Assembly (NCBI GenBank): GCA_012842685.1 | Contig: DUSI01000060.1 | Coordinates: forward strand, 5,024 to 69,023 | Direction of reading: 5' to 3' | From: Candidatus Fermentithermobacillaceae bacterium | GTDB taxonomy: Bacteria; Bacillota; Sulfobacillia; Fermentithermobacillales; Fermentithermobacillaceae | Length of the DNA: 64,000 nucleotides | Shown here: positions 1-64,000 of the stretch, piece after piece | Numbering within the stretch: position 1 is the stretch's first letter | Layout of the letters: the number at the start of each line of letters is the position of its first letter | Notes under the pieces: generated by a model | Seen by the model: only the letters and a program-made list of their open reading frames with translations | What the model was told of the DNA's origin: nothing | Databases searched by the model: none | Position numbers and translations under genes: made by a program

Positions 1-367
1 GGCCACGCGTTCAGCGCCGGTTCCCGCTGCCGCCACCGGCCTTATGGATTTCTCCGCGTCGCAGACGGCGTAGCCAACCCAGGCCATCATGTATCCGCCG
101 TGACCTACGATTATCTTGCACGCGTCGTTCAGGAGTGTGGTCTCGTCGGTGGTCCTCAGCACGGCCTGGGTGTATCCGCTCAGCATCTTGAAAGCCCGGG
201 TTACTTTGGATAGGTGTCCTTTCAAGCGGCATACCGCGCAGCGGTCGTCGCAGCCGGTCGCTGAGCCGACCGGGTCTCCCAGGCGTCCTCCGCGGCCCTC
301 GCAGTCCGGTCGCTTCTCCGGTCCTTCGTACCGGTCATTGTGGAATGGTCCCGTGTCGTGTCCTGAC
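1..367 (-). CDS. Partial CDS (N-terminal part; continues past window start), probable GAF-domain sensor protein
   Basis: Reverse-strand translation from the ATG at 365-367 (MSGHDTGPFHNDRYEGPEKRPDCEGRGG...TLLNDACKIIVGHGGYMMAWVGYAVC...) has no stop before position 1. The LLNDACKIIVGHGGYMMAW stretch resembles a GAF fold. It is divergent from the downstream two-component system. Confidence 0.35.
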
Positions 368-583
368 ATAGCGATCACCTAGTTCATGATATGCTTGGGG
401 AGCGTGCAGTTGACATAATTACATCGCGCGGAACCGGGAAAGGGGTATTTCAGTTTACGGAATGTCGCCCTTTGGCCGCCACAGAGGTCTAAAGGACTGA
501 GCTTAAGCCGGAGCGAAAGATCTCTCCTTCACTTACCAGATAGTCATGAAAGCCCTGAAACCCTATACTGTTAGATAGGACAA

Positions 584-1705
584 GTGTGCCTGAGGAGCGG
601 TTGGGTGAACTGGGAGACGGCAGTACAGTTTCTGACTGATGTATCCGTGGCGCTCATGGAGCCCGAACTTGACCGGGCTCTGGAACGCCTGAGGGAAGTT
701 GCCGCGGGTCAGAAATGGCTTTCTTACCTCTGCATGAGGGGGCAAGGCACAGGAGGCTCCAGCGTCGAGGTCAGGGCCGGAGTAGAGCCCGCCTCAGGCG
801 CTTTGTCTAGCGACGGTGGAGATAGCAGAGTCGAGCTGACGGGTACGCGCGAAGGAGTATCTGTTTCGATGGTTGCCCGCCTGGACCTCCAGTCCGGTGG
901 AGGTTCTCCAGGCGGCGACGCCGTGGTGAGAGAGGTGTTGGGCGAAGCGCTCAGGCTCTTCGCGAGGCGCCTCGCCGTCCACGGCGCAGCCTTGAGAGCC
1001 AGGGAAAGGGAACTTGCCGACGCGGTGGGAGCTCTATCCCACGACTTCAGGACGCCCCTCGCTTGCATAAAGGGTTACCTTTCGCTGCTGTCCCAAGGGA
1101 AGTACCCTCCAGGCAGCCCTGAGTGGGAAGAATACCTCGGCACCGTCATGGAGGAGTGCGAAAGGCTGGAGAAGCTCGTCTCGGTCGTGCTCGAGTCGGC
1201 TGCGGGGCCGAAGATACACCTTTCCATCGAGCCCGTATTGCTCCCGCCTCTCATAAAGAGGATCCTCCTTGAGGAGTCCGCCATATCGAGGGGGCACCGC
1301 TTCTTTACGGACATAAGCGAAGAAGCGCGAGAGATCTACGCCGACCCCACGAGGCTTGAGCAGGTGCTGAGGAACCTTTTGGACAACGCCATAAAGTACT
1401 CGCCCGAAGGATCCCTTATAGTGCTCAGGGTGAAGAAGACCAAAGACGCGTTTCTGTTTTCCGTCGCCGACCAGGGAGGCGGGATAGCTCCCGAGCACCT
1501 TAATCGCCTGTTCGAGAGGCATTATAGGGTAGAGGACGGCGATTCGGGAAAGGTTAGGGGGACCGGCCTCGGGCTCCTCATAGCCAGGCAGATCGTAAAC
1601 GCCCACGGCGGAGATATCTGGGCGGAGAGCGTCGTGGGAAGGGGATCGACCTTCTACTTCACAATACCTTTCTACAACACCCCGTCCGGAGGGGACGCCG
1701 AGTGA
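584..1705 (+). CDS. Sensor histidine kinase (HisKA + HATPase_c), apparently cytoplasmic
   Basis: H-box LSHDFRTPLACIKGYLSLL; N-box LRNLLDNAIKYS; G-boxes DQGGGI and GTGLGL; no clear TM segment. The GTG start at 584 is uncertain (alternative ATG near 657). Confidence 0.85.
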   Translation: MCLRSGWVNWETAVQFLTDVSVALMEPELDRALERLREVAAGQKWLSYLCMRGQGTGGSSVEVRAGVEPASGALSSDGGDSRVELTGTREGVSVSMVARLDLQSGGGSPGGDAVVREVLGEALRLFARRLAVHGAALRARERELADAVGALSHDFRTPLACIKGYLSLLSQGKYPPGSPEWEEYLGTVMEECERLEKLVSVVLESAAGPKIHLSIEPVLLPPLIKRILLEESAISRGHRFFTDISEEAREIYADPTRLEQVLRNLLDNAIKYSPEGSLIVLRVKKTKDAFLFSVADQGGGIAPEHLNRLFERHYRVEDGDSGKVRGTGLGLLIARQIVNAHGGDIWAESVVGRGSTFYFTIPFYNTPSGGDAE

Positions 1706-2409
1706 ATTCCCAGACCATCGTCATCATCGAGGACGAGCCGAAGCTCGCCAAACTGGTGAAGATAAGCCTTGAAGGCGAAGGCTACACCGTATTCACCGCT
1801 CCTGACGGCCGTACGGGCCTCAAGCTTATCGAGGAAAAAAACCCTGCCTTGGTGATCCTCGATATCCTCCTCCCCGGGGATATGAACGGGTTTGACGTGG
1901 CGAAGGCCATAAGGAGCTTTTCAGACGTCCCTATAATCATCTTGAGCAGCAGGATAAGCGAAGCTGACAAACTCTTGGGGTTCGAGTGCGGGGCCGACGA
2001 CTACGTGACCAAACCCTTCAGCTGCCCCGAGCTGAACGCCCGGGTGAAAGCCGTGCTCCACAGGGCTTCCCTTTCCGCGACGGCCCGGTCGTCGTCCAAG
2101 TTCGTCTTGGGCGAACTTGAGATCGACTTCTCCAGAAGGCGCGTCTTCCGAGGGGGGCAGGAGATAAACCTCACCCAGACCGAGTACAACGTGCTCCAGT
2201 ACCTTGCCCAGAACGCAGGGAAGGTCCTCCTCCACGAGGAGATCCTGGGGCGGGTGTGGGGGCCGGAATATAGGGACGAATACCAGTACCTGCGCAACTA
2301 CATCTCCAACCTGAGGCGCAAGATAGAGCCTGACCAGTCCAATCCCCGGTACATCCTGTCCAAACCCGGGATTGGCTACTACATGCCCGATTCCCGGGAC
2401 CTGCGTTAG
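1702..2409 (+). CDS. OmpR-family response regulator (receiver + winged-helix), KdpE-like
   Basis: Receiver motifs IVIIEDEP...LVILDILLPG...KPF; C-terminal YLRNYISNLRRKIEPD...RYILSKPGIGYYM winged helix. GTG start overlaps the HK stop by 4 bp, indicating translational coupling. Confidence 0.9.
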   Translation: MNSQTIVIIEDEPKLAKLVKISLEGEGYTVFTAPDGRTGLKLIEEKNPALVILDILLPGDMNGFDVAKAIRSFSDVPIIILSSRISEADKLLGFECGADDYVTKPFSCPELNARVKAVLHRASLSATARSSSKFVLGELEIDFSRRRVFRGGQEINLTQTEYNVLQYLAQNAGKVLLHEEILGRVWGPEYRDEYQYLRNYISNLRRKIEPDQSNPRYILSKPGIGYYMPDSRDLR

Positions 2410-2595
2410 CGATGGGATAGTCCTGCATAATCCACGTTAGCCCTCCGCGAGGGCTTGGACCTTTTGGATCCAATTTGGCTTAGCCATTTTTACGTTTTCT
2501 TTATACTCCTGCCCGGCTTTCTTATGCGCTGATTATACCGGGAGCGTTAACCTGCAGGAGGAAGACCTATTTGAGTAGGGAGGGGCGATCGGAGA

Positions 2596-3840
2596 ATGTC
2601 GCTTCTGGATAATGTAAAGGTATTCTTCGACCAGGCAGCAAACAAGTTAAGCATTGACGCCCACGTCCGGCAGATGCTCGAAGAACCCGACCGGGTTATT
2701 GAGGTCAAGATCGCCGGCACCGAGGGCGGCGTGCCGAAAGTGTTCAAAGGTTACCGCGTCCAGCACAACAACGCCCGCGGGCCGTACAAGGGCGGGCTCC
2801 GCTACCACCCCACCGTCGAGATGGATGAGGTCATAGCCCTCGCTGCGCTTATGACCTGGAAGTGCTCGCTCCTGAACATCCCCTACGGAGGAGGCAAGGG
2901 AGGAGTCTCTTGCGATCCCACCAAGATGACCAAAGAGGAGCTGGAGCAGGTCTCCCGCGCCTTCATAAGGGCCCTCATGCCCAACATCGGACCGACCGTC
3001 GACATACCCGCTCCTGACGTCAACACCGACGGCCAGGTAATGGCCTGGATGGTCGACGAGGCAACCCAGATCGCCGGGGAAAGCATGCTTCCTCTCCTCA
3101 CCGGCAAGCCCGTCTCCATGGGCGGTTCTCTGGGCCGCGCCGAATCCACGGGTTACGGTGTCGCCATAACCGGCATTGAGGCGCTCAAGAAGATCGGGAT
3201 CGAGCCCAAAGGCGCCACTGCCGCCGTTCAGGGCTTCGGCAAAGTCGGATCCTGGGCCGCCGAGAGGCTCCATAAGATGGGAGTCAAAGTGGTCGCCGTC
3301 TCCGACATCTCCGGTGGCTACTACTGCAAGGACGGCCTGGACATCCCGGACCTCATGAAGTACACGGCCACCTCCAAGGGCCACCTTATCGAAGGGTACT
3401 CGGCGCCTGGGATCACCAAGATCACGAACGAAGAACTCCTCACCCTTGACGTAGATCTCCTCTGCCCCTGCGCCATGGAGAACCAGATCGACACCGAGAT
3501 CGCCAAGCGCGTGCGGGCCAAGGTCATCTCCGAAGGCGCCAACGGTCCGGTGACCGCCGACGCAGACGCTATCCTGAGCGAACGCGGAGTCGTCGTCATC
3601 CCCGACATCCTGGCCAACGCCGGCGGCGTGACGGTCTCCTACTTCGAGTGGGTCCAGAACTTCCAGCACATCTCCTGGACGTTCGACGAGGTCATAAACA
3701 AGCTCGACGGCATGATGATCGGGTGCCTGAACGATGTATGGGAGGTCGCCAAGAGCGAGAAGTGCAGCCTGAGGACCGCTGCCTTCATCCTCGCCATCAA
3801 GAGAGTCGTCGACGCCATGAAGCTTACCGGAAGGATATAA
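2596..3840 (+). CDS. gdhA: NAD(P)-specific glutamate dehydrogenase
   Basis: KGGLRYHP and PYGGGKGG motifs of the Glu/Leu/Phe/Val dehydrogenase family; GFGKVGSWAA Rossmann motif; good RBS (GGGAGGGG) upstream. Confidence 0.95.
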   Translation: MSLLDNVKVFFDQAANKLSIDAHVRQMLEEPDRVIEVKIAGTEGGVPKVFKGYRVQHNNARGPYKGGLRYHPTVEMDEVIALAALMTWKCSLLNIPYGGGKGGVSCDPTKMTKEELEQVSRAFIRALMPNIGPTVDIPAPDVNTDGQVMAWMVDEATQIAGESMLPLLTGKPVSMGGSLGRAESTGYGVAITGIEALKKIGIEPKGATAAVQGFGKVGSWAAERLHKMGVKVVAVSDISGGYYCKDGLDIPDLMKYTATSKGHLIEGYSAPGITKITNEELLTLDVDLLCPCAMENQIDTEIAKRVRAKVISEGANGPVTADADAILSERGVVVIPDILANAGGVTVSYFEWVQNFQHISWTFDEVINKLDGMMIGCLNDVWEVAKSEKCSLRTAAFILAIKRVVDAMKLTGRI

Positions 3841-3857
3841 CGAGAGGGCGAACCTGA

Positions 3858-4355
3858 GTGAACGATGGGCGGCATGTCCCTCTTTCAACCGACGGCGCCA
3901 GTATTGTTGAAAGGGCCCTGGGCTATGTTGCCCGGAGGCTCAAATCCCCCGGCCCTGACGCCGCGCTTGAAAGGCTCCGGCGAGGGGAACTGGAAGCATA
4001 TCTGTACTTCCGGTACGCCCTGGCCAAGGAGGCTTCGAGGGACATTGCCGCCATCGCCGGCGGAGTAGAAAAAGCCCTGATTTTTCTGGAAAATAGATGC
4101 GAAGAATTCCCGGGAGAACCTGTGAGACTTGGGCTTATCGTAGAGCGCAGGACGGCAGCGATGCAGTCGCTGGTGGAAGCGGTGTGCGAAGCGGTCTCGC
4201 GCGAAGCCAAAGACAGGGTCCCGGGACTTCGCTCTTTCGACGAGTTTCTAAAGGCCGAGATCCTGGATGCCGACGCCATCCGCGCCGGTACGGGTCTTGC
4301 GGCCATGGTGCATTCAATCTACGAACCGCCCATTACCGTGTATCCGGATGACTGA
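3858..4355 (+). CDS. Hypothetical protein
   Basis: 165-aa ORF with GTG start directly after gdhA; no recognisable motif. Confidence 0.4.
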   Translation: MNDGRHVPLSTDGASIVERALGYVARRLKSPGPDAALERLRRGELEAYLYFRYALAKEASRDIAAIAGGVEKALIFLENRCEEFPGEPVRLGLIVERRTAAMQSLVEAVCEAVSREAKDRVPGLRSFDEFLKAEILDADAIRAGTGLAAMVHSIYEPPITVYPDD

Positions 4356-4384
4356 GCGCATCCCGCCTTCCGGCTGAAGCAGGC

Positions 4385-4422
4385 ATCCGCGTGCTCGCGT
4401 GCCAAGACGTGAGCACGCGGAT
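4385..4422 (+). promoter_or_regulatory. Long perfect hairpin (12-bp stem ATCCGCGTGCTC / GAGCACGCGGAT, 14-nt loop) in the leader of the ABC-F gene
   Basis: Read directly from the sequence; not followed by a U-tract. Either a transcript-stabilising / attenuator-like structure or a Rho-dependent stop for the upstream gene. Confidence 0.4.
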
Positions 4423-4610
4423 AGCCTTAAGCTGCTTTCCACGACGCCGGATACGTGATATAGTGCTGTGGGAGTTTCCTCGAGTAGAAAGGAGTTCTCC
4501 TTCATGATCAGTGTTTCGAGAGGTGCCGGGCTCCAAATCCGCGTTTAGTGTCTTTGGCCGTATTGTGCCCGCCTGACTCGAACACTTGATCGTATAAGGA
4601 GGACTCAGCG

Positions 4611-6716
4611 ATGACCATCCTCACCGTACAGAACCTCACTAAGCACTTTGGCGCCCGTACGGTTTTCAAAGACGTTTCCTTCACCGTATCAGAAGGGGAA
4701 AGGGTCTGCGTCATAGGACGGAACGGAGAGGGGAAGACGACTCTCTTAAGAGTCCTGGCCGGCGAACTGGAGCCCGACGGTGGCGAGTTCGCCATTACGG
4801 GCAAGAGAAGCGCGGGGTACCTCTCCCAGGACGTGCCCACTTTCAGCGATACGGTCCTAAACGAGCTCCTTTCCTCACGGCGGGACATCGTGGCTCTTCA
4901 CGCCCGGATGAGAGACCTGGAAGCGAAGATGGCCGCGGCCTCAGAGCCCCTGCGCGGAGCGGACCTTGATTCCCTGATGGACGAGTATGCCCGGGTGACG
5001 GCCCGTTTTGAGGCTCTGGACGGGTATAACCTGGAGCATAAGGCCAAGGCAATTCTTGCGGGACTCGGTTTCAAGCAGGAAGCCTTCTACAAGGAAACGA
5101 GCGTGCTCTCTGGCGGCGAGAGAATAAGGCTTGCCCTGGCGAAGCTGCTCCTTCTCGAGCCCGACATCCTGCTCCTCGACGAGCCCACGAACCACCTGGA
5201 CCTAAGGGGCGTTGAGTGGCTCGAGGGGTTCCTCCGAGATTACCCGGGCGCGGCGCTCATAGTCAGCCACGATAGGTATTTCGTAGACCGGGTGGCCACC
5301 AAGGTACTGGAGCTGTCGGAGGGGAAGGCCAAGGTATACACTGGAAACTACTCTGCTTACCTGGCCCAAAAAGAACTGGAGCTCAAAGCCCAGGCTGAGG
5401 AGTACGAGCGTCAGCAGGCCCTCATCGCCCGGACGAAGGCGTTCATACAGAAATGGAAGGCGACGCCCAGGAGAAAAAAGCAGGCCGAAAGCCGGGAAAA
5501 GATGCTCGAACGACTTGAGATAGTCGAAAAGCCCAAACCGGAAAAGAAGGCCATGGGTCTTAGTTTTGAGATGGAGAAGGAGTCCGGCGACGAAGTCCTG
5601 GAGGTAACCGGCCTCGGGAAGTCCTTCCCCGTGGATAGCGGCGGCGTGAGGACTCTCTGGCGGGATTTTTCCTGGCTTGTAAGGCGCGGGGACAGGGTAG
5701 CTCTCGTGGGACCCAACGGCTGCGGAAAGACGACCCTCTTAAAGTGCATCGTGGGCATGGATAGCGACTACGAAGGCAGGGTCAAATTCGGCCAAGACGT
5801 GATCGCCGCGTATTTCTCCCAGGGGCTGCAGGATCTAAACGAGGAGAACACTGTCCTCGAGGAGATTAGGTCTCTCGGAGTCCCGTACCAGGACGCCCGG
5901 GACCTCTTGGGGCGATTCCTTTTTTCCGGAGACGAGGTGGAAAAGCCGGTAAGGGTGCTTTCCGGCGGCGAGAGAAACCGGCTCGCCCTCGCGAAACTCG
6001 TCTTGAGCAAAGGGAACCTTCTCCTCCTCGACGAGCCGACCAACCACCTGGATATGGCGTCCAGGGAGGCCCTTGAAGGGGCGATTGAGGACTTCCCCGG
6101 TACGTTGATCTTTGCTTCCCACGACAGGTACTTCATCGACTCCCTCGCCACGCACCTCTGGATCTGGGACGGAGAAACCATCCACATCTTCAAGGGGAAC
6201 TACTCGGAGTACCGAGCCAGGATGGAGGCGGGGGAGGATTTCCTGTTCGAGGAGGAGAAGCCTTCCTTTTCTCTCTGGCTCAGAGCGAAAGGCATCGTAC
6301 TGCCCGTAGACCGCCAGAGGAGCCGCCAAGCGGGATCCCCGGGCGCGACATCCGGTCGGGGAGAAGGGCGTTCTCAAGGCGAGGCTGGGAGTATCCGGGA
6401 GCGACGAAGCGGCCCGCCCGGCCGTGGAGAGGCTTCTTCCCTGGAGGAACGCCGGAAGCTGGCGGCGCTCAGGAAGGCGCTGGCGCAGGAACTCGAACGC
6501 CTGGAGACCGAGATCGAGACCCTCGAGCTACGGAAAGAAGAGCTGGTCCGGATCTTTAGCGACCCGTCTTCTTACCGGGATGCCTCGGCGCTGCCGTGGA
6601 AGGAATATAAGGACATAGAGAAGGAGCTGGAATCCCTCTATTCCAAGTGGGACGAGCTGGCCGAGAGGGTTGCAGGAACCTCCGGAGACAAAGAGAAGAC
6701 ATCTAGTCAGGCATAA
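4611..6716 (+). CDS. ABC-F family ATPase (two NBDs, no TMD) with Uup-like C-terminal coiled-coil extension
   Basis: Two Walker A motifs (GRNGEGKTT, GPNGCGKTT), two signature motifs (LSGGERIRLALAKLL, LSGGERNRLALAKLV) and two Walker B motifs (LLLDEPTNHLD). The C-terminus has an R/S/G-rich linker followed by a coiled coil (LEERRKLAALRKALAQELERLETEIETLELRKEEL). Confidence 0.9.
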   Translation: MTILTVQNLTKHFGARTVFKDVSFTVSEGERVCVIGRNGEGKTTLLRVLAGELEPDGGEFAITGKRSAGYLSQDVPTFSDTVLNELLSSRRDIVALHARMRDLEAKMAAASEPLRGADLDSLMDEYARVTARFEALDGYNLEHKAKAILAGLGFKQEAFYKETSVLSGGERIRLALAKLLLLEPDILLLDEPTNHLDLRGVEWLEGFLRDYPGAALIVSHDRYFVDRVATKVLELSEGKAKVYTGNYSAYLAQKELELKAQAEEYERQQALIARTKAFIQKWKATPRRKKQAESREKMLERLEIVEKPKPEKKAMGLSFEMEKESGDEVLEVTGLGKSFPVDSGGVRTLWRDFSWLVRRGDRVALVGPNGCGKTTLLKCIVGMDSDYEGRVKFGQDVIAAYFSQGLQDLNEENTVLEEIRSLGVPYQDARDLLGRFLFSGDEVEKPVRVLSGGERNRLALAKLVLSKGNLLLLDEPTNHLDMASREALEGAIEDFPGTLIFASHDRYFIDSLATHLWIWDGETIHIFKGNYSEYRARMEAGEDFLFEEEKPSFSLWLRAKGIVLPVDRQRSRQAGSPGATSGRGEGRSQGEAGSIRERRSGPPGRGEASSLEERRKLAALRKALAQELERLETEIETLELRKEELVRIFSDPSSYRDASALPWKEYKDIEKELESLYSKWDELAERVAGTSGDKEKTSSQA

Positions 6717-6750
6717 TACGCGCCGCTGTGGCCTAGAGGAGGTCTGAAGA

Positions 6751-7545
6751 GTGGAAGCCCCGTTTGGTTTGAACCCCTACATCGACCTGATACTCAAGCG
6801 CTCGACGGTCAGGTCCTTTACCGACCAGGATGTATCCGATGAGACCATGGAGATTCTTGCCCGGGCCGCCCAGCAGGCCCCGTTCACGGGACAGATGTAC
6901 GCCTTTATCTACACCAGGGACAAGGAGAAAAAAGAGGAGCTTTCCAGGTACCTGGGAAGGTTCATAGTAAACGCCCCGGTGTTCGTCCTTTTCTGCATGG
7001 ACTTTCGGAAGCTCGAGAAGTTCATAGCTTACAAAGGAAGAAAGAATAGGGCAAATGATGTGGAGATGCTCTTTCTGGGCATCCAGGATGTCGCCTACGC
7101 CGCCATGAACTTCGTGATGGCCGCGGAAGCCCTGGGGCTGGGCACTTGTTTCTTCGGCGGCGCGCCCCACATCGAGCCTATCCTCACAAAGATGTTTGAC
7201 CTGCCTGAACGCGTCTACCCCGTCGTCGGCATGGTCGTCGGTTACCCTGCCAAGAAGAGCCCGCCGAGGCCGAGGATACCCACTTCCTGCGTCCTCATGA
7301 AAGACAAGTACCACGACCTTACCGCCGAAGAAGTGGAAGAAGCCATGGGCATCATGGACGCGGGGCTCATCCGGGAAGGCTACTACGTGAACCTGAACGC
7401 CAAGATCCCCAAGCCCGAAGAGGGAGAAGACGACGTAGACTACGACCGCTACGGTTGGAGCGAACACATATCCCGCAAGTACGCAAGGCGCACTCCCGAG
7501 CCGGTCATAAAGGAGTACCTGCGAGGCAAGGGTATAGTTATCTGA
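6751..7545 (+). CDS. Nitroreductase-family (FMN-dependent) oxidoreductase
   Basis: N-terminal LKRSTVRSFTDQDVSDETMEILARAAQQAP typical of the nitroreductase fold; size 264 aa. Confidence 0.7.
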   Translation: MEAPFGLNPYIDLILKRSTVRSFTDQDVSDETMEILARAAQQAPFTGQMYAFIYTRDKEKKEELSRYLGRFIVNAPVFVLFCMDFRKLEKFIAYKGRKNRANDVEMLFLGIQDVAYAAMNFVMAAEALGLGTCFFGGAPHIEPILTKMFDLPERVYPVVGMVVGYPAKKSPPRPRIPTSCVLMKDKYHDLTAEEVEEAMGIMDAGLIREGYYVNLNAKIPKPEEGEDDVDYDRYGWSEHISRKYARRTPEPVIKEYLRGKGIVI

Positions 7546-7584
7546 GATACGCGGGATGAAGAACCATCCGCCAGAGTCCGGGGC

Positions 7585-8892
7585 GTGGAGATCCGGCTTA
7601 GAGAGGTGTTTCGCTTGAAGACCGAGAGGCTGTACTGGTCAGATCCTATGGGGCGCGAGTTTGAAGCAAGGATTGTGGAAATCGCCCGGCTTCAGGGCAG
7701 CCGGATTGGGCTCATCTTGGACCGCACCCTCTTTCACCCTGAGGGTGGCGGACAACCTGCCGACAGGGGGTTTCTTACGCTCCTTTCCGAAGAAGCCGTG
7801 GCCCTTTTTGGGCGGAGCGACCTCGGTGTCCAAGAGGTGTATGAGGAAGGAGAGCGGATAGTGCATATCATATCCGCCGAGAGATTCCCAGACTGCTTGC
7901 CCCCGGACGTTCCGCAGGCACCCGAAGGCGGCTGGCCCGTTAAGGGGGCCATAGACTGGGAGTACCGGTTTGACCTCATGCAGCAGCACACCGGGCAGCA
8001 CATCCTCTCCCGGGCTTTTGAGGAACTCGCCAGTGCCCGTACCGTTGGCTTTCACCTGGGCAAAGACTACGTGAGCATCGACCTCAGCATCGGCTCTCTT
8101 TCCGACGGACAGAGAGACAAGGTAGAAGAAAGGGCCAACCAGGTGGTTTTCCAGGACCTCCCCGTAACGGGACGGGAGTACCCGAAAGGCCGGCTTCCCG
8201 AGGGCGTCCGGAGCAGGTTCCAGATAGACGCTGAAAGCATCCGTATCGTCTCGGTGGGGGACTACGACCTCTGTCCGTGCGGGGGCACCCACGTGACAAG
8301 CACGGGCCAGGTCGGGCTCATAAAGATAAACCAGGTAGACCGGGCCCACGGCGGGGTCCGCGTCATATTCAGATGCGGGAGGAGGGCCCTTACGGATTAC
8401 AGAGAGAAGGAGCGCCTCCTGGGACAGGCTTCGTCTGCCCTGTCGGTCCCTCCGGGCGATGTCCCGCGGGCGGTTGAACAGGCCCTCGCCCGTCTCCGGG
8501 ATGCCGAAAAGGAGCTCCAGGATGTCCGAGAAGCGCTCTTGGACAGTGAGATTGAAACGCGCTTGAGGGCCCTATCCGGATCCGGGGAGCCCTTTACCGT
8601 TCAGGTTTTCGAGACTCTTGAGGGCGACCGGCTGAAGTACGCTGCGAGGAAGATGAGTGAGTCTCTTGGGAAGATCACGGTTTGCGCCGCCCTCGCGCCG
8701 AAGTTTTCCGCCGTCGTGATATCCCCCGCCGGCGCGCCCGACGCCAGGGAGGTGCTCTCCAGGATATCCGCCAGGTGGGGAGGACGGGGCGGCGGGACGC
8801 CTTCCTTTGCCCAGCTGGGGGCCAAAGAGCCTCTGGTCGCGGCTTCCCAGGCGGTGAAGTCGTCCATAGAAGAGATCCTGCGTAGCCTCTAG
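7585..8892 (+). CDS. AlaX-L type alanyl-tRNA editing protein (Ser-tRNA(Ala) deacylase; AlaRS editing + C-terminal DHHA1-like domain)
   Basis: Zinc-binding editing motifs HTGQHILS and CPCGGTHV; C-terminal GGRGGGTPSFAQLGAKE equals the AlaRS C-terminal GGGG...FAQAG motif. Confidence 0.8.
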   Translation: MEIRLREVFRLKTERLYWSDPMGREFEARIVEIARLQGSRIGLILDRTLFHPEGGGQPADRGFLTLLSEEAVALFGRSDLGVQEVYEEGERIVHIISAERFPDCLPPDVPQAPEGGWPVKGAIDWEYRFDLMQQHTGQHILSRAFEELASARTVGFHLGKDYVSIDLSIGSLSDGQRDKVEERANQVVFQDLPVTGREYPKGRLPEGVRSRFQIDAESIRIVSVGDYDLCPCGGTHVTSTGQVGLIKINQVDRAHGGVRVIFRCGRRALTDYREKERLLGQASSALSVPPGDVPRAVEQALARLRDAEKELQDVREALLDSEIETRLRALSGSGEPFTVQVFETLEGDRLKYAARKMSESLGKITVCAALAPKFSAVVISPAGAPDAREVLSRISARWGGRGGGTPSFAQLGAKEPLVAASQAVKSSIEEILRSL

Positions 8893-8962
8893 CCAGAGAA
8901 CCCAAGGCGCTTCTGAGCGGCAGTCTACCCCAGGCAGTCACCCATGTGGCTGCCTGCATATT

Positions 8963-10912
8963 ATGTCCGCGAGGCATTACAAGAGAGGTGACAGTGGGGT
9001 GGACAGCTGCGTCAGAAAATGTCTGGTCAAGGTCCTCCAGCAGCAGCTCAGGCGGATAGAAGCCAAACTGGACAGCCCGCATATAGGCCTCGGCGAGATA
9101 AAGTCCGAGGTGACGGTGATCGAAGAAGCCGTGACCGACCCGCGTTTCGGAGTCAAACAGATTGCCGAAGGTGTGGCCAATCTTGAAGATACTCTTGGTG
9201 ACATAAACCCCGAAGAACTCGCTTCCTTGCTGGAAGGTATCCGGGATGGAGTCGAACACATAGAGGCCACACTGGACGACCCGTGCTTTGGGCTGGAAGA
9301 GATTAAGACCGAAATTAAGGCGATAGAAGAAGCGGCGCAGGCCATAAGAGACATCCTGAAAGACTTGCCGAAACCGCCGCCCATAGCCGGTGTCCTGGAC
9401 GAGATCGCGGAAATGTTCCAGGACCTCTCGGTGGTGGCGCGGGACATAGAAGATAAGCTGGAGAGCTCAGAGTTCGGCCTCGCCGAGATAAAGGGCAAGC
9501 TCGAGGACATTGGCCGCGGGATCAAGAGCCTGGCTCTGGAAGATATCCGCTCGGTGCTCAGGGATATCGAAGAAGCCGTGGGCGACATCGAGTCGGCGGT
9601 CAAAGACGAGAGATCCGACCTTGCGGCCATAAAGGATGAGATCGACGACATAGACGGCCGGCTGAGAGGTCTGGACCTGGAAGATATCCGGTGCGCCCTT
9701 GGCGACATCAAGGACGCTGTGGGCGACCTTGAAGACGAGCTAAGGAGCGAAGACCACGGCCTTGCGGCCCTCAAGGAAGGTATAGAAGATCTTGGGCAGC
9801 GGTTCTGCGGCCTAGACCCCGCTCATATCCGCTCCGCGCTGGAAGAGTTAAAGGAAGCAGTGGGAGACATTGAAGGCGCTGCGAGGAAGCAGGAGAGGAA
9901 CCTGGCCGGGCTCGAGGAAGACGCGAAGCGGATCGAAGAGCGGCTCAAGAGGCTCGATCCAGACGAGGTCCGCGCCGCCCTCACGGACCTTAGAGAAACC
10001 CTGGGCGACATCGGCGGCGACCTGGACAGGGGAGAGCGCTGGCTCGGCGAAATCGGAGAGGGCATCCGCAGGGTTGAAGAACGGCTCAGAGGGCTGGAGA
10101 GGGATGATATCCGCTGCCTCCTCGAGAGCATCAAGGAGGCGGCGGGTGAGATCGAAGACCGGGTGGAAGATGAAGAATACGGTTTGGAGGCCTTAAAGAG
10201 CGGGATAAGCGGCATCGAGTGCCTCCTCCGGACCCTGGGAATTGAAGATATTGCTTGCCTCCTGCAAGGCATAAAGGAAGCGACCGGCGATATCGAGGAC
10301 GCGGTCCTGGATCCCGAGTTCGGTCTAAAGGAGATTAAGAAAGAAGTACGGGAGATAGAAAACCTCCTCAGGGAGATCGACCTAAAGGACATCCTGTGCC
10401 TTCTTGCCCGGATCAAGGCGGATATCTGCGATGTCCAGTCGCTCCTAAGCAACCCTTGCTACGGCCTTGAGGAGATAAAACGGGAAGTGCGGCAGATCCT
10501 GGAAGAGTGCTCGGGCGGAAACGGCGCTCGCGAGCCGGAAGCCGTGACGTCCGGGCCGATGTTCAAGGCGAATCAGGCTTCTTCCGTCATCGTCCAGGTC
10601 CTGAACTACTTCAGCGAACCGGTGGAGGTCAGCATCTCAGTGCTGAACGTGCCTCTCAGCGGGCCGAAGGAGGACGTCCCCGGGTCGCCGGTCACGGTCA
10701 CCATCCAGGGCGGCGAAGCGTTTGCCCAGGCGTTCGACATTTCGGATGCGACTGCCTACGAAGTGCAGATCGCAAGCGAGCACCCGGAATGGCTCAGGTA
10801 CTGGTCAGGGTCGAGGACGCAGCCCGCGAATGTCCCCCTCACTGCGAGCACTATCCTGCCGGAGAACATCGTGCTGCACGCCGGCTTTGTGCGTCAGCCT
10901 CTGGCGCCTTAG
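8963..10912 (+). CDS. Tandem-repeat protein: about ten 47-aa amphipathic repeats plus a C-terminal beta-rich ~130-aa domain; function unknown
   Basis: Repeat consensus xGLxEIKxxIxxIExxLxxLxLEDIRxxLxxIKEAVGDIExxxxDxE. The 141-bp DNA period was verified (CTGGAAGATATCCG at 9536 and 9677). A good terminator follows. Confidence 0.7.
   Translation: MSARHYKRGDSGVDSCVRKCLVKVLQQQLRRIEAKLDSPHIGLGEIKSEVTVIEEAVTDPRFGVKQIAEGVANLEDTLGDINPEELASLLEGIRDGVEHIEATLDDPCFGLEEIKTEIKAIEEAAQAIRDILKDLPKPPPIAGVLDEIAEMFQDLSVVARDIEDKLESSEFGLAEIKGKLEDIGRGIKSLALEDIRSVLRDIEEAVGDIESAVKDERSDLAAIKDEIDDIDGRLRGLDLEDIRCALGDIKDAVGDLEDELRSEDHGLAALKEGIEDLGQRFCGLDPAHIRSALEELKEAVGDIEGAARKQERNLAGLEEDAKRIEERLKRLDPDEVRAALTDLRETLGDIGGDLDRGERWLGEIGEGIRRVEERLRGLERDDIRCLLESIKEAAGEIEDRVEDEEYGLEALKSGISGIECLLRTLGIEDIACLLQGIKEATGDIEDAVLDPEFGLKEIKKEVREIENLLREIDLKDILCLLARIKADICDVQSLLSNPCYGLEEIKREVRQILEECSGGNGAREPEAVTSGPMFKANQASSVIVQVLNYFSEPVEVSISVLNVPLSGPKEDVPGSPVTVTIQGGEAFAQAFDISDATAYEVQIASEHPEWLRYWSGSRTQPANVPLTASTILPENIVLHAGFVRQPLAP
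9075..10480 (+). repeat. 141-bp tandem repeat array (coding; ~10 units) inside the repeat-protein gene
   Basis: Direct DNA periodicity of 141 bp; it produces spurious Ser-rich antisense ORFs. Confidence 0.8.
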
Positions 10913-10928
10913 CGGTAGATCCGGTCTC

Positions 10929-10962
10929 AAGGGGCGCGTTCTTCGCGCCCCTTTCGTGTTTT
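10929..10962 (+). terminator. Rho-independent terminator
   Basis: AAGGGGCGCG-ttctt-CGCGCCCCTT stem-loop followed by TCGTGTTTT. Confidence 0.8.
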
Positions 10963-11096
10963 CCCTACGTCTACCTGGCTCCGTGGCTCACCGCCCGTCC
11001 AACTTGCCATGGCCCCGCCGGGAGACCACTGGTAGAATGAGGCTGGGTTTCCTAAGGGGTATCTTGAGACCTACTTAGCCTTCTTTCCGTATTCCT

Positions 11097-11705
11097 GTGG
11101 TGAAGGCCGGGTCGGTTTATCAGGGGGATTTCTTCCAGGTGGAAGACACAAAACTAATAGAGCGCGCCCAGCGAGGCGACAAAGACGCGTTCGCCACCCT
11201 GGTACAGAGATACTATAGGAACATATACAACCTGGCTTACAGGATGACCGGAAATCGCGAGGATGCGATGGACATCACCCAAGAAGTCCTCCTGAGAGCG
11301 TTCCGGGCGATTGGGTCCTTCGAGCCGGATAGGCCCTTTTTGCCGTGGATCTACAGGATCACATGGAACATATGCGCCGATAGGGGGAGGAAGATTGGGC
11401 GTACGCCTGCTGAGGAATCCATGGACGATGCCGAGAGCGGCGCGTCGAGGATTCCCAGCCAGGCAGTGGGTCCCGACGGCGAACTGGAAAAGAGAGAAGC
11501 CGCCAGGATACTGAGGGATGCCATCGACCAGCTCACAGACGGCTACCGCGAACTCATCATCCTTTTCCACCTGGAAGGCTTGTCGATCAAGGAGATATCC
11601 GAAGTGACGGACTTGAAGGAGACGGTGATCAAGAACAGACTCTATAGAGGAAGGCAAATGCTCAAGAAAATCCTTGAGGCGGGTGGACTTGTATGGATGG
11701 CGTAA
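11097..11705 (+). CDS. ECF (sigma-70 family, group 4) RNA polymerase sigma factor
   Basis: Region 2 (RAQRGDKDAFATLVQRYYRNIYNLAYRMTGNREDAMDITQEVLLRAF...PWIYRITWN) and region 4 (LTDGYRELIILFHLEGLSIKEISEVTDLKETVIKNRLYRGRQMLKKIL). Confidence 0.9.
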   Translation: MVKAGSVYQGDFFQVEDTKLIERAQRGDKDAFATLVQRYYRNIYNLAYRMTGNREDAMDITQEVLLRAFRAIGSFEPDRPFLPWIYRITWNICADRGRKIGRTPAEESMDDAESGASRIPSQAVGPDGELEKREAARILRDAIDQLTDGYRELIILFHLEGLSIKEISEVTDLKETVIKNRLYRGRQMLKKILEAGGLVWMA

Positions 11706-11750
11706 GTCAGAGTACAGGCGCCAGGCGGCCTCGCCGGGAGGTGGGCGTCC

Positions 11751-12386
11751 GTGCCCGTACTCCGATGCCCTGACGATATGAGGCTGGAAGATTACTTCTA
11801 CGGGGATCTTGCCCCGGTTGAAAAGACGCTCCTGCGGCTCCATGTGAATACGTGTCCCAGGTGCAAGGCGAAGCTGGAAGCGCTTCGCAGGTTCGAAGAA
11901 CTCCTCAGGCTTTATCCTGCGGAAGAACCCCCGGCCGGCTTTGAAGAGGACCTCCTGCGGATGGTTAGATCCTGGGATTTCGAGCCCCGGCCAGATGCCG
12001 GAAGAGGGAGAGGAGCCTTCGAAGGCGGGTGGCTGCGGGGGTACAAGATACGTTGGGCAGTCGCTTCTCTCGTGATGGCCATCGTCTCCCTGCTCGAGTG
12101 GAGGTTTGCCTCTCGCCCGCCTGCGTTTTTCGGAAGCACCTCAAGTTTCCTCGCGTCTCTGTATGACCTGGGAGCCCTTTGGGACTGGGTCGCTTCGGGG
12201 GCATGGTGGGACAGCCTGGTCTCGGTTGTCTCCGCAGTTAAGACCGACGGGATAGCATCACTGGGAATCCTGAGATACGCATTACCTTCGCAAATGGTGA
12301 GCGTACTTGTATTTGCCGGGATCTCTACGGTGGTTCTGTTTAGACGGCGAAGATCTTCCAACGACAGGGGAGAGGGTACCCGATGA
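11751..12386 (+). CDS. Anti-sigma factor, zf-HC2 type (one TM segment)
   Basis: HVNTCPRCKAKLEAL zinc-finger motif at the N-terminus; a TM helix (WAVASLVMAIVSLL); immediately downstream of the ECF sigma gene. Confidence 0.7.
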   Translation: MPVLRCPDDMRLEDYFYGDLAPVEKTLLRLHVNTCPRCKAKLEALRRFEELLRLYPAEEPPAGFEEDLLRMVRSWDFEPRPDAGRGRGAFEGGWLRGYKIRWAVASLVMAIVSLLEWRFASRPPAFFGSTSSFLASLYDLGALWDWVASGAWWDSLVSVVSAVKTDGIASLGILRYALPSQMVSVLVFAGISTVVLFRRRRSSNDRGEGTR

Positions 12387-12973
12387 AAAAAGTGTACCGG
12401 TCAAGACGGACCAAAGTCCTGGGTGGAGTGGCGGCGGGGTTGGCCGAATACTTCGACATCGACGTAACGATAATGCGGCTCGTCTTCGCGCTCTTGCTCG
12501 TCACTAACCCCAACATGATCATAGGCTACGTTCTCGCCTGGATAATCATCCCCGAGGAGCCCGCGGAGGTAGCAACCGAACCCTCTCCAGCGAGACCGGC
12601 CGGTGACGCTGTGGAAAGACGAGATGAGCATCCTGGGGAGGCCGGGATGACCGCCGACGAGATAGTGAAGAGCCGGGGGCTGGAAGCCCCACCCTTTGGG
12701 ACGCATGCCGCGGTAAATGTCGATTTTCAGACCACAGAAGAATCCAAAGCTCCGGGCCAGGAGACTTCACCCAAGGCTTCCCAAGCAGACGGCTCTACCG
12801 ACAGAAACCGACAGTTCTTCGGGTTCGTCCTCATAGCAATCGGCGCTGTGGTTCTCCTCAAGAGGTTTTTCCCGAGCTTCGCCTGGAGTCTTAGCCTGAT
12901 CTCTCGGGGCTGGCCTGTGATCATAATCCTGGCGGGCATAGCCATAATCTTGAACGCGGTACGGGGGAGGTAA
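12383..12973 (+). CDS. PspC-domain membrane protein (phage-shock / envelope stress)
   Basis: N-terminal YRSRRTKVLGGVAAGLAEYFDIDVTIMRLVFALLLV...GYVLAWIIIPEEP is a canonical PspC domain; there is a second C-terminal TM region. Confidence 0.8.
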   Translation: MKKVYRSRRTKVLGGVAAGLAEYFDIDVTIMRLVFALLLVTNPNMIIGYVLAWIIIPEEPAEVATEPSPARPAGDAVERRDEHPGEAGMTADEIVKSRGLEAPPFGTHAAVNVDFQTTEESKAPGQETSPKASQADGSTDRNRQFFGFVLIAIGAVVLLKRFFPSFAWSLSLISRGWPVIIILAGIAIILNAVRGR

Positions 12974-12978
12974 GGCAG

Positions 12979-13923
12979 TTGGCGGGCAAGCTGCTAAACG
13001 GGCTCGTCTTGGTGGTCGTCGGGGCGCTCCTCCTAATGAACACCTCGGGTTACCTGCCCTGGAGCGTGTGGAATTCGGCCATCTCCTTCTGGCCGGTGCT
13101 CCTCATCGGCCTCGGCCTACAGCTCGTCTTCTCCAGGCTCAAGGTACCCTGGTTTGCGGTGGCCATCGTCATAGTCCTCATCCTGGGAGCCATGTTTCCC
13201 GAAAGGGGCATTGCGGGGCCCCTAAGGCCATCAAACGACGTCAGGTGGGAGATCCGGGTGCCGTGGAGGCCTATGGAGCACACGGAGGATTACTCGGTCC
13301 CGCTTGGACCCACGATATCAAGGCTCCGGATGGAGCTCGGCGCTCCGTCCCTGGAGCTCGAGGCCAGAGGCGACTCTGGCCTGAATGACCTCATGCTGCC
13401 CATGCTCCTCGTCGGGAGCCTGTCGTGGGACAGAGTCGAGCCTTCCAAGTCGTGGGAAGAGCTCGACGGTGAAACCCGGGTCTCCATCAAAGCTCCCGAC
13501 CGGAGCAGCGCCGACGCCGGTAGGCAGTACTGGGATCTGAGTCTCAACCCATCTGTCGCCACCTTCCTGAAAGTGACGGGCGGGGTGGCCAACATCACCC
13601 TGGATTGCCGTTCGGTGGACCTGAGCGACCTGGATGTTTCGGCAGGAGTCGTAGACCTTGACGTAGAGTTCGGCCTCAGTGGGAAAGCAACCAGGGTAAC
13701 CGTGTCAGGAGGGGCGGCCACGGTGGACGTGAAAGTCCCTCGCGCAGCGGGTTTCCGCATCTCTATTTCGAGCCCCCTCACCATCACCCACGACCTCAAT
13801 GAACAGGGCATGACCCGTTCCGGGAACACCTGGACGACGCCTGACTACGACAGCGCCTCGACGAAGATAGACTTCGTCGTGAGCTGCGGCGCGGGGAAGG
13901 TTAAAGTCTCAAGGGTAGAATAG
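12979..13923 (+). CDS. LiaF-like membrane protein with C-terminal DUF4097/DUF2154 'toastrack' beta-domain
   Basis: Three N-terminal TM helices; C-terminal repetitive beta-strand region (DVSAGVVDLDVEFGLSGKATRVTVSGGAATVDVKV...); typical partner of PspC-domain proteins. Confidence 0.55.
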   Translation: MAGKLLNGLVLVVVGALLLMNTSGYLPWSVWNSAISFWPVLLIGLGLQLVFSRLKVPWFAVAIVIVLILGAMFPERGIAGPLRPSNDVRWEIRVPWRPMEHTEDYSVPLGPTISRLRMELGAPSLELEARGDSGLNDLMLPMLLVGSLSWDRVEPSKSWEELDGETRVSIKAPDRSSADAGRQYWDLSLNPSVATFLKVTGGVANITLDCRSVDLSDLDVSAGVVDLDVEFGLSGKATRVTVSGGAATVDVKVPRAAGFRISISSPLTITHDLNEQGMTRSGNTWTTPDYDSASTKIDFVVSCGAGKVKVSRVE

Positions 13924-14020
13924 CCTCCATAGATAGCCCCCAAGCCTCCCGTTACGTTTACTCCCGCCACTTCTTGGGAACATTACCATTATCACGGCAG
14001 AAAGGCAGGTCACTTTCTAC

Positions 14021-16207
14021 ATGCCTGTGGGTGTTCCCAGGAGTCTAGGCTTTTTCTACTTACACCCGCTTTACCGCACGTTTCTCGCAGAGCTGGGGGT
14101 GCGGTGGGAAGAGTCTTCCTACACCAGTGAGAGCGACCTTGCGCGGCTGGACCTCTGCCCCACAGACGAGCCTTGCGTCGCCGTGAAAGCGGCATTTGTC
14201 CATGTGGATAACCTGCTCCGGAAAGGGTGCCGGAAGATCTTCATCCCGGCGGTCGTTTCCCTCTCAGAGACTTCTTACTGCTGTCCCAAGATGATGGGCC
14301 TTCCTTCGATGATAAAGGCGGCTTTCGGGCTCTCTGACGAAGACCTCATAAGCCCCGTCATAGACATGCGGGATAACCCGAAGGGCTGGCCGGGTACGTG
14401 GATACGGGCGGCGCGCAAGATGGGCGTCTCTTCTCAGGCCAGGGCCAGCAGGGCTCTCCGTGAGGCGGTCCGGGCCTTGAGGGCGTACGAGGAAGGAGCG
14501 GTCCGCTCACGCGAGAGTTTCTGGGACACGGCCGTCATGGGGCATTCATACATCTTGGACGACATATTCGGCCGCGGGCTCCTTGAGCGGGTATCCGAGT
14601 ACGGTCCGGTGGTGACCGCGGAAAACGTATCGAAAGAGGATGCCGCGGCGGCCCTCCACGGGATCTTTGAGGGGGAGAGACTCTGGACCATCGAGGGCCG
14701 CATCCTGGGAGCCACTTTGCACCTAATCAGGTCCGGAAAAGTGGGCCGCCTGATCTTCGTGTCGGCCTTTTCGTGCGGTCCCGCGTCCATAATCGAGAAC
14801 TACGTCGCGAAGGAAGCCGGCGAGAGGGGCATACCGCTCCTGAGTCTCACCGTCGACGAGCACTCGGGCGAGGCCGGGCTCCTCACGAGGATCGAAGCCT
14901 TCATGGATTCAACCCGGACCCCGGCCCGGCGGGTGAGCAGGGCTGTGGTTCCTGCCGGAGCTAGGGCTGATCGCCGCGGCTGCGGTTCTGGAACCCCCGA
15001 CAAGGAGAGGTGCGCCGTCCCCGGGCCCGGTGGCGCTGGAGGAGACCCGCATGGGAGGACCCTAGCCTTCCCGGACAGGGAGCCCTTCGCCTCAGCGATT
15101 CGCGATGAAGGCCCCATAGGCCTAGTGGACATGGGCCACCTGAGGTACGCTCTGAGGGCCCTTTTCGCCGAGATGGGCTCCGAAGTTGCCATGCCGCCCC
15201 CCCTTACCGAAGACATAGTGCGGCTGGGAAAAGAGATAGCCCCCGAGTTCATCTGCTACCCTATGGTCACCCTCATCGGGCAGATGAGAAAGCATGCCGA
15301 AGACGGCATCCGGAAAATCGTGATGATCCAGGGAAAAGGGAGGTGCCGACTGGGCTGGTACGCTCAGGTCATGGAAGAGATCCTCAGGAAAAACGGCTAT
15401 CCGGTGCGCGTGGTTTCGGTGGATTCTCCCCTCCCCCTCTCGGAGAAATGGGAAAGGTTTGTCGAGTCCTACAGGGATCTCTCGGGAGACGCACATTTCG
15501 TGAGGGGACTCAGGGGTGTAAGGATCGGCCTAGCCAAGATCGCCGCGTGTGACCGGGCCGTGGATCTGCTCCGGGAGGTGAGGGCCTACGAAGCCGAGCG
15601 GGGCGAAGGTGACCAGAGGTTCGACCGGTTCCTCAGGGAGCTTGACGAAGCCCGGAACCCTGCCGAAGTGAAGGCGGTCTTCGCCGGATACCGCCGGGAC
15701 ATGAAGCGGATACCCAGGCTCAGGGTGGATCCCCTCAGGATCGCCATAGTCGGAGAGGTCTACGTGGTGAACGAGCCCTTCGTAAACAAGAGCGCCGAGA
15801 AGATCCTGGGCTCGCTGGAGCAGCGGGTGAGAGTGTACAGGACCCTCGACGTTACGTCGTGGCTCGACTATCACGTGTTTAAGCGGCCCCGCGCCGTGAT
15901 CCAGTATGGCAGGGTGGTAAGTTGCGCCGCGCCCTATTTGCCCCTGAGCGTAGGAGGGCACGGGCAGGAGTCAGTGGGTGAGGCGGTGCTCGCCAAGAGA
16001 CTGGGCATGGACGGCGTCATCCATCTGTTTCCCTTCACATGCATGCCGGAGATAATAGCCCAGAACATACTGGTGAGAGTGTCCAAGGATTTGGATATCC
16101 CTGTTCTTTCCCTCATGATCTCCGAGCAGACGGGGGTGGCGGGCCTTGAGACGCGGTTCGAGGCGTTCTGCGACCTGCTGGAAGGAAGGAGAAAAAGGAG
16201 TCTGTGA
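14021..16207 (+). CDS. 2-hydroxyacyl-CoA dehydratase-like protein (HgdA/HgdB / DUF2229 family; possible double-cubane-cluster-type ATP-dependent reductase component)
   Basis: 728 aa; resemblance to DUF2229 / dehydratase-component proteins that pair with BcrAD/BadFG activases; scattered conserved Cys residues; stop overlaps the start of the activase gene (GTGAGATG). Confidence 0.5.
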   Translation: MPVGVPRSLGFFYLHPLYRTFLAELGVRWEESSYTSESDLARLDLCPTDEPCVAVKAAFVHVDNLLRKGCRKIFIPAVVSLSETSYCCPKMMGLPSMIKAAFGLSDEDLISPVIDMRDNPKGWPGTWIRAARKMGVSSQARASRALREAVRALRAYEEGAVRSRESFWDTAVMGHSYILDDIFGRGLLERVSEYGPVVTAENVSKEDAAAALHGIFEGERLWTIEGRILGATLHLIRSGKVGRLIFVSAFSCGPASIIENYVAKEAGERGIPLLSLTVDEHSGEAGLLTRIEAFMDSTRTPARRVSRAVVPAGARADRRGCGSGTPDKERCAVPGPGGAGGDPHGRTLAFPDREPFASAIRDEGPIGLVDMGHLRYALRALFAEMGSEVAMPPPLTEDIVRLGKEIAPEFICYPMVTLIGQMRKHAEDGIRKIVMIQGKGRCRLGWYAQVMEEILRKNGYPVRVVSVDSPLPLSEKWERFVESYRDLSGDAHFVRGLRGVRIGLAKIAACDRAVDLLREVRAYEAERGEGDQRFDRFLRELDEARNPAEVKAVFAGYRRDMKRIPRLRVDPLRIAIVGEVYVVNEPFVNKSAEKILGSLEQRVRVYRTLDVTSWLDYHVFKRPRAVIQYGRVVSCAAPYLPLSVGGHGQESVGEAVLAKRLGMDGVIHLFPFTCMPEIIAQNILVRVSKDLDIPVLSLMISEQTGVAGLETRFEAFCDLLEGRRKRSL

Positions 16208-16208
16208 G

Positions 16209-17333
16209 ATGGCGCACGGGACTGTAAGAGGAGGCATTTCCGCGCTTAAGGATAAACGAGTAAGACACCTTCCGGTCCGGGCGAAATCCCCGGCCCGGGA
16301 GAGCTTCGGCGGGAAGGCGCTGGGGCGGGGAGATAGGTTCCTCGGAGTGGACGTGGGCAGCGTCACCACGAAGATTGCGCTCACGGACGGCGACGGCCAG
16401 ATAGTCTACGAGGACTACATACGTAACGAAGGCGGTCCCATCTCAGCGATGCTCGAAGGCTTCAAGCGCCTCGCCGACGGTGGATGGACGGAAGGTGTAA
16501 GGTACGTGGGGACGACAGGCTCGGGGCGTCTCCTGGCCAAGGTCATAATCGGTGCCGACGTGGTGAAAAACGAGATATCAAGCCACGCTAAGGCGGCTTC
16601 TTTCCTGTTTCCCGACATCGGGACCTTGATAGACATAGGCGGTCAGGATTCAAAGATAGTCTTCTTCAAAGACGGCTATCCCGTAGGTTTCAATATGAAC
16701 ACCGTGTGCGCCGCCGGTACGGGGTCGTTCCTGGACCACCAGGCGGCAAGGCTGGGGATCCCCATCGAGGAATTCGGCGAGTGGGCTCTCAGGTCGAAGT
16801 CTCCTGCCAGGATCGCTGGGCGGTGCGGTGTTTTCGCCGAATCCGACCTCATCCACAAGCAGCAAATGGGCTACCGTAAAGAAGACCTCATAGCCGGGCT
16901 TTGCGCGGCTCTGGCCGCCAACTACGTGACCAACGTGGCCCGAGGGCAGAAAATAAGGCCGAGGGTGGTTTTCCAAGGAGGCGTGGCCGCCAACGTAGGC
17001 ATCCGGAAAGCCCTTGAAGACAAGCTCGGCCTCCCCATAACAGTGCCTCCCCATTTCAAAGTGATGGGGGCATGGGGAGCCGCGCTCCTCGCCAGAGAAA
17101 GGTTCTTGGAAGATCCTTCTCGCCCGACCGCCTTCAGGGGAGTCTCGAGGATCGCCTTTTCCAGCGCCCGGAGCAGGGGGTTTGAGTGCTCTGACTGCGC
17201 CAACTCCTGCGAGATCCAGGAGATCATCGTAGAGGACCGGGTGGTTGCCCGCTGGGGCTCCAAGTGCGGAAAATGGGAAGACCTCGGCCGGAGGTCTCCG
17301 GCAGCCCTAGACGAAGCCGGGGCTTGTCGTTGA
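16209..17333 (+). CDS. CoA-substrate-specific enzyme activase (BcrA/BcrD/BadF/BadG/HgdC ASKHA ATPase)
   Basis: LGVDVGSVTTKIALTDGDG...IDIGGQDSKIVFF...CAAGTGSFLD...QGGVAANVGIRKALEDKLG motifs of the activase family; C-terminal Cys cluster CSDCANSCEI...CGKWED. Confidence 0.8.
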   Translation: MAHGTVRGGISALKDKRVRHLPVRAKSPARESFGGKALGRGDRFLGVDVGSVTTKIALTDGDGQIVYEDYIRNEGGPISAMLEGFKRLADGGWTEGVRYVGTTGSGRLLAKVIIGADVVKNEISSHAKAASFLFPDIGTLIDIGGQDSKIVFFKDGYPVGFNMNTVCAAGTGSFLDHQAARLGIPIEEFGEWALRSKSPARIAGRCGVFAESDLIHKQQMGYRKEDLIAGLCAALAANYVTNVARGQKIRPRVVFQGGVAANVGIRKALEDKLGLPITVPPHFKVMGAWGAALLARERFLEDPSRPTAFRGVSRIAFSSARSRGFECSDCANSCEIQEIIVEDRVVARWGSKCGKWEDLGRRSPAALDEAGACR

Positions 17334-17545
17334 CATGAACGTCGTCGACTACAGCGGGTAACTGGTCTCGCCCGCCCTTGCTATTTTCCACGATCTTTCG
17401 CCGCGCCCGGGAGTCCAAAGGTTCTTACTGCTAGATAGGCATTATGTCCTCTCGTCTGCTAGAGGGAAAGGATCTCCCGGAGTAGAAATCCTTTCCTACA
17501 GAGCACCTATATAACCTACTCAGTGCCGTCTGGAGGCAACTATCC

Positions 17546-18721
17546 ATGCTGAGGATTGTACACGCTGCGGACATCCATGCGGGACGCCCGGCTTCAAAGG
17601 AACTGGACAGGGAGAAGGCTTCTTTGAGGCGGAGGGAAATAGAGACGAGTCTCTCCCGGATAGCCGAACTGTGCCGGAGGGAAAAAGCCGACCTCCTGCT
17701 CCTCTCGGGCGACCTTTTCGAACACTCCCACGCTAGAGCGACCTGGGCCAGGGAAGCGAGGGAGATCTTCCGGTCCCTTGGCGAGACCAGGGTATTCATA
17801 AGCCCGGGAAACCACGACCCCCTCGTAAGGGATTCCCTGTACAAGACCGTAGAGTGGCCTGAGAACGTGACCGTGTTTGAGAGCGACCGCATAGGCGAAG
17901 TGGTGCTCGAGGACCTGGGTGTCGCGGTGTACGGCCTCGGCTGGCGGACGTACCTGGAACACAGGAGGCTCCTCAAAGGGTTCAGGAGGGCCCATGAGGA
18001 GCTTTTCGGCATACTGGTCATCCACGGGGATATGGTCTCCGGCGCCGGAGAAGGGGCTTCCCAGTACCTGCCCATCTATCCAGAGGACCTTGAAGGGTCG
18101 GGAGTGGACTACGCGGCCCTCGGCCACATCCACGTCCCCGGGAGCTTCCGGGTTGGGGCAGCCGTGGCCGCCTACCCCGGGTGCCCGGAGCCCCTTGACT
18201 TCGGGGATAAGGGCGATCGCGGTGTGTATTTCGTGACGGCCGAAAAGGACGAAGGCCGGGCCGGATACAGGGTTTCGGCCGAGTTCGTCTCCATGGCCCT
18301 CAGGCAGATGCGCAGCGAGGACCTGGATATCACGGGGTTTGATACGCCTGAGCGCGTCCGGAACGCCCTCCTTTCCCTCGGTGATCCGTCGAGCAGGAAG
18401 AGGGACCTGTGGGCGGTGAGGCTTACCGGCGTCGTCGAGCCGGAGATCGCTTTTGATATCCCGGAGCTCGAGCGCCTACTCAGAGACGACTTCTTCTTCC
18501 TGCGGCTTATCCCCGAGTATTCCCCCGGCTACGACCTCCAGGCCCTCGGCGACGAGAAGAACACGAGCCTGGAGGGGCGGTTCGTGAGGCACCTCGTGAA
18601 GCTCAGAGAAGAGGCGACTTCCAGGGGCGACGAGAGGGCTGCCCGCGTGGCGGACCTTGCCCTCCAGTATGGCCTGGATGCCTTGAGGCAGGGCAAAGTC
18701 ATACTCCGGAGGGGGCGGTAG
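17546..18721 (+). CDS. yhaO: SbcD/Mre11-family metallophosphoesterase nuclease (YhaO/SbcF-like)
   Basis: Calcineurin-like motifs LRIVHAADIHAG, LLLLSGDLFEH, GNHD and GHIH; followed directly by an SMC-like ATPase gene. Confidence 0.8.
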   Translation: MLRIVHAADIHAGRPASKELDREKASLRRREIETSLSRIAELCRREKADLLLLSGDLFEHSHARATWAREAREIFRSLGETRVFISPGNHDPLVRDSLYKTVEWPENVTVFESDRIGEVVLEDLGVAVYGLGWRTYLEHRRLLKGFRRAHEELFGILVIHGDMVSGAGEGASQYLPIYPEDLEGSGVDYAALGHIHVPGSFRVGAAVAAYPGCPEPLDFGDKGDRGVYFVTAEKDEGRAGYRVSAEFVSMALRQMRSEDLDITGFDTPERVRNALLSLGDPSSRKRDLWAVRLTGVVEPEIAFDIPELERLLRDDFFFLRLIPEYSPGYDLQALGDEKNTSLEGRFVRHLVKLREEATSRGDERAARVADLALQYGLDALRQGKVILRRGR

Positions 18722-18722
18722 A

Positions 18723-21530
18723 GTGAAGATAAGGAAACTTATCCCGGCGGCCTTCGGGAAGTTTGCGGGTCAAAATGGGAGGACCATCGAGCTTTCCGGG
18801 GGCCTCAATATCATAAGAGGCGACAACGAGGCCGGGAAGTCTACTCTCGGAGCGTTCATACTCGGCATGTTCTACGGTTTCAAGAAGGAAGGGCGGACGA
18901 GGATATCCCGGGATCCTGAGTACGAGCGCTACCGGCCGTGGACAGGGAAGGATTACCGCGGGACCATCGTCTACGAAGAGGGCGGGCGCCTCTACAGGTT
19001 GGAGCGGAGCTTCGACCCAGACGTAGTACGGATTTACGACGATCTGACGGGGGAGGACCTAACCCACCTTTTCTCCCAGGACTCCAGGAAAGAGTACGAC
19101 TTCGCCCGGAGGCACCTGGGCCTTACGACGAAGGAGTTCAGGAACACGATCTGGATCGGCCAGCTGGGGAGCCCCCAGGAGCCCGGGCTTGGGGCCGAGA
19201 TACAGGGCAAGCTTGGCGACATCCTCCAGGGCGGGAGCCAGGATGTATCATTAGTAAAGGCTTTGTCGGCGCTGGCCGACGAGAGATCTAAGATCAAGGC
19301 GCCCAGGAGCCAGAAGGCAAGGCTCGACATAGTGCAGCAAGAGATCGCCGAGCTTCAGGGCGAACTGAAGGCAGCAAGCGAGCGTGCCGAGGAACTGCGC
19401 GGTTGGCTCATAGAGGCGTCAGAGCTCGCCAAGGAAAAGGAAAGGCTTGAAGAGCAGGTCTCCCGGGGTGACTGGGAGCTCAAGCGCCTCCGGCACGCGT
19501 TGCTGAGGGGGCTCCTGGCGGAGGCCGAGAAGCTCCAGGGCTTCATCCGGGAGACGAGCGAACGAGTCCAGGGGCTCCTTTGGGCGAAGGACATCCCTGA
19601 TGGGGCCGGCGAAGATTACCTGTCCCTCAGGCAGGAGATAGACGCTCTCCTCAGGAGGCGCGCCGAGGCCGAACAGGAGCTCGCCAGGCTCGAGGAAAAG
19701 ACGAGAGAGGTCGAGGCTGCGCTTTCCGCCTACCTTACGCTGGACCAGCGCGTGGACGAAGCGGCTCTAATGTCCCTTTACTCGAAGTATTCCGGCGCCA
19801 AGGCTGCAGCCTCCAAGAGCGAACGTGCCGCCAACGAGGCCAGGCGAGAGCTGAGGGCCCTGGAAGAAGAGGGAGAGGCCAAAGGGTACCCAGAGGAAGA
19901 ATTCGACAAGAAGATACTCGAGGAAGCGGAAGAGCTCAACGAGACGGTGGTCCTCGCCGAGAAAGCCAAGGCCAAGATGGAGGTCGAGCTGGAGAGGGCC
20001 AGGGCCCAGCTCGCGTCCCGGAGCTATGGGGGCTCGCCCGGGTGGGTCTATGGGCTGGCGCTGGCGTTTTTGGGGATCGCGGTGGCACTGACGGTGATGG
20101 CCATGCCCATGAGCTGGGCCGCGTTTGGCGTGGCCCTCGTGCTTATGGGCGTAGGGATCTACCGCCAGAGCGTTGCCGCCAGGCTCAGGCGGGAAGATGA
20201 AGCGGCGCTGGCGGAGAAGGAACGGGAGCTGGAAGAGCAAGAGGGGAGGATAGAGTCCGCCAGAGAGGCGCTGAGGGAATACTTGGCGGTGCTCGGGGCC
20301 AAATCGGTCGAGGAACTGAGGGCCGTGGCGCGGGAACTTGACCTCTACCTCACACGGCTCAGGAGCGCCCGGAAGCGGTACGAAGAGGCCCACAAGTTCT
20401 GGTTCGAGGCTTCTCAGGAGCTCTCGGTCATCGAGAAAGAGCTGGTGGAGGTGCTCAGGTCTCTCCGCGTCCTGGAAGGCGGCGAGGCCATCACCGACCA
20501 GGTCATAAACTCGGGCAGGCAGAAGCTGGCTCGAGCGGCGTCTCTCAAGAGAGACCTTGCGGGTCTCAGGGAAAGAGAGAACGAGACTCGGGACCTCATC
20601 GACCGGCTAGAGCGGAGGCTTTCTGAGCTCAAGACAAAGGAGGCGGAGCTCTTCGCAGCTTGCGGGGTTTCCGACCGGCCCGGATTCGAGAGGAAGCTTT
20701 CGGCCAAAAAGGAATACGAAGATGCCAGTAGGGCCCTTTCCGAATACCAGGGGAGACTGGAGGCCCTTCTGGCGGGACGCGACCCCGTAGAAATAGCCGA
20801 CGAAGCGGCCCGGATCGAGGCGGAGATCGCGGTGAGCCCTTGGAGGGCGCCGGAAGGAGAGAGCCCCGTCCAGGATCAGGTGTCCGAGAGCGACTACGAG
20901 GCGAGGCGCAGCGAACAAGATGCCCTGAAGTCCCGGCTGGGAGAAGTTAAGGCGAATCTGGCGGCCCTTGAGAATGGGATCCGGCTCCGGACCGAGGACA
21001 CGAGACCGGTCCCCGAGATCGAGGAAGATCTCGCGAGAAAGCGGGCGATAGAAGAGGAGCTCATGGTGGATTGGGAAGCCCTCGATCTCGCCCACAACAT
21101 GCTATCTGAGCTGTCCAAGAGCCTGAGACGAGAGTTCGCCCCTGAGCTAAACAGGCGGGTGAGCGAGATCATGAGCAGGATAACTTCGGGCAGGTACTCG
21201 GATATCAGGATTTCGCCGGACCTCGAGATAAGCCTCGTGAGCCCCGAGACCGGGCACCAGCTCGAGGTGTCTTGCCTGTCGGGAGGCACGGTCGACCAGT
21301 GCTACTTCGCCCTCAGGGTGGCCATCGCCGAAGCCATAACAAAGAAAGAAGAAATCCCCTTCTTCCTGGACGACTCGTTCGTACAGTACGACGATAGGCG
21401 CCTGTCGGGCGCGCTGGAAGTCCTTGCGGCCTTGGCCGAGAAACACCAGATAATCTTGTTTTCGTGCCACGGTAGGGAGGAGACCATCGCCCGGGAGATG
21501 GGCATACCCTTCCACAGAGTATCGCTCTAG
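18723..21530 (+). CDS. yhaN: SbcC/Rad50-like SMC-family ATPase with a central two-helix membrane anchor (YhaN/SbcE-like)
   Basis: N-terminal Walker A (GDNEAGKSTLGAF), long coiled coils, two central hydrophobic helices (GWVYGLALAFLGIAVALTVMAMPMSWAAFGVALVLMGVGIY), and a C-terminal signature/Walker B/D-loop (LSGGTVDQCYFALRVAIAEA...FFLDDSF). Confidence 0.8.
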   Translation: MKIRKLIPAAFGKFAGQNGRTIELSGGLNIIRGDNEAGKSTLGAFILGMFYGFKKEGRTRISRDPEYERYRPWTGKDYRGTIVYEEGGRLYRLERSFDPDVVRIYDDLTGEDLTHLFSQDSRKEYDFARRHLGLTTKEFRNTIWIGQLGSPQEPGLGAEIQGKLGDILQGGSQDVSLVKALSALADERSKIKAPRSQKARLDIVQQEIAELQGELKAASERAEELRGWLIEASELAKEKERLEEQVSRGDWELKRLRHALLRGLLAEAEKLQGFIRETSERVQGLLWAKDIPDGAGEDYLSLRQEIDALLRRRAEAEQELARLEEKTREVEAALSAYLTLDQRVDEAALMSLYSKYSGAKAAASKSERAANEARRELRALEEEGEAKGYPEEEFDKKILEEAEELNETVVLAEKAKAKMEVELERARAQLASRSYGGSPGWVYGLALAFLGIAVALTVMAMPMSWAAFGVALVLMGVGIYRQSVAARLRREDEAALAEKERELEEQEGRIESAREALREYLAVLGAKSVEELRAVARELDLYLTRLRSARKRYEEAHKFWFEASQELSVIEKELVEVLRSLRVLEGGEAITDQVINSGRQKLARAASLKRDLAGLRERENETRDLIDRLERRLSELKTKEAELFAACGVSDRPGFERKLSAKKEYEDASRALSEYQGRLEALLAGRDPVEIADEAARIEAEIAVSPWRAPEGESPVQDQVSESDYEARRSEQDALKSRLGEVKANLAALENGIRLRTEDTRPVPEIEEDLARKRAIEEELMVDWEALDLAHNMLSELSKSLRREFAPELNRRVSEIMSRITSGRYSDIRISPDLEISLVSPETGHQLEVSCLSGGTVDQCYFALRVAIAEAITKKEEIPFFLDDSFVQYDDRRLSGALEVLAALAEKHQIILFSCHGREETIAREMGIPFHRVSL

Positions 21531-21548
21531 CAGGATGGAGAGTTTGGG

Positions 21549-22313
21549 TTGAGAAGCGGCGAGGGAGTCCTGTTCATCCACGGGACGGCGAGTTCGGGAC
21601 GTGTTTGGAAGAACCTTTTGGCGGTTTTGGCTTCCGAGCCGCCCGTCCAGGGTTTCTGCGGTCCTTCCGAACCTGTGGAATATCTTACTCCCGACATCCC
21701 CGGCATGGGCGAGTGTGAGGTGCCGGAAGGGCCACTCTCTTTTGAACGCTGGTGCGACTACTTTCGCGGCTTTGCCTCGGGGCGAAGACTGCACCTGGTC
21801 GGTCATTCTCTGGGAGGAGCTATAGCCGTCCACCTTGCGGAAGAGCCGTGGGTCTTGTCAGTGTCGCTCATAGCGCCCGCGACCAGGGCCTTCTGTGAGG
21901 CCAGGCGTGCCTCCTCGAGACCCGGACAGAATCCCGGTTCAATCCTGCCGGACCGGCCACTGACGAGGCTCGTTGCCGCTCCCGGGCAGATCTCCCGGGA
22001 GGATGCGCGGATCTTGCGGGAAGACTACGCCAGGGCGGGCCGGCTCCTGGCAAAAGGCCTTCCGTGGCCGCCGTTTCCGAAGGCCGAGGCCGAATACCTC
22101 AGGGGGAAACCCGTGCTGTTGGTGTACGGCGAACGGGACGAGGTGATCAGCCCCGCTTATTTCCGGCAGCTTGCGAGGGATCTCTCTGCTGCGGGTGTGA
22201 CGGCGGAAGTGGTAAGCCTCCCTGGCTGCGGCCACATCCCTCAGGTAGAAGATCCACACCGGGTTGCGGGCATCCTGAGGTCTTTTTGGCGAGAGGCCTG
22301 TCGGTTACGGTAG
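21549..22313 (+). CDS. Alpha/beta-fold hydrolase
   Basis: HGTASSGRVW oxyanion region, GHSLGG nucleophile elbow, C-terminal GCGHIPQ catalytic His. Confidence 0.75.
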   Translation: MRSGEGVLFIHGTASSGRVWKNLLAVLASEPPVQGFCGPSEPVEYLTPDIPGMGECEVPEGPLSFERWCDYFRGFASGRRLHLVGHSLGGAIAVHLAEEPWVLSVSLIAPATRAFCEARRASSRPGQNPGSILPDRPLTRLVAAPGQISREDARILREDYARAGRLLAKGLPWPPFPKAEAEYLRGKPVLLVYGERDEVISPAYFRQLARDLSAAGVTAEVVSLPGCGHIPQVEDPHRVAGILRSFWREACRLR

Positions 22314-22323
22314 CCTACGCGTT

Positions 22324-22575
22324 CCAGAGAGCCCATCATCCAGGGAGCCTATTTGCCAGAGAGTCTGTCTTCCAGAGAGACTGTCTTCTAGAGGGTCCAT
22401 CTTGCAGAGGGCCCATCCATTCCCGGCCGCACCTATCCCGGAAAGCCCGTCTGTCTCCCGGTGCATCCATCTCAGAAGGACCATCTGTCTCCTGGTGCAC
22501 CCATCTCAGAAAGACTATCTGTCTCCTGGTGCACCCACTCCAGAAAGCCCACCTAGTCCGGATAGTCTACCTTCA
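22324..22575. repeat. Intergenic minisatellite: six ~16-bp units (CCAGAGAGnCnnTCTT) followed by three 33-bp units (GTCTCCyGGTGCAyCCAyCTCAGAArGnCyAyCT)
   Basis: Contiguous degenerate direct repeats with a CCATCT core; no unique spacers. Confidence 0.8.
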
Positions 22576-23371
22576 TCTTGGAAGGCTCGGTGCCTTCAAC
22601 TACGAACCGCCACGGGTAGTGCTTTGCTTCCCCTGAGTACCCAACTCCCACCCGTTTCGTGACGATGTAGGGAGGATTCAGGCCGGTACCATCGGGAGGA
22701 TAGGCGATGAACATGTCGTATCCTGGCCGCCGGATGTCATCTGGTCCGGCGTCAGGTAAGACCATGCGTTCTCTGGAGCGCCGGTCTGCCTCCCGAGTGG
22801 GCTCCTCTATCCGCCATCTTTCCATGGACCCTCCATCTGGCCATCCTTCCATGTGCCATCTTTCTATGCGACATCCTTTTGCGCGGTATTCCTCCGTGAG
22901 GCCTGTCCCGTTGTCTGCGCCGGTGATCCCCATAGCCTGGCATAGTCTGCCCGGACCTTCGGCATAAGGAAGGGCTCCCCTGCGGCGCCTGGCCATGAGC
23001 TCGAAACCTGCCACCGGTTCCAGGGAGCGTATGAGGACGGCGTGGGGGACGCCTTCGGGAGCAGCGACCACGTTGAGCATCCAGTGCATGCCGTACGTGA
23101 AGTAGACGTACGCCCGTCCGGGAGGGCCGTACATGACTTCGTTTCGCTTTGTCCTGCGCCACCCGTAGGCATGGCAAGCGCGGTCTTCCGGACCTTCGTA
23201 AGCTTCGACTTCGATGATCCTCCCTGCGGTGAGACCTTCCGGAGTGAGCCTCACCAGAAGAAGCCCGAGGAGCTTCGGCGCGAGTTCAAGCGCCCGCACG
23301 GAGCAGAAACGGGCCGTTATGCGGGAGAGGCGCAAGAAGTCCTCATGCGCTGCTCCGTTGCGTTGTTCCAT
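22553..23371 (-). CDS. mpg: DNA-3-methyladenine glycosylase (AAG/MPG family) with an internal ~50-aa W/R-rich insertion
   Basis: [11 protein letters not shown]...[22 protein letters not shown]...[11 protein letters not shown]...[16 protein letters not shown] are hallmark MPG blocks. An insertion ([31 protein letters not shown]...) sits between the last two blocks. Confidence 0.85.
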
Positions 23372-23445
23372 CTACCGCTTGATTCCTCCAATATTGAGTA
23401 ATTGAGCAACTGTCATAAGATGTACTGATTGCGACTGGAATCAGG

Positions 23446-23560
23446 CATTTCTTGTACATTACTCATACCGCGACCGGCAGAAAATGTACAATAGCGCCGG
23501 TGCGAGTAGCATTTCTTGCACAATGGACCCACCCGAACCGGCAGGAAATGTACAATGCTC
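23446..23560. promoter_or_regulatory. Four direct repeats containing TG(T/C)ACAAT, spaced 31-32 bp, in the mpg/osmC divergent intergenic region (candidate operator array)
   Basis: GCATTTCTTGTACATT, GGCAGAAAATGTACAAT, GCATTTCTTGCACAAT, GGCAGGAAATGTACAAT, with cores at 23454, 23485, 23517 and 23549. Confidence 0.5.
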
Positions 23561-23691
23561 GGGAACCCGGGCGCACAAGGCTCCGAACCGGGCGTTATCC
23601 CCTTCACTTAACCCAGCCGAGGCACTATGATCATACATGCGTGTTTTCTTCATCTTTTATCTACCTACATACACAGTGAGGAGGGCTACCG

Positions 23692-24078
23692 ATGGCCGAC
23701 ACCCAGAAGATCACAGCCAGCGTCCGGGAAAGCGCTATCATGTGCGCCGATTCCAAGGGTAACCAGGTCGCGGTAGGTGGCGAGGGCCCCCGCGCGACCG
23801 ACCTGCTCCTTATGGCGGTGGCAGGATGCAGTGGTTCGGTTCTCAAGGCGGTTCTTGGCAAAGAAGGCTTTGTCCCCACGAAGGTCGAGATGACTATAGA
23901 AGGCGTTAGAGCCGATGCCCCGCGGAGATTTGAGAGCATAAACGCCCACTACTACGTGGAGTGCCCGGGTCTCACGGAGGAAAAACTGAGAGAGTGCCTG
24001 GAGAAGACCGAACTGGCCTGCCCGGTCATCCAGTCCCTGAGCGCCAAAGTGAACGTCACGTTCACGCTGGCCAAGTAA
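23692..24078 (+). CDS. OsmC/Ohr-family peroxiredoxin-like protein
   Basis: Two conserved Cys in the typical context (LLLMAVAGCSGSV; LACPV); size 128 aa; RBS GAGGAGGG upstream. Confidence 0.75.
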   Translation: MADTQKITASVRESAIMCADSKGNQVAVGGEGPRATDLLLMAVAGCSGSVLKAVLGKEGFVPTKVEMTIEGVRADAPRRFESINAHYYVECPGLTEEKLRECLEKTELACPVIQSLSAKVNVTFTLAK

Positions 24079-24091
24079 CCGGGCGAGCGAA

Positions 24092-24520
24092 ATGAAACCT
24101 CTAGAGACCGGAATCCAAGGCAAGGCCACGGTCAAGGTCACCCAGGCGAACCTCGCCTCTTCGACGGGAAGCGGGGCGGTGGATGTTTTCTCAACCCCGA
24201 ATCTGGTACTGCTCATGGAGGAAGCCGCCATGGATGCCCTGAGGCCATACATGGAGGAGGGAGAATCCACGGTAGGCACCCTCGTCAATATCAGGCATAT
24301 TTCGCCGACCCCACCGGGACTCACGGTAACCGCAACAGCCACTTTGACGGAAATCGACGGGCGCCGACTGGTTTTCCGGGTTGAAGCCTACGACGGCGTG
24401 GACAAAGTGGGCGAGGGGACCCACGAGAGGTTCCTAGTTTCCCTGGACCGGTTCACGGCGCGGGCCGCAGAGAAAATTAAGCTTTCCACAAACCTGTCCA
24501 CAAGGAACAGCAATACCTAG
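24092..24520 (+). CDS. Hotdog-fold thioesterase-family protein
   Basis: GSGAVDVFSTPNLVLLMEEAAMDAL...VGTLVNIRHISPTPPGLTVTATATLTEIDGRRLVFRVEAYD resembles 4HBT / fluoroacetyl-CoA thioesterase-type hotdog proteins. Confidence 0.6.
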   Translation: MKPLETGIQGKATVKVTQANLASSTGSGAVDVFSTPNLVLLMEEAAMDALRPYMEEGESTVGTLVNIRHISPTPPGLTVTATATLTEIDGRRLVFRVEAYDGVDKVGEGTHERFLVSLDRFTARAAEKIKLSTNLSTRNSNT

Positions 24521-24550
24521 CGTAGAATAGACTCCGCCGGGCCTAGATAT

Positions 24551-24576
24551 AGCGCACACAGATGTTTGTGTGCGCT
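24551..24576. promoter_or_regulatory. Perfect 10-bp inverted repeat AGCGCACACA-N6-TGTGTGCGCT; candidate NrdR box upstream of nrdR-nrdJ (alternatively a weak terminator)
   Basis: The core ACACAgATgTtTGTGT matches the NrdR-box half-sites ACACA / TGTGT; located 39 bp upstream of the nrdR start. Confidence 0.4.
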
Positions 24577-24614
24577 TTGGCTGGGTTAGTATCCGCGAAG
24601 GGTGGAGTGGCTCC

Positions 24615-25103
24615 TTGAAGTGCCCGTTTTGTGGTTTTCTCGACTCCCGGGTGTTGGAATCTCGTCCGACGGACGAAGATACCGCCATACGCAGGCGTCG
24701 AGAGTGTCCGCGCTGCGGCCGCCGCTTCACCACCTATGAACGGGTCGACGAAACTCCCCTCGTAGTGATCAAGAAGGACGGAAGTCGAGAGATGTTCTCC
24801 CGGCAGAAAATCTTGTCGGGAATGCTGAGGGCCTGCGAGAAGCGTCCCATACCCCTCGAGACTTTGGAAGATGCGGCGTTTGACATAGAGCGCGCCCTCA
24901 GGGAGTCGGGCAAGGGAGAGGTGACTTCCAAAGAGATCGGCGAGATGGTCATGGCGAAGCTGCGGGCGATCGATGACGTGGCGTACGTCAGGTTTGCGTC
25001 GGTCTACAGGGAGTTCACCGACCTCATGGGTTTTCGCGAGGAACTTGAAAGGATTCTCAGGGAGAAGGAGGGCAGGGAAAAGGCCGAAAACCCTGGCGGC
25101 TAG
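24615..25103 (+). CDS. nrdR: Transcriptional repressor NrdR (zinc ribbon + ATP cone)
   Basis: MKCPFCG...[14 protein letters not shown] zinc ribbon, then an ATP-cone ([17 protein letters not shown]...). Probable TTG start at 24615; the ORF-track ATG at 24570 would add an atypical N-terminal extension. Confidence 0.9.
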
Positions 25104-25197
25104 ACGTCCTTACATACGTGTCTTATTTGCGGGAGCGAGAACCAGCGGAGTACCAAGAATAGATAGAAGGCTTTGAGCCGGTGGGAGGCAGTACAGC

Positions 25198-28100
25198 TTG
25201 AACCTTTCTAAAAACGCGATCCAGGTCTTGGAGAAGAGGTACCTGAAAAAAGACGAGACCGGAAAACCTCTTGAGACGCCCGCCGAGATGTTCTGGCGGG
25301 TAGCCAAGAATATCGCCCTTATGGATCTGTTATATTACCCCGAGGTCTATTCCGGTCTCGCCAAGAAGCAGAAGAAAACCACCTTCGTCGCGGGAGCGCC
25401 CGAGAAGCCCGAAACGGCGGGGGAACACGAGTTCTCTCTTTCGGAATGGGACTGGGCGACCCTGAAAATGGCCTTTAGCCGTCTTGAGTCTAAGGGCCTT
25501 GCGAAGATTTCGTGGGACGATTTCAGGGAGCTGGTGGATGCGAGGAAGGACGAGATCCGCGATCTTGCGGTGAGATTCTACGAAGTGATGACCGACGTGA
25601 AATTCCTTCCCAACTCTCCTGCCCTGATCAACGCAGGGCGAGAGCTCCAGCAGCTGTCCGCTTGCTTCGTCCTGCCCATTGACGATTCGATGGTGAGCAT
25701 CTTTGATTCTTTGAAGCACGCCGCGCTCATCCACCAATCAGGCGGCGGTACTGGGTTCAGCTTCAGCCGCCTGAGGCCCAAGAACGACGTGGTGAGGTCC
25801 ACCGGCGGAGTCGCGTCGGGACCCGTTTCGTTCATGAAGGTGTTCAACGCCGCGACAGAAGCGGTTAAGCAGGGCGGAGTGAGGCGCGGCGCCAACATGG
25901 GGATCCTGCGGGTGGATCACCCGGATATCCTCGAGTTCATCACCTGCAAGACCGACAACAGCGAGCTCACCAACTTCAACATCTCGGTAGGGGTCACCGA
26001 GAAGTTTATGGAAGCCGTCAAGAAAGGCGAAGAGTACGAGCTGGTGAACCCCAGAAACGGCCAGGTGACGGGGAAGCTTAATGCCCGCGAGGTCTTCGAG
26101 AAAATCGTGGACCAGGCCTGGAGGAACGGCGAGCCGGGCATCATATTCCTCGACCGTTTGAACAGGGACAATCCCACTCCTGAAATCGGCCAGATAGAGA
26201 GCACCAACCCTTGCGTTGCGGGCGACGCCCTTGTCTCCACCGAGATGGGCCTGATCCCCATCAGGGAAATGGCGGAGAAATGGCCTGACGGTGGGATCAA
26301 GGTAACCATCGACTGGCGTGTCTTGGGTGAAAGGCTCCGGGAAGGAACGTCGGGGACCTTCGTGGAGACGGCTACCGGAGTAGGCGTCGTGCCCCTGGCA
26401 AGAGCTTTCCGGACGGCCGTCAAGGAGGTCATCCGGGTCAGGACCAGGAGCGGGTACTCGGTAGAGGTTACGCCCGATCATAAGATCATGACAACTCGTG
26501 GGTGGGTGCCTGCCGCCGAGCTCAAACCAGGAGTGGATTCGGTCCTTATCCAATCCGGCGCGGGCCGGTTCAGCTGCGACTCGTCCCTCCCTGCGGGGGC
26601 CCAAAACGCAAGGACCGGCGCCAACGGCCGTACATACCGGAAAAACTTCCCCACAACTTGGTCCAGAGAGCTAGGTATCATCTTGGGCTGGCTCGTCGGC
26701 GACGGCTGGCTTAGAGACTCTGGGAAGAACTGCCGCGTCGGTTTCACCTTCTCCGGACAAGATCTCGGCGTGATGGAGATGGTGAAGTCTGCCCTTGACA
26801 GGTGGTATGGCCCCGTAAAGCCGGTTATGCGGAAGAATGGCGTCTATCATCTCCGCTACCACTCCAAGTCGGTGGTAGAGTTCTTCCGGAGCCTTGGGGT
26901 TCAGCCAGTGAAAGCCGCCTTCAAGAGAGTGCCTGAGACCATATTCAGGGCTACCCGCGAAGCGGTAGTGGGTTTCCTCCAGGGGTTGTTCACTGCCGAT
27001 GGAACGCTGGCGACATCGCCGAACGGTACGGCCTACTTGAGGCTTACGTCCAAATCAAGGCTCCTCCTGGAGGATGTGCAGGTCCTCCTCCTGAGCCTCG
27101 GGATTATGTCGACCATCTATGACAGGTCGAGGCCTGCCAGGGAGTGTTTCTCCAACAAGACTGCCGGAGGCTCCGAAAGAGCGTATGTGAGCGACGGCGT
27201 GCTCTACGAGCTCCAGGTGTCCAAGGAAGACCTGGGACTCTTCATAGATGAAGTGGGCTTTGCCGACGACCGCTTTGCCGGGAAGATTGGAGAACTGAAG
27301 AGACGGTCGAGAGGGTTCTACCGCCGTCATTACGTGGATGTTGTCGAAGCCTTGGAACCCGTTGGCGAAAAGGAAGTCTTCGACCTGACTGTACCCATCA
27401 GCCACTCTTTCATAGCTAACGGGATTGTGGTATCCAACTGCGGAGAACAGCCTCTCTTGCCCTACGAGGCTTGCTGCCTGGGTTCCGTGAACCTGGGCGC
27501 GTTCACGAAGCCCGTCTGGGGCATGGAGAACCCGCCTAAGGACGTCACGGAGCTTGTGGACTGGGACGGGCTCAGGAAAACCGTCCGGGCGGGAGTGCAT
27601 TTCCTGGACAACCTGATAGATGCCAACAAGTACCCGCTGCCCCAGATAGACGATATGGCCCACGGGAACAGGAAGATCGGCCTTGGGGTGATGGGCTGGG
27701 CCGATATGCTCATCGACCTCGGCATACCCTACTGCTCCGAGGAAGCCCTCCAGCTCGCTGAAAGGGTCATGTCTTTCATCGAGGAAGAGTCCGTGAAGGC
27801 TTCTATGGAGCTGGCGGAGAGCCGGGGCGTATTCCCCAACTACGAAAAGAGCGTCTTCGTGGCCAAGAACAAGCCCGTTAGGAACGCCACTACCACCACC
27901 ATCGCCCCGACAGGCACCATCAGCATCATCGCGGGCGCGTCCTCGGGCATAGAGCCTCTCTTCAGCATTGCCTTCACCAGGCACGTGCTGGATAAGAAGG
28001 CCCTCGTGGAAGTGAACCCGAGGTTCGAAAGGGTGGCCCGGGCCCTCGGCTTCTTCAGCGACGCCCTCATGGAGAGGATAGCGGAGCACGGCACGCTCAA

Positions 28101-28959
28101 GGGCATCCAGGGCATACCCGATGAGGTGCGTAAGGTCTTCGTCACCGCCCACGACATAACGCCCGAGTGGCACATAAGGATGCAGGCCGCGTTCCAGAAG
28201 TACACTCACAACGCGGTATCCAAGACCGTGAACTTCCCCAACGAAGCCACCCGCGAGGACGTCAAAGAAGTGTTCATCCTGGCCAACAAGCTCGGCTGCA
28301 AGGGCGTGACCGTCTACCGGGACGGGAGCCGGAGCGAACAGGTGCTTACGGTCGGAGCCGACAAAAAGGCGAAGGCCGCGGACGAGGGGCTGGGAGCGTC
28401 AGGGGAACTCCCGGGAGGCCACGAAGGGAAGGCCAAGGCAAAGGTCAACGGGGTCTGGGGTCACGTAAAACCCATCGAGCGGCCGGTGCGTCTGGACGGT
28501 TTCACGGCCGCCAAAGAGACTCCTGTGGGCAAGCTGTTCCTCACCCTGAATACCCTGGAAGGTCACCCGGTGGAGCTGTTTGCCCAGATCGGGAAGGCAG
28601 GAAGCGACGTGGCGGCCTTCACAGAGGCGATCGCCAGGCTCATCTCGATCGCCTTGAGGTCGGGCGTGGATCCCCAGGAGATCGCGGACCAGCTTGTGGG
28701 TATCGGCGGGTCCCGCGCCATAGGTTTCGGCCCCAACAGGGTCCGTTCGGTGCCGGATGCCATAGGGCAGTTCCTGGATGAGTACCTCAGGGGAGAGTCG
28801 GAGAAGGAAGACGAAGAGGAAGACTTCGGTCCTGTCCAGGATGCGCTACCCTTGGTTCCGGGTAAGAAATTCGGCCTGTGTCCCCAGTGCGGTACCTGGA
28901 ACCTGATCCACGTTGAAGGGTGCGCGAAGTGTCTGGCTTGCGGACATAGTGAATGTTAG
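25198..28959 (+). CDS. nrdJ: Class II (adenosylcobalamin-dependent) ribonucleotide reductase, interrupted by a 409-aa intein
   Basis: RNR blocks (SACFVLP, GGGTGFSFSRLRP, ESTNP|CGEQPL) and a C-terminal Cys-rich zinc ribbon (CPQCGTWNLIHVEGCAKCLACGHSEC). The extein total is ~844 aa. Confidence 0.9.
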   Translation: MNLSKNAIQVLEKRYLKKDETGKPLETPAEMFWRVAKNIALMDLLYYPEVYSGLAKKQKKTTFVAGAPEKPETAGEHEFSLSEWDWATLKMAFSRLESKGLAKISWDDFRELVDARKDEIRDLAVRFYEVMTDVKFLPNSPALINAGRELQQLSACFVLPIDDSMVSIFDSLKHAALIHQSGGGTGFSFSRLRPKNDVVRSTGGVASGPVSFMKVFNAATEAVKQGGVRRGANMGILRVDHPDILEFITCKTDNSELTNFNISVGVTEKFMEAVKKGEEYELVNPRNGQVTGKLNAREVFEKIVDQAWRNGEPGIIFLDRLNRDNPTPEIGQIESTNPCVAGDALVSTEMGLIPIREMAEKWPDGGIKVTIDWRVLGERLREGTSGTFVETATGVGVVPLARAFRTAVKEVIRVRTRSGYSVEVTPDHKIMTTRGWVPAAELKPGVDSVLIQSGAGRFSCDSSLPAGAQNARTGANGRTYRKNFPTTWSRELGIILGWLVGDGWLRDSGKNCRVGFTFSGQDLGVMEMVKSALDRWYGPVKPVMRKNGVYHLRYHSKSVVEFFRSLGVQPVKAAFKRVPETIFRATREAVVGFLQGLFTADGTLATSPNGTAYLRLTSKSRLLLEDVQVLLLSLGIMSTIYDRSRPARECFSNKTAGGSERAYVSDGVLYELQVSKEDLGLFIDEVGFADDRFAGKIGELKRRSRGFYRRHYVDVVEALEPVGEKEVFDLTVPISHSFIANGIVVSNCGEQPLLPYEACCLGSVNLGAFTKPVWGMENPPKDVTELVDWDGLRKTVRAGVHFLDNLIDANKYPLPQIDDMAHGNRKIGLGVMGWADMLIDLGIPYCSEEALQLAERVMSFIEEESVKASMELAESRGVFPNYEKSVFVAKNKPVRNATTTTIAPTGTISIIAGASSGIEPLFSIAFTRHVLDKKALVEVNPRFERVARALGFFSDALMERIAEHGTLKGIQGIPDEVRKVFVTAHDITPEWHIRMQAAFQKYTHNAVSKTVNFPNEATREDVKEVFILANKLGCKGVTVYRDGSRSEQVLTVGADKKAKAADEGLGASGELPGGHEGKAKAKVNGVWGHVKPIERPVRLDGFTAAKETPVGKLFLTLNTLEGHPVELFAQIGKAGSDVAAFTEAIARLISIALRSGVDPQEIADQLVGIGGSRAIGFGPNRVRSVPDAIGQFLDEYLRGESEKEDEEEDFGPVQDALPLVPGKKFGLCPQCGTWNLIHVEGCAKCLACGHSEC
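26212..27438 (+). mobile_element. Intein with LAGLIDADG homing-endonuclease domain, inserted at the catalytic Cys of the NPCGE motif of nrdJ
   Basis: Block A C-VAGDALV (Cys1); block B TPDHKIMT; LAGLIDADG blocks ILGWLVGDGW and GFLQGLFTADGTL; C-terminal block VFDLTVPISHSFIANGIVVSN, followed by the extein +1 Cys (CGEQPLLPY). Confidence 0.85.
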
Positions 28960-28990
28960 GACCTGCTTAGGATATCTGAGAAACGGTCGA

Positions 28991-29024
28991 AAGGGAGGCG
29001 CCTTTGGCGTCTCCCTTTCTATAC
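28991..29024 (+). terminator. Rho-independent terminator after nrdJ
   Basis: GGGAGGCGCC-ttt-GGCGTCTCCC stem (one G-U pair) followed by TTTCTATACG. Confidence 0.65.
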
Positions 29025-29087
29025 GCCTTACGCAGGGCATATCTTGATTAGTAAGACTCACCAACCCGTCCATACAGTGGCCCAATC

Positions 29088-29130
29088 AGCACAACTGTAG
29101 CAATTGTGTATGAAAAAACAATTGTACTCC
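29088..29130. promoter_or_regulatory. Three ACAA(C/T)TGT palindromic motifs upstream of the membrane-protein operon (candidate operator / promoter region)
   Basis: ACAACTGT (29091), CAATTGTG (29100) and ACAATTGTAC (29118). Together with the later TGCGCATTTGCGGCG these are the only notable elements between two terminator-bounded units. Confidence 0.4.
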
Positions 29131-29191
29131 AGCAGGAAACTGCGCATTTGCGGCGAAATCTCAGAGTCACAATCGGGAAGGAGGTGACCAT

Positions 29192-29965
29192 ATGTCTATC
29201 GTTAGCGGTTACAGTTTCGCTTTCTGGGTAGAGCTGATCTTCCTGGTCACGGTCATCGTGATGATCAGGAGGGCCAGGGGCGGCATGAAGATCCCGGAGA
29301 TCTACAAGGTGGCAGGTCTCGAGGCTATGGATGAGGCTATCGGACGCTGCACTGAGATGGGCAAGCCGGTGCACTTCTCGCCTGGTATCGGCGACCTGCA
29401 GAACGCTCAGACGCTCGCCGCTATGTCCATCTTGAGCTACGTGGCCAAGCAGTGCGCGCGTTACGACACGGACCTAATCGCCACCAACAGGAACGTTATC
29501 GTGTATCCTCTTTCGGAGGAAATCGTGAAGCAGGCTTACGCCGAAGTCGGCAAGCTTGACAACTTCAAGCCCGATAACGTCCGTTGGATTTCCAACGACC
29601 AGTTCGCCTACGCCACCGGCGTTACCGGTATCATGTTCCGCGAGAAGCCCGCTGCCAACATCCTGGTTGGTGCGTTCTGGGCCGAGTCCTTGATCTTCGC
29701 GGAGGTCGGTTCCATCGCCGGTGCGATCCAGATCTCTGGTACCGCCAACACCCACCAGATCCCGTTCTTCGTCGCGGCTTGCGACTACTGCCTGATAGGT
29801 GAGGAGCTCTACGCTGCCAGCGCCTATCTCAGCAAGGAGCCCGTGCTCCTCGCGAGCCTCGTCGCTCAGGACTGGGGTAAGATGGTCGGCGTGCTCCTTA
29901 TCGTAGTAGGCACCGTGATGGTCAGCTTTGGTTCGAATGCTCTTAAGACTCTGCTTACCAAGTAA
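29192..29965 (+). CDS. Hypothetical membrane protein (N-terminal TM, central soluble domain, C-terminal hydrophobic region); gene 1 of a four-gene membrane operon
   Basis: Consensus RBS GGAAGGAGGTG 8 nt upstream of the ATG; hydrophobic N-terminus (FAFWVELIFLVTVIVMI) and C-terminus; no recognisable family. Confidence 0.6.
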   Translation: MSIVSGYSFAFWVELIFLVTVIVMIRRARGGMKIPEIYKVAGLEAMDEAIGRCTEMGKPVHFSPGIGDLQNAQTLAAMSILSYVAKQCARYDTDLIATNRNVIVYPLSEEIVKQAYAEVGKLDNFKPDNVRWISNDQFAYATGVTGIMFREKPAANILVGAFWAESLIFAEVGSIAGAIQISGTANTHQIPFFVAACDYCLIGEELYAASAYLSKEPVLLASLVAQDWGKMVGVLLIVVGTVMVSFGSNALKTLLTK

Positions 29966-30008
29966 GTTGTCCTTGCGATTTGTTTGCACCGGCCGAATCT
30001 GAAAGGAG

Positions 30009-30659
30009 GTGTACCGGATGAAGAAGGAGGTACCGATAGCCATTACCTTCATCCTGGCCGTGTTCTACGTAGTGGCCAACTACTTCACGGGTTCCCCGTT
30101 CCTGGCCACCGTCAAAGACCGGCTGGATAGGTGGTATCTGGTCGTAGCCGCGTGGGCGGTGCTCGTCGGTTCCATCAACCTGTGCCAGATCCACGGTCGC
30201 AGGATATCCCAGAAGAGAGAGGGCTGGGTGTTCAGCGTCTGGTTGCTGATCTGTCTATTCGGAATGATGTTCTTCGGCATCTTCATAGCCAAGAACCCGT
30301 CGCATCCAGGCTGGACTTTCATGTACAACCAGCTCATCGCTCCGATGAACGCGACCGTGTATTCTACGATCGTGTTCTATATCGGCTCTGCGGCGTACAG
30401 AGCGTTTAGGGTGCGCAGCCCTGAAGCTTCGGTTCTTCTGTTCACGGCTCTTATTATGATGCTGGGCCGCGTTCCGCTCGGCGCCATGCTCCTGGGCGGA
30501 AACCAGGCACTCTCGCAGATGGCTGACTGGATCCTGAACGTACCCAACGCAGCGGGTATGAGAGGTATTCAGATCGGCGCGTGCTTGGGTGGTGTGGCTA
30601 CAGCTCTTCGTATCGCCCTTGGAATTGAACGTGGCCACCTCGGTGGCACTGGTGAGTAA
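30009..30659 (+). CDS. Hypothetical polytopic membrane protein (~6 TM); gene 2 of the operon
   Basis: RBS AAAGGAGGTG; multiple hydrophobic helices (IAITFILAVFYVV, LVVAAWAVLVGSI, VFSVWLLICLFGMMFFGIFI ...). Confidence 0.6.
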   Translation: MYRMKKEVPIAITFILAVFYVVANYFTGSPFLATVKDRLDRWYLVVAAWAVLVGSINLCQIHGRRISQKREGWVFSVWLLICLFGMMFFGIFIAKNPSHPGWTFMYNQLIAPMNATVYSTIVFYIGSAAYRAFRVRSPEASVLLFTALIMMLGRVPLGAMLLGGNQALSQMADWILNVPNAAGMRGIQIGACLGGVATALRIALGIERGHLGGTGE

Positions 30660-30686
30660 AACTCCGCGACAAGGAGGTGAACTAGC

Positions 30687-31523
30687 GTGTGGGAAAAGCT
30701 CACGAACATTGACAGGCGTTGGCTCTACGCCTTGATGATATTGGTCATCGCCCTCGCCTTGATCAATCCCGTCGGTCTCGCGATTATACCGTCTGCCGAG
30801 ACCAAGAACGTGTACGACATCATCGAGAGCCTCCCGCCCGGAAGCATCGTGTGGATGGGCATGGAGTTCTCCGCGGGCGGTATCCCCGAACTCATGCCTG
30901 CCATCCTCTCGATGATCAGGCAGGGCTGGAAGGAAGGGCGTGACCTCAGGTTCGTCTGCGCCGGTATGTGGCAGATGGCTGGTGACATGGCCGACCAGGC
31001 GTTCACCACCCTGAAGGACGAATTCCCGAACAAGCAGTACGGGGTCGACTGGGTCAACATCGGCTACAAGCCCGGCGGCGAGGTTCTGCTCCAGCAGTAC
31101 CAGAACAACATCATCGAGACCGCTCTGGGCGTGGACTTCTACGGGAACGATCTGAACACGCTCCCGCTCATGAAGGAGTTCACCAGCCTCAAGCAGGCTG
31201 ACCTGATCGCCATCTTCTGCACCGGCACCCCCGGTGAGAAGGAGTATATCAAGCACGTAACGAGCCCGAACAACATCCCGCTCATCGAGTCGGCCATCTC
31301 GGTCAGCATTCCCGAGATCATGCCGTTCGTCCAGGCGGGCCAGATCAAGGGCCTCATCGCCGGAATGAAGGGCGCGGCTGAGTACGAGGTTCTGGTCGGA
31401 GCCCCGGGTTCGGCTACGGCAGGTATGGACGCCCAGTCGTTCTCGCACGCTCTAATCATAATCTTCATGATTCTTGGTAACATCGGTTACGTGCTTACCA
31501 AGAACAAGAAGCAAGCATCATAG
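30687..31523 (+). CDS. Hypothetical bitopic membrane protein with large extracytoplasmic domain (N- and C-terminal TM anchors); gene 3 of the operon
   Basis: RBS AAGGAGGTG; N-terminal TM (WLYALMILVIALALI), ~200-aa hydrophilic domain, C-terminal TM (ALIIIFMILGNIGYVL). Confidence 0.6.
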   Translation: MWEKLTNIDRRWLYALMILVIALALINPVGLAIIPSAETKNVYDIIESLPPGSIVWMGMEFSAGGIPELMPAILSMIRQGWKEGRDLRFVCAGMWQMAGDMADQAFTTLKDEFPNKQYGVDWVNIGYKPGGEVLLQQYQNNIIETALGVDFYGNDLNTLPLMKEFTSLKQADLIAIFCTGTPGEKEYIKHVTSPNNIPLIESAISVSIPEIMPFVQAGQIKGLIAGMKGAAEYEVLVGAPGSATAGMDAQSFSHALIIIFMILGNIGYVLTKNKKQAS

Positions 31524-31553
31524 CGGGTTGCTACCCTGAGGAGGTGAAACGTA

Positions 31554-32186
31554 ATGTCCGAAACTATGGTTACGGTGGGGACTTGGCTGCAGGCCTTCTT
31601 CACCATCGTGTTGGTTTCCGCTGTCTTCAAGGACAACCCGCTATACCGGTTTGCTGAGCACACCTATGTAGGTCTCTTCGCTGGGTATGGAGTAGCGCTC
31701 ACCTACTTCAACTATATCCGTCCGAACGTCACCAAGAACCTGCTCACGGACGGAGAGTGGTCGCTGCTCATCCCGATAATCCTGGGTCTGCTCATCTACA
31801 CCAGGTATGTCAAGCCCGTCGCTTGGCTCAGCAGGTACACTATCTGCTTCCAGCTGGGTATCGGGTCCGGGTACGTCCTTGCCAAGGACTTCAAGCCGTA
31901 CTTCGTAGACCAGATCAGGGCTACGTTCCTGCCGCTCTGGGGCACCGGAGACTGGTGGAAGGATGTGTCCAACATCCTGTTCGTAGTCGGTACGGTCTGC
32001 TCCTTGGTGTACTTCCTGTTCACCATCCAGAAGAAGGGTGTACAGGGCAAGGTTTCGCTGGTAGGTCGCTACACGATGATGATCGCGTTCGGCGCTGCCT
32101 TCGGAAACACAGTCATGGCCCGTGTATCGCTCTTCCTGGGTAGGATGCAGTTCCTCTTGGGAGACTGGTTGGGTCTCATCAAGTAG
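31554..32186 (+). CDS. Hypothetical polytopic membrane protein (~5-6 TM); gene 4 of the operon
   Basis: RBS GAGGAGGTG; hydrophobic helices throughout; a strong terminator follows. Confidence 0.6.
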   Translation: MSETMVTVGTWLQAFFTIVLVSAVFKDNPLYRFAEHTYVGLFAGYGVALTYFNYIRPNVTKNLLTDGEWSLLIPIILGLLIYTRYVKPVAWLSRYTICFQLGIGSGYVLAKDFKPYFVDQIRATFLPLWGTGDWWKDVSNILFVVGTVCSLVYFLFTIQKKGVQGKVSLVGRYTMMIAFGAAFGNTVMARVSLFLGRMQFLLGDWLGLIK

Positions 32187-32203
32187 CGACGCTTTGCGAA
32201 CGG

Positions 32204-32240
32204 CAGGCGGGAGAGCCCACCTCCCGCCTGTTGTTTTTTC
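32204..32240 (+). terminator. Rho-independent terminator of the membrane operon
   Basis: GGCGGGAG-agcccac-CTCCCGCC stem-loop followed by TGTTGTTTTTT. Confidence 0.85.
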
Positions 32241-32292
32241 AACAAGGATCATGGGGCTTGAGACGGTGTTCAAAAGATTACCCAAGACAGGT

Positions 32293-33222
32293 TTAGTAGA
32301 GGACCGTTCGGCCCTTTTGACGCCTCGAGGCCACTACATCCTCCCAGGAAGCGAGACCGGCGAAACCGGCTTGCCTCGCGAGCCTTTCCGCTTCGGCGAT
32401 GTGTAGACCTACGTACTCGGGGCGGTGGGCGTCGGAACCCGCAACGGGCGGTTTTCCTCCCATCTCCCGGTACATCTCCAGGAACCTCAAGGCGGACCAC
32501 GAGAAGTGCCCGCGCTTGTTCACCATGTCGAGGTTGATCTCCATGCGCGCCTTCTGGGCTATCGCCTGGACGGCTTTTCTTGCGAGAGGCGCGATCTTGG
32601 GATGCTGGAACGGGTCGGGCCAGAGGCCGGGAAAATACCGCTCGTAGAGATCTACGTGGCCGATAACGTCGAAAAGCCCCGATGAGGCGGCACCCTCCAG
32701 CTGGGTGAAATAGCGCACCAGAGTCTCGACGCCGAGATCTGGGTCTCGCTTGAGCATTTCCCCGGATTCGGGCCTGAACATGTCTATTGGGTATGAGTCG
32801 TGGACCGAACCAAGGATCACGTCAAACTCGCACCCGCTCAAGAAGGCGCGGGCCAGCGCGTCTTCTTCGATGGTGTACCCGATCTCTACGCCCAAGAGGA
32901 CGGTGAGCTTACCCTTGATCTCACACCTGGCTACCGCGTGCTCAACCGCCGCCCGGTAAGTCTCATAGCTCTGGCAGTAGGGGCTAAAGAACCCGAAGCC
33001 CGCCGGGTTCCTCTCGGCATGGTCTGTGACGGCCACGGCCTCGAGCCCCCGGTCCAGCGCGGCCTTCAGCACTTCCTCTACGGGCGTCCGTGAATCGGGC
33101 GACAAGATCGTGTGGGTATGGAAGTCTGAATTCAAGACGGCACCTCCAGCTGGCTCCCGCGAACACTGCTCCGGTTTTCTCCGAGTATTTCGGGGAATTT
33201 CCCACCTGACCGAGTTTATCAC
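32293..33222 (-). CDS. PHP-domain phosphoesterase (HisJ / histidinol-phosphatase-like family)
   Basis: N-terminal DFHTHTILSPDS metal-binding motif; VAVTDHA; further His/Asp ligands (GSVHDS, GSDAH). Confidence 0.7.
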   Translation of the reverse strand: MINSVRWEIPRNTRRKPEQCSREPAGGAVLNSDFHTHTILSPDSRTPVEEVLKAALDRGLEAVAVTDHAERNPAGFGFFSPYCQSYETYRAAVEHAVARCEIKGKLTVLLGVEIGYTIEEDALARAFLSGCEFDVILGSVHDSYPIDMFRPESGEMLKRDPDLGVETLVRYFTQLEGAASSGLFDVIGHVDLYERYFPGLWPDPFQHPKIAPLARKAVQAIAQKARMEINLDMVNKRGHFSWSALRFLEMYREMGGKPPVAGSDAHRPEYVGLHIAEAERLARQAGFAGLASWEDVVASRRQKGRTVLY

Positions 33223-33341
33223 TTTGAGCCCGGGAGCAGAAGGGTTTGGCAGGGAGATGAAGAAGCGAGAAGTGTATTGCCTACAGAAGAGCTTCCAATG
33301 CTTCTAACCGGACCACAGAGTCCTCTGGGAGGTGAACCTGG

Positions 33342-34226
33342 ATGATCACGGGTATCTTTGCCCCCATACCCACGCCTTTCGTCGGTGGGGAGATATCCTA
33401 CGACCATCTGGCGGAAAACATAGCGAAGTGGAACCAGACGGGCCTCGCCGGTCTGGTGGTGATGGGTTCAAACGGCGAGGCGGCGTATGTGGATGAAGAC
33501 GAGAAGGTCGAGATGTGGGCCTTCACGAGGAAGCACCTGAGCCCCGACAAGCTCCTCGTAGCCGGCACCGGCCAGGAGAGCACCAGGGCCACGATCCGCC
33601 TCACGAAGAAAGCCGCCCAGGCGGGAGCCCAGGCCGCCCTCGTCCTCAGCCCGAATTACTTTAAGGCCAATATGACTCCGGCAGCCCTGGAACGTTTCTA
33701 CAGGGATGTGGCCGACGAGTCGCCCATCCCGGTCCTCATCTACAACATGCCGGCCAACACAGGGATAAACCTGTCTTCTGCGCTGGTTACGCGGCTGGCG
33801 AACCACCCCAACATAATAGGGGTGAAGGATTCCAGCGGGAACATCGTGCAGATATCCGAGACCATAAAAGGGTCACCGGAAGGTTTCTCGGTCTTCGCCG
33901 GGTCCGCCAGCTTCCTGTTGCCGGCCGTGGTTATGGGCGCGCGGGGAGGGACTCTGGCCACGGCCAACGTAGTCCCCGACCTGTGCGTCAAGATCTACGA
34001 GCTGGCTCTCCAAGGGAAGATCGCCGAAGCCAGGGAGATCCAGATGTCCATCCTGGAGCTCAACGCGCTGGTTACTTCTAAGCACGGGGTGGCCGGTCTC
34101 AAGGCCGCGATGGATATGGCAGGGTATTTCGGCGGCGAGCCCAGGAGACCAATGCTCCCCGCGAGCGACGAAGCAAAGGCGGAGATAAGGCAGGCGCTGG
34201 AGAGGCTGGGACGCGTGGTAAGGTGA
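33342..34226 (+). CDS. DapA-family class I aldolase (dihydrodipicolinate synthase / 4-hydroxy-2-oxoglutarate aldolase / NAL family)
   Basis: GIFAPIPTPF...GLVVMGSNGEAAYVDEDEK...IYNMPANTGINL...GVKDSSG with the Schiff-base lysine region. Confidence 0.8.
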   Translation: MITGIFAPIPTPFVGGEISYDHLAENIAKWNQTGLAGLVVMGSNGEAAYVDEDEKVEMWAFTRKHLSPDKLLVAGTGQESTRATIRLTKKAAQAGAQAALVLSPNYFKANMTPAALERFYRDVADESPIPVLIYNMPANTGINLSSALVTRLANHPNIIGVKDSSGNIVQISETIKGSPEGFSVFAGSASFLLPAVVMGARGGTLATANVVPDLCVKIYELALQGKIAEAREIQMSILELNALVTSKHGVAGLKAAMDMAGYFGGEPRRPMLPASDEAKAEIRQALERLGRVVR

Positions 34227-34306
34227 ACCGCCGGCGGTTCCGCGTCCACGCCAAAGGCCCGGAAGGCCGCGCAAGAATGTGCGTTACGAAGGAAGGAGAG
34301 TCAAGA

Positions 34307-35413
34307 GTGAGACAAAGGAACCCGAAGCAGAAACTCCTCATGGGACCGGGGCCGTCAAACCCAGATCCCCGGGTACTCAGGGCCTTGTCGGAGCCGACCC
34401 TCGGGCACCTGGATCCTGACTTCTTGGAGGTAATGGACGACACCGCGGAGCTCTTGAGGTACGTCTTTAACACGAAAAACGAGCTCACCTTACCTATCTC
34501 GGGTACCGGTATGTCCGGCATGGAGACGGCCATGGTCAACTCCCTGGAGCCCGGGGACAAGGCGATTATATGCGTCGCGGGAGCCTTCGGGGAGCGTATG
34601 GCAGACGTAGCGGGGCGCGCCGGCGCACAGGTTGTCAGAGTCGAGGCGCCTTGGGGAGAACCCATCGACCCTGACGACGTGAAGAAGGCCATACGGAAGA
34701 ACCCTGATGCCAAGGTGCTTGGGATCGTACACGGCGAGACTTCTACCGGCGTCCTCCAGCCACTCGATGAAATAGCCGCTACGGTCCACGAAGCCGGCAT
34801 GCGCATCATAGTAGACACGGTCGCTTCGCTGGGCGGAGTCGATGTGCCCACGGACAGGCTCGGGCTGGACGTGGTTTATTCGGGTTCCCAGAAGTGCTTG
34901 AGCTGCCCGCCCGGTCTCGCGCCCATAACCTTCGGTGAAAAGGCAGTCGCTTTCATCGAGAACCGCAAGACCACGTGCCAGAGCTGGTACCTGGACCTCG
35001 GGATGATAAGGAGGTACTGGGGGAGCGAGCGCTTCTACCACCACACGGCGCCGATCAACATGATCTACGCCCTCAATGAAGCCCTGAGGATAGTGAAGGA
35101 AGAAGGTCTTGATGCGCGTTTCGCGAGGCACAAGGCTGCCCAGGAAGCCCTCATCGCGGGGCTCCTCGACCTAGGCCTCGAGCCGGTCGTCAACGAACCG
35201 TACAGGCTCCCAACCCTCACCACGGTCTACGTACCTGAAGGGGTAAGTGAGGCCGAAGTGCGGAGGAAGCTCATGGACGAATTCGGCATCGAGATCGCGG
35301 GCGGCCTGGGTATCTTCAAGGGTAAGATCTGGCGCATCGGCCTCATGGGTACGAACGCGACCAAGGCGAACGTGGTGAGGCTCCTCGGCGCCCTTAGAGA
35401 AGTGCTGAAGTAG
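34307..35413 (+). CDS. Class V aminotransferase of the alanine-glyoxylate / serine-pyruvate (AGXT) type
   Basis: LLMGPGPSNPDPRVLRAL N-terminal motif; PLP-lysine region VYSGSQKCLSCPPGL. Start placed at the GTG at 34307 after the RBS GGAAGGAGAG; the ORF-track start 34223 overlaps the upstream gene. Confidence 0.8.
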   Translation: MRQRNPKQKLLMGPGPSNPDPRVLRALSEPTLGHLDPDFLEVMDDTAELLRYVFNTKNELTLPISGTGMSGMETAMVNSLEPGDKAIICVAGAFGERMADVAGRAGAQVVRVEAPWGEPIDPDDVKKAIRKNPDAKVLGIVHGETSTGVLQPLDEIAATVHEAGMRIIVDTVASLGGVDVPTDRLGLDVVYSGSQKCLSCPPGLAPITFGEKAVAFIENRKTTCQSWYLDLGMIRRYWGSERFYHHTAPINMIYALNEALRIVKEEGLDARFARHKAAQEALIAGLLDLGLEPVVNEPYRLPTLTTVYVPEGVSEAEVRRKLMDEFGIEIAGGLGIFKGKIWRIGLMGTNATKANVVRLLGALREVLK

Positions 35414-35421
35414 CGGCGTGG

Positions 35422-37476
35422 TCATTCCCAAGATACGGCTCGCGCCACGTCTTCAAGGTCGGAACTGAGTCTTGCGGGCGGGAGGCTTCGGAGTATCTCC
35501 CGCCCGTAGTTTTTCGTGGCTATGCGGGGGTCAAGGATAACGACCGCCCCGCGGTCCGTCCTGGTGCGGATGAGTCGCCCGAACCCCTGCCTGAGCTTCA
35601 GAGTGGCTACGGGCAGGTAGTAATAGGTGAACGGCACTATACCATGCCTTTTCCAGAGCTGCTCCCGGGCTTCCATCACCGGGTCGTCTGGGACGGGGAA
35701 GGGGAGCTTGGTGATCACGACGCAGGAAAGGGCGCTTCCCGGGACGTCTACGCCCTCCCAGAAGGAATCTAAGCCAAAGAGCACCGCGTTCCCTTTTTCT
35801 TTGAAATCCCTGAGGAGCGCATCCCTGGGAGCGTCCCCTTGTTTCAGGAAGGGGTATCCCATCTCTTCGATCTTGTCCTTTACGAGCTCGGCCACCCTTT
35901 CCATGGACTTCTTGTTGGTGAACAGCACGAACATGCGGCCGCCGGTCATGGCCGCTATCTCCACGACCTTCTTTGCGACGTAGTTGCCAAAGGGCGGGCT
36001 GTTCACGTCTTGACCTCTGGAGTCTCCCGGGACGCAGAGGATCGCCTGCTCCCTGTAGTTGAAAGGCGAGCCCAGCACCAGCTCCTTCGCCCCGGCGAGG
36101 GCGAGCATGTTCTCTTGGTACTCAAAGGAGGATCCTGTGGCCAGCGTCGCCGACGTGAGGATAGCGGTAGGGACTTGCGACCACAGATTTTCCGCAAGGT
36201 ATTCGCCGACCTCCAAGGGTGCCCGCTTGAGGGAAACGTACCCCGCCCTCGTCCCTTCTACCGATTCGGCCCAGTACACATGGGTCTCGCCGTCTCCGTC
36301 CAGGGTGGATATGCTCTCGAGGTCCTGACAGAGAGAGACGAAACGCCTCCTCAGGGACTGCACCTCGAACCGCTCTTCGTCGGAAAGGTCGAAGTCCTCC
36401 CAGTCTTGGATTTCCTTAGAGAGATCCCTCAGGGACTTTATGACCTTCTCGTCTATGAGTCCCGGGTCTCTTATCCGCGCCCTGTCTTTCCCCATGAGGC
36501 GAGAAGGGTCGAGCTTGTAGAGGATCTCATAGAGGGCGGATATCCGCGCGTCAAGCCGCTCCGCGAGGCTCCGGAGCCCTTCTCTCGTGATGCTCCTGCC
36601 TATCGCCCCCGTCCTTGCCATCCTCACGGTGTCGTCCACGAGCCGTTTCAACCTCCCGGGGCCTACTTCCGTGCCGAGGCTGTCCCGGATGACGTCTTCC
36701 AGGTGGTGTGCCTCGTCGAAGATCACGGCTTCAAACCCCGGCAGGAGAGCCGCGGCCCCTCCGCTCTGGCTCCATATAGCGAGGTGAGAGGCGAAAAGGG
36801 CGTGGTTCACGACGATCATGTGGCACCCTTCCAGGCGCCTCCTGTGTCGCTGGTAGAAACAGGCCTGGAGGTGAGGGCACTTCCCCGACATGCAGCGGTC
36901 GCTTTCGGAACATACGAGGGACCAGACTTGGTCTGGGACGGGCCTCGGAAGCCGGTCCCGGTCTCCATCCCAGGAGTCCCCCGATGCCAGTTCGTAGAGG
37001 TATTCGATTGCCTTTTCTTCGGCGTTCGCCTCAAAGAGAGAAGTCCTCTGGGCCACATCTTCCGCCGCCAGGCCGAGCCTCCGCAGACAGACATAATGGT
37101 TTCGGCCTTTCATCTGGGAGTAGCGGAGTTCGAACCCGCCTCCGGAAACGATCCCGGCGACGAGAGGGATGTCCTTATTTACCAGCTGTTCCTGGAGGTT
37201 GATGGTATGGGTCGAGATAACGACCCGCTTGCCGGTCTCCCGGCAGAAGACGGCGGCGGGGAAGAGGTAAGCTAGAGATTTTCCCGTTCCCGTGCCGGCT
37301 TCTACCATGAGGTGTGAAGGCGAAGTAAGCGCACCCCATACGGCCATAGCCATCTCCAGCTGTTCGGGCCGTTCTTCAAACCCGGTCAGCCTGGAAGCGA
37401 TGGCGCCGCCTTTGGAGAAGGCGGATCTGATGGCGCATTCTCCGCCTGAGAGGGATGCGGCTGAGTGTCCGGACAC
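35422..37476 (-). CDS. dinG: ATP-dependent DinG/XPD-family (Rad3-like) DNA helicase with Fe-S domain
   Basis: Walker A AGTGTGKSLAYL; DEAH box VIFDEAHHLED; four-Cys Fe-S cluster region (YVCLRRL...CSESDRCMSGKCPHLQACFY); C-terminal helicase motifs. Confidence 0.85.
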   Translation of the reverse strand: MSGHSAASLSGGECAIRSAFSKGGAIASRLTGFEERPEQLEMAMAVWGALTSPSHLMVEAGTGTGKSLAYLFPAAVFCRETGKRVVISTHTINLQEQLVNKDIPLVAGIVSGGGFELRYSQMKGRNHYVCLRRLGLAAEDVAQRTSLFEANAEEKAIEYLYELASGDSWDGDRDRLPRPVPDQVWSLVCSESDRCMSGKCPHLQACFYQRHRRRLEGCHMIVVNHALFASHLAIWSQSGGAAALLPGFEAVIFDEAHHLEDVIRDSLGTEVGPGRLKRLVDDTVRMARTGAIGRSITREGLRSLAERLDARISALYEILYKLDPSRLMGKDRARIRDPGLIDEKVIKSLRDLSKEIQDWEDFDLSDEERFEVQSLRRRFVSLCQDLESISTLDGDGETHVYWAESVEGTRAGYVSLKRAPLEVGEYLAENLWSQVPTAILTSATLATGSSFEYQENMLALAGAKELVLGSPFNYREQAILCVPGDSRGQDVNSPPFGNYVAKKVVEIAAMTGGRMFVLFTNKKSMERVAELVKDKIEEMGYPFLKQGDAPRDALLRDFKEKGNAVLFGLDSFWEGVDVPGSALSCVVITKLPFPVPDDPVMEAREQLWKRHGIVPFTYYYLPVATLKLRQGFGRLIRTRTDRGAVVILDPRIATKNYGREILRSLPPARLSSDLEDVARAVSWE

Positions 37477-37558
37477 GAAAAGCCCCCAAAATTTTCTCTA
37501 CGGACTACCAAGATTGTACGGTTTTGGAGACCATCCGTGCAATTGCAGGCGCGATCTT

Positions 37559-39175
37559 CTACCTCCAAAGCCTGCGGAGGAAGTCAGAGGTCCAGCTAAG
37601 GGGCCCTTTCTGCCCTTTTCCCGGCTGGCCGCTGTTTGACCCGCCGGCCTTTGGGTCTGCTCCCTTGGGTCCCGGCTGCTTTTCGTCTTTGCCCTTGGAG
37701 TCTTTGGGGTCTCTTGCGCCTGGCTTATCGTCCTTGCCCTTGGAGTCCTTTCCTGGCTTCTCGTCCTTATCCTTCTTGTCGCCCTTGTCTCCTCGATCGT
37801 CTTCGTGTGGCTTGACGGGTTTATCAGGGCTCTTGCCTGGGTCTTGCTTCCCGCCCTTTGGAGTGGAAGGAGAACCTGAGCCGGTGGGGGTGAGGCCCGA
37901 CTGAGTATTGCCCTTCTTGTCGTCTTCCTTTTTGTTGGGGCCCTTCTCGCTTTCTTTCTTGTTGTCTTTCTCGACGTGGTCATCCCGGCGATCTCTATCG
38001 TCCCGTTTCTCCATATCGTTCTGGTCGCCGGTGGACTTCGATGCCTCGAGCAGGGCTTTGAGCAAGTCTTTCGCAAGATTCTCCAGTTCTTTCTGGGACT
38101 TTTTCGTACCGAGCTTTGGGTCTCCCCAGTTGATCTCGGGTAGGCCGCTCCTAATCATGTCCAGGAACGTCTGGACATCGGCCTTCTTCTGGAGGCCGGG
38201 CGGGACGGGGCTTCCCTTGCCGGGAGTGGTTGGCGGAGCTCCCTGGGCAGCATGCGGAGTCGCCTTGCCCGACGCGCCTTTTTCTTCCCCCGTTGACCGC
38301 GGATTGACCTCGTTCGCACCCGGAGAGGGAGCGCCCGAGGGCCCTGCGGTTTCCCCTTCTCCGGCGGGCGAGCTCCCAGGCAACTCGTCTACCTGGGCTT
38401 CCAGGTGGAGAGGTTCGGCCAAGGGAGTAGATCCGCCGGGCTCGGCTTGCCCGGAGGTCGTGCCGCCGGCCACGTAAATCCCGGGATCCGCTCCCGGTTC
38501 CATCCAAGGTTCTTCGTAGCTTTCCCATTCAAGATTCCAGAGGGCCCATAGGGCCGCCCGTCCTGCCGACACGCCCAGCTCCTGGGCCATAGCCCTGGTT
38601 TCCATATCCAGCACGAGCGCGGTGGCCTCGCCGACGGAACCGAAGATCTCATGGGCGATGGCAGATACCTCGGCGGAAACGTCTCTATCCCCTCGGGTGC
38701 CCTCCGGCACCGGGATGATGGCGATTATGACCTGCTTGACGCCTGGCACCGCGTCCCTCAGGCTGCTCAGGACGGCGCTTATGGCCTTCATCTCCACTCT
38801 TACCGCCGAGAGGGCTGCCGCCCCTGCCTCATCGAGCGCCACCGCCTTCCTCACCAGGCCGCGGTCGTTTACCTCGAGCTCTATGCTTGCGGCGGTGTCT
38901 CCCGACGAGTCGAAGGTCACATAGGCGAGTACCGGCCTCGCGTAGAGGTAGTGCCGGTAGCCGAAGATGGACGACACGATCAAGATGGAGGCCAATATGG
39001 CAGCAGGCACGAGCTTCCGCCAGAGGAAGCCCTGGAAACGGGGGGTGGGCACCCAGACCTCTTCACCCGGCATGAGGTCGCGCCTATCCCGCCAGGTCAC
39101 GAACTCACCGTCCGCGGTAAGGGCGGTTACCCTATCGCCGGAGCGTTCTATCACCAGGGCACGTCTTCTGTACAA
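37559..39175 (-). CDS. rsgI: Anti-sigma-I factor RsgI-like (RsgI_N domain, one TM, extracytoplasmic domain with K/D/G/P-rich disordered tail)
   Basis: N-terminal MYRRRALVIERSGDRVTALTADGEFVTWRD...PGEEVWVP matches the RsgI N-domain; TM AAILASILIVSSIFGY; directly downstream of the sigI-like gene. Confidence 0.7.
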   Translation of the reverse strand: MYRRRALVIERSGDRVTALTADGEFVTWRDRRDLMPGEEVWVPTPRFQGFLWRKLVPAAILASILIVSSIFGYRHYLYARPVLAYVTFDSSGDTAASIELEVNDRGLVRKAVALDEAGAAALSAVRVEMKAISAVLSSLRDAVPGVKQVIIAIIPVPEGTRGDRDVSAEVSAIAHEIFGSVGEATALVLDMETRAMAQELGVSAGRAALWALWNLEWESYEEPWMEPGADPGIYVAGGTTSGQAEPGGSTPLAEPLHLEAQVDELPGSSPAGEGETAGPSGAPSPGANEVNPRSTGEEKGASGKATPHAAQGAPPTTPGKGSPVPPGLQKKADVQTFLDMIRSGLPEINWGDPKLGTKKSQKELENLAKDLLKALLEASKSTGDQNDMEKRDDRDRRDDHVEKDNKKESEKGPNKKEDDKKGNTQSGLTPTGSGSPSTPKGGKQDPGKSPDKPVKPHEDDRGDKGDKKDKDEKPGKDSKGKDDKPGARDPKDSKGKDEKQPGPKGADPKAGGSNSGQPGKGQKGPLSWTSDFLRRLWR

Positions 39176-39213
39176 TTCCCTTCACCCGTCCTTCACCTGC
39201 TGCGGCTCAGCCT

Positions 39214-39975
39214 CTACATTTCGAGAAACTCCCGGAGGCTTCCTAGGTTATGGGTAACTATTATGGCGATGGCCATTATGTAGGCCTTCTGCCTTTCGAT
39301 GGTTTTCTTCGACACTCTCAGGTCATCCGGGAGGACGGCAAGGAGCTCCTGTATGGGCAGTTTTTTCTCTTTCAAGAATCTGTCTCGGATTTCCCGGTGG
39401 GTTGCCACCACGTTTCCTATGCTCATGGCCCTCTGGCGCGCATCGGCGTGCTTGGGCGCCGCCTTTGCCACGTCTTTCAGGCAGAGCCTATATGACCTCA
39501 GGGCCTCCTGCCACCTCTCGATGTCGTCTCTCCTCTCGAGGACCTTGGACCAGCCTTCTAAGTCGTAGGTCCTCGAGACCTGGACATCCACCGCCCAGTC
39601 CTCCGAATCGTCCGAAGGAGCGATGGAGGAAAATGGGACTTCGTCGCGCCGGTTTTCCTTGCGGTAGTAGTCGATGAGGCGCCTGCGTATCACGGTGGCC
39701 GCGAAAGCCAGAAACCCCGGACGCGGGCTAGAGTAGGCATTTATCGCCTCGTCAAAAGCGAGGAACGCCACACTCACCTCGTCGTCCTTTCCGACGGTGA
39801 GGTACCTGCCCGCGGTCGCAGATGCGGTCTTCAGGATAAATGGGGTATAGTCACGGATGAGCTCCTCCCGCTCACGGGAGTCCCCATCTCGGGCTCTGGC
39901 GACTCTCGCCTCTACCGACTTGGTGGCAGTAGCTGTAAGCAGTGACAAAATCAATGTGTTGTTCACCGGCACCAA
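39214..39975 (-). CDS. sigI: RNA polymerase sigma factor SigI
   Basis: EELIRDYTPFILKTAS...FLAFDEAINAYS...TVIRRRLIDYYRKE...LPIQELLAVLPDDLRVSKKTIERQKAYIMAIAIIV closely follows the SigI-family layout. Confidence 0.75.
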   Translation of the reverse strand: MVPVNNTLILSLLTATATKSVEARVARARDGDSREREELIRDYTPFILKTASATAGRYLTVGKDDEVSVAFLAFDEAINAYSSPRPGFLAFAATVIRRRLIDYYRKENRRDEVPFSSIAPSDDSEDWAVDVQVSRTYDLEGWSKVLERRDDIERWQEALRSYRLCLKDVAKAAPKHADARQRAMSIGNVVATHREIRDRFLKEKKLPIQELLAVLPDDLRVSKKTIERQKAYIMAIAIIVTHNLGSLREFLEM

Positions 39976-40281
39976 TCTTCTGCGTCCTTACCTGTATCAC
40001 CTTTTCGGCCGCGGGCCATGTTTTTCCAGAAGACCCACGGATAGGCGACCGGTAGGCGAGATGTGCGCAGAAGCGTCCCACCTCCGCTCTCTGTTCTATA
40101 TAGGATCGCAAGATCCGGGAGATTTCTTGGCCACCACAGAATAGTTCGTGTCACGATATACTTGTGTAGCGAAAGAAACAGTAGTATGCTACATGTGTGT
40201 GACGACTTGTATGAGAAGTCATACGTGTCATCCCAAATCTACAATGTATGATCGGTCGAGCAGGGGGGAGGTCTAGGTAGG

Positions 40282-40536
40282 TTGACTCATATATTGCGCA
40301 ACAAGTTTCTCGGTTCGGCTACGGTCGGCGAGCGGGGCCAGATAGTCATCCCCGCAGAGGCGCGGAAAGAGTACGGCATCGAAATAGGAGACAAGATAAT
40401 GGTTTTCGCCAGCCGGCACGGCGCAGGGATTATACTCATAAAGGCAGAGCACGTGACGCGAATGCTATCCGATACCATCGACCAGCTGGGCAAAATCGTC
40501 AAGGCATCCGAAGAAAAGAAAGAGGAAACGGAGTAG
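40282..40536 (+). CDS. AbrB/MazE/SpoVT-family (swapped-hairpin) DNA-binding protein
   Basis: GSATVGERGQIVIPAEARKEYGIEIGDKIMVF is the AbrB-type looped-hinge helix fold; located upstream of the ABC exporter pair. Confidence 0.6.
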   Translation: MTHILRNKFLGSATVGERGQIVIPAEARKEYGIEIGDKIMVFASRHGAGIILIKAEHVTRMLSDTIDQLGKIVKASEEKKEETE

Positions 40537-40554
40537 CCGGAGGAGGGTCAATTC

Positions 40555-42330
40555 TTGCGTACTCTTAGAAGGCTCACGCAGTTTGCCATCCCGTACTGGA
40601 AAGTGTACGTCCTTACCTTTATCTTGGTCTTCGCCATCACGGGCATGGAACTCGTGCAGCCGCTTATCGTGAGATGGATTGTCGACGAGATATTCGGAAA
40701 GGGAGCCTGGAACCGACTGCTTTGGGGTGTCTTGCTCATGGGAGCCGCTTCCGCGGTTGCGGCAGTCCTGGGGTACGCCCAGCGGTACGGGATGTCCTGG
40801 GCCGGGCAAAAGATCATCTTCGACATCCGGAACAAGCTGTACGAGCACCTTCAGCAACTTTCTTTCAGCTTCTACGATAAGGCCCAGACGGGGCAACTCA
40901 TGTCGCGGGTCACCGCCGACGTCGAGCAGACCAGGAACTTCCTTGCCCATCAGATAATAAGGATCGTGGCTGCGACGGTACGGTTTGTAGCGTCTATTGT
41001 CCTCATGCTCTCCCTCGATTGGAGACTCACCTTGGTGGCCATGGTCCCCGTGCCCCTACTTGCGTGGCGGGTAAAGATTTACTCCACCGTCATCCGCCCG
41101 AGGTTCTGGGCGATACAGCAGTACCTGGCGGTGCTCACTGCCACCTTGCAGGAGAACATCACAGGGCAGCGGGTCGTCAAGGCCTTTGCCCGCAAAGAGC
41201 ACGAGATCCAGAAGTTCGAACGGGACAATATGGAACTACTGAACAAGAACATCGACACGGTGCGCGCGTCGGCGGTAAATGAGGCCATGATGATGCTCCT
41301 CGTAGAGTCCTCGCTGGCCCTCATCCTGTTCTGGGGCGGAAGGCAGATAATCGGGGGGAATATGAGCGTAGGCACGCTGGTCGCCTTTAACGCTCTCATG
41401 CTCGATACGCTGCGCCAGGTCAGGATGCTCGGGATGTGGGTAAGCGGCGTCCAGCGGACCATAGCGGCCGGCGACAGGATTTTCGAGATACTGGATACCA
41501 AGGCCGATGTTACCGACAAGCCCGGCGCCGAGCCCATGCCGCCCATCAAAGGTGAAGTGGTGTTCGAGAACGTGAGCTTCGCCTACGACGGGGAAAACAT
41601 GGTCCTCGAGGACATAAACCTGAGGGTCAGACCGGGCGAGACCATAGCCATACTCGGCGGCACCGGTTCGGGGAAGTCCACCCTCATAAACCTCATACCC
41701 AGGTTCTACGACACGACCAAAGGGCGCATCCTGATCGACGGGCGCGACATCCGCGACGTCACCCTTCAGAGCCTGAGGCGACAGATAGGCGTTGTCACCC
41801 AGGAGACATTCCTGTTCTCAGCGTCTCTCAGGGACAACATAGCCTACGGCAGGCCCGACGCTACCGAAGAGGAGATCCGCCGGGCTGCCCAGGCGGCACA
41901 CATAGACGACTTCATAGACAGCCTCCCGAACGGCTACGACACGGTGATCGGAGAGCGCGGCGTAGGGCTTTCGGGTGGCCAGAAGCAGAGGGTGGCGATC
42001 GCGCGGGCGCTCCTCATGGACGCCAGGATCCTCCTCCTGGACGAGTCCACTTCCAGCGTGGACGTGGAGACGGAGATGCGCATCCAGAAGGCCTTCTCCG
42101 AACTCCTGAGGGACAGGACTTCATTCATCATCGCCCAGAGGCTTTCGACGGTAAGGAACGCCGACAGGATCATCGTCTTGGACAAAGGCAGGATCGTGGA
42201 AGAGGGGACCCACGAGACGCTCCTCAAGAAGGGCGGGATATACACCGCCATCTACAACCTGCAGTTTAAGAGCCAGGAAAAAGAAGAATTCGAGCGAGAA
42301 GTCGCGGTAGCGGAAGGCGGTGAACGGTAA
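40555..42330 (+). CDS. ABC exporter subunit (TMD-NBD fusion, type I exporter), first half of a heterodimer
   Basis: Six-TM domain plus NBD with Walker A GGTGSGKST, signature LSGGQKQRVAIARAL and Walker B ILLLDEST. Confidence 0.9.
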   Translation: MRTLRRLTQFAIPYWKVYVLTFILVFAITGMELVQPLIVRWIVDEIFGKGAWNRLLWGVLLMGAASAVAAVLGYAQRYGMSWAGQKIIFDIRNKLYEHLQQLSFSFYDKAQTGQLMSRVTADVEQTRNFLAHQIIRIVAATVRFVASIVLMLSLDWRLTLVAMVPVPLLAWRVKIYSTVIRPRFWAIQQYLAVLTATLQENITGQRVVKAFARKEHEIQKFERDNMELLNKNIDTVRASAVNEAMMMLLVESSLALILFWGGRQIIGGNMSVGTLVAFNALMLDTLRQVRMLGMWVSGVQRTIAAGDRIFEILDTKADVTDKPGAEPMPPIKGEVVFENVSFAYDGENMVLEDINLRVRPGETIAILGGTGSGKSTLINLIPRFYDTTKGRILIDGRDIRDVTLQSLRRQIGVVTQETFLFSASLRDNIAYGRPDATEEEIRRAAQAAHIDDFIDSLPNGYDTVIGERGVGLSGGQKQRVAIARALLMDARILLLDESTSSVDVETEMRIQKAFSELLRDRTSFIIAQRLSTVRNADRIIVLDKGRIVEEGTHETLLKKGGIYTAIYNLQFKSQEKEEFEREVAVAEGGER

Positions 42331-44222
42331 TGGGTATGCACTGGCACGGCGGACCCGGTCGCGGTAGGCTCGACGCTGATGACCTGAGCCTCAAGAATGT
42401 GAACTTCGAGCACCTGGGGAGGACCAAGGAATTCGTGAGGCCTTTCTTGGGCCGCCTGCTCCTCGCCATGGCGCTGGTCATAGCCCTGGGAATCCTGGGG
42501 CTTCAGGGACCTGTCATAATCGGGCGCATAGTAGACCTCGTAGAGACGCATACGGCCACATACGAAACCCTTCATAAACTGGTTCTTCTCTACATGGGGC
42601 TCCAGGTGCTCATAGCGGTCTTAAGGTACACCCAGACCTACATCATGTCCTGGACGGGGCAGCACATGCTCTACTCGATAAGGAAGAGGCTCTTTGTGCA
42701 CCTCCAGGACCTTGGACTGGACTTTTACGACAAGCTCCAGGCAGGGCGCATAATGTCCAGGGTAATAAGCGACGTCGAGGCCATAAACAACCTCCTCTCG
42801 GGCGGCTCTTTGAACCTCCTCTCGGATATAGTCAACATCTTCGGCATCATCTACATCATGCTGAGGCTCAACACCAACCTGGCGCTGGTGACGTTCATCA
42901 CCTTCCCCCTCCTGTTCTTCACCATCTACTTCCTCCAGGGGAAGCTGACCCAGGCCTACCACAAGACCAGGCGCAGGCTGGCCGACATAGCCGCGAACCT
43001 GCAAGAGTCCATCTCGGGCATGAAGATCACCCAGGCCTTCACGAGAGAAGAGCAGAACCAGGACCGTTTCGTCGATACCAACAGGCAGAACTTCGAGGCC
43101 CAGATGGAAGCGGCGAAGCTCCATGCGGCCTTCTTCCCGCTGGTTGACATCATAAGCACCCTGGGCGTGGCGCTCGTGTACTACTACGGCGGCATCAGGA
43201 TGTCTTTGGGCGATACAGCTGTCACCATAGGTACCATCACCATCTTCGTAAACTACGTAAACAGGCTCTTCTGGCCCATAAGAAATCTGGTCGAGGTCTG
43301 GAACTGGGTCCTCCAGGCCGCCGTGTCGTCGGAGCGCGTCTTTGAAGTGCTGGATACTGAGCCCAACGTGAAAGACAAACCGGACGCCATCGAACTCGGC
43401 GACATCGAAGGCCACGTGGAGTTCAGGAATGTGACCTTCGGATACGACCCGAACCTGCCGGTCCTGCACAACGTGAACATCGAGGCCAGACCCGGCGAAA
43501 CGATCGCCCTCGTGGGACCGACGGGCGCCGGGAAGACTTCGGTGATAAACCTTCTCTGCAGGTTCTACGACATACAGGGCGGCGCGGTGCTCGTGGACGG
43601 GCACGACATCCGGGACGTGAAGCTGGAATCCCTGAGGAAGAACCTTGGGATAGTGCTCCAGGATACGGTGCTTTTCTCGGGTACCATACGTGACAACATC
43701 CGCTACGGCAGGCTGGATGCCACCGACGAAGAGGTGGAACAGGCGGCCAGGATAGTGGGCGCCCACGACTTCATAATGAGGCAGCCGGAGGGTTACGACA
43801 CGGAAGTGAGGGAGAGAGGCTCGAGGCTTTCGGTAGGTCAGAGGCAGCTCTTGGCCTTCGCCCGGGCGCTCCTGGCAGATCCGAAGATCCTCATCCTGGA
43901 CGAGGCGACCTCTTCGGTGGACGCCTATACCGAGCTCCTGATCCAGAGGGCCCTTGAGAAGCTCCTGGAGGGCAGGACCGCCATCATCATCGCCCACAGG
44001 CTCTCGACGATCAGAAACGCCGACAGGATCTACGTGATCGACCACGGTCAGGTGGTGGAAGTCGGAAATCACGAGGAGCTCGTGGCCCGGGGCGGGCTCT
44101 ACAAGTCCCTGTACGAGAAGCAGTTTACAGGGGCTCCTATCGTAGAGCACGGGTCCGAGGATGCGCGCAGGGAGACGCCTTCCATGGGCAGGGCCCGGCT
44201 GAGGCCCGCGACCGGAGGCTGA
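42330..44222 (+). CDS. ABC exporter subunit (TMD-NBD fusion), second half of the heterodimer
   Basis: Walker A GPTGAGKTS, signature LSVGQRQLLAFARAL, Walker B ILILDEATS; start overlaps the stop of the first subunit. Confidence 0.9.
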   Translation: MGMHWHGGPGRGRLDADDLSLKNVNFEHLGRTKEFVRPFLGRLLLAMALVIALGILGLQGPVIIGRIVDLVETHTATYETLHKLVLLYMGLQVLIAVLRYTQTYIMSWTGQHMLYSIRKRLFVHLQDLGLDFYDKLQAGRIMSRVISDVEAINNLLSGGSLNLLSDIVNIFGIIYIMLRLNTNLALVTFITFPLLFFTIYFLQGKLTQAYHKTRRRLADIAANLQESISGMKITQAFTREEQNQDRFVDTNRQNFEAQMEAAKLHAAFFPLVDIISTLGVALVYYYGGIRMSLGDTAVTIGTITIFVNYVNRLFWPIRNLVEVWNWVLQAAVSSERVFEVLDTEPNVKDKPDAIELGDIEGHVEFRNVTFGYDPNLPVLHNVNIEARPGETIALVGPTGAGKTSVINLLCRFYDIQGGAVLVDGHDIRDVKLESLRKNLGIVLQDTVLFSGTIRDNIRYGRLDATDEEVEQAARIVGAHDFIMRQPEGYDTEVRERGSRLSVGQRQLLAFARALLADPKILILDEATSSVDAYTELLIQRALEKLLEGRTAIIIAHRLSTIRNADRIYVIDHGQVVEVGNHEELVARGGLYKSLYEKQFTGAPIVEHGSEDARRETPSMGRARLRPATGG

Positions 44223-44262
44223 GGAGCTGCGGCCCGGCAGCTAAGACCCGCGAGAAAACACG

Positions 44263-44295
44263 AGGGGCAGCTTGCGCTGCCCCTCCATGTTTCCG
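44263..44295. terminator. Bidirectional Rho-independent terminator between convergent genes
   Basis: GAGGGGCAGC-ttgc-GCTGCCCCTC perfect stem, T-rich flanks on both strands. Confidence 0.75.
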
Positions 44296-44317
44296 AAGGT
44301 TTCGGGCGTGCACCCGG

Positions 44318-46873
44318 TCACCGGGTGTAATACCGTCTGACCAAAGAGGTGAGCCGGTAGTACACCACCCCTTCGGTAAGGGGATACACTCCTCCGTATG
44401 ACGTGTCAAAATATACCGCCCTCAGCCTGTGGTCCAGGGTGGCCATCCCTGCAGATCTCGCCGAGTACTTCAGCGAGCCGGTGAAGTCCGCCGTGTTCCA
44501 CCAGATGACCGTAACGGTGTAGCCGGCCGGGAGGACCAGGGAAGTCTCGCCGCCCAAGTCATCCGGCGAGCACCCGAGCAAGGTGTCCAAGCCGTGGAGC
44601 GTGAAACCCTGCGCGGTTATCCGTGGCCCCACTGACTCTGATATCTGTAGCGACACTGCGTCTGCGCTCCTTGCGAGCTCGAAGTGGGCGAGTATTTCTC
44701 CAGGCCGTAACCCTTCCTGGGCTTCCGGCTCTTCACTTGAGAATACGCCCCGGGTGATGTCGGCCCAGTCGAAGATATCTCCACCCTCCACGGGCAAGCT
44801 TCTTATGCCCGAGAGGTTCCTGTAGCTCTTGGATTCGCCTGTGACCTCGTCTACCAGAGCTAGCTCGCGGACCGGTATTGGGGCGCTCAGGACAAACGAA
44901 GGCTCAACGTCGTAGGTCTCCTCCACCACTGCCCACGCGCGAGGACCGGCATCCTGTTGGGCGGAGAGGAGGAAGCCGGCGGCCGGGGTGAGGGCCAGTG
45001 AAAGTACCTCGAAGAGCGAGATCAAGCGGAAGAACCTCTGGGGGACCGGGCGCGGCGCCCTGAAAGTCGAGAGAACCGACGCTGCCGTGGCTCCCAGGCA
45101 GAGGGCCGAGACCATGGAACCCCGGTTAAGTCCCGTCCAGGAGGCCCGGTAGGCTGCCTGGGCGATCGGGTCTAGGGGGCTCCCAGCCCAGAACACAGCC
45201 AGGAGAGGCACCAGGTAGAGGACCCTGGCCAGCCACAAAACGACCGCATGCGGGGGCATATCTTCCGGTGACGCTTTCAAGAGTAGCGTGGCGATCCCGT
45301 GGGATATCCCCGCTGCCACGAGAGGCGGGAGCATCTCCGGATCCTTGTAGGCGGTCCCCGCGATGAGGGCGGAGAGGACCGCCAGGCTCCACGGAGAACC
45401 CCACGACTTCTTTTCTCCGGCGCCCTGCTCACTCATACCGGAACGCTGGCGCAGGTGGTGGATCCTGGACCTTACGTTCCAGAGCCTGAGGAAAGCGCAC
45501 AGCACGAGGAGGGCGAAAACCACGAAGAAGAGGAGCAGAGAACGGCCGGGGAATACGTCTGACGCATATCTCTGAGCAGCCCTCGTCGTGAAAAGGACGT
45601 GCAGGAGCATGGATGCCGCCGCGGCGGCGCAAGTGCCAAGCGTGAGGAGGATGCCCGATGCCTCTTTCGGCAGCCGCGCGAACGCTATCACCGCTAGGAG
45701 CGCCGCCGCAGTAAAGCCCCACATGAAGACCTTTTCCGGGGGCAGGAAGAAAACCCTACCCCAGAATAAGAGGCGGCGCGTTTCGCCAAGCTTGGGACCC
45801 CCGGTCCCAGGGGCTTTGCCGAGAGCCGTGGCCACCGCGTCTGCCGCCCTCTCCACCTTGATACCGAGGTCATCCCTGAGGAGGTCCTGATTCAGCTTGT
45901 GCCCCAGGTCGCCGTACAGGAGACCTACTGTCACCAAGGGCCTCTCTAGGTCGCCGAGCAAGAAGCCCTCAACCTGCAGGCCGCGACCCAAGGGGGAAGA
46001 TGGGGACACAGTGCCGCTCAGCGGTGTCTGGGTATTCCGGAGATTTTCCGGGAAATGCGCACCGAGCCCCATCGATCTCGCCTCTTCAAACAGGGTTTCC
46101 AGGAACGATACGGGCGCAGCAGGGCTGCCGCCCACGTCGAGGCCGCTTGAGGTCAGGATATCTCCCAGGATTAAGAAGGTTCCGACAGTTATGCCTTCCT
46201 CTTCGAGGAACTCACAGAGCGCGAGGATACCCGCCATGCCCTGGTAGTGGCCTGAGACGAAGGCCACTCCTGCCTCCAGGCTCTCCCGGTCGAGCTTCTG
46301 GGAAACCCTGAGCGCCAGGGCCGTCGAAACGAGTGTGGGCGAGGAGGCGAGTATGTCTTCAGGGTTATCTGAAAACAGGTTGTCGTACGGCGCGACTATC
46401 AAGTAGTCAAGGTTTTTCGCCCCGTCGGATTCAAGGGCAAGAAGGTTTTCACCAGTAACCCGCAGGTAAACAACGCTCTTTTCCTGCTCGGACACCGTCT
46501 TTACCACATTTGTATAAGGGAGGATCTTGGTGTGCCATCCATTGAGTTGGAGTGTGCCCGCGAGATGCGAGAGGAATAATCTCGCCTCGTAGGACCCCGT
46601 CTTCCGCAATGGGTGGCGGCTTGATATTTCAGATAGAAGGTCTGGGATCTCCATCCCCGAAGCGGCGTCCGCTGCCGCGGCCGTCAGGTCCTCTAAGGCT
46701 TGCCCTGCGCCGGGGGCTATCGCGCCCGATAGACCTACCGCGCCGGGGGTTTCGGAAGCGTGGGCTTTCGGAGCGTGAGAAGTAGCTACGAAGGGCCAAA
46801 GGCTCAAGAAGGTAAAGGTTGCTGCTACCAGTAAGGCGGCGATGCGCGATGGCTTCAACATGAAAAAGACCAC
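44318..46873 (-). CDS. Large hypothetical membrane protein (signal peptide, N-terminal extracytoplasmic domain, ~8 TM core, C-terminal extracytoplasmic domain)
   Basis: Signal peptide (MVFFMLKPSRIAALLVAATFTFLSLWPFVATSHA), then a hydrophilic domain; multiple hydrophobic helices at aa ~380-620; hydrophilic C-terminus; no confident family assignment. Confidence 0.5.
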   Translation of the reverse strand: MVFFMLKPSRIAALLVAATFTFLSLWPFVATSHAPKAHASETPGAVGLSGAIAPGAGQALEDLTAAAADAASGMEIPDLLSEISSRHPLRKTGSYEARLFLSHLAGTLQLNGWHTKILPYTNVVKTVSEQEKSVVYLRVTGENLLALESDGAKNLDYLIVAPYDNLFSDNPEDILASSPTLVSTALALRVSQKLDRESLEAGVAFVSGHYQGMAGILALCEFLEEEGITVGTFLILGDILTSSGLDVGGSPAAPVSFLETLFEEARSMGLGAHFPENLRNTQTPLSGTVSPSSPLGRGLQVEGFLLGDLERPLVTVGLLYGDLGHKLNQDLLRDDLGIKVERAADAVATALGKAPGTGGPKLGETRRLLFWGRVFFLPPEKVFMWGFTAAALLAVIAFARLPKEASGILLTLGTCAAAAASMLLHVLFTTRAAQRYASDVFPGRSLLLFFVVFALLVLCAFLRLWNVRSRIHHLRQRSGMSEQGAGEKKSWGSPWSLAVLSALIAGTAYKDPEMLPPLVAAGISHGIATLLLKASPEDMPPHAVVLWLARVLYLVPLLAVFWAGSPLDPIAQAAYRASWTGLNRGSMVSALCLGATAASVLSTFRAPRPVPQRFFRLISLFEVLSLALTPAAGFLLSAQQDAGPRAWAVVEETYDVEPSFVLSAPIPVRELALVDEVTGESKSYRNLSGIRSLPVEGGDIFDWADITRGVFSSEEPEAQEGLRPGEILAHFELARSADAVSLQISESVGPRITAQGFTLHGLDTLLGCSPDDLGGETSLVLPAGYTVTVIWWNTADFTGSLKYSARSAGMATLDHRLRAVYFDTSYGGVYPLTEGVVYYRLTSLVRRYYTR

Positions 46874-46928
46874 TCCAGTTGAACGGCTGTGCCTTTCTCA
46901 TTTCTATGGGGGCGGCGTTTATCCTGTC

Positions 46929-47204
46929 CTATTTGCGCCGGTTTCCCTTGTTTCCGTTCCCGGCGGCCCGCCTCATGAGGACGTACATGCGATGGAGGCC
47001 TGAGAGGAGCCCCAGTAGAAGACCCACCGGCGCGAAAAGAGCGCTGCCGCGGTTTCTGTCCAGGTAACTACCGATCAAATACCCGGCCAGGGTGGAGCCT
47101 ATGAGCGAAAACCCCGCCCCAAAGGCAAAGCCCGCGGCAATTCCCAGTCCCCTATGGCGCCTTTCGGGCTTAGGCCTCTCTCTGCCGGGGCTATCCTCCA
47201 ACAA
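46929..47204 (-). CDS. AtpZ/AtpI-like small membrane protein (putative F0F1-ATPase-associated 'gene 1' family), orphan
   Basis: GLGIAAGFAFGAGFSLIGSTLAGYLIGSYLDRNRGSALFAPVGLLLGLLSGL matches the ATPase_gene1 family pattern; no atp genes are adjacent. Confidence 0.45.
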   Translation of the reverse strand: MLEDSPGRERPKPERRHRGLGIAAGFAFGAGFSLIGSTLAGYLIGSYLDRNRGSALFAPVGLLLGLLSGLHRMYVLMRRAAGNGNKGNRRK

Positions 47205-47324
47205 AAGCCCTCCTCACGCCGGGATTATGCCTTTTGTACAGAACCATTATAGACCTTGCCCGGAAGAAGCGGTACGATGTAGGCGTGGGTTTCCCAAACA
47301 CAGGCATGGGAGGGTTTCATCACG

Positions 47325-48515
47325 ATGAAGCTTTCGTCTCGGGCCAAGTCCATAGGCGCCTCGCCCACGCTGGCGCTCGACGCCAAGACCAAGGAGCTTA
47401 TCAGGCAGGGCGTGGACGTCCTGAGTTTCGGAGTAGGCGAACCTGACTTCGACACTCCAGATCACATCAAAGAAGCGGCGATAGAGGCCATAAAGGGCGG
47501 GTTTACCAAGTACACCGCGTCTTCCGGGATACCCGAGCTCCGAGAAGCGATATGCGAGAAACTAAAGAAAGATAACGGCCTGGAGTACAAGCCGAATGAG
47601 GTACTCGTTTCGGTTGGAGCCAAACATTCCATATACAACGCGGTCATGGCCCTCTGCGATGACGGCGACGAGGTCGTAATCCCCGAACCCTACTGGGTGA
47701 GCTACCCCGAGATGGTCCGCATGGCGGGCGGCAAGCCTGTCACCGTACCTACGGGGATCGAGCAGGGGTTCAAGATGACCGCTGAGCAGCTCGAAGCCTC
47801 GATCACCGACAAGACCTCTGTCCTCATCCTGAACTCACCGTCCAATCCCACGGGCGCCGTCTACACCGAAGAGGAACTCAGGAAAATCGCGGAGGTCTGC
47901 GTAAAGCACAATATCGCGGTTATCTCCGATGAGATATACGAGAAACTCATCTACGACGGCAAACACGTATCTTTCGCGTCCTTGGGACCTGAAGTCAAAG
48001 CCATCACGGTTACGGTGAACGGCGTCTCCAAGTCATACGCCATGACCGGATGGCGTATCGGTTACGCGGCGGGACCCAAGGAAGTCATCGCGGCCATGGG
48101 CAACATCCAGAGCCACGCGACGTCGAACCCCACTTCCATCGCCCAGAAGGCGGCCGTCGCGGGTCTCAGAGGTCCCCAGGAGCCTCTCGAGGCCATGCGC
48201 AAGGAGTTCGAGAAGCGCAGGAACTACATGGTGAAGCGCCTCAACGAGATACCGGGCTTCAGGTGCCTCGTCCCCCCCGGCGCTTTCTACTGCTATCCCG
48301 ACGTATCCGCCGTCTTCGGGCGAAAGGTGAAGGGTAAGCTGGTTACGGACGATTCGGTCCTGGCCGACATCCTCTTGGAAGAGGCCCGCGTGGCCGCGGT
48401 GCCCGGAGTCGCCTTCGGTACCAAGGGGTACCTCAGGTTCTCTTACGCGACCTCGATGGAAGTCATCGAGGAAGGCATGAACAGGATAGCCGAAGTGATG
48501 AAGACACTGGAGTAG
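47325..48515 (+). CDS. Aspartate aminotransferase (class I PLP-dependent aminotransferase)
   Basis: Typical AspAT blocks (LSFGVGEPDFDTP, VSVGAKHSIYN, NSPSNPTGAVY, SKSYAMTGWRIGY with the PLP lysine). Confidence 0.9.
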   Translation: MKLSSRAKSIGASPTLALDAKTKELIRQGVDVLSFGVGEPDFDTPDHIKEAAIEAIKGGFTKYTASSGIPELREAICEKLKKDNGLEYKPNEVLVSVGAKHSIYNAVMALCDDGDEVVIPEPYWVSYPEMVRMAGGKPVTVPTGIEQGFKMTAEQLEASITDKTSVLILNSPSNPTGAVYTEEELRKIAEVCVKHNIAVISDEIYEKLIYDGKHVSFASLGPEVKAITVTVNGVSKSYAMTGWRIGYAAGPKEVIAAMGNIQSHATSNPTSIAQKAAVAGLRGPQEPLEAMRKEFEKRRNYMVKRLNEIPGFRCLVPPGAFYCYPDVSAVFGRKVKGKLVTDDSVLADILLEEARVAAVPGVAFGTKGYLRFSYATSMEVIEEGMNRIAEVMKTLE

Positions 48516-48522
48516 GATCCGT

Positions 48523-50043
48523 GTGACAGCCAGGGAGAGGTTCAGGCCCGGCTTTTTCAAAGGCCTAGAAGTGGCAATAGTGGGCATGGGCAAGTCGAAC
48601 CAGGCCCTGACCAGGTATTTGCTCAGAGAAGGGGCAGAGGTAACCTGCTTCGACCAGAAGGAGCCGTCTGATCTGGGGCCGGCCTACGGAGAGTTCTCGG
48701 CCCTCGGAGTAAGGTGGAGCCTTGGGGGCGACTACCTCGCGCCCCTTCCCGGTTTCAAGTGGATATTCCTCACCCCCGGCATGAAAAAAAACCTCCCCGA
48801 GATCGCCCTCGCCCGGGAAAATGGCGCGGTCATATCGTCGGAGATCGGGCTTTTCCTGGACAGGGTTAAGTGCCCGGTTTTCGCGGTGACGGGAAGCTCG
48901 GGGAAGACCACAACCTGCACCCTCGCGGGGCTCATGCTCAGGGAAGGGCTCCCCGGAAGAGAGATCTACGTCGGAGGCAACATAGGGTCTGTCCTCATCG
49001 AACAGGTGGACTCGATCCCCGAGGACGCCGTCGTGGTGATGGAGCTCTCCAGTTTCCAGCTGGAGCTCCTGGATAAGAGTCCGTGCGTTTCCGCCGTGCT
49101 CAACATTAGGCCCAACCACCTGGACATCCACGAGACTTTCGAGGACTACGTGGAGGCCAAGAAGAACATCTTCCGGTTCCAGGATCCCGGGGGATGGTGT
49201 TTTCTGAACCTGGACGACGGGGTGGCGGCGGGCCTCGCCGAGAGCTGCCCGGGAGGGACAGGGTTTTTCACACTTGATGCCGCGAAGGCCGGGAGGCTCC
49301 TCACAGAAGCCGGGGACTTACCCCTTGCGTGGGCCTCTGGAGAAGGGCTCTATGTATCGCCCGGGAGACTCCTGGGCAAGGGGCTTTCGGGCGAGTGGCG
49401 CGGGCGGACTCCGGTTCAGGTCGCGAAGCGCGAGGATTTCCTCGTGCCTGGCAACCACAACGTCTCCAACGCCCTGGCGGCCGCGCTTCTCGCTGCGGCT
49501 GCCGGCGCATCGCCCCGCGGCATACGGAAGGCGATCCAAGGGTTCAAAGGAGTCGAACACCGGATTGAGTTCGTCCGCGAACTAGGCGGCGTCAGCTATT
49601 ACAACGATTCAATCGCCACTTCGCCCGACCGGACCGAGGCACTCCTCGACGCCATAGGAGGTCCTTTGGTGATCATCCTTGGCGGGTACGACAAGGGGCT
49701 CCCCTTTGATTCCCTCGCCCGAAAGATAGCGGCCAGGGGATGCGGGGTCGTGACCATAGGAAAAGCGGCACCCGTGATAGAAGAAGCCCTTGCCAGGGCA
49801 GAAGGGGAGTCCCTGGAACGCGCAGGCGCGGGGAACACGGGCGAAGGCTCAGGCGCAAAGCCGAAGATGCAGGTAGTGAGAGCTTCTTCCCTGGACGAAG
49901 CGGTGACCCTGGCCACGGATATGGCGAGGAGGATTCCCGGCAGTTCGGTTGTCCTTTCCCCCGCGTGCGCAAGCTACGACATGTTCAGGAACTTTGAGGA
50001 GCGGGGGCGGGCGTTCAAAGAAGCGGTGCGGCGTCTCGGATAG
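48523..50043 (+). CDS. murD: UDP-N-acetylmuramoyl-L-alanine--D-glutamate ligase
   Basis: GMGKSNQALTRYL N-terminal Rossmann motif, VTGSSGKTTT P-loop, GNHNVSNALAA, YNDSIATS (MurD NDSKATN motif). Located outside a dcw cluster. Confidence 0.85.
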   Translation: MTARERFRPGFFKGLEVAIVGMGKSNQALTRYLLREGAEVTCFDQKEPSDLGPAYGEFSALGVRWSLGGDYLAPLPGFKWIFLTPGMKKNLPEIALARENGAVISSEIGLFLDRVKCPVFAVTGSSGKTTTCTLAGLMLREGLPGREIYVGGNIGSVLIEQVDSIPEDAVVVMELSSFQLELLDKSPCVSAVLNIRPNHLDIHETFEDYVEAKKNIFRFQDPGGWCFLNLDDGVAAGLAESCPGGTGFFTLDAAKAGRLLTEAGDLPLAWASGEGLYVSPGRLLGKGLSGEWRGRTPVQVAKREDFLVPGNHNVSNALAAALLAAAAGASPRGIRKAIQGFKGVEHRIEFVRELGGVSYYNDSIATSPDRTEALLDAIGGPLVIILGGYDKGLPFDSLARKIAARGCGVVTIGKAAPVIEEALARAEGESLERAGAGNTGEGSGAKPKMQVVRASSLDEAVTLATDMARRIPGSSVVLSPACASYDMFRNFEERGRAFKEAVRRLG

Positions 50044-50088
50044 ATAAGGATGATGTACCCGGCCGCAGGTCGCGGGTAGGATAGGCGG

Positions 50089-50880
50089 GTGTTTATGGGA
50101 GAAGACAAAGGGAAAGCGCCGAGAAGCGATGGGAGGGCGGCTGCCTGTAAGAAAAGCGGGGAAAGCAAGGCCGCCTCGGACAAGCCTCAGCACAGTCATG
50201 CGCGAGAGAAGATCCTGGAGATTCACCGGGTCCTGAAAGAGATGTACCCGGCTCCGGTTTCAGGCCTCCTCGAACCCAAGAGAGAAAACCCTATCGATGT
50301 GCTGGTTGCCGTCATATTATCCCAGGCCACCAACGATACCCTGAGCGACCGAGCGTTTGAGTCCCTCAAGAGGGCGTTTCCCACCTGGGAGAGCGTGGCC
50401 TCAGCCGATCCTGCCCTCGTCGAAGGGGCGCTTGCGGCGGGAGGGCTCCAGAAGGAGAAGACCAAGAAGATACAGGCGGCTCTCAACAAGATACAGGAAG
50501 ACTTCGGTGAGATAAGCCTCGACCGCCTGGCTGGAAAGAGCCCTCGCGAGTGCTTCGATTACCTCGTCTCGCTGCCCGGGGTAGGACCCAAGACGGCCGC
50601 CTGCGTCATGGCGTTCGGGCTGAATATGCCGGCCTTCCCCGTTGACACCCACGTGTACAGGCTCTCGAAGAGACTAGGTCTTGTGCCGCGGGAGTGGAAC
50701 CCGGTCAAGACCCAAGATTACCTGGAAGATGTAACCCCAGATGAACTCAAAGTGCCTCTGCACCTTCTGCTCATACGTCACGGCAGGGAAGTATGTACGT
50801 CCAGAAAACCAAAATGCTCTGTCTGTGCCCTTAGAGACTTGTGCGGAGGAGAAGAGTCCTCCGGGACGAATCTTTCATAA
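50089..50880 (+). CDS. nth: Endonuclease III family DNA glycosylase (HhH-GPD with [4Fe-4S] loop)
   Basis: HhH motif LVSLPGVGPKTAACVMAFG; catalytic D in VDTHVYRL; C-terminal CX6CX2CX5C (CTSRKPKCSVCALRDLC). The N-terminal ~45 aa may be an over-extension. Confidence 0.8.
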   Translation: MFMGEDKGKAPRSDGRAAACKKSGESKAASDKPQHSHAREKILEIHRVLKEMYPAPVSGLLEPKRENPIDVLVAVILSQATNDTLSDRAFESLKRAFPTWESVASADPALVEGALAAGGLQKEKTKKIQAALNKIQEDFGEISLDRLAGKSPRECFDYLVSLPGVGPKTAACVMAFGLNMPAFPVDTHVYRLSKRLGLVPREWNPVKTQDYLEDVTPDELKVPLHLLLIRHGREVCTSRKPKCSVCALRDLCGGEESSGTNLS

Positions 50881-50899
50881 CGGGGCCTGGCGAGCCCGG

Positions 50900-51139
50900 C
50901 TACGGATTGGGTTTCGTGGACTTGCTGGCGGAACTCTGGTCTCTCAGTGCTTTTGCCTGGTGGATGTCGTACTCGGGCTCGTCCTTAAGCTCGGTCCCGC
51001 AGTGTGGACAAGGCCATGTCTCGTAGTGAGTGGCAGCGCTGTAGGATATTTCCTTGCAGCATGGACAAAATTTCCAGGGCACAAATTTCACCTTCCTGAT
51101 GCATTGTCCGCCAGCTATTGTATAACAGATGGGCCGCAA
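50900..51139 (-). CDS. Small Cys-rich (zinc-ribbon-like) hypothetical protein
   Basis: 79-aa ORF with CPCC and CPHC motifs, antisense in the nth-dnaE gap; could be spurious. Confidence 0.3.
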   Translation of the reverse strand: MRPICYTIAGGQCIRKVKFVPWKFCPCCKEISYSAATHYETWPCPHCGTELKDEPEYDIHQAKALRDQSSASKSTKPNP

Positions 51140-51165
51140 TTCCCATACGTTGGGGGCAATAGGGG

Positions 51166-54100
51166 ATGGATTTCACACACTTACACGTCCATACAGAATA
51201 TAGCCTATTGGATGGCGCTTGCAGGATAAGTGAAGCTCCCAGGCTCGCGAAGAGCATGGGGATGGACGCGCTGGCCATGACGGACCACGGCGCGATGTAT
51301 GGAGCGGTAGCGTTCTATGAGTCTTGCAAGGCGGCCGGCGTGAAACCGGTCTTCGGCTGCGAGGTGTACGTGGCTCGGAGATCCCGCCACGACAAGACGG
51401 CGGGCCTGAGCGATAAGCCCTACCACCTTGTCCTCCTCGCGGAAAACCAGACCGGATACCTGAACCTGATGCGCCTCGTCTCCACCGGTTTTCTCGAGGG
51501 GTTCTACTATAGGCCGCGGGTGGACCTTGAGACCCTCGCCCGTTACTCGGAGGGCCTCATAGCCCTTACCGCCTGTCTGGAAGGAGAGCTGTCGGTAAAG
51601 ATCATGGAAGGGAACATCCAGGCGGCCGGCGAAGCCCTGGGGCGATACCTGGATATCTTCGGTAGGAACAACCTGTTCATAGAGCTCCAGAGGAACGGCG
51701 TGCCCGGGCAGGACGATGTGAACGCCGCTCTCATAGAGCTTTCCAAGAGGTTTGGCGTCCCTCTGGTCGCGACCAACGACTGCCACTACCTCACCAGGGA
51801 AGACGCCGGCCCCCACGAAGTCCTCTTGGCCATACAGACGGGCACAAACCTCAATGACCCAAAGAGGCTTTCCTTTACCGGAGACCAGTTCTACCTGAAA
51901 TCTCCGCTCGAGATGGCGGCGCTTTTCCATGATCTCCCAGAGGCGGTGGCAAACACGGGCGCCATCGCGCGCCGCTGCAATGTCGAGCTGGACATCGGAA
52001 AAGTCCACCTTCCCGAGTATCCGCTAAAGCCTGGAGAAACCGCGAGCGAGGTCCTGAGGCAAAAGGCCTATGAGGGCTTCCGGCGCAGGTTTGGAGAGAG
52101 AAATGACACCGTACGCGTGGAAAGGCTTGAGCGGGAGCTCAGGATGATAGACAACATGGGCTATTCGTCCTACTTCCTCATCGTCGAAGACTTCGTTTCT
52201 TACGCCAAGAAACAGGGGATAGCCGTGGGTCCGGGGAGGGGGTCGGCGGCGGGGAGCCTGGTTGCCTACTGCCTCGGGATCACAAACACGGATCCCATCG
52301 AATACGACCTGGTGTTCGAGAGGTTCCTAAATCCCGAGCGCGTCACCATGCCGGATATAGACATAGACTTCCAGGATGACAGGCGCGACGAGGTTATCGA
52401 GTACGTCAGGCGCAAGTACGGCGAAGACAGGGTGGCCCAGATAATCACGTTCGGTACCATGGCCGCGCGGGCCGTGGTGAGGGACGTGGGACGGGCCCTT
52501 TCCATCCCTTACGCCGAGGTCGACCGGATCGCCAAGATGATCCCGGCCCAGCCGGGGATGACCCTAAAGAAGGCCATGGAGCTTTCGCCGGAGCTCAGCG
52601 CTGCTTCTCAGAACAGGGAAGTGCGCAGGCTACTGGATGTCGCTGCCAAACTTGAGGGGATGCCGCGGCACCCGTCCATCCACGCGGCGGGGATAGTCAT
52701 AGGTAAAGGCCCCCTTTGGGACTACGTGCCTCTCGCGAGGACCCAAGACGGAGTCGTGGTGACCCAGTTCCCGATGGAAGACCTCGAAACGCTGGGGCTG
52801 CTCAAGATGGACTTCCTCGCCCTCAGGACCCTCACGGTCATCCAGAGGGCGGTGAAGCTGGCCGAACACGACACCGGCGATCGGGTTGATATAGACGCCA
52901 TCCCGCTTGACGATGGGCCCACTTATGATCTCTTGAGCAGGGGAGAGTCCATGGGTGTGTTCCAGCTTGAATCAGGCTGGGTGAGGGACTTCCTAAAGGA
53001 ACTCAAACCGGGGCGACTCGAAGACATAATCGCGGCCATAGCCCTTTGCCGGCCGGGGCCGATGCAGCAGATACCGGAGTACTTAAGGGCCAGGAGGGGG
53101 ACCCCCCACTACCTCCACCCGCTCCTGGAGCCCGTCCTCAAGGAGACCTACGGGGTGCTCGTGTACCAGGAGCAGATCCTCAGGCTCGTGAACGTCGTGG
53201 CGGGGTTTACCCTCGGGGAAGCCGACATCTTGAGGCGGGCGGTCGGGAAGAAGAAGCTGGACCTCCTGCTCGAATCGGAAAAAAGGTTCATAGGCGGAGC
53301 GGTTGCAAACGGAGTCCCCGAGGATATCGCCCGAGAGATTTTTGACCTGATACTAAAATTCGCAAACTATGGGTTCAGCAAGAACCACGCGGCCCCTTAC
53401 GCGCTCATCGCCTATCAGACGGCGTACCTCAAGGCCAATTATCCCAAGCAGTTCATGGCGGCCCTCCTCTCGTCGGTGGCAGGCATCCACAACAAGGTTG
53501 GCATCTACCTGGAAGAAGCGCGGAGACTTGGCCTCGGAGTCCTGGGTCCAAGCGTCAACAGGAGCAGGGTCGAGTTCTCGGTGGAAGGAGAGGCCATAAG
53601 GTATGGCCTGGGGGGCATCAAGAACGTGGGAGAAGCCCTGGCCCACGCCATCGTAGAGGAGCGGCAGGCTAGAGGCGAATACGCGTCCCTCGAAGACCTG
53701 GTGGCGAGGCTAGACTCTAGGCTCCTGCACAAGAAGGCCCTCGAGAGCCTCATACGCTGTGGCGCCCTCGACGAGCTCGGGACCAGGTTTGAGAACCTAT
53801 CGAGGCTCCCCGAAGTCCTGGAATCAAGGCCTAAAGGGACCCAGGGCCAGCCTTCCTTGTTCGGTTTCGAGCCGCTCCCCGGCCCTGCGCCGTCCAAGCC
53901 AGGCGCGAAAAAGGCTCCGGCCGAAGAGAAAGTGTCCCTGGAAGTCCGGCTGAGCTGGGAGAGGGAGCTCCTGGGCATGTACCTGAGCGGCCATCCTCTG
54001 GCCAAATACGCGGATTTCCTCAAGAAGCACGCGACGCCCATAGCGGAACTCGAATCCAGCCACGACGGGAGCGATGTCTCCATCGGAGGACGCATATCCA

Positions 54101-54360
54101 CGATAAAGAGGGTCATCACCAAAGCAGGCGACGAGATGGCCTTCATAACGGTAGAAGACGACTTTGATTCCATCGAAGTGATCGTTTTCCCCAAACTCTT
54201 CGCGAGGGCGAAGGAGATAGTTACCAAGGATAGTGTGGTTTTGGTGCGGGGAAGGCTGGAGGAGCAAGAGGAAACGCGTCGAATACTGGCAAGGGACTTG
54301 GCGCCGGTTCAGAAGCTCATGGAATCCGGCGAGTCTAGGGGGAAACAATACAGCCGATAG
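51166..54360 (+). CDS. dnaE: DNA polymerase III alpha subunit (DnaE type)
   Basis: N-terminal PHP domain FTHLHVHTEYSLLDGA; polymerase core motifs (GPGRGSAAGSLVAYCLGIT, PDIDIDF); C-terminal OB-fold region. Confidence 0.95.
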   Translation: MDFTHLHVHTEYSLLDGACRISEAPRLAKSMGMDALAMTDHGAMYGAVAFYESCKAAGVKPVFGCEVYVARRSRHDKTAGLSDKPYHLVLLAENQTGYLNLMRLVSTGFLEGFYYRPRVDLETLARYSEGLIALTACLEGELSVKIMEGNIQAAGEALGRYLDIFGRNNLFIELQRNGVPGQDDVNAALIELSKRFGVPLVATNDCHYLTREDAGPHEVLLAIQTGTNLNDPKRLSFTGDQFYLKSPLEMAALFHDLPEAVANTGAIARRCNVELDIGKVHLPEYPLKPGETASEVLRQKAYEGFRRRFGERNDTVRVERLERELRMIDNMGYSSYFLIVEDFVSYAKKQGIAVGPGRGSAAGSLVAYCLGITNTDPIEYDLVFERFLNPERVTMPDIDIDFQDDRRDEVIEYVRRKYGEDRVAQIITFGTMAARAVVRDVGRALSIPYAEVDRIAKMIPAQPGMTLKKAMELSPELSAASQNREVRRLLDVAAKLEGMPRHPSIHAAGIVIGKGPLWDYVPLARTQDGVVVTQFPMEDLETLGLLKMDFLALRTLTVIQRAVKLAEHDTGDRVDIDAIPLDDGPTYDLLSRGESMGVFQLESGWVRDFLKELKPGRLEDIIAAIALCRPGPMQQIPEYLRARRGTPHYLHPLLEPVLKETYGVLVYQEQILRLVNVVAGFTLGEADILRRAVGKKKLDLLLESEKRFIGGAVANGVPEDIAREIFDLILKFANYGFSKNHAAPYALIAYQTAYLKANYPKQFMAALLSSVAGIHNKVGIYLEEARRLGLGVLGPSVNRSRVEFSVEGEAIRYGLGGIKNVGEALAHAIVEERQARGEYASLEDLVARLDSRLLHKKALESLIRCGALDELGTRFENLSRLPEVLESRPKGTQGQPSLFGFEPLPGPAPSKPGAKKAPAEEKVSLEVRLSWERELLGMYLSGHPLAKYADFLKKHATPIAELESSHDGSDVSIGGRISTIKRVITKAGDEMAFITVEDDFDSIEVIVFPKLFARAKEIVTKDSVVLVRGRLEEQEETRRILARDLAPVQKLMESGESRGKQYSR

Positions 54361-54378
54361 GGAGGAGGTAAGCTGCTA

Positions 54379-54588
54379 GTGTGGAAGGTCGTCTATGTCG
54401 CTTCCGGATGGAACGAGGCTGAACGCCTTAAGGAGCATCTTGCAGCCAACGGACTCCTCGTCATGCTACGTGCTTGCGGCTGCGACGGCGACAAGCTGGC
54501 GAAGAACGTGGAGCTCATGGTTCCTGAGAGCGAGGTGACTGAGGCCCATTCCATCCTCATGCAGCTTATGGGTACTGTGAGGGCCTGA
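54379..54588 (+). CDS. Small hypothetical protein (DUF2007-like?)
   Basis: 69-aa ORF between dnaE and pfkA; weak resemblance only. Confidence 0.35.
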   Translation: MWKVVYVASGWNEAERLKEHLAANGLLVMLRACGCDGDKLAKNVELMVPESEVTEAHSILMQLMGTVRA

Positions 54589-54592
54589 AGGC

Positions 54593-55549
54593 GTGAAGAT
54601 CGGTGTACTGACCAGTGGAGGAGACGCGCCGGGGATGAATGCCGCCATCAGGGCGGTCGTAAGGCGCGGTATTTCCATCGGAGCAACTGTATACGGCATT
54701 AGGAGAGGCTACGAAGGCCTTCTCGACGGCGATATGTTTCCCATGACTGTCGACTCCGTGGGGGATATAATCCACCGCGGGGGAACGATCCTTCATACAG
54801 CCCGTTCAGAAAGATTCCTGCTCCCCGAAGCCCAGGACCTGGCCGCCGCCCGGGTCAGAGGAGCCGGACTCTCTGGCCTGGTCGTGATAGGAGGCGACGG
54901 CAGCCTTCGCGGCATGGTGGAACTCTGTAAGCGGGGAGTAAAGGCTATAGGGGTACCGGGCACGATAGACAACGACATCGCCTACACCGACTACACGATA
55001 GGTTTCGATACGGCCGTGAACACCGGCGTCGAAGCCGTAAACAGGCTCCGGGACACGGCCACATCCCACGAGCGCGTCTTCGTCGTGGAAGTCATGGGAC
55101 GCCACGAAGGGCATTTGGCCCTGGCCGTAGGTGTGGCGGGCGGTGCCGAAAGCATTCTGATCCCGGAGCTCCCCGTCGACGTAGATGAAGTCTGCGAGAA
55201 ACTCAAGAGAGGTTTAGACCGCGGGAAAGTCCACAGCATCATCATTGTGGCGGAAGGCGCGGCGAGCGGTTTCGACGTGGCCAGGCAGATAGAGGAGCGC
55301 ATGGGGATGGAGCTCCGGGTGACCGTCCTGGGCCACGTCCAGCGCGGGGGCACGCCGACGGCGTTTGACCGGCTGCTGGCGTCCAGGATGGGGGCCAAGG
55401 CCGTGGACCTCCTGGCCTCCGGGCAGTCCAACCTCATGGTGGGTGTGAGCGGCCACCGCCTGATCGCCACGCCCACAGAGGAAGTGCTGGCCGTGAGAAA
55501 GCCGCTCGATCTTGACCTCTATTATCTGGCCCAGGACCTTGCTAAGTAG
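54593..55549 (+). CDS. pfkA: ATP-dependent 6-phosphofructokinase
   Basis: KIGVLTSGGDAPGMNAAIRAVV, GGDGSLRG and the PGTIDND catalytic motif; MGRHEGH. Confidence 0.95.
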   Translation: MKIGVLTSGGDAPGMNAAIRAVVRRGISIGATVYGIRRGYEGLLDGDMFPMTVDSVGDIIHRGGTILHTARSERFLLPEAQDLAAARVRGAGLSGLVVIGGDGSLRGMVELCKRGVKAIGVPGTIDNDIAYTDYTIGFDTAVNTGVEAVNRLRDTATSHERVFVVEVMGRHEGHLALAVGVAGGAESILIPELPVDVDEVCEKLKRGLDRGKVHSIIIVAEGAASGFDVARQIEERMGMELRVTVLGHVQRGGTPTAFDRLLASRMGAKAVDLLASGQSNLMVGVSGHRLIATPTEEVLAVRKPLDLDLYYLAQDLAK

Positions 55550-55635
55550 CCGCGCGCGGCGAAAGCGAGCGGCACCTGAAATCCCCCTGAAGGTAACGTC
55601 TCTGTGTCTTATATTGTGCCTGCCTCTACTTCTTA

Positions 55636-55675
55636 GTGGCCCCCGGGCCACATTTATGTTTTTATTAGTTTTTTC
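55636..55675 (+). terminator. Rho-independent terminator after pfkA
   Basis: GTGGCCC-cc-GGGCCAC stem-loop followed by ATTTATGTTTTTATTAGTTTTTT. Confidence 0.85.
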
Positions 55676-55741
55676 CGCGAGGGAAAAGGAGGTACGTCGT
55701 AGAATAGTCAAATCTGGCGGGGGAATTGTTCCACACGGGGA

Positions 55742-56857
55742 GTGACCGGAGACATGAACATGCTTTTCAGTGGACTCACCAATATCACTTGGCAGCAGGT
55801 CGTAATGCTGGCAGTCGGCGGAACCCTCATCTATCTGGCCATCGTCAAGGAGTATGAGCCGGTGCTTCTCCTTCCCATTGGGTTTGGGGCCATACTGGCG
55901 AATATTCCGGGCTCATCTGCGATCGGACCCCACGGCTTCCTCACGGTGCTCTACGAAGCGGGGATAGTAACCGAGCTCTTTCCGATCCTTATCTTCATCG
56001 GCATTGGCGCCATGGTAGACTTCGGTCCCCTGTTGGAACAGCCCTTCACGCTGTTCTTCGGCGCCGCGGCCCAGCTCGGCATTTTCCTCACCATGACCTT
56101 CGCGGTGCTCGCGAAGTTCCCCTTGAATGAAGCGGCGGCCATAGGGATCATAGGTACTGCCGACGGGCCCACGTCCATATACGTTGCCAGCATACTGGCG
56201 CCTAACCTTCTCGGTCCCATCTCGGTGGCCGCCTATTCATACATGTCGCTGGTACCCATAATCCAGCCGCCGATCGTTCGGGCGCTCACGACTCCCGAGG
56301 AACGAAAGATCCGCATGGAGCCGGCCCGTTCCAAGAAGATATCTCGCCTCGTGAGGATCCTTTTCCCGATCATCATAACCGTGATCTCGGGCCTTATCGC
56401 CCCTGTCAGCCTGGCGCTTGTGGGGAGCCTCATGTTCGGCAATCTCCTCAGGGAAGCGGGAGTGGTCGAGAGGCTTTCCAAGACCGCCCAGAACGAGCTC
56501 GCGAACCTCATATCGCTGCTCCTCGGGATCACGATCGGGGCGACGATGACCGCGGAACAGTTCCTGAAGCCCTCTACGCTGCTCATAATCTTTATGGGCC
56601 TTGTGGCTTTCGTGCTGGATACCGCGGCGGGCGTCCTGTTCGGCAAGTTCATGAACCTCTTCCTGAAGAAAAAAGTAAACCCCATGGTAGGGGCATGCGG
56701 GCTCTCGGCGTTCCCCATGTCTGCAAGGGTAATCCAGAGGATGGCCCAGCAGGAGGACCCGAGCAACTTCCTGCTCATGCAGGCGGTATCGGCCAACGTG
56801 GCGGGGCAGATAGCGTCTATCATCGCCGGAGCCATGATATTGGCCATGGTGTCATAG
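55742..56857 (+). CDS. Na+-translocating decarboxylase beta subunit (OadB/GcdB/MmdB family membrane subunit)
   Basis: Polytopic protein whose IGTADGPTSIYVAS, VAAYSYMSLVPIIQPP, CGLSAFPMSARV and NFLLMQAVSANVAGQI regions match the oxaloacetate-decarboxylase beta family. Confidence 0.85.
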   Translation: MTGDMNMLFSGLTNITWQQVVMLAVGGTLIYLAIVKEYEPVLLLPIGFGAILANIPGSSAIGPHGFLTVLYEAGIVTELFPILIFIGIGAMVDFGPLLEQPFTLFFGAAAQLGIFLTMTFAVLAKFPLNEAAAIGIIGTADGPTSIYVASILAPNLLGPISVAAYSYMSLVPIIQPPIVRALTTPEERKIRMEPARSKKISRLVRILFPIIITVISGLIAPVSLALVGSLMFGNLLREAGVVERLSKTAQNELANLISLLLGITIGATMTAEQFLKPSTLLIIFMGLVAFVLDTAAGVLFGKFMNLFLKKKVNPMVGACGLSAFPMSARVIQRMAQQEDPSNFLLMQAVSANVAGQIASIIAGAMILAMVS

Positions 56858-56870
56858 GAGGGGATTGACG

Positions 56871-56999
56871 GTGGAAGCTCTAATGCAGACACTAAACATA
56901 ATGGCCGTGTCTATGGCTACCGTGTTCGGTGTGATGGCGATCCTTTACGGCGTTATACGTCTCTTGGTTAGGCCTGGAGAAGACTCGACTCCGGAGTGA
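56871..56999 (+). CDS. Tiny single-TM protein, possible decarboxylase gamma/delta-like subunit (not in ORF track, <60 aa)
   Basis: GTG start 8 nt after the RBS GGAGGGG; VEALMQTLNIMAVSMATVFGVMAILYGVIRLLVRPGEDSTPE; OadG-like size and hydrophobicity; immediately downstream of oadB. Confidence 0.45.
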   Translation: MEALMQTLNIMAVSMATVFGVMAILYGVIRLLVRPGEDSTPE

Positions 57000-57004
57000 T
57001 ATGA

Positions 57005-57397
57005 GTGAGGCTTAAAGGACGCCTGGGAGCCCTGGGATTCCTGGCATTTACCGTGCTGCCCATCGTCGAGATAGCCCTTCTGGTAGAGCTTGGGAAGAGG
57101 ATCGGCACCTGGTGGACGATAGCCCTGGTACTGGGGACAGGGCTCCTGGGAGGAGTCTTACTTGCATTGGAAGGATATGGGGTGGTCCGCAGGCTTCAAG
57201 CGGACATTAGCGGCGGAAGGATCCCCCAAGACCCGATAATAGACGGGGTCCTCGTGATCATCGGGTCCCTCTTCCTCATCAGCCCCGGGGTGCTCACAGA
57301 TGCGGCAGGGATACTGCTCCTCTTTCCGCCCACCAGGTTCCTCGCCCGCACTGGTGTAAAGCGCTGGATAGCGAAGTTCATCACCATAAACCTCTAG
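57005..57397 (+). CDS. fxsA: FxsA-family cytoplasmic membrane protein
   Basis: LPIVEIALLVELGKRIGTWWTIALVLGTGLLG...SPGVLTDAAGILLLFPPTR matches the FxsA pattern. Confidence 0.7.
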   Translation: MRLKGRLGALGFLAFTVLPIVEIALLVELGKRIGTWWTIALVLGTGLLGGVLLALEGYGVVRRLQADISGGRIPQDPIIDGVLVIIGSLFLISPGVLTDAAGILLLFPPTRFLARTGVKRWIAKFITINL

Positions 57398-57815
57398 CCT
57401 GAACCCAGAGCGCCATGAATACGCCCAGGGCTATGTAGGGGGCGTACGGGGTTTTCCCCCGGGTCTCGATGATGCCCAGAGCCAGTAGCAGGAGGGTAAA
57501 CAGGCCGCCCGACAGGAAAGTGAACGCCATTGCCCTCAGTGTGCCCGCGAGACCGAGGTAGAGCCCTGATGCCGCCAGCAGTTTGACGTCGCCTCCTCCC
57601 ATGGCCCCGGGGAAGACAAGAGAGAGGAGCGCAAACACGGCCAGCGCCGAGAGGAGCCCTGAGATCGAGTCAAGAAGCGGTCCAGGAGACAGAGCTCCGT
57701 GGGTATCGAAGAAGGTCTTGAGGAGGGCCGTGACGGCACCTCCACCTGCCATGGATAGGACCAGGCGGTTCGGGATCCGCCTGGTCCTTAAGTCTGTGAG
57801 GACGGCAGCGCACAA
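57381..57815 (-). CDS. A24-family prepilin peptidase (CpaA/TadV-like, short form)
   Basis: Polytopic; IPNRLVL... and GGGDVKLLAA aspartyl-protease motifs of type IV prepilin peptidases. Confidence 0.65.
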   Translation of the reverse strand: MCAAVLTDLRTRRIPNRLVLSMAGGGAVTALLKTFFDTHGALSPGPLLDSISGLLSALAVFALLSLVFPGAMGGGDVKLLAASGLYLGLAGTLRAMAFTFLSGGLFTLLLLALGIIETRGKTPYAPYIALGVFMALWVQARGLW

Positions 57816-57869
57816 GTGCGCCGCCAGATATATGGTCGAGATGAGCCTAAGGCCGTCCCCTATCTCGCC

Positions 57870-58952
57870 TCACCGCCTCACGGCCATCCTGCTCCGCTGC
57901 AGCGAGTGGAGCGCGAGGCTGAACGCGATGACGGCGTAGGCTATGAAAGCCCGGAAGTACTCCCCTACCATGGCGCTCCCGAGGAGGTTCTGCCCCGCGT
58001 AAGGCGACACGATGAACAACAGGTGGAACATGAACGTCCCTAGGAGAGCCTGGCCCACCGTGGCCTTGGTCACGGTCGCTCCTCCCACCAGGAGGGCCGC
58101 GATGGCGAAGGTAGCCGTCTGGCCGTGGCTGTCGTACACATTCAGGGTACCTATGTTCTGAAGGAATATGATCTGGCCTATGGAGCCGAGGACGGTCGAT
58201 AGCAGCATCGCTATCATCCTGGTCCTGTCGACTTTAATCCCTGCCACTTCCGCGATACGGAGGTCTTGTCCGACTGCCCGCATGTCCTGGCCGAGCTTCG
58301 TGGAGAAGAGTTTCACGATACCCCAGCTCAGGAGAGCAGACGCGGCAAAAGTGGCAAGGGGGAGGCTTACCGGGCCTATGCGCACCTTAAGCAGGTTATC
58401 CAGCGACCACTTGATAACCTGGAGGTCAACCGTGTTCCTGAGACCATAGCCCTGCGGAAGGATCATCGCCGGGTCTTTTATCGGTAGGACCGTACCTGCG
58501 CCGAAAAGGAACACGAGCATGTACACTCCGTTCATGAAGAACCCGAGTATCATGCCCGCTATCATCTCGCGGCCCTTGGCCTTGTTCATGATGGTTCCGG
58601 CGGTCCACCCGAGCAGGAGGGCCAGGGGAAATGCCACGAGAATGGCCGTGAACAGGCCCATGAGGCCCCTGATCTTCGCCGCGGCCACTGCTATGAGTCC
58701 CGCCTGCCCGGCCATGGCCCCAAGGACTATGGCGAAGTTCAGCCCTAGCCCAGCTACAATGGGCACGACCAGAGAGAGCACGAGGAAGGAGTTCCTGGCC
58801 ATACGGCCGATCGCTTCTTGCATCAGGAAGCCGATAGGCTTTCCGCTTGCGAGCACGCCGAGCCCGCAGAGGATGAAGAACATGATGGGAACTCCGTTTG
58901 CCTTTATAAATGCCTTGACAGAAAACTTCCGCCTAGCTTCCATTGTTTCCAC
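57870..58952 (-). CDS. ABC transporter permease (BMP/nucleoside-type uptake system, permease 2)
   Basis: Polytopic; typical branched-chain/sugar-type permease; in an operon with a BMP lipoprotein and a duplicated ATPase. Confidence 0.8.
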   Translation of the reverse strand: METMEARRKFSVKAFIKANGVPIMFFILCGLGVLASGKPIGFLMQEAIGRMARNSFLVLSLVVPIVAGLGLNFAIVLGAMAGQAGLIAVAAAKIRGLMGLFTAILVAFPLALLLGWTAGTIMNKAKGREMIAGMILGFFMNGVYMLVFLFGAGTVLPIKDPAMILPQGYGLRNTVDLQVIKWSLDNLLKVRIGPVSLPLATFAASALLSWGIVKLFSTKLGQDMRAVGQDLRIAEVAGIKVDRTRMIAMLLSTVLGSIGQIIFLQNIGTLNVYDSHGQTATFAIAALLVGGATVTKATVGQALLGTFMFHLLFIVSPYAGQNLLGSAMVGEYFRAFIAYAVIAFSLALHSLQRSRMAVRR

Positions 58953-59991
58953 CTCCCTGTCCTCTGGTCAGGGCGTAGATGACCATGCCGTTGGAGACTA
59001 TAAGCCGGACGATCTCGCTGATATCCCCTCCGATCACGCTCTGGGTGACCGGTACCGTTATGGCGAGGAGCGTCTGGAACATGAGGGTGCCGATTATGGC
59101 GTTGGATATGCTGGCGGTCCTGGGCGTAGCGCCGCCGATCAGGACTGCGGCGACCGCGGGGAAGGCCATCATGAGGGGCGCCGTATAGAGCTGCACGAAC
59201 CCGTAGCTCTGGGCGTAGAGGACGATCCCCAGTGCTCCCATCGCGGTTGATAGGGCCGTCCCGGCAACCCGCATCTTTTCAACGCTGATCCCTGCCGCGC
59301 GGGCGAACTGCTCGTTTTGTCCGGCGAGGTCCATGGCGGTTCCGAGCCTCGAGTACTCAAAGAGCCGGTATAGCACCGCTACGGCCGCGATGAAAAGCAC
59401 CAGTCCGGTCGGGAACCTGAACGTGCCCACGCGGATGGCGAGGAGATTGTCCAGGACGTTCGAGAAAAAGTCGCTGAGGCTGATGGTCACCCTCAGGCCT
59501 TCGCCGCCCAACGTCCATATAAGGCGCGGGTTCTTGAAGGGCATGAGTAGCCAGAACATGCACATTCCCGAGACTATAGCGAACCCCACGTAGGTGCCTA
59601 CCATCATCTCTTGGCCCTTGACCCGGTTGAGGAGGTGTCCGTAGAGCACGCCGAAAACGACCCCGAGCAGGATCCCAAGGGCCATGGCCGTGAAAAGCCC
59701 GGTGAAACCGGTGAGCCCGAATTCCATCGATATGACCAGCCCCAATAGGCCCGCGATGATGCCTACCGGGAGGCCGAAGTTCGGGCCGATACCGCACTGG
59801 ATGGCAGGGACCATGGAAAGCGTCAGCATGGCGTTCATGGCGAAACGCCCGATGGAGTTGCTTATTAGGTCTACGACCGGGACTCCCCGGACGGCGCCGA
59901 GGACAAACAGCGCGATGAGAAAGAGGATCACGGTCAGACGGGGTAGTCCGAGGTCTGACACCGTCTTAAGTACGCGTTCTTTGGCGCTCAC
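58933..59991 (-). CDS. ABC transporter permease (permease 1)
   Basis: Polytopic; overlaps neighbouring genes by a few bp (translational coupling). Confidence 0.8.
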   Translation of the reverse strand: MSAKERVLKTVSDLGLPRLTVILFLIALFVLGAVRGVPVVDLISNSIGRFAMNAMLTLSMVPAIQCGIGPNFGLPVGIIAGLLGLVISMEFGLTGFTGLFTAMALGILLGVVFGVLYGHLLNRVKGQEMMVGTYVGFAIVSGMCMFWLLMPFKNPRLIWTLGGEGLRVTISLSDFFSNVLDNLLAIRVGTFRFPTGLVLFIAAVAVLYRLFEYSRLGTAMDLAGQNEQFARAAGISVEKMRVAGTALSTAMGALGIVLYAQSYGFVQLYTAPLMMAFPAVAAVLIGGATPRTASISNAIIGTLMFQTLLAITVPVTQSVIGGDISEIVRLIVSNGMVIYALTRGQGGGNNGS

Positions 59992-61601
59992 GCTCCGTTC
60001 ACCTTCTTTCCAGCCATGGCGAGGCCGAACTTGGCGTTCTCGTCGTCGGGGCTAAGTATATCGACCAGTTTTCCGTCATAGATGATGGCGATGCGATCCG
60101 AGACTCTCCTGAGCTCGGCCAGCTCGCTGCTGGTGAGGACTATGGTCATCCCCTGCTTCCTGTTCATGCTGACCAATAGATCCAAGATCTTTTCCTTCGC
60201 CCCAACGTCGATCCCGCGCGTCGGTTCGGATACCAAGAGGACCTCTGGGCGCAGGGCGAGGGCGCGGGCGATGCAGACTTTCTGCTGGTTGCCGCCGCTC
60301 AAGTGCCTCACGCGCTGGGAGGGTCCCGTGCATCTTATGTCTAGGTCTTTGATGGCCTGTTGGGCGTAAGCCGTTGCCGCCTTCTTGTCCCTGATGCGTA
60401 TCCCAAGGGGGAGGTTCCTCAGGAAATCACCTTTGGTCAGAGAGGCTACCACCGATATGTTGTAGTCTATGGGCCTGTCCAGGATTAGCCCGACTCCCTT
60501 CCGGTCTTCGGAGAGGAAAGCTATGCCGTGCTTGTAGGCTTCGCCCGGCCGGTTGAGGGGTATTTCTACTCCATCCTTTTTCACCGACCCCCTGCTCGGA
60601 AAGATCCCCATGATGCCGTTGGCGATGCCTATCTTGCCCTGGCCGGCGAGACCTCCTATCCCCAATATCTCGCCTCTCCTCACCGAGAGGGTTAGGCCCT
60701 TGACTTCTTCGCCCGGCATGTCTACTTCGAGGTTGGAGATCTCCAGCACAATGTCGTCGTCGGAGGGCTCAACCGCGCGCTGGCCCAGGTCGGGTCTTTC
60801 GGTCTTGCGCCCCACCATGAGTTCGGCGAGCATCGTGATGGTTGCTTGGGATGCAGGGGTGGTCGCGACAACCTCGCCGTCCCGGAGGACGGTTATGTTG
60901 TCGCATATGGAGCGGACTTCTTCTAGGCGGTGGGATATGAAAATAATCGCTACGCCTGTAGACGCTATGCGTTTCAAGGCTGCGAGGAGCTGTTCGGCCT
61001 CACTTTCCGTGAGGAGCGCCGTGGGCTCATCGAACACGAGCACGCGCACGCCCGTCTTGTCGATCTCCCTGGCGACTTCGATGAACTGCATGAAGCCTAT
61101 GGGCAGCCCCACCACGGGAAGCAGTTCATCTATGCCCAAACCTATGGTGTCCAGGGCCCTACGGGCATCGCTCCGGACCTTGGACATGTCGATCTTTGAA
61201 AGGCGGGGGCTGAAAAGCCTCGATAGGGGAGTGGGGATGAGGGGTTCTCGGTTCAGCTTTATGTTTTCCGCAACGCTAAATGTGGGAAGCAGCATGAATT
61301 CCTGATGGACCATGCCTACCCCCGCCGCCAGGGCATCTCCCGGCGTGAGGAAGCGCACGGCCTCGCCCCCGAGCCTCACTTCGCCTTCGTATCCTCCGGT
61401 TGCATGGATGACGGGCATGCCGAACAGGATGTTCATGAGGGTGCTCTTGCCTGCCCCGTTTTCCCCTACAAGTCCGTGTATCTCCCCGGCTCGTACCTTG
61501 AGGTCAACCTTTTTGAGGACGTAGTTTCCGTAGTACTGCTTGGAAACCCCTCTCATTTCCAAGACGTATTCCTGAGCCATGGGCAGTCCCTCCGCATACA
61601 A
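59988..61601 (-). CDS. ABC transporter ATP-binding protein with two fused NBDs (sugar/nucleoside type)
   Basis: Two Walker A motifs (GENGAGKST; GLAGQGKIG-type degenerate second site), LSGGNQQKV signature, VLVFDEPT / LLVSEPT Walker B. Confidence 0.85.
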   Translation of the reverse strand: MYAEGLPMAQEYVLEMRGVSKQYYGNYVLKKVDLKVRAGEIHGLVGENGAGKSTLMNILFGMPVIHATGGYEGEVRLGGEAVRFLTPGDALAAGVGMVHQEFMLLPTFSVAENIKLNREPLIPTPLSRLFSPRLSKIDMSKVRSDARRALDTIGLGIDELLPVVGLPIGFMQFIEVAREIDKTGVRVLVFDEPTALLTESEAEQLLAALKRIASTGVAIIFISHRLEEVRSICDNITVLRDGEVVATTPASQATITMLAELMVGRKTERPDLGQRAVEPSDDDIVLEISNLEVDMPGEEVKGLTLSVRRGEILGIGGLAGQGKIGIANGIMGIFPSRGSVKKDGVEIPLNRPGEAYKHGIAFLSEDRKGVGLILDRPIDYNISVVASLTKGDFLRNLPLGIRIRDKKAATAYAQQAIKDLDIRCTGPSQRVRHLSGGNQQKVCIARALALRPEVLLVSEPTRGIDVGAKEKILDLLVSMNRKQGMTIVLTSSELAELRRVSDRIAIIYDGKLVDILSPDDENAKFGLAMAGKKVNGA

Positions 61602-61747
61602 GGAGGGGAGCTCCTGGACCGCTCGGACTCCGGCCGGATGCGCTGGTCTGGGGCTTGATAGAGCCCGCGGGCGTTCTTTCAGAGCCCGCCTATCTCGTAC
61701 CGGAGCTCGCCCAAGCTGGCGCCAGGGCTCCCCTGTCGGTTCAAGCT

Positions 61748-62887
61748 TTACTTGCCGAAGATCACCGAATCCATGACGGCGAGCCAGAAGTTGCCGTCCT
61801 CGCTGTACTTGCTGAGCTGCATGGTTACGCCGGCTTCCGCCTCGAGAGCAGCCTTGACGGCGGCCTCATCGGTAAGCTGGATCTCACCCTCTACAGCCTG
61901 GATCGCCAGCTCAACTCCGGCGCGGAGGAAGACCATGTTGATGGGAACCGGCCAGGTAGCGAACCTTCCAGAGCCACCGGATTCCACGATCGTCTCCTCA
62001 ATCGCGGCGAGGATCTTCGGCATATCGCCCGCTATGCCGCCGACATCCAGACCGAGGGCGTTGGGATAGCCGTGGGTCGGGCTAGGACAGCACTGCTCGG
62101 CGAAGATCGCGCCTTCCTGGAGGGCTGCCTTTATGAGCGGCTCCTGCATACCGCAGTTGGTGCTGAACACGCAGATGTCCTTGCCGTACTGGGCAACCTG
62201 CCTCGGCACGTCTTCGAGGATGAACTTTTGCGCCCCGGGGATGCCGTCGGGACCCATCGGGTCGGGAGCGGTCACGAAGACGAACTCAATGCCGAGTTCT
62301 TTGCAGGTGTCCTCCATGATCTGCCTGCGCTGGGCCAGGAGCTCCATGGACATGTGCCGCGGGAAGGAGTAGTGGAGGAAGTGCGTGGCCCCGAGCTCTT
62401 TCGCGAGCTGGACTATGGTTCTCCCGCGCGCGAGGTTGTCGGTCTCAAACATGATGTCGGCTTTGCTTTCCATCAACTTGACGTCTTCGTGGGGCACCAC
62501 GACGACGAAGATGATGTCGTCCCTGGTCTCGCGGATCTTGTCGATGGCTGCCGCGGTGCCGGGGACTGCCTGGCAGACCACGATGGCCTTGACGTCCGGG
62601 TCGGACGCGAGACCCGTGAGCAGGCTGATGGTGGTCTCCTGCTCCTGCATGAAGTTGTCCGGGTAGGTCACGTGGACGATCCTGTCGCCGTACTTCGCTT
62701 TGACTTGTTCGGCTGCCCTGTATTCGTCCTCGCCCTGGGAAACCGTCCCGGTCATGATCCCGATCTTAAACGTGGGAGTCGTTGACTGGCTGGGATCGGG
62801 TGTCTGTGGCTCTGCTGGCTTCGAGCAGCCGGCTAGGAGCGCCGAAACCAAGATCAGGCACACAGCTAAACGAAAGAATAGTTTCAC
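61748..62887 (-). CDS. BMP-family (PnrA/Med-like) ABC substrate-binding lipoprotein
   Basis: Lipobox LLAGC after a signal peptide; BMP-family blocks (KIGIMTGTVSQGEDEY, FVVVVP, FSTNCGMQEP). Confidence 0.8.
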   Translation of the reverse strand: MKLFFRLAVCLILVSALLAGCSKPAEPQTPDPSQSTTPTFKIGIMTGTVSQGEDEYRAAEQVKAKYGDRIVHVTYPDNFMQEQETTISLLTGLASDPDVKAIVVCQAVPGTAAAIDKIRETRDDIIFVVVVPHEDVKLMESKADIMFETDNLARGRTIVQLAKELGATHFLHYSFPRHMSMELLAQRRQIMEDTCKELGIEFVFVTAPDPMGPDGIPGAQKFILEDVPRQVAQYGKDICVFSTNCGMQEPLIKAALQEGAIFAEQCCPSPTHGYPNALGLDVGGIAGDMPKILAAIEETIVESGGSGRFATWPVPINMVFLRAGVELAIQAVEGEIQLTDEAAVKAALEAEAGVTMQLSKYSEDGNFWLAVMDSVIFGK

Positions 62888-63170
62888 TTTTACCTGACGC
62901 CTCCTCCTCAGAGTAGTGCTTGCATAAGACTACATTCGTGCTACTTGAAGTAAATTCCTTTTGCGGAGAAAAGACTTGGCGGTAGAAGTTTTTGTTGATT
63001 CTTGGCGCGCCTGGAACCACTTCCGCCGCCATCCTCCGGTGCGACTGCTGACGCTTTTCGGTAGATCCTGGGGCCGCCAGCAGCATTTTGTCTATGTACC
63101 TGGCCAGGTCAAGACGTCTTGCGGGTCATCCTACACATGGGAGGGCGACTTGTCAACAGTTTTTCCCTGG

Positions 63171-64000
63171 TTAGAGCCGTCTTAGAGTACGGGCAAGGAA
63201 AGCGTCTATCTGCCCTGGGCCACACCAGGCATCCCTAAAGGCCCGGAGCATGGCAGGGACGTAGAAGAAACCGGCCTGGGCCTCGGCTAGGGCGAGACGG
63301 TCCGCTTCCTGCTGTCTGTTTATAGTGGACATCCAGATGGTGGCCGCCCGGACCATGCTCTCTTCATATACCCGCAGCCAAGAAGCCGGGCCGTCATCCC
63401 AGGCATACTGCATCTTGACCATGGCCTCAGCGAGCTGTGCGGTGTAGAGGGATCCTCGCCGGGCCAGGATGGCATCCTGTTGCCGGGAGATAGCCTTCTC
63501 GAACACGCTGTGGAGAACTTCATGGAGGATAGATTCCGGCCTTGCAGCGGCAAGGATCGCGTAAAGCCTGCCGTCTTTCCGTACGAAATCCGCCAGCTGG
63601 GGCGCTTGAAGCGGGTTTGGCACCACGGTGAAATGCGGGATATCCGCCGGTCCGAGGCCGAGCCCGCGGCCGAGGGCTGAAACGGCATCCCGAGCAGCCT
63701 CACAGAACGGTTCGAGGCGTTCCCGGTCTCCCATCCACCCTGAGAACCGCTGCCACAATGCTTCGAGGAATGGGAGGTTTTCGATAGCGCGGTGGATCCT
63801 GGGGTACTCCCTTATCCATCCGACGGTTTCCGGTCCTTTATTGTCGGGACCGGTCGGGAAACGGCGGAGCATTTTCAGGACCTCTGCTTCATCTTCATAC
63901 CCGGGAAGGCTCGCGGGGTCCCCGGGCGCCAGGTGGAAGACGGCGTTTATGAGCATACCCGCCCGAGGCCAGTAGGGGTTTATCCCTTGCCCTTCGAGGC
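63171..64000 (-). CDS. Hypothetical protein with HExxH motif (possible zincin-like metallopeptidase); the N-terminus may extend beyond the window
   Basis: HEVLH motif (SILHEVLHSVFE). The reading frame stays open upstream of the ATG at 63954-63956 to the window edge. Confidence 0.4.
   Translation of the reverse strand, partial: LEGQGINPYWPRAGMLINAVFHLAPGDPASLPGYEDEAEVLKMLRRFPTGPDNKGPETVGWIREYPRIHRAIENLPFLEALWQRFSGWMGDRERLEPFCEAARDAVSALGRGLGLGPADIPHFTVVPNPLQAPQLADFVRKDGRLYAILAAARPESILHEVLHSVFEKAISRQQDAILARRGSLYTAQLAEAMVKMQYAWDDGPASWLRVYEESMVRAATIWMSTINRQQEADRLALAEAQAGFFYVPAMLRAFRDAWCGPGQIDAFLARTLRRL

Follow-up and report, generated by a model that had tools for sequence, protein, structure and literature searches.

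Results

The hydrolase-mpg locus

The window analyzed here is a 64,000-nucleotide stretch of DNA from a Candidatus Fermentithermobacillaceae bacterium, a thermophile of anaerobic digesters. Its family is an uncultured lineage of Bacillota that, to our knowledge, is known only from metagenomes. The species was not found among GTDB representative genomes, where the best match reached 70% identity, and the genus is mentioned in one paper (PMC10215811).

Two genes converge at the locus. The first, on the plus strand, encodes a 254-aa alpha/beta-hydrolase (21549-22313; Pfam Abhydrolase_6, E 1.8e-23), and the second is mpg, a DNA-3-methyladenine (alkyladenine) glycosylase gene of 272 codons (22553-23371, minus strand; PF02245, TIGR00567) and the sole minus-strand gene in its immediate neighborhood. 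Their stop codons bound a 239-nt convergent gap (22314-22552) made up wholly of degenerate tandem units. Inside mpg, alignment with homologues delimits the DNA for a lineage-specific loop insert of 61 aa (aa 159-219; 22715-22897, minus strand). Immediately upstream, the gene is preceded by a direct repeat of 64 bp x 2. An identical mpg product is encoded on contigs from 33 blocks of public assemblies, including biogas-fermenter metagenomes and the NCBI MAG GCA_029782375.1, and one source annotates it as DNA-3-methyladenine glycosylase of a Candidatus Fermentithermobacillaceae bacterium.

A degenerate minisatellite fills the convergent gap

Tandem Repeats Finder (TRF) divides the gap into two adjoining arrays. 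A 16-bp unit, TTCCAGAGAGCCTATC on the plus strand, is repeated 6.0 times at 22322-22417 (75% matches, score 80), and a 34-bp higher-order unit is repeated 3.6 times at 22429-22551 (83% matches, score 160); a seed-and-extend repeat search agrees, returning spacings of 16 and 34 nt. Read directly on the mpg-sense strand, the whole gap resolves into about 14 degenerate copies of a single 16-18-nt motif, GAYRGNCYCTCTGGAA, the first of which begins immediately past the mpg stop codon, and the 34-mer is itself a dimer of two diverged 16-18-nt subunits. The hydrolase stop codon forms the left boundary of the array, and its right end (22551/22552) lies flush against the mpg stop codon (22553-22555). 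The initial annotation, which had placed an array of 16- and 33-bp units at 22324-22575 between the hydrolase and mpg, was thus right about the periodicity and the location; the longer unit is nevertheless 34 bp rather than 33 bp, and the array ends at 22551/22552 rather than at 22575, since 22553-22575 is mpg coding sequence and lies outside it.

With TRF scores of 80 and 160, the array is a tandem repeat, or minisatellite, in the structural sense, and this locus accounts for every TRF row scoring 80 or more in the 64-kb window. The 34-mer is matched twice in the window (0.00 expected from shuffles) and the 16-mer, at up to three mismatches, seven times (1.15 expected), with five of the seven matches inside the array. 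A palindrome, GGTGCACC, occurs in two of the 34-bp units, at 22494 and 22528, and nowhere else in the 64 kb. A dispersed repeat family of the REP/BIME/MITE kind would place many copies of its unit at other loci. Beyond the gap, the units were not found in the window except for an isolated 16-mer at 38535 (21 bits by position weight matrix, PWM), which was set aside as a chance match inside a coding ORF of 538 aa. In a scan of metagenome contigs with the 16-nt pattern TCTGTCTCCYGGTGCA, which is too short to be selective, the matches listed (80 of at least 120 stretches) were all single-copy chance occurrences, and none had the three matches expected of the mpg locus. An origin of the array in the 3' coding ends of mpg or the hydrolase was also considered and rejected, as 283-774 of 1000 shuffles reached the observed score.

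The array recalls a CRISPR array in that units some 30 bp long, each with a short palindrome at its core, occupy a non-coding stretch. Its units are, however, contiguous and of two lengths, each starts exactly one unit length (16 or 34 nt) after the previous one so that there are no unique spacers, and the gene and Pfam table holds no cas genes within 10 kb on either side. The locus is not a CRISPR array, as the initial annotation had also concluded.

Coding and RNA potential of the array

Open reading frames run across the array on both strands (22064-22636, plus; 22305-22484 and 22336-22500, minus), and a 59-aa ORF across it is called by JGI on contig L216, which could suggest that the array encodes a small protein, if not a structured small RNA or a 3'UTR element. 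The repeats themselves speak against a protein: neither unit length (16 or 34) is divisible by 3, so that the frame is not kept from one unit to the next. Of the plus-strand ORFs over the array, the two longest (22064-22636 and 22402-22662) were tested and gave no Pfam match, the JGI table lists no Pfam family for the 59-aa ORF, and the arrays of relatives are unrelated in sequence, so that no ORF is conserved. At the RNA level, no Rfam family matched the gap at its gathering score (only the low-complexity Mico1 appeared, at 27.9 bits against 60), folding of the gap was no better than that of shuffled sequences (z +1.00 and -0.45 for the two strands), and no terminator-like site, in the form of a G+C-rich stem-loop followed by a U tract, was found on either strand of 22314-22552. 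Taken with these results, an encoded RNA or protein product is so improbable as to be almost negligible.

The array is fixed within the species

The tandem structure itself raises the possibility of a hypervariable VNTR, or contingency locus, whose copy number changes often between strains, and the initial annotation had indeed proposed that copy number might be hypervariable. Ten long contigs from different samples, which diverge from the window by 0.06-0.85% overall, are colinear with it over the array and mpg and carry no indel; across the 1251 bp that span the two, nine of the ten are identical and the tenth differs by one substitution. A multiple alignment of 15.8 kb contains 43 segregating sites and no indel, and a single segregating site (22395) falls within the array, where the background rate predicts approximately 0.65. 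Another three contigs, all short, are likewise colinear without indel, bringing the total to 13 assemblies from independent samples with no indel at either the array or mpg. At the protein level, among approximately 15 billion proteins the 90% cluster holds the 272-aa form, one 272-aa I169V variant and two end-of-contig fragments.

The array is fixed in the species, where fixation refers to the assembly consensus of a nearly clonal population, in which copy-number variants at low frequency would escape detection. Copy number, whose variation among strains defines a VNTR, did not differ among the 13 consensus sequences. The low unit identity, just 75-83%, independently argues that slippage is no longer efficient. 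Some observations would fit a variable locus: three short contigs end within repeats (window 22884, 22854 and 22364), which could reflect assembly trouble, and between species the related loci L019 and L222 differ by one unit. Set against the uniformity of the assemblies and of the protein cluster, these leave frequent copy-number change highly improbable.

An intact glycosylase with an expanded surface loop

The product of mpg is a genuine MPG/AAG glycosylase with its fold and catalytic residues intact. It matches PF02245 with an E value of 2e-56 (190.6 bits against a cut-off of 27) and TIGR00567 with 187.3 bits (cut-off 116.35), and the four best NCBIfam equivalog models cover the same residues at 109-174 bits, below their cut-offs of 182-272. 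An AlphaFold2 model has a mean pLDDT of 87.2, with the core above 90, and a Foldseek comparison of this model with human AAG (1ewn_A) gave an E value of 6.6e-19 and a target-normalized TM score of 0.85. Residues E56, Y58, H67, Y90, Y93, N100 and R115 align to human E125, Y127, H136, Y159, Y162, N169 and R182, the human numbers being our own count along the human sequence, and E56, Y58, H67, Y93, N100 and R115 are invariant across 74 aligned homologues. The protein thus shares both the fold and the catalytic set of human AAG/MPG and the bacterial 3-methyladenine DNA glycosylases (PF02245, TIGR00567; PDB 1EWN, 1BNK). With its core and active site unaffected, the glycosylase has most likely kept its activity.

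The protein differs from these human and bacterial enzymes in two respects. It has a clade-specific C-terminal tail, GTxPxKMKVDYP, and it carries the 61-aa insert between a helix ending in CQAMGI and the MFIAYPP strand, where most homologues have a short turn. More precisely, the insert separates the conserved N154-G155-x-x-L158 block from the F221-I-A-x-P-P block, and the profile matches stop at about residue 161 and pick up again near 232. Among the 77 homologues with recognizable anchors, 68 have 31-40 aa between the preceding helix and the R[IV]G motif; this spacing grows to 51-70 aa in the seven nearest homologues (P0002-P0008) and to 93 aa here. The insert itself is modeled with a pLDDT of 47-66; two of its repeat copies appear as the strands of a beta-hairpin, with a pLDDT of only 58-66.

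Part of the insert is internally repetitive. The 12-mer ATRGAARGATGG occurs exactly three times in the 64-kb window, against 0.01 expected, and all three copies (22814-22825, 22841-22852 and 22856-22867, minus strand) lie within the insert, where they encode MERW, MEGW and IERW. They sit at offsets 0, 15 and 42, and the autocorrelation of the insert peaks at lags 15, 27 and 42. The tryptophans of these repeats arise from a recurring TGG. The repetitive part is restricted to about aa 167-190, the remaining half of the insert being non-repetitive, and TRF detects the in-gene repeat alone only weakly (22840-22878, 15 bp x 2.6), with a score of 50 that equals the level of noise rows. The peptide quoted in the initial annotation corresponds to aa 173-203 of the 272-aa ORF. 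Base composition also sets the region apart, with a GC3 of 0.56 in the insert and 0.50 in the repeat core, compared to 0.70 in the rest of mpg and 0.76 in fifteen neighboring genes.

The insert is not shared by MPG orthologues from unrelated taxa: the insert peptide had no homologue at E <=1e-3 among 1.84 billion representative proteins. All seven nearest homologues (P0002-P0008), which belong to Ca. Fermentithermobacillaceae and show 57-69% BLASTP identity to the query (70-83% over ungapped columns), nevertheless carry a low-complexity insert of 15-35 aa at the same loop, and none of these can be aligned with the window insert beyond its flanks; the next relatives, P0009 and P0010, have no insert at this loop. 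A conserved accessory domain was rejected on both of these grounds, the lack of a homologous insert among the 1.84 billion representatives and the unalignable inserts of P0002-P0008. The feature is a clade-wide, fast-evolving surface loop that has been lengthened further here, partly by in-frame tandem duplication. The initial annotation correctly recognized an in-frame insert between conserved MPG blocks that typical MPGs lack; its further proposal, that a repeat expansion had invaded the gene, does not hold, because the seven closest homologues already have an unrelated insert at this position. We conclude that the insert, most likely a tolerated loop expansion, is neither an ancestral domain nor a fresh invasion of a standard gene.

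The two repeats share only a hexamer

The proximity of the two features invites the idea, put forward in the initial annotation, that the in-gene repeat is related to the array. The hexamer CCATCT (AGATGG on the gene strand) is certainly common to both, with four copies in the 239-nt array and three in the insert compared with a window-wide density of 0.42 per kb, and this hexamer is all that the in-gene and intergenic repeats share. A Smith-Waterman alignment of the insert DNA with the array, in both orientations, gave a score reached by 18 of 500 dinucleotide shuffles, which is chance level, and the best alignments leave out the CCATCT units. PWMs built from either repeat and run in both directions over the 64-kb window did not rank the other repeat above background. 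Because the alignment and PWM tests are both at chance level, we treat the two as putatively separate events. Copying of the insert from elsewhere in the window was also rejected, the best match being 13 nt long (E 0.14). Overall, the reading offered in the initial annotation is partly supported; on relatedness and on hypervariability the data go against it.

Arrays with different units recur in the same gap

The neighborhood of mpg is conserved across the family, comprising an intein-containing ribonucleotide reductase, NrdR, a thioesterase, OsmC, mpg on the opposite strand, the hydrolase and SbcC/SbcD-like genes. The hydrolase gene adjoins mpg in the relatives L011, L014, L016, L017, L019 and L222, and in the nearest relatives both genes stop at codons equivalent to those in the window. 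The distance between them differs: the homologous gap measures 14 nt in L011 and L016 and approximately 35 nt in L017, and the genes overlap in L221, compared with 239 nt here. The gene pair of the nearest relatives does without an array, and the array is therefore not needed for the hydrolase-mpg pair.

Arrays of other sequence occupy the same convergent gap in two further lineages. In L014 and L015 (P0008) the units are 31/61 bp long, and in L015 they place GTGCAC every 31 bp and the array ends in a 16-bp palindrome, TGTGCACCGGTGCACA; in L019 and L222 (P0004) the units are 21 bp long and repeat TCTCGAGA every 21 bp. The periods of 21, 31 and 34 bp lie near whole helical turns, as in arrays of protein-binding sites, and the unit of each array holds a short palindrome. 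Repeats are also present nearby. L014 and L015 carry an in-frame repeat of 18 bp x 4.6 (9/18-bp) at the same MPG loop, encoding GMPGMAKMARIAGMPGTAGTPGIAGMP, together with a 9-bp x 14 repeat within the hydrolase gene, and L019 and L222 have arrays upstream of mpg as well. Homology between the window and L015 arrays is marginal (reached by 30 of 1000 and 12 of 400 shuffles), and homology of the L019/L222 array with either of them was rejected as chance level.

The L019 and L222 arrays are homologous to one another and differ by exactly one 21-bp unit, while the two mpg genes are approximately 91% identical. Their array gap is 90.4% identical, compared with 90.6-94.5% for the other intergenic gaps of the pair and 73-83% for four-fold sites; special constraint on this array was rejected, since it is conserved no better than ordinary intergenic DNA. 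The difference of one unit, with gap identity of the ordinary level, indicates that units are gained or lost on the time scale of species without special constraint. A neighbor-joining tree of the MPGs pairs every lineage that has an array with sister lineages that lack one, a pattern that takes three gains to explain, or a single gain with no fewer than five losses.

Tandem duplications have arisen at this locus repeatedly, and the recurrence of arrays in three lineages could reflect a local hot spot of mutation, or else selection that favors an array. A rival reading takes the array for a platform of protein-binding sites, regulatory or of the centromere or iteron kind, in which dyad cores spaced at whole helical turns would be bound cooperatively by a dimeric protein. 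The pair of GGTGCACC palindromes 34 bp apart, the short palindromes GTGCAC (L015) and TCTCGAGA (L019/L222) in the units of other lineages, and the shared position of the array in all three are compatible with such a role. Two GGTGCACC matches were, however, reached by 28 of 100 shuffles, the unit sequences are unrelated between lineages and so preserve no shared binding specificity, arrays are absent altogether from the closest relatives, and in L019/L222 the conservation of the array does not exceed that of other gaps. Furthermore, the six 16-bp units each span 1.5 helical turns, which runs against the phasing argument, and no rep, par, partition, replication or regulator gene was found within 10 kb on either side. 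We regard a binding platform as very unlikely.

Discussion

A model for the origin of the two repeats

We propose a model for both features. We consider it fairly probable that the array and the insert are products of tandem duplication, tolerated where constraint is weakest, and that neither is an active or variable device. We infer that duplication or slippage was the generating process. In this model, a short convergent gap, such as the 14-35 nt of the nearest relatives, would have grown by successive tandem duplications of a 16-18-nt seed, and a 34-nt dimer of two diverged seeds would later have been duplicated in turn. The copies would then have decayed to their present degeneracy, upon which slippage would have ceased and the array become fixed in the species. 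It is plausible that the non-coding array serves at most as spacer DNA separating two converging transcription units. Within mpg, the ancestor of this Ca. Fermentithermobacillaceae clade would already have had an insert of low complexity and rapid evolution in the loop between the last helix and the C-terminal strands. In the lineage of the window, in-frame duplication of a 12-15-nt unit may have contributed to the growth of this insert to 61 aa; in that unit a recurring (A)TGG would yield the Met and Trp residues of the insert.

The array is probably without function, and the insert, too, does not look like a functional device. The array is an ordinary minisatellite, previously undescribed, old and degenerate.

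The counterpoint to this tolerance account is that three lineages (the window, L019/L222 and L014/L015) have arrays of unrelated units at one and the same gap. A possible explanation would be a recurrent mutational hot spot, in which mpg is transcribed head-on to replication, forks stall, and slippage or template switching on restart duplicates sequence both in the gap and in the last third of mpg. Such a hot spot would bear on how the repeats arose, and they could still be functionless. GC skew is positive on the plus strand across nearly the whole window, and mpg is therefore probably transcribed head-on to replication; of the 18 genes around the locus, 16 lie on the plus strand, leaving mpg and one other gene on the minus strand. 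The confinement of the highest-scoring TRF rows of the window to this locus, the 64-bp x 2 repeat upstream of mpg, the unrelated units in the gaps of L014/L015 and L019/L222, the loop repeat in the L014/L015 MPG and the reconstructed gains all fit this idea. Tolerance, however, explains the recurrence without a hot spot: no intergenic DNA is under weaker constraint than a convergent gap, and in each locus there is no second such gap within several kb, so that duplications can survive here most easily. The other minus-strand gene of the block, a member of the PHP family, has no flanking array, the leading strand is read from skew and gene bias in a window that contains no origin or terminus, and the sample consists of three lineages. 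(An origin or terminus at the locus itself was rejected, as GC skew shows no switch there.) On balance a hot spot driven by replication conflict appears doubtful to us as the source of the repeats, and the broader claim that the mpg 3' end and the convergent gap form a long-lived duplication hot spot in Ca. Fermentithermobacillaceae, with at least three births of unrelated arrays and in-frame loop repeats on at least two occasions, strikes us as decidedly unlikely. The tolerance model remains the reading that we prefer.

Relation to known repeat systems

The mycobacterial MIRU/VNTR loci are bacterial intergenic minisatellites and provide the closest frame of reference. As in those loci, the units stand head to tail, are tens of bp long and fill the intergenic space up to the flanking stop codons, and whole units are gained or lost between related genomes, as seen in the single 21-bp unit that separates L019 from L222. 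Unlike those loci, the window array has no copy-number polymorphism within the species (13 assemblies), its units are far more degenerate (75-83%), it is a single locus in 64 kb rather than a dispersed family, and its gap is convergent rather than intra-operonic. Arrays of binding sites such as plasmid iterons and the parC/parS-type repeats of centromere-like loci offer a second comparison. The direct repeats of 16-34 bp, some with dyad cores and with roughly helical phasing, resemble these arrays, whereas the chromosomal location between a hydrolase and a repair gene, with no adjacent rep or par gene, does not; neither does the lack of sequence conservation across lineages, the closest relatives having no array.

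Significance

As it stands, the finding has little significance: for an uncultured thermophile it records a minisatellite of an ordinary kind, together with a loop expansion that appears to be tolerated. It does carry a warning for annotation, in that ORFs called across such arrays are artefacts, as with the 59-aa ORF on L216 and a 428-aa hydrolase on L015, and it identifies a loop of the AAG fold that can accommodate insertions as long as approximately 60 residues. The three lineages with arrays in one gap also provide a small replicated case in which two accounts of the birth of repeats, local mutation through head-on conflict and tolerance, could be set against each other. If the hot spot were true, the locus would represent a natural, phylogenetically replicated footprint of replication-transcription conflict, shaping both non-coding DNA and a protein loop in this family.

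Repeats flanking mpg in related lineages

In the lineage of the insert-bearing homologue P0008 (MAG GCA_050952125.1), a stretch of 1.4 kb around the glycosylase gene contains three tandem repeats. On its contigs L014 and L015, a 9/18-bp repeat (6492-6573) lies in frame within the same MPG loop that carries the insert in the window, a 31/61-bp array with the terminal palindrome TGTGCACCGGTGCACA occupies the gap between mpg and the hydrolase gene (6846-6988), and a 9-bp unit repeated 14.4 times runs in frame within the hydrolase itself (7695-7825). Gene calls give this hydrolase 310 aa in L014 but 428 aa in L015, the latter reading through the gap array. Since the L015 coordinates are offset by 1 nt past the array, the longer call probably stems from a frameshift in L015 or an error in its assembly.

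The lineage of P0004, another insert-bearing homologue, has, besides its array in the mpg-hydrolase gap, further short tandem arrays in the divergent gap between the OsmC-family gene and mpg, with units of 18, 11 and 10 bp (contig L019, 3547-3600 and 3662-3709; contig L222, 2609-2643, 2705-2742 and 2949-2980), and therefore also carries repeats on either side of mpg. A further array was found in L024 (DULO01000050.1, Ca. Fermentithermobacillaceae AS04akNAM_124), approximately 3 kb downstream of mpg, where about 9.7 non-coding units of 31 bp, with a 62-bp higher order, abut without spacers (7458-7776). Each unit contains a hairpin with a 9-bp stem, CAGTGGTAG-AAAAC-CTACCACTG, and the array had no match in Rfam.

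Gene neighbourhood and divergent promoter region

The lineage of P0005, represented by contig L219, has three transposase/integrase genes (DDE_Tnp_1, rve; 1-2928) upstream of mpg in place of the OsmC/thioesterase/NrdR block. The hydrolase gene is absent downstream of mpg in this contig, and likewise in the mpg-bearing contigs L012, L018 and L220. According to the Pfam tables, every relative's locus retains the intein of ribonucleotide reductase, a 1253-aa product in the window (25198-28959) whose intein carries a LAGLIDADG homing-endonuclease domain. The mpg product itself ends in a tail, GTxPxKMKVDYP (window 22553-22600), that extends past the usual MPG end (WRFV...) and is common to the clade of the window protein and its nine closest homologues (P0001-P0010); more distant MPG homologues do not have it.

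Between mpg and the OsmC-family gene (23692-24078), the window holds two copies of a 64-bp direct repeat (23445-23556) that are 77% identical over 48 aligned nt. Each copy contains CATTTCTTGYACA ... GRAAATGTACAAT, TGTACA-type palindromic hexamers spaced by approximately 32 nt within the divergent promoter region, and similar TGTACA motifs lie upstream of mpg in L019. The 64-bp repeat might serve as an operator, for which the OhrR operator, TACAATT-AATTGTA, is a possible parallel, but no regulator gene adjoins the repeat.

Contig ends within the window's repeats

At window 38535-38550, within a 538-aa minus-strand ORF, one isolated sequence, TTCCAGAGGGCCCATA, matches the 16-bp unit almost perfectly and scores 21 bits with the PWM; it was put down to chance. 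All three short contigs carrying part of the window's own locus (L216, L217 and L218) stop either in the repeat inside mpg or in the array of 16-bp units, their ends mapping to window positions 22884, 22854 and 22364, respectively, which suggests that these repeats break short-read assemblies. Such contig breaks could conceal length variants.

Follow-up and report, generated by a model that had tools for sequence, protein, structure and literature searches.

A full-size LAGLIDADG intein at the NPCGE motif of a predicted B12-dependent ribonucleotide reductase from uncultured Bacillota

The analysed window, a 64-kb stretch of DNA, contains an nrdJ gene that is best explained, with high confidence, by a class 1 endonuclease-bearing intein inserted before the codon for the thiyl-radical cysteine of a ribonucleotide reductase (RNR) in an uncultured member of the Bacillota related to Ca. 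Fermentithermobacillaceae. Motifs, profiles and the predicted fold confirmed the insert as a canonical class 1 intein with a two-motif LAGLIDADG homing endonuclease, which would both splice itself from the precursor protein and cleave DNA. The intein is an ordinary new example at the best-known RNR intein site, and the site itself is not new.

The features of the host gene and its neighbour are as follows.

24570-25103, plus strand: nrdR, immediately 5' of nrdJ, encoding the zinc-ribbon and ATP-cone repressor of RNR genes (ORF; orthologues)
25198-28959, plus strand: nrdJ, an ORF of 1253 aa with a TTG start (ORF list of the window)
25198-26211, plus strand: N-extein of NrdJ, aa 1-338, ending ...IESTNP, with Pro as the -1 residue (Pfam Ribonuc_red_lgN and Ribonuc_red_lgC; alignment to 1XJE)
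27439-28959, plus strand: C-extein of NrdJ, aa 748-1253 and the stop codon (ORF, Pfam)
27439-27441, plus strand: TGC codon of the +1 Cys, aligned with C322 of Thermotoga maritima NrdJ
28879-28956, plus strand: C-terminal Cys-rich tail of NrdJ, CPQCG...CAKCLACGHSEC

The nrdJ reading frame is unbroken across 3762 nt, and GGGAGG is located 9 nt 5' of the TTG start. Profile and sequence comparisons identified the predicted product as NrdJ, a class II (B12-dependent) RNR. The Ribonuc_red_lgC profile of Pfam matched with E = 2e-132, the match being divided into two by the insert, and the spliced extein aligned with T. maritima NrdJ (1XJE) with E = 1e-115. The alignment spans N320, C322, E324 and C333, as expected for the ten-stranded RNR barrel with an Asn-x-Cys-x-Glu finger loop and a redox Cys pair, with NPCGE of the spliced extein matching N320-P321-C322-G323-E324. 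From established knowledge of the RNR family, we take C322 of the T. maritima enzyme to be the thiyl-radical cysteine. The alignment of the +1 Cys with this residue bears out the insertion at the thiyl-radical cysteine that had been proposed in the preliminary description of this DNA. The +1 Cys is predicted to double as the C-extein nucleophile of splicing and the thiyl-radical cysteine of the mature enzyme, the radical role being assigned from family knowledge. Besides the remainder of the barrel, the C-extein contains a linker rich in Lys, Ala and Gly, a TSCPD domain and the C-terminal Cys-rich tail. The best PDB match of the extein is a B12-dependent enzyme and close relatives are named 'vitamin B12-dependent ribonucleotide reductase', on which basis NrdJ is predicted to depend on cobalamin. 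No nrdB-like gene was found adjoining nrdJ.

The true start of nrdR is probably the TTG at 24615, yielding MKCPFCG..., and orthologues at four related loci (L011-L014) are 161-167 aa long with the Pfam Zn_ribbon_NrdR and ATP-cone domains. Screening for NrdR boxes with a consensus sequence gave three matches against 1.3 expected, not above chance, and an Rfam scan of the 64-kb window returned no match at the gathering score. Long antisense ORFs within nrdJ (25738-26604 and 27055-28209, minus strand) were read as by-products of high GC3 and not as genes.

The insert was resolved into the following parts.

26212-27438, plus strand: intein, 409 aa, protein residues 339-747 (excision, Pfam, PDB matches, model, same-site homologues)
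26212-26565, plus strand: N-terminal splicing (HINT) half, intein residues 1-118, the boundary being approximate and set by where the mini-inteins of relatives end (alignment of full-size with mini-inteins)
26212-26214, plus strand: Cys1 of block A (CVAGDALV, intein residues 1-8)
26470-26481, plus strand: block B, TPDH, intein residues 87-90
26566-27330, plus strand: LAGLIDADG homing-endonuclease domain, intein residues about 119-373 (Pfam, model, Foldseek, mini-intein deletions)
26683-26709, plus strand: LAGLIDADG motif 1, LGWLVGDGW, intein residues 158-166, with Asp164
26974-27009, plus strand: LAGLIDADG motif 2, FLQGLFTADGTL, intein residues 255-266, with Asp263
27331-27438, plus strand: C-terminal splicing half, intein residues about 374-409
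27376-27411, plus strand: block F, VFDLTVPISHSF, with Asp391 and His398 (span VFDLTV...SHSF, intein residues 389-400)
27427-27438, plus strand: block G, VVSN, intein residues 406-409, with Ser408 and Asn409, followed by Cys

Removal of the insert restores ...EIGQIESTNP/CGEQPLLPYEACCLG (the slash marks the insertion point), and the excised junction IESTNP/CGEQPLLPY is identical to that of orthologues with an empty site. The 1253-aa ORF, the insert at residues 339-747, the conserved blocks and the restored NP/CGE given in the preliminary description were all reproduced, and its reading of the insert as a full-size LAGLIDADG intein at NPCGE of a class II RNR was supported by motifs, Pfam, fold and the 1XJE alignment. 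Pfam Intein_splicing matched with 45.6 bits against a cut-off of 35.8 and LAGLIDADG_3 with 70.8 bits against 22.5, both within the Ribonuc_red_lgC match and well beyond chance, while phmmer against the PDB recovered the VMA, DnaB, RadA, RecA and PI-PkoII inteins with E values down to 7e-15. An AlphaFold2 model of the intein (pLDDT 88.3, pTM 0.89) gave TliVMA as the best Foldseek match (E = 4e-22), followed by PhoVMA, PI-PkoII, PI-PfuI and PI-SceI; the free LAGLIDADG enzyme I-DmoI was also matched with a TM-score on the target of 0.63-0.73. The secondary structure of the model has the alpha-beta-beta-alpha-beta-beta-alpha pseudo-symmetric core, and helices 152-164 and 249-263 terminate at the two catalytic Asp residues.

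Among 15 aligned inteins C1, T87, H90 and N409 are invariant, Asp391 and His398 are each present in 14, and the acidic LAGLIDADG positions are always Asp or Glu; Cys+1 is found in all alleles. Both endonuclease Asp residues (164 and 263) are intact in the window intein. Class 3 inteins have no nucleophile at position 1 and use the block F Cys of a Trp-Cys-Thr triplet as first nucleophile; the window intein has Cys1 and, in block F, Asp391 in place of that Cys, and assignment to class 3 was rejected. No further inteins came to light in the window when it was searched by tblastn with the complete intein and with each of its three parts, and the DnaE gene at 51166-54360 is intein-free. The composition of the intein gives no foreign mark (GC 0.587 versus 0.595; GC3 0.72 versus 0.79 for the host).

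In the proposed mechanism the translation product would be a 1253-aa precursor, predicted to be inactive because the Asn-Pro and Cys-Gly-Glu parts of its active-site finger loop are 409 residues apart. Splicing would begin with an N-S acyl shift at Cys1, aided by Thr87 and His90 of block B, and the resulting thioester would be attacked by Cys+1 in a transesterification. Cyclisation of Asn409 would then free the intein, with Asp391 and His398 of block F assisting in place of the usual penultimate His, and an S-N shift would produce the native NPCGE peptide. Splicing would thus yield NrdJ of 844 aa and release the 409-aa intein, the LAGLIDADG domain of which would cut intein-less nrdJ across ...GAGAGCACCAACCCT/TGCGGAGAACAGCC...; repair of the cut allele by copying the intein in would constitute homing. 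The analysis shows the anatomy, homology, predicted fold, restored motif, purifying selection and the three allele states among close relatives; that splicing occurs, and does so efficiently, is inferred. One point against it is the absence of the penultimate His, the usual helper of Asn cyclisation. In addition, a Pro at -1 is reported, from work on the Mth RIR1 intein, to disfavour the first step when the surrounding extein is foreign.

The penultimate residue in block G is Ser408 where a His would be expected. Of the 15 aligned inteins 12 have this Ser, as do all 30 alleles of close relatives, full-size and mini, and it is kept in relatives down to 38% identity. Cyanobacterial DnaE inteins likewise have Ser or Ala as the penultimate residue (PMC5874633), the Npu DnaE C-intein ending in ...GFIASN (PDB 4LX3_B). 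A penultimate His is frequent in inteins but not required (Chen, Benner & Perler 2000, cited in PMC4031507). Fixation in 30 close alleles and the precedent among fast-splicing inteins led to rejection of Ser408 as a degenerative mutation. Since the residue is conserved across the lineage and has precedents in DnaE, the comparisons indicate that the penultimate Ser is a conserved lineage trait, neither a defect nor anything special. The earlier observation of Ser was correct, with this qualification.

Relatives were surveyed as the 120 best extein matches. Among these, 14 carry full-size and 14 carry mini versions of the window-intein lineage, many alleles are empty, and three inteins of another lineage occupy the same site. 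In uncultured Bacillota near Ca. Fermentithermobacillaceae, which supply the nearest NrdJ orthologues, the site holds an intein of 409-410 aa, holds a mini-intein of 150-178 aa, or is empty, and the extein tree has the three states interleaved. Empty sites and mini-inteins had been anticipated in close relatives, and both were found; the empty target sites in close relatives are the sporadic distribution expected of a homing endonuclease. The mini-inteins keep the splicing halves only, the deleted region being exactly the endonuclease domain. The exteins of an empty and a full allele (P0066 and P0067) are 96.8% identical, and those of a full and a mini allele (P0082 and P0084) are 99.9% identical. 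Two empty-site loci (L013 and L014) have the gene order of the window, and their target DNA differs from that of the window at synonymous positions only; the L013 site reads ...GAGATCGAGAGCACAAATCCG/TGCGGAGAGCAGCCGCTC.... A nearly identical protein, P0061, was obtained from two independent sequencing runs and has 99.8% extein identity to the window NrdJ with two intein substitutions. Among close relatives, a catalytic Asp is replaced in P0064 and P0065 (FTAGGT, D to G) and in P0098 (LIGHGW, D to H). Inteins of about 50% identity occupy the same NP/CGEQ site in class II RNRs of many bacterial and archaeal phyla, annotated to Omnitrophica, Thermoplasmatota, Poribacteria, NC10, CPR, Actinobacteria, Chloroflexi and Gemmatimonadaceae, and other alleles at this site end in HN, RN, AN, HQ, RQ or AQ. 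Several database relatives bear only the name 'LAGLIDADG family homing endonuclease'.

The exteins gave dN/dS values of 0.03-0.07, the splicing halves values of 0.04-0.22 (0.09-0.22 for the N-terminal half) and the endonuclease values of 0.11-0.31, those of the window-versus-relative pairs being rough because dS values above 1 approach saturation. At four-fold degenerate sites, the inteins of three Fermentithermobacillaceae metagenome-assembled genomes (MAGs) differ by 26% versus 57% for the host genes (p = 1.7e-12). Since these inteins have diverged less than the host genes, they are younger than the divergence of the hosts, a result indicating transfer. The four-fold-site divergence of the window intein is about equal to that of the host gene in two of three comparisons, and across hosts the GC3 of the intein follows that of the host from 0.34 to 0.86. 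The host-like synonymous divergence, the drift in GC3, and the losses of Asp and deletions of the domain in relatives suggest a long vertical residence of the window intein. No evidence of a phage source or vector was found, the best phage matches, among them SPbeta bnrdE and the DNA polymerase intein of a Bacillus phage, being only approximately 26% identical.

Two alternatives question whether the segment is an intein in a working gene. A lineage-specific RNR insertion domain, retained in the mature enzyme, would have the missing penultimate His as its sole and weak point in favor and was given practically no credence. The profiles for inteins and for LAGLIDADG enzymes both exceed their cut-offs, and solved inteins share the predicted fold; moreover, the segment parts N320 and P321 from C322 and E324 of the catalytic loop, and the 150-178-aa versions in relatives retain the splicing halves only. 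A lineage-conserved RNR domain had been raised in the preliminary description as the reading opposed to an intein; syntenic orthologues at 80-97% extein identity proved to be uninterrupted and entirely without the segment, and these empty orthologues together with the intein fold already refute it. Alternatively, nrdJ could be a broken and disused pseudogene or an assembly artefact in a cell that uses another RNR, for which there is room since only 64 kb is visible and a second enzyme (e.g. class III NrdDG) could lie elsewhere. This explanation is highly improbable given the frame intact across its whole length, the near-identical P0061 from independent runs, the low extein dN/dS and the retention of nrdR directly upstream.

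The remaining alternatives accept the intein and concern what it does at present. It is a serious possibility, although not the one we favor, that splicing is intact while the endonuclease is dead or dying, the intein being a vertically inherited passenger that persists only because the enzyme would not survive an imprecise deletion at the thiyl-radical codon. The Asp replacements in three relatives, many independent losses of the endonuclease domain, the host-like four-fold divergence in two of three comparisons and the tracking of host GC3 are in agreement with a dying endonuclease. On the other side stand both catalytic Asp residues kept in the window intein, an endonuclease dN/dS well removed from about 1, the clear transfer of inteins among the nearest MAG genomes, and host genes of 96.8% identity with and without an intein. 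On balance we lean slightly towards an endonuclease that is still active in the window intein. It is also conceivable, but unlikely, that the intein has been recruited to act as a conditional switch, such as a redox switch in which a Cys1-Cys+1 disulphide delays splicing so that RNR is active only under reducing conditions. Redox traps are documented for other inteins (in references given by PMC5874633), including the DnaB intein (PMC6195587). The two cysteines are present and invariant, and mini-inteins no longer able to home are kept in many relatives, a retention equally explained by the lethality of imprecise excision at the thiyl-radical codon. Sister lineages often have empty alleles; therefore, the intein is dispensable. 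A broader proposal is that the Ser-Asn lineage at the thiyl site, always with Pro(-1) and the radical Cys(+1) and kept as mini-inteins after loss of the endonuclease, is a domesticated post-translational switch and not purely selfish, which we regard as quite improbable. If it were true, redox state (through a Cys1-Cys+1 disulphide) or another condition in these anaerobic Bacillota would control splicing and, through it, dNTP synthesis.

The intein alone matters little. Its recognition has value for annotation since gene callers and domain tables would otherwise give a 1253-aa 'RNR/LAGLIDADG' fusion. The relatives form an unusually complete series within one family-level group of Bacillota, from full intein through mutated endonuclease and mini-intein to empty site. 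The series includes pairs with 97-99.9% identical host genes and could be used to study the homing cycle. The conserved Pro(-1)/Ser-Asn intein may also interest protein engineers seeking tolerance of proline junctions.

Inteins in RNRs are found most often at the position immediately before the thiyl-radical Cys (Dassa et al. 2009, PMC2677866), and RNR ranks second among bacterial intein hosts, with 211 inteins (PMC4760082). The solved endonuclease inteins TliVMA (7QSU/7QSS), PhoVMA (7QST), PI-PkoII (2CW7), PI-PfuI (1DQ3) and PI-SceI share with the window intein the HINT horseshoe and pseudo-dimeric LAGLIDADG core, but reside in other hosts and sites (V-ATPase, DNA polymerase) and are 15-21% identical to it. 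Judged by length only, the window intein is without a large extra DNA-recognition domain of the PI-SceI/PI-PfuI kind. The Npu and Ssp DnaE split inteins resemble it in being class 1, with Cys1 and Cys+1 and without a penultimate His, and they splice efficiently; they differ in being naturally split, in having no endonuclease, and in occupying another site in cyanobacterial DNA polymerase III alpha. The Mth RIR1 mini-intein (Methanothermobacter thermautotrophicus; NEB pTWIN2), which we take to be 134 aa long with a His-Asn end, presumably interrupts a class II RNR between a native Pro at -1 and a Cys at +1 and would then be at the same site. Its putative sequence was 54% identical (E = 6e-26, local BLAST) to the intein at NP/CGEQ of a Bacillota NrdJ (P0178); this sequence groups with the other (HN) allele family of P0121 and P0178 and is approximately 27% identical to the window intein. 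It gave no database-search match, and no PDB entry was found. The bnrdE intein of Bacillus phage SPbeta (SPBc2, NC_001884) is, like the window intein, a full-size LAGLIDADG intein at the homologous RNR position and also without a penultimate His, with a Gly-Asn end and junctions KFSNL/C...GN/CSEV. The two are distant kin, 26% identical over the full length (E = 6e-15), the host being a prophage class Ib NrdE with Leu at -1 in the former and a chromosomal class II NrdJ with Pro at -1 in the latter. The 'RIR1' inteins of InBase, contiguous inteins from class I/II RNR large subunits, share with the window intein the same NP/CGE point, Cys1 and Cys+1, and the same host family; there is no difference in kind, the sub-lineage of the window intein being one that always ends in Ser-Asn.

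Translation and string searches located NPCVAGD at NrdJ residue 337 and VVSN/CGEQ (slash, junction) at residues 744-751, which places the insert at residues 339-747 and reproduces exactly the limits given in the preliminary description. A Shine-Dalgarno-like hexamer (GGGAGG) lies 9 nt 5' of the nrdJ start. The extein remaining after removal of the insert reads ...EIGQIESTNP/CGEQPLLPYEACCLG..., and all of the motifs quoted in that description were found within the intein, as listed.

Features of nrdJ and its intein
25198..28959, + strand: nrdJ ORF, 1253 aa, TTG start
26212-27438, + strand: intein, NrdJ residues 339-747, 409 aa
Intein residues 1-8: CVAGDALV
Intein residues 87-90: TPDH
Intein residues 158-166: LGWLVGDGW
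Intein residues 255-266: FLQGLFTADGTL
Intein residues 389-400: VFDLTV..SHSF
Intein residues 406-409: VVSN

Two antisense ORFs inside nrdJ (25738-26604, - strand, 288 aa; 27055-28209, - strand, 384 aa) are in all likelihood a consequence of the sense frame's high GC3 (0.72-0.79) rather than genes.

The spliced 844-aa extein matched 1XJE, the B12-dependent Thermotoga maritima RNR, at E = 1e-115, with NPCGE aligned to T. maritima NrdJ residues 320-324 and the next conserved Cys to C333. The Asn-x-Cys-x-Glu loop of RNRs bears the thiyl-radical cysteine (T. maritima NrdJ C322, L. leichmannii C408, E. coli NrdA C439). Since NPCGE aligns with this loop, the +1 Cys of the intein doubles as splicing nucleophile and radical site of the mature enzyme, in agreement with the insertion point proposed earlier, the radical role being established for RNRs. 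The precursor can safely be regarded as inactive before splicing. Downstream of the TSCPD domain, NrdJ carries a C-terminal Cys-rich tail (CPQCG-x9-CAKCLACGHSEC, 28879-28956), which resembles the C-terminal zinc finger that many class II RNRs carry, and a Lys/Ala/Gly-rich low-complexity linker (GADKKAKAADEG...KAKAKVNG, 28354-28452) precedes the TSCPD region. The match to the N-terminal all-alpha domain spans 149 residues (2-150) yet takes in just 75 of the profile's 77 positions (2-76), which implies a putative ~75-aa insertion, YYPEVYSGLAKKQKK...RKDEIRDLAVR, at about residues 46-126 (25333-25575).

A Pfam scan of the whole protein matched Ribonuc_red_lgN, TSCPD and Ribonuc_red_lgC (E = 2e-132), the last split by the insert into two stretches; within the gap were matches to Intein_splicing (45.6 bits, cut-off 35.8) and LAGLIDADG_3 (70.8 bits, cut-off 22.5). 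PDB sequences matched by the insert (phmmer) were inteins only, headed by the Thermococcus and Pyrococcus VMA inteins (E = 7e-15) and followed by DnaB, RadA, RecA (PI-MtuI), PI-PkoII and PI-PfuI. The AlphaFold2 model, built from an alignment of 15 allelic inteins, was confident (mean pLDDT 88.3, pTM 0.89), with disorder limited to residues 41-52 and with the LAGLIDADG-motif residues Asp164 and Asp263 at the ends of two long helices, 152-164 and 249-263. Foldseek against the PDB placed endonuclease-containing inteins at the top, TliVMA (7QSU) leading (E = 4e-22) before PhoVMA, PI-PkoII, PI-PfuI and PI-SceI; below them came free LAGLIDADG enzymes, I-DmoI among them, and after these the mini-inteins. 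Thus, sequence and structure matches agree that the insert is, as first described, a full-size LAGLIDADG intein, bipartite, with a two-motif endonuclease set into a HINT splicing domain.

The penultimate Ser, singled out previously as unusual, is present (Ser408) and is of small significance, a non-canonical block G residue that is precedented and lineage-fixed. It was found in 30 of 30 close-relative alleles of the window's lineage, full-size and mini, and in four further loci (L004-L007) at identities down to 38%; in the wider family at the site the C-terminal dipeptide is variable (SN, HN, RN, AN, HQ, RQ, AQ). The annotated SPbeta bnrdE intein terminates in Gly-Asn, and the Npu DnaE C-intein (PDB sequence 4LX3_B) in ...NGFIASN. 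Cyanobacterial DnaE inteins have Ser or Ala at the penultimate position (PMC5874633), and the reference list of PMC4031507 includes studies devoted to splicing that lacks the penultimate His (Chen, Benner & Perler 2000; Sun et al. 2005).

The preliminary description had proposed a search of close relatives for empty sites and mini-inteins, and both were found among the 120 best extein matches, mostly from uncultured Bacillota. Inteins of the window's lineage were present as 409-410-aa forms in 14 and as 150-178-aa mini-inteins in another 14, the latter retaining residues ~1-120 and ~372-409 with the entire endonuclease absent; three had inteins of a different lineage with a His-Asn end at the same site, and the remainder had uninterrupted STNPCGEQ. 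The three states were interleaved on a neighbour-joining extein tree, and occurred in pairs with extein identities of 96.8% (P0066 empty, P0067 full), 93.6% (P0083 empty, P0098 full) and 99.9% (P0082 full, P0084 mini, with identical splicing halves). Two empty-site loci, L013 and L014 (extein identity to the window 83.6% and 80.3%), share its gene order of OsmC, FlK-type thioesterase, NrdR and NrdJ, L013 also DUF6754, and over the insertion point only synonymous differences separate their DNA from the window's reconstructed site. This sporadic pattern is what would be expected of a homing cycle of gain, endonuclease decay and loss.

An all but identical protein, P0061, with two substitutions in the intein and exteins 99.8% identical, is encoded in each of two Logan assemblies (SRR29782976 and SRR29782973). 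In a genome-collection scan the nearest inteins (77% identity) were in three 'Candidatus Fermentithermobacillaceae' MAGs (L001-L003) and remoter ones (35-58%) in MAGs labelled Aneurinibacillus, Chitinophagales, uncultured bacterium and Actinomycetes; every one of these inteins occupies the same site and ends in Ser-Asn. A search with the intein alone returned ~50%-identical inteins within class II RNRs labelled Omnitrophica, Thermoplasmatota, Poribacteria, NC10, Chisholmbacteria, Uhrbacteria, Nanoarchaeota, Actinobacteria, Gemmatimonadaceae and Chloroflexi, at NP/CGEQ wherever the fragment includes the junctions. The His-Asn inteins of P0121, P0143 and P0178 (162-389 aa), at NP/CGEQ in other Bacillota NrdJ, form a second lineage, seemingly unrelated to the window's. 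Two further NrdJ relatives, P0153 (1262 aa) and P0179 (1212 aa), are uninterrupted at the thiyl-radical site, and since their NPCGE lies ~320-370 residues further in than in other relatives and Intein_splicing is matched, an intein appears to be inserted elsewhere in the gene, upstream of that site.

Nei-Gojobori dN/dS between the window and L001-L003 was 0.03-0.07 for exteins, 0.04-0.22 for splicing halves and 0.11-0.31 for the endonuclease domain, rough ratios since dS approaches saturation where it exceeds 1; they show purifying selection on all parts, weakest on the endonuclease. At four-fold degenerate sites inteins differed much less than host genes between L002 and L003 (26% vs 57%, Fisher p = 1.7e-12) and between L001 and L003 (32% vs 51%, p = 5e-6), which argues that inteins moved among these lineages after host-gene divergence; extein GC3 exceeds intein GC3, and codon bias would act in the opposite direction. 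The window intein differed at 47-52% of such sites vs 54-59% for the host, significantly in only one of three comparisons, and its residence may date back about as far as the separation of the lineage. Across hosts, intein GC3 tracks host GC3 (0.34 to 0.86), a further sign of long residence.

Continued activity of the window endonuclease is the least secure element of the mechanism. Both catalytic residues (Asp164, Asp263) are intact and dN/dS is well under 1; however, close relatives show decay, many with the domain deleted. Among full-size inteins the LAGLIDADG motif reads FTAGGT in P0064 and P0065, LIGHGW in P0098 and LGRLVGDGW in P0063, and P0073 has Glu for Asp in both motifs; these alterations at catalytic positions suggest that decay is under way in some lineages. 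On balance, we lean slightly towards an active enzyme in the window.

The window yielded no further intein; DnaE (DNA polymerase III alpha subunit, 51166-54360, 1064 aa), which like RNR often hosts inteins, has none here. About 40 nt upstream of the nrdR start, likely the TTG at 24615, lies a perfect inverted repeat of 9 bp (GCGCACACA-N6-TGTGTGCGC, 24552-24575), which could be an operator, given its NrdR-box-like ACAC...GTGT arms, or a hairpin; an NrdR-box consensus had no above-chance match anywhere in the window. The tRNA-His(GTG) called by ARAGORN at 14916-14989, within a 728-aa ORF (14021-16207) for a DUF2229/HGD-D, CoA-enzyme-activase-like protein, is probably a false positive; Rfam found no tRNA there. 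The ORFs at 44318-46873 (- strand, 851 aa) and 37559-39175 (- strand, 538 aa) had no Pfam match at E <= 1e-5.

RNRs are the second most frequent bacterial intein host, with 211 bacterial and 43 archaeal RNR inteins (Novikova et al., PMC4760082). The position immediately N-terminal to the thiyl-radical Cys was identified in 2009 as the commonest intein site of RNRs (Dassa et al., PMC2677866). The SPbeta/SPBc2 bnrdE intein (KFSNL/C...GN/CSEV) occupies the homologous site in a class Ib enzyme, whereas the window's host is class II; its full-length identity to the window intein is 26%. The commercial Mth RIR1 mini-intein, whose native Pro(-1) and Cys(+1) would put it at NP/CGEQ, plausibly shares the window's site, since a sequence attributed to it is 54% identical to the P0178 His-Asn intein at that site (45-54% to P0178 and P0121 in the N-terminal half). 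That the Pro(-1)/Ser-Asn lineage is retained because it switches RNR activity conditionally, with redox state as one conceivable gate, would raise the interest of the finding; the sequence data are neutral on this reading, which is very improbable. Overall, the preliminary description was right in observation and interpretation, and the window intein adds a member to a familiar kind, inserted where inteins of this host enzyme are best known.

Follow-up and report, generated by a model that had tools for sequence, protein, structure and literature searches.

A conserved four-gene membrane module containing DUF6754 as a probable ATPase-less uptake system for amino acids or similar small metabolites

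Introduction

What is the function of a compact operon whose four membrane proteins belong to no family of assigned function? The question is raised by a locus downstream of nrdJ in a 64 kb stretch of DNA (the window, within which all coordinates are given), where four genes, here called A, B, C and D, follow one another on the plus strand. A reading made from the sequence only had proposed that they form a self-contained membrane complex or transporter. Here, we report a computational analysis of the four genes and of their relatives in other genomes and metagenomes. The data suggest, with a probability that we put at about 60%, that the four genes encode a single membrane complex belonging to a large and uncharacterised family of ATPase-less uptake systems for amino acids or similar small metabolites. 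The earlier proposal is thereby supported, and it is sharpened by the amino-acid-sensing leader RNAs found ahead of paralogous copies.

Results

Layout of the four-gene unit and its flanks

All four open reading frames are present as consecutive plus-strand genes for membrane proteins, as the sequence-only reading had it (Table 1). The lengths that it assigned to A, C and D stand, whereas B, given there as 216 aa, is corrected to 213 aa: the GTG at 30009 falls within the ribosome-binding site itself, and a start at the ATG at 30018 yields the 213 aa under which the protein was deposited (HHY76827.1). With the start of B moved, the intergenic gaps become 52, 27 and 30 bp, replacing the earlier range of 27-43 bp. 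The claim of strong Shine-Dalgarno sequences was borne out by an exact GGAGGTG 5-7 nt 5' of all four start codons, and since merely 19 such heptamers occur in the entire window, both strands counted, four in succession represent a real feature.

Table 1. Coordinates of the four genes and their flanking elements within the 64 kb window
Feature	Position	Strand	Description
Post-nrdJ hairpin	28989..29019	+	14-bp GC-rich stem just 3' of the nrdJ stop codon, without T-tract
CAAYTGT cluster	29091..29125	.	Three elements: ACAACTGT, GCAATTGT, ACAATTGT
Conserved 5' leader block	29133..29171	+	AGGAAACTGCG...GCGGCGAAAT.TCAGAG.CAC, between likely promoter region and RBS
Gene A with RBS	29180..29965	+	GGAGGTG at 29180; coding 29192-29965, 257 aa
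Gene B with RBS	30005..30659	+	GGAGGTG at 30005; coding 30018-30659, 213 aa, ATG start
Gene C with RBS	30673..31523	+	GGAGGTG at 30673; coding 30687-31523, 278 aa, GTG start
Gene D with RBS	31540..32186	+	GGAGGTG at 31540; coding 31554-32186, 210 aa
Intrinsic terminator of the operon	32198..32240	+	16-bp GC-rich stem (32198-32236), 7-nt loop, then T-run TTGTTTTTT

Two terminators had been said to bound the unit. The downstream one was confirmed, with a fold of -30.9 kcal/mol (z = -4.9) for the region 32185-32250 and a T-run behind the stem. The hairpin after nrdJ is strong (-41.6 kcal/mol, z = -5.7, for 28960-29040) but, lacking a T-tract, is non-canonical as an intrinsic terminator; it is the mark of the upstream boundary of the four-gene unit. 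The palindromic ACAATTGT motifs had been overstated, as the exact octamer is present once and is found equally in 19 of 100 shuffles. Four of the six CAAYTGT hits in the window lie at 29092-29125, with a window-wide count at the level of chance, and the CAATTG-N12-CAATTG spacing is preserved solely in the closest relative (L008). Neither statistics nor conservation favours the ACAATTGT palindromes as a significant operator; the CAAYTGT elements may be candidate operator or promoter elements. The leader block that follows them is conserved in sequence in four related loci (L005-L008) and partly in four others (L009, L012, L014, L017). A reading of the window's leader as a riboswitch was rejected: Rfam gives no hit at E<=1, a T-box core is lacking, and RNAalifold finds no consensus structure.

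Four subunits outside characterised families

Gene A, deposited as a "hypothetical protein" (HHY76826.1), encodes a full-length member of Pfam DUF6754 (PF20539; E = 8e-97, 323.8 bits against a cut-off of 27), its residues 11-253 aligning with profile positions 14-255 of 257. The family comprises 2137 representatives at 50% clustering. DUF6754 is a function-free Pfam entry that covers subunit A alone, and a literature search found no paper mentioning it. A alone matches a family at all, one to which Pfam assigns no function, and neither Pfam nor NCBIfam has a family for B, C or D; in this sense the view that the four proteins match no recognisable family is upheld.

Hydropathy averaged over each family agrees with the claim that all four are membrane proteins. 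A and C each consist of an N-terminal helix, a soluble domain (~190 aa in A, ~205 aa in C) and a C-terminal helix, and B and D are polytopic with ~6 helices each. In other phyla a signal peptide and an fn3-like extension precede helix 1 of A, which places its N-terminus outside and its ~190 aa domain in the cytoplasm. For C, the positive-inside rule predicts an N-terminus inside and an extracytoplasmic domain. Invariant residues of A include G51, R52, E55, Q189, D198, Y199, G203 and E205; it has no Walker A motif, and its GRxTEMG[KR]P does not constitute a P-loop.

The domain of C is confidently modelled as a single Rossmann-like alpha/beta lobe, which matches generic Rossmann folds only and no Venus-flytrap binding protein. 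The top Foldseek hits, to GPCR fusion constructs with a glycogen-synthase Rossmann domain, were set aside as a "membrane helix plus Rossmann" artefact, and a literature search on MTH0777/1KJN returned irrelevant hits only. Subunit B carries the conserved motifs FYIxSAAYRAFRxR and PNxAGMRGIxIGAxLGxxATALRxxLGIER. Its best Pfam match, TMD0_ABC (PF24357; 26.0 bits where 27 are required, E = 1.1e-5), was rejected as a likeness in hydrophobic composition, being sub-threshold and found in only 14 of 63 family members. The helices of D alternate between strong and weak hydrophobicity and are Gly-rich, with a conserved C-terminal motif (FGAAFGNTVMARVSLFLGRMQF) and a weak internal repeat (P = 5.6e-4); its 1915 homologues are without any Pfam domain or name, a scan across 78 members likewise finding no Pfam family. 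An AlphaFold2 model of D alone is unreliable (pLDDT 63.5, pTM 0.26).

No subunit resembles a known transporter family by profile, and none gave a confident match to a characterised transporter or respiratory family; profile searches of the PDB with A, B, C and D returned nothing below E = 0.2. ABC_tran matches none of the four proteins and is absent from the commonest neighbour families, and Pfam hits to DctP, DctQ, DctM, TctA, TctB or TctC were lacking at E<=1 (E<=0.1 across the family alignments). For Mrp, Rnf/Nqr and PTS, isolated sub-threshold hits were obtained only, namely B against Na+/H+ antiporter subunit G (E = 0.0094, 15.8 bits vs 151) and NQR2_RnfD_RnfE in one of 78 D members. Pseudo-symmetry of A with C, or of B with D, found no backing in homology by BLASTP or profile-profile comparison.

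A fixed module that has multiplied within genomes

We defined the A-B-C-D module as a DUF6754 gene and, closely spaced behind it on one strand, the B, C and D homologues in this order, a definition that the unit in the window fits. Co-occurrence, checked across genomes, was upheld: order and strand are the same in 83 genome and 80 metagenome loci as far as the contigs permit, and all 163 of the 163 related loci fetched have the A-B-C-D order, down to ~33% identity. These loci span Bacillota, Chloroflexota, Cloacimonadota, WOR-3, Zixibacteria and Eisenbacteria, with at least seven phyla overall. In the 83 genome loci 81 modules are complete, and the median distance between their genes is 20-25 nt; over all 163 loci the gaps run from 0 to 50 nt, and start and stop codons often overlap. 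Distances between subunits co-vary (r = 0.87-0.91 overall, 0.41-0.63 among distant pairs), and mean pairwise identity falls from A (50%) through D (42%) and B (41%) to C (39%). These data show that A-B-C-D is a fixed module diverging as one unit.

The module has also multiplied into substrate-type paralogues within genomes. The metagenome-assembled genome JAXGZG holds at least seven modules (two at L003, two at L046, and one each at L039, L043 and L065), JAPXKJ and CAZXLH hold at least five, and the complete genome CP062796 has at least three; tandem or convergent duplicates are found in many loci.

Sensor RNAs ahead of paralogous copies

An Rfam scan of 74 genome loci placed an amino-acid sensor RNA 5' of gene A in seven modules, representing about four independent cases. 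Three of these are lysine riboswitches (RF00168) directly 5' of A, in two independent cases (L046, 75.7 bits; L063, 99 bits; L076, 92.4 bits), and in L063 and L076 a terminator lies 3' of the aptamer. T-box leaders (RF00230) precede A in L037 (106.5 bits), where the specifier GAA-UGG-A and a UGGC bulge are read as Trp, and a sub-threshold copy is found in its sister locus L042. Two further T-boxes, in L003 (107.9 bits) and L029 (105.1 bits), have the specifier loop GAAAUACA, most likely read as UAC (Tyr) and ambiguous with AUA (Ile). In addition, the module of L075 lies 28-53 bp 3' of a thiD-thiM-thiE-HAD operon under TPP-riboswitch control. The cobalamin riboswitches of L050 and L054 and the glycine riboswitch of L070 control other genes and were judged unlinked to the module.

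To judge by these leader sequences, several of the paralogues are under the control of sensors which would switch the genes on when Lys, Trp or Tyr is scarce. A survey of lysine riboswitches places them upstream of genes for lysine biosynthesis, transport and, in some species, catabolism (PMC5584792). Amino-acid-sensing leaders before paralogues point to uptake of amino acids or small metabolites. No amino-acid sensor RNA was found within the window's own clade, the copy in the window has no recognisable sensor RNA 5' of gene A by Rfam or T-box core, and across the 80 metagenome loci neither nhmmer nor a regular-expression search for T-boxes and lysine riboswitches gave a hit.

Discussion

A putative transporter of separate architecture

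We infer the roles of the subunits from the properties described above. B and D, with 12 helices in total, would form the translocation pathway, and the outward, tethered domain of C, the most variable subunit, would capture or gate the substrate. The conserved cytoplasmic domain of A, with its invariant Arg, Glu, Asp, Gln and Tyr, may serve in substrate-independent coupling, gating or regulation. As no ATPase is encoded in the module or conserved near it, transport would most probably be energised by an ion gradient.

Among known systems, the TRAP (DctPQM) and TTT (TctABC) transporters share with the module a multi-subunit, ATPase-less design with an extracytoplasmic capture component and small and large membrane subunits, as well as many paralogues per genome with differing substrates. 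They differ in that no sequence or profile similarity links Dct or Tct subunits to the module, in having a soluble two-lobe flytrap where C offers one Rossmann-like lobe tethered by two membrane helices, and in lacking any counterpart of A, the fourth subunit, whose cytoplasmic domain (DUF6754) is conserved. The ECF transporters have small 6-helix membrane subunits of ~200 aa, comparable to B and D, and T-boxes or riboswitches for tryptophan, thiamine precursors and related compounds commonly govern those of their paralogues that are substrate-specific, the same regulatory pattern as that seen for the module paralogues. In the module or conserved beside it, however, there are no EcfA/A' ATPases and no EcfT, and the four subunits show no Walker A and no S-component match. 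The lysine transporters LysP/GabP and YvsH (APC), LysW (NhaC) and LysXY (ABC) occupy the same position 3' of a lysine riboswitch (PMC5584792), yet they are single-polypeptide carriers or ABC systems in defined COGs, unlike the four unrelated and unmatched subunits described here. As to the proton-translocating NAD(P) transhydrogenase PntAB, the likeness of C is that of a generic Rossmann fold (identity 8-12%), its domain is predicted to face outward, where NAD(P) is absent, and no meaningful match to PNTB or another Pfam family was found (one D member, E = 0.096).

We suggest, tentatively and at somewhat less than even odds, that the module represents an unrecognised class of transporter with an architecture and coupling mechanism of its own. 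It would join two tethered alpha/beta domains of mirror topology (C outside, A/DUF6754 inside) to a 6+6-helix core divided between B and D, would be evolutionarily unrelated to ABC, ECF, TRAP and TTT systems and to every known carrier superfamily, and could be a major route of amino-acid and vitamin-precursor uptake in Limnochordia-like Bacillota and several candidate phyla.

Alternative explanations

An unlikely alternative is a membrane-bound enzyme or sensor complex that acts on amino acids or their derivatives, be it in attaching amino acids to envelope components, in membrane-associated catabolism or in signalling, with DUF6754 as the catalytic part. The invariant polar residues of A (R52, E55, Q189, D198, Y199 and E205) resemble an active or ligand site in what is the most conserved subunit, the Rossmann-like fold of C is common among enzymes, and catabolic genes are sometimes controlled by lysine riboswitches (PMC5584792). 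A single chemistry is nevertheless hard to square with the range of links, to Lys, Trp, Tyr and thiamine salvage, that the copies show; many paralogues with a variable outward subunit fit the diversification of transporter substrates, and no enzyme family was detected among the four subunits. We give the same low weight to a general membrane machine, be it ion-translocating, structural or engaged in envelope biogenesis, for which the riboswitch and T-box links would be incidental to a few copies.

Export or exchange of amino acids, in which B and D would resemble LysE/RhtB and act as small efflux carriers with 6 helices each, seems less probable still. LysE/RhtB-type exporters are of the same size class as B and D (~210 aa, ~6 helices), and the module has neither an ATPase nor a classical two-lobe binding protein. 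T-box leaders, on the other hand, activate genes at starvation, in response to uncharged cognate tRNA, which favours import over export; the aptamer-then-terminator order of L063 and L076 is the usual form for "off when lysine is present", and neither LysE nor any other exporter Pfam family was detected in 63 B and 78 D members. That the four are independent membrane proteins, merely co-operonic and forming no complex, is hardly credible, for while the lack of fusions between subunit genes is in keeping with it, the invariant order at close spacing across phyla, the co-divergence of all four subunits and the failure of D to be modelled alone, as expected of an obligate subunit, all argue against it.

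Consequences of a proposed uptake function and genomic surroundings

If the four genes do encode an uptake system, an entire transporter family would be added to those known, with more than 2000 clusters at 50% identity for A alone and three of four subunits (B, C and D) new to Pfam. It would explain amino-acid acquisition in uncultured anaerobes with multi-copy genomes, among them digester Fermentithermobacillaceae, WOR-3, Zixibacteria, Cloacimonadota and Eisenbacteria, and would improve metabolic reconstructions in which the module genes are now all "hypothetical protein". The copies linked to riboswitches and T-boxes provide ready substrate predictions, namely Lys, Trp, Tyr and possibly thiamine precursors, and these make the putative transporter family directly testable. 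The conserved cytoplasmic DUF6754 domain raises the question of how a transporter of this kind would be energised or gated.

The neighbours of the module vary, and no general companion gene family was found. Peptidases and amidohydrolases are the commonest class, at ~14 of 136 non-redundant neighbours (M20, S9, amidohydrolase, TldD/PmbA and M28). In four loci the module is accompanied by a trio made up of MutL (PF13941), an RnfC_N-like protein and one small protein, and TonB-dependent receptors lie near it in two.

Conservation and copy number of the module

The four consecutive membrane-protein genes on the + strand (A, B, C and D) form a fixed, co-evolving module that exists in many paralogues, some of them under amino-acid starvation control. 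In loci gathered via homologues of C, the four genes always occur together: their A-B-C-D order and strand are the same in 83 of 83 genome loci, down to ~33% identity, and 80 more metagenome loci keep this order wherever the contig permits, 14 of them with tandem module copies. The genome loci are drawn from Bacillota (predominantly Fermentithermobacillaceae and their relatives), Symbiobacterium thermophilum, Chloroflexota, Cloacimonadota, WOR-3, Zixibacteria and Eisenbacteria. Median intergenic gaps are 20-25 nt (81 complete modules), and the subunits diverge in concert (r = 0.87-0.91 overall, 0.41-0.63 among distant pairs). At least seven modules are present in the MAG JAXGZG, at least five in each of JAPXKJ and CAZXLH, and at least three in the complete genome CP062796. 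A is represented by 2137 sequences at 50% clustering, and C by at least 520 confirmed relatives in a genome scan.

Organization of the four-gene unit

The proteins are deposited as HHY76826-HHY76829 (Candidatus Fermentithermobacillaceae MAG), each labelled "hypothetical protein". All four ORFs described in the sequence-only reading are present, and the near-consensus Shine-Dalgarno sequences it noted prove to be exact GGAGGTG heptamers 5-7 nt from every start codon; the whole 64 kb holds 19 such heptamers on both strands. Other details required revision. A GTG start of B at 30009 is rejected because this codon falls inside the ribosome-binding site, and the intergenic gaps, put at 27-43 bp, measure 52, 27 and 30 bp. 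Regarding the two terminators thought to bound the unit, the downstream one is canonical, and the other, behind the ribonucleotide reductase gene nrdJ, is a hairpin without a T-tract. Palindromic motifs claimed upstream of A did not hold up either, the exact ACAATTGT being found once, which is the chance level; three CAAYTGT variants cluster at 29092-29125, with a spacing retained in the closest relative only.

A 5' leader block of gene A is conserved in sequence among relatives with 80-93% protein identity. Having neither an Rfam match nor a consensus secondary structure, it may bind a protein or be a promoter-proximal element; no T-box core was found in it. The nrdJ intein carries a LAGLIDADG homing-endonuclease domain (Pfam Intein_splicing and LAGLIDADG_3, residues ~382-747), and synteny downstream of the unit (32293-35413) is retained among close relatives only.

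Features of the four-gene unit, its surroundings and related loci (L, fetched loci holding related modules; P, homologous proteins)
Feature	Location	Strand	Remarks
nrdJ-type ribonucleotide reductase	25198-28959	+	1253 aa, intein-interrupted
Strong hairpin after nrdJ	28989-29019	+	z = -5.7; T-tract absent
Leader block of gene A	29133-29171	+	AGGAAACTGCG...GCGGCGAAAT.TCAGAG.CAC
Gene A	29192-29965	+	257 aa
Gene B	ATG start 30018	+	213 aa, as deposited
Gene C	30687-31523	+	278 aa, GTG start
Gene D	31554-32186	+	210 aa
Canonical terminator ending the unit	32198-32240	+	z = -4.9
PHP-domain phosphoesterase	32293-33222	-	downstream, convergent
DHDPS-family gene	33342-34226	+	downstream
Class V aminotransferase	34223-35413	+	downstream; assigned by cluster membership
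Lysine riboswitch	L046, 5' of gene A		75.7 bits
Lysine riboswitch	L063, 5' of gene A		99 bits; intrinsic terminator after aptamer
Lysine riboswitch	L076, 5' of gene A		92.4 bits; intrinsic terminator after aptamer
T-box	L037, 5' of gene A		106.5 bits; specifier loop GAA-UGG-A = Trp
T-box, sub-threshold copy	L042		same GAAUGGA string, with terminator
T-box	L003, 5' of gene A		107.9 bits; specifier loop GAAAUACA
T-box	L029, 5' of gene A		105.1 bits
Second T-box of L003	L003 4525-4768	-	
N-terminal extensions of A (examples)	L080 4173-4580; L062 3887-4260; L083 4251-4610		proteins P0284-P0430
Gene trio adjoining module	L022 8461-11969; L059 7600-9462; L081 7049-10383; L083 807-4216		
TonB-dependent receptors	L061 8531-11305; L083 8470-11172		just 3' of module
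tmRNA gene	L066 8561-8908; L072 7776-8126; L077 7665-8011		directly 3' of module, opposite strand
Group II intron domain match	L021 618-684		

Protein families and predicted topology

The earlier impression that none of the four proteins belongs to a recognisable family largely survives profile searches. A belongs as a full-length member (E = 8e-97) to Pfam DUF6754, a family of unknown function that is not mentioned in the literature searched, and this is the sole family membership in the module. No family was found for B, C and D as single sequences against Pfam and NCBIfam, nor for 63 B and 78 D family members against Pfam, nor for any of the four families in profile searches of PDB sequences. 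The sole recurrent weak match, TMD0_ABC for B, stayed under the cut-off (14 of 63 members). Neither A and C nor B and D showed detectable homology to each other. Invariant polar residues of A are R52 and E55, within a GRxTEMG[KR]P motif that is not a P-loop, together with Q189, D198, Y199 and E205.

Family-averaged hydropathy places a soluble domain of ~190-205 aa between single membrane helices at the N- and C-termini of both A and C, and about six helices, strongly and weakly hydrophobic in alternation, in each of B and D. This alternation, together with a weak in-register internal repeat of Gly-rich "weak" helices in D (residues 32-64 versus 94-126; hhalign P = 5.6e-4), hints at a three-hairpin repeat architecture. 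D modelled alone with AlphaFold2 was unreliable (pLDDT 63.5, pTM 0.26). AlphaFold2 gave a confident model of C (pLDDT 91.2, pTM 0.85), in which two membrane helices flank a six-stranded Rossmann-like alpha/beta domain; from the charge distribution this domain is predicted to face the outside of the cell. In homologues of A from WOR-3, Cloacimonadota, Eisenbacteria and further phyla, and from many metagenomic lineages, the first membrane helix is preceded by a signal peptide and an extracytoplasmic stretch of about 100 to 1000 aa with fn3-like domains (fn3 is detectable in some, e.g., P0364); the N-terminus of A is therefore outside and its DUF6754 body cytoplasmic. Mean pairwise identity is 50% for A, 42% for D, 41% for B and 39% for C; constraint is thus strongest on the cytoplasmic subunit and weakest on the one predicted to face outward.

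Sensor RNAs upstream of paralogous modules

Of the 74 genome loci scanned with Rfam, several hold paralogous modules whose gene A directly follows a known amino-acid-sensing leader. Lysine riboswitches precede two orthologous modules (L063 and L076) and that of L046, an independent case because its A shares just 44-47% identity with the nearest fetched A proteins. In the tryptophan T-box of L037, sister locus of L042, the bulge UGGC would pair with G73, the discriminator base of bacterial tRNA-Trp. The specifier shared by the orthologues L003 and L029 is most likely UAC followed by A (Tyr), as this satisfies the purine-after-codon rule; the alternative reading, AUA (Ile), makes the assignment ambiguous. 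The module of L075 lies 28-53 bp 3' of a TPP-riboswitch-controlled thiD-thiM-thiE-HAD operon, and no convincing terminator was found between the two. Lysine riboswitches are known to precede genes for the synthesis and transport of lysine and, in certain species, for its catabolism, and the transporters linked to them are LysP/GabP, LysW, YvsH and LysXY (PMC5584792), none of which is the A-B-C-D module.

Proposed function

The module is an uncharacterised multi-subunit system, apparently undescribed so far, the most plausible interpretation being a new family of uptake transporters. We put the probability of the following arrangement at about 0.6: the translocation pathway would be split between B and D (6+6 helices), capture or gating of the substrate would fall to C through its tethered domain facing outward, and the cytoplasmic domain of A would act independently of the substrate, for example in coupling, gating or regulation. 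An ion gradient would supply the energy, because the module has no ATPase and none is conserved near it. The self-contained membrane complex or transporter proposed from the sequence is thereby supported and, through the sensor RNAs before paralogues, sharpened to uptake.

An enzyme or sensor complex in the membrane, working through the DUF6754 domain with its invariant polar residues, is an unlikely alternative, and equally so a general membrane machine to which sensor RNAs specific for lysine, tryptophan and probably tyrosine would be incidental. T-box leaders activate gene expression in response to uncharged cognate tRNA, a logic in keeping with import and not with export, which makes an exporter improbable. 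That four proteins kept together in every genome locus act independently, with no assembly, is hardly credible.

In working principle, the closest analogues of the putative uptake system are TRAP/TTT transporters, which are ATPase-less, use an external capture component and have many paralogues, and ECF transporters, with small 6-helix subunits and paralogues likewise under T-box or riboswitch control. The module belongs to none of these, showing no profile match, ATPase or two-lobe binding protein, and it has an extra cytoplasmic subunit. That it forms a genuinely distinct class of transporter, with an architecture and a coupling mechanism of its own, is a tentative proposal at slightly under even odds.

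Genomic neighbours

Neighbouring genes vary between loci, and the commonest class, peptidases and amidohydrolases (M20, S9, amidohydrolase, TldD/PmbA, M28), accounts for ~14 of 136 non-redundant neighbours. The second T-box in L003 controls an adjacent Peripla_BP_6/branched-chain-type ABC uptake system, so that two different amino-acid uptake systems would lie side by side under T-box control. TonB-dependent outer-membrane receptors follow the module in two diderm lineages, an adjacency compatible with an inner-membrane uptake role. In different lineages the module adjoins a gene trio encoding a ~140 aa protein without a family, a "MutL protein" (PF13941, ~610 aa) and a ~375 aa RnfC_N/biotin-lipoyl-like barrel-sandwich protein. 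One orthologous group has a tmRNA gene next to the module, and a match to a group II intron domain occurs in L021.
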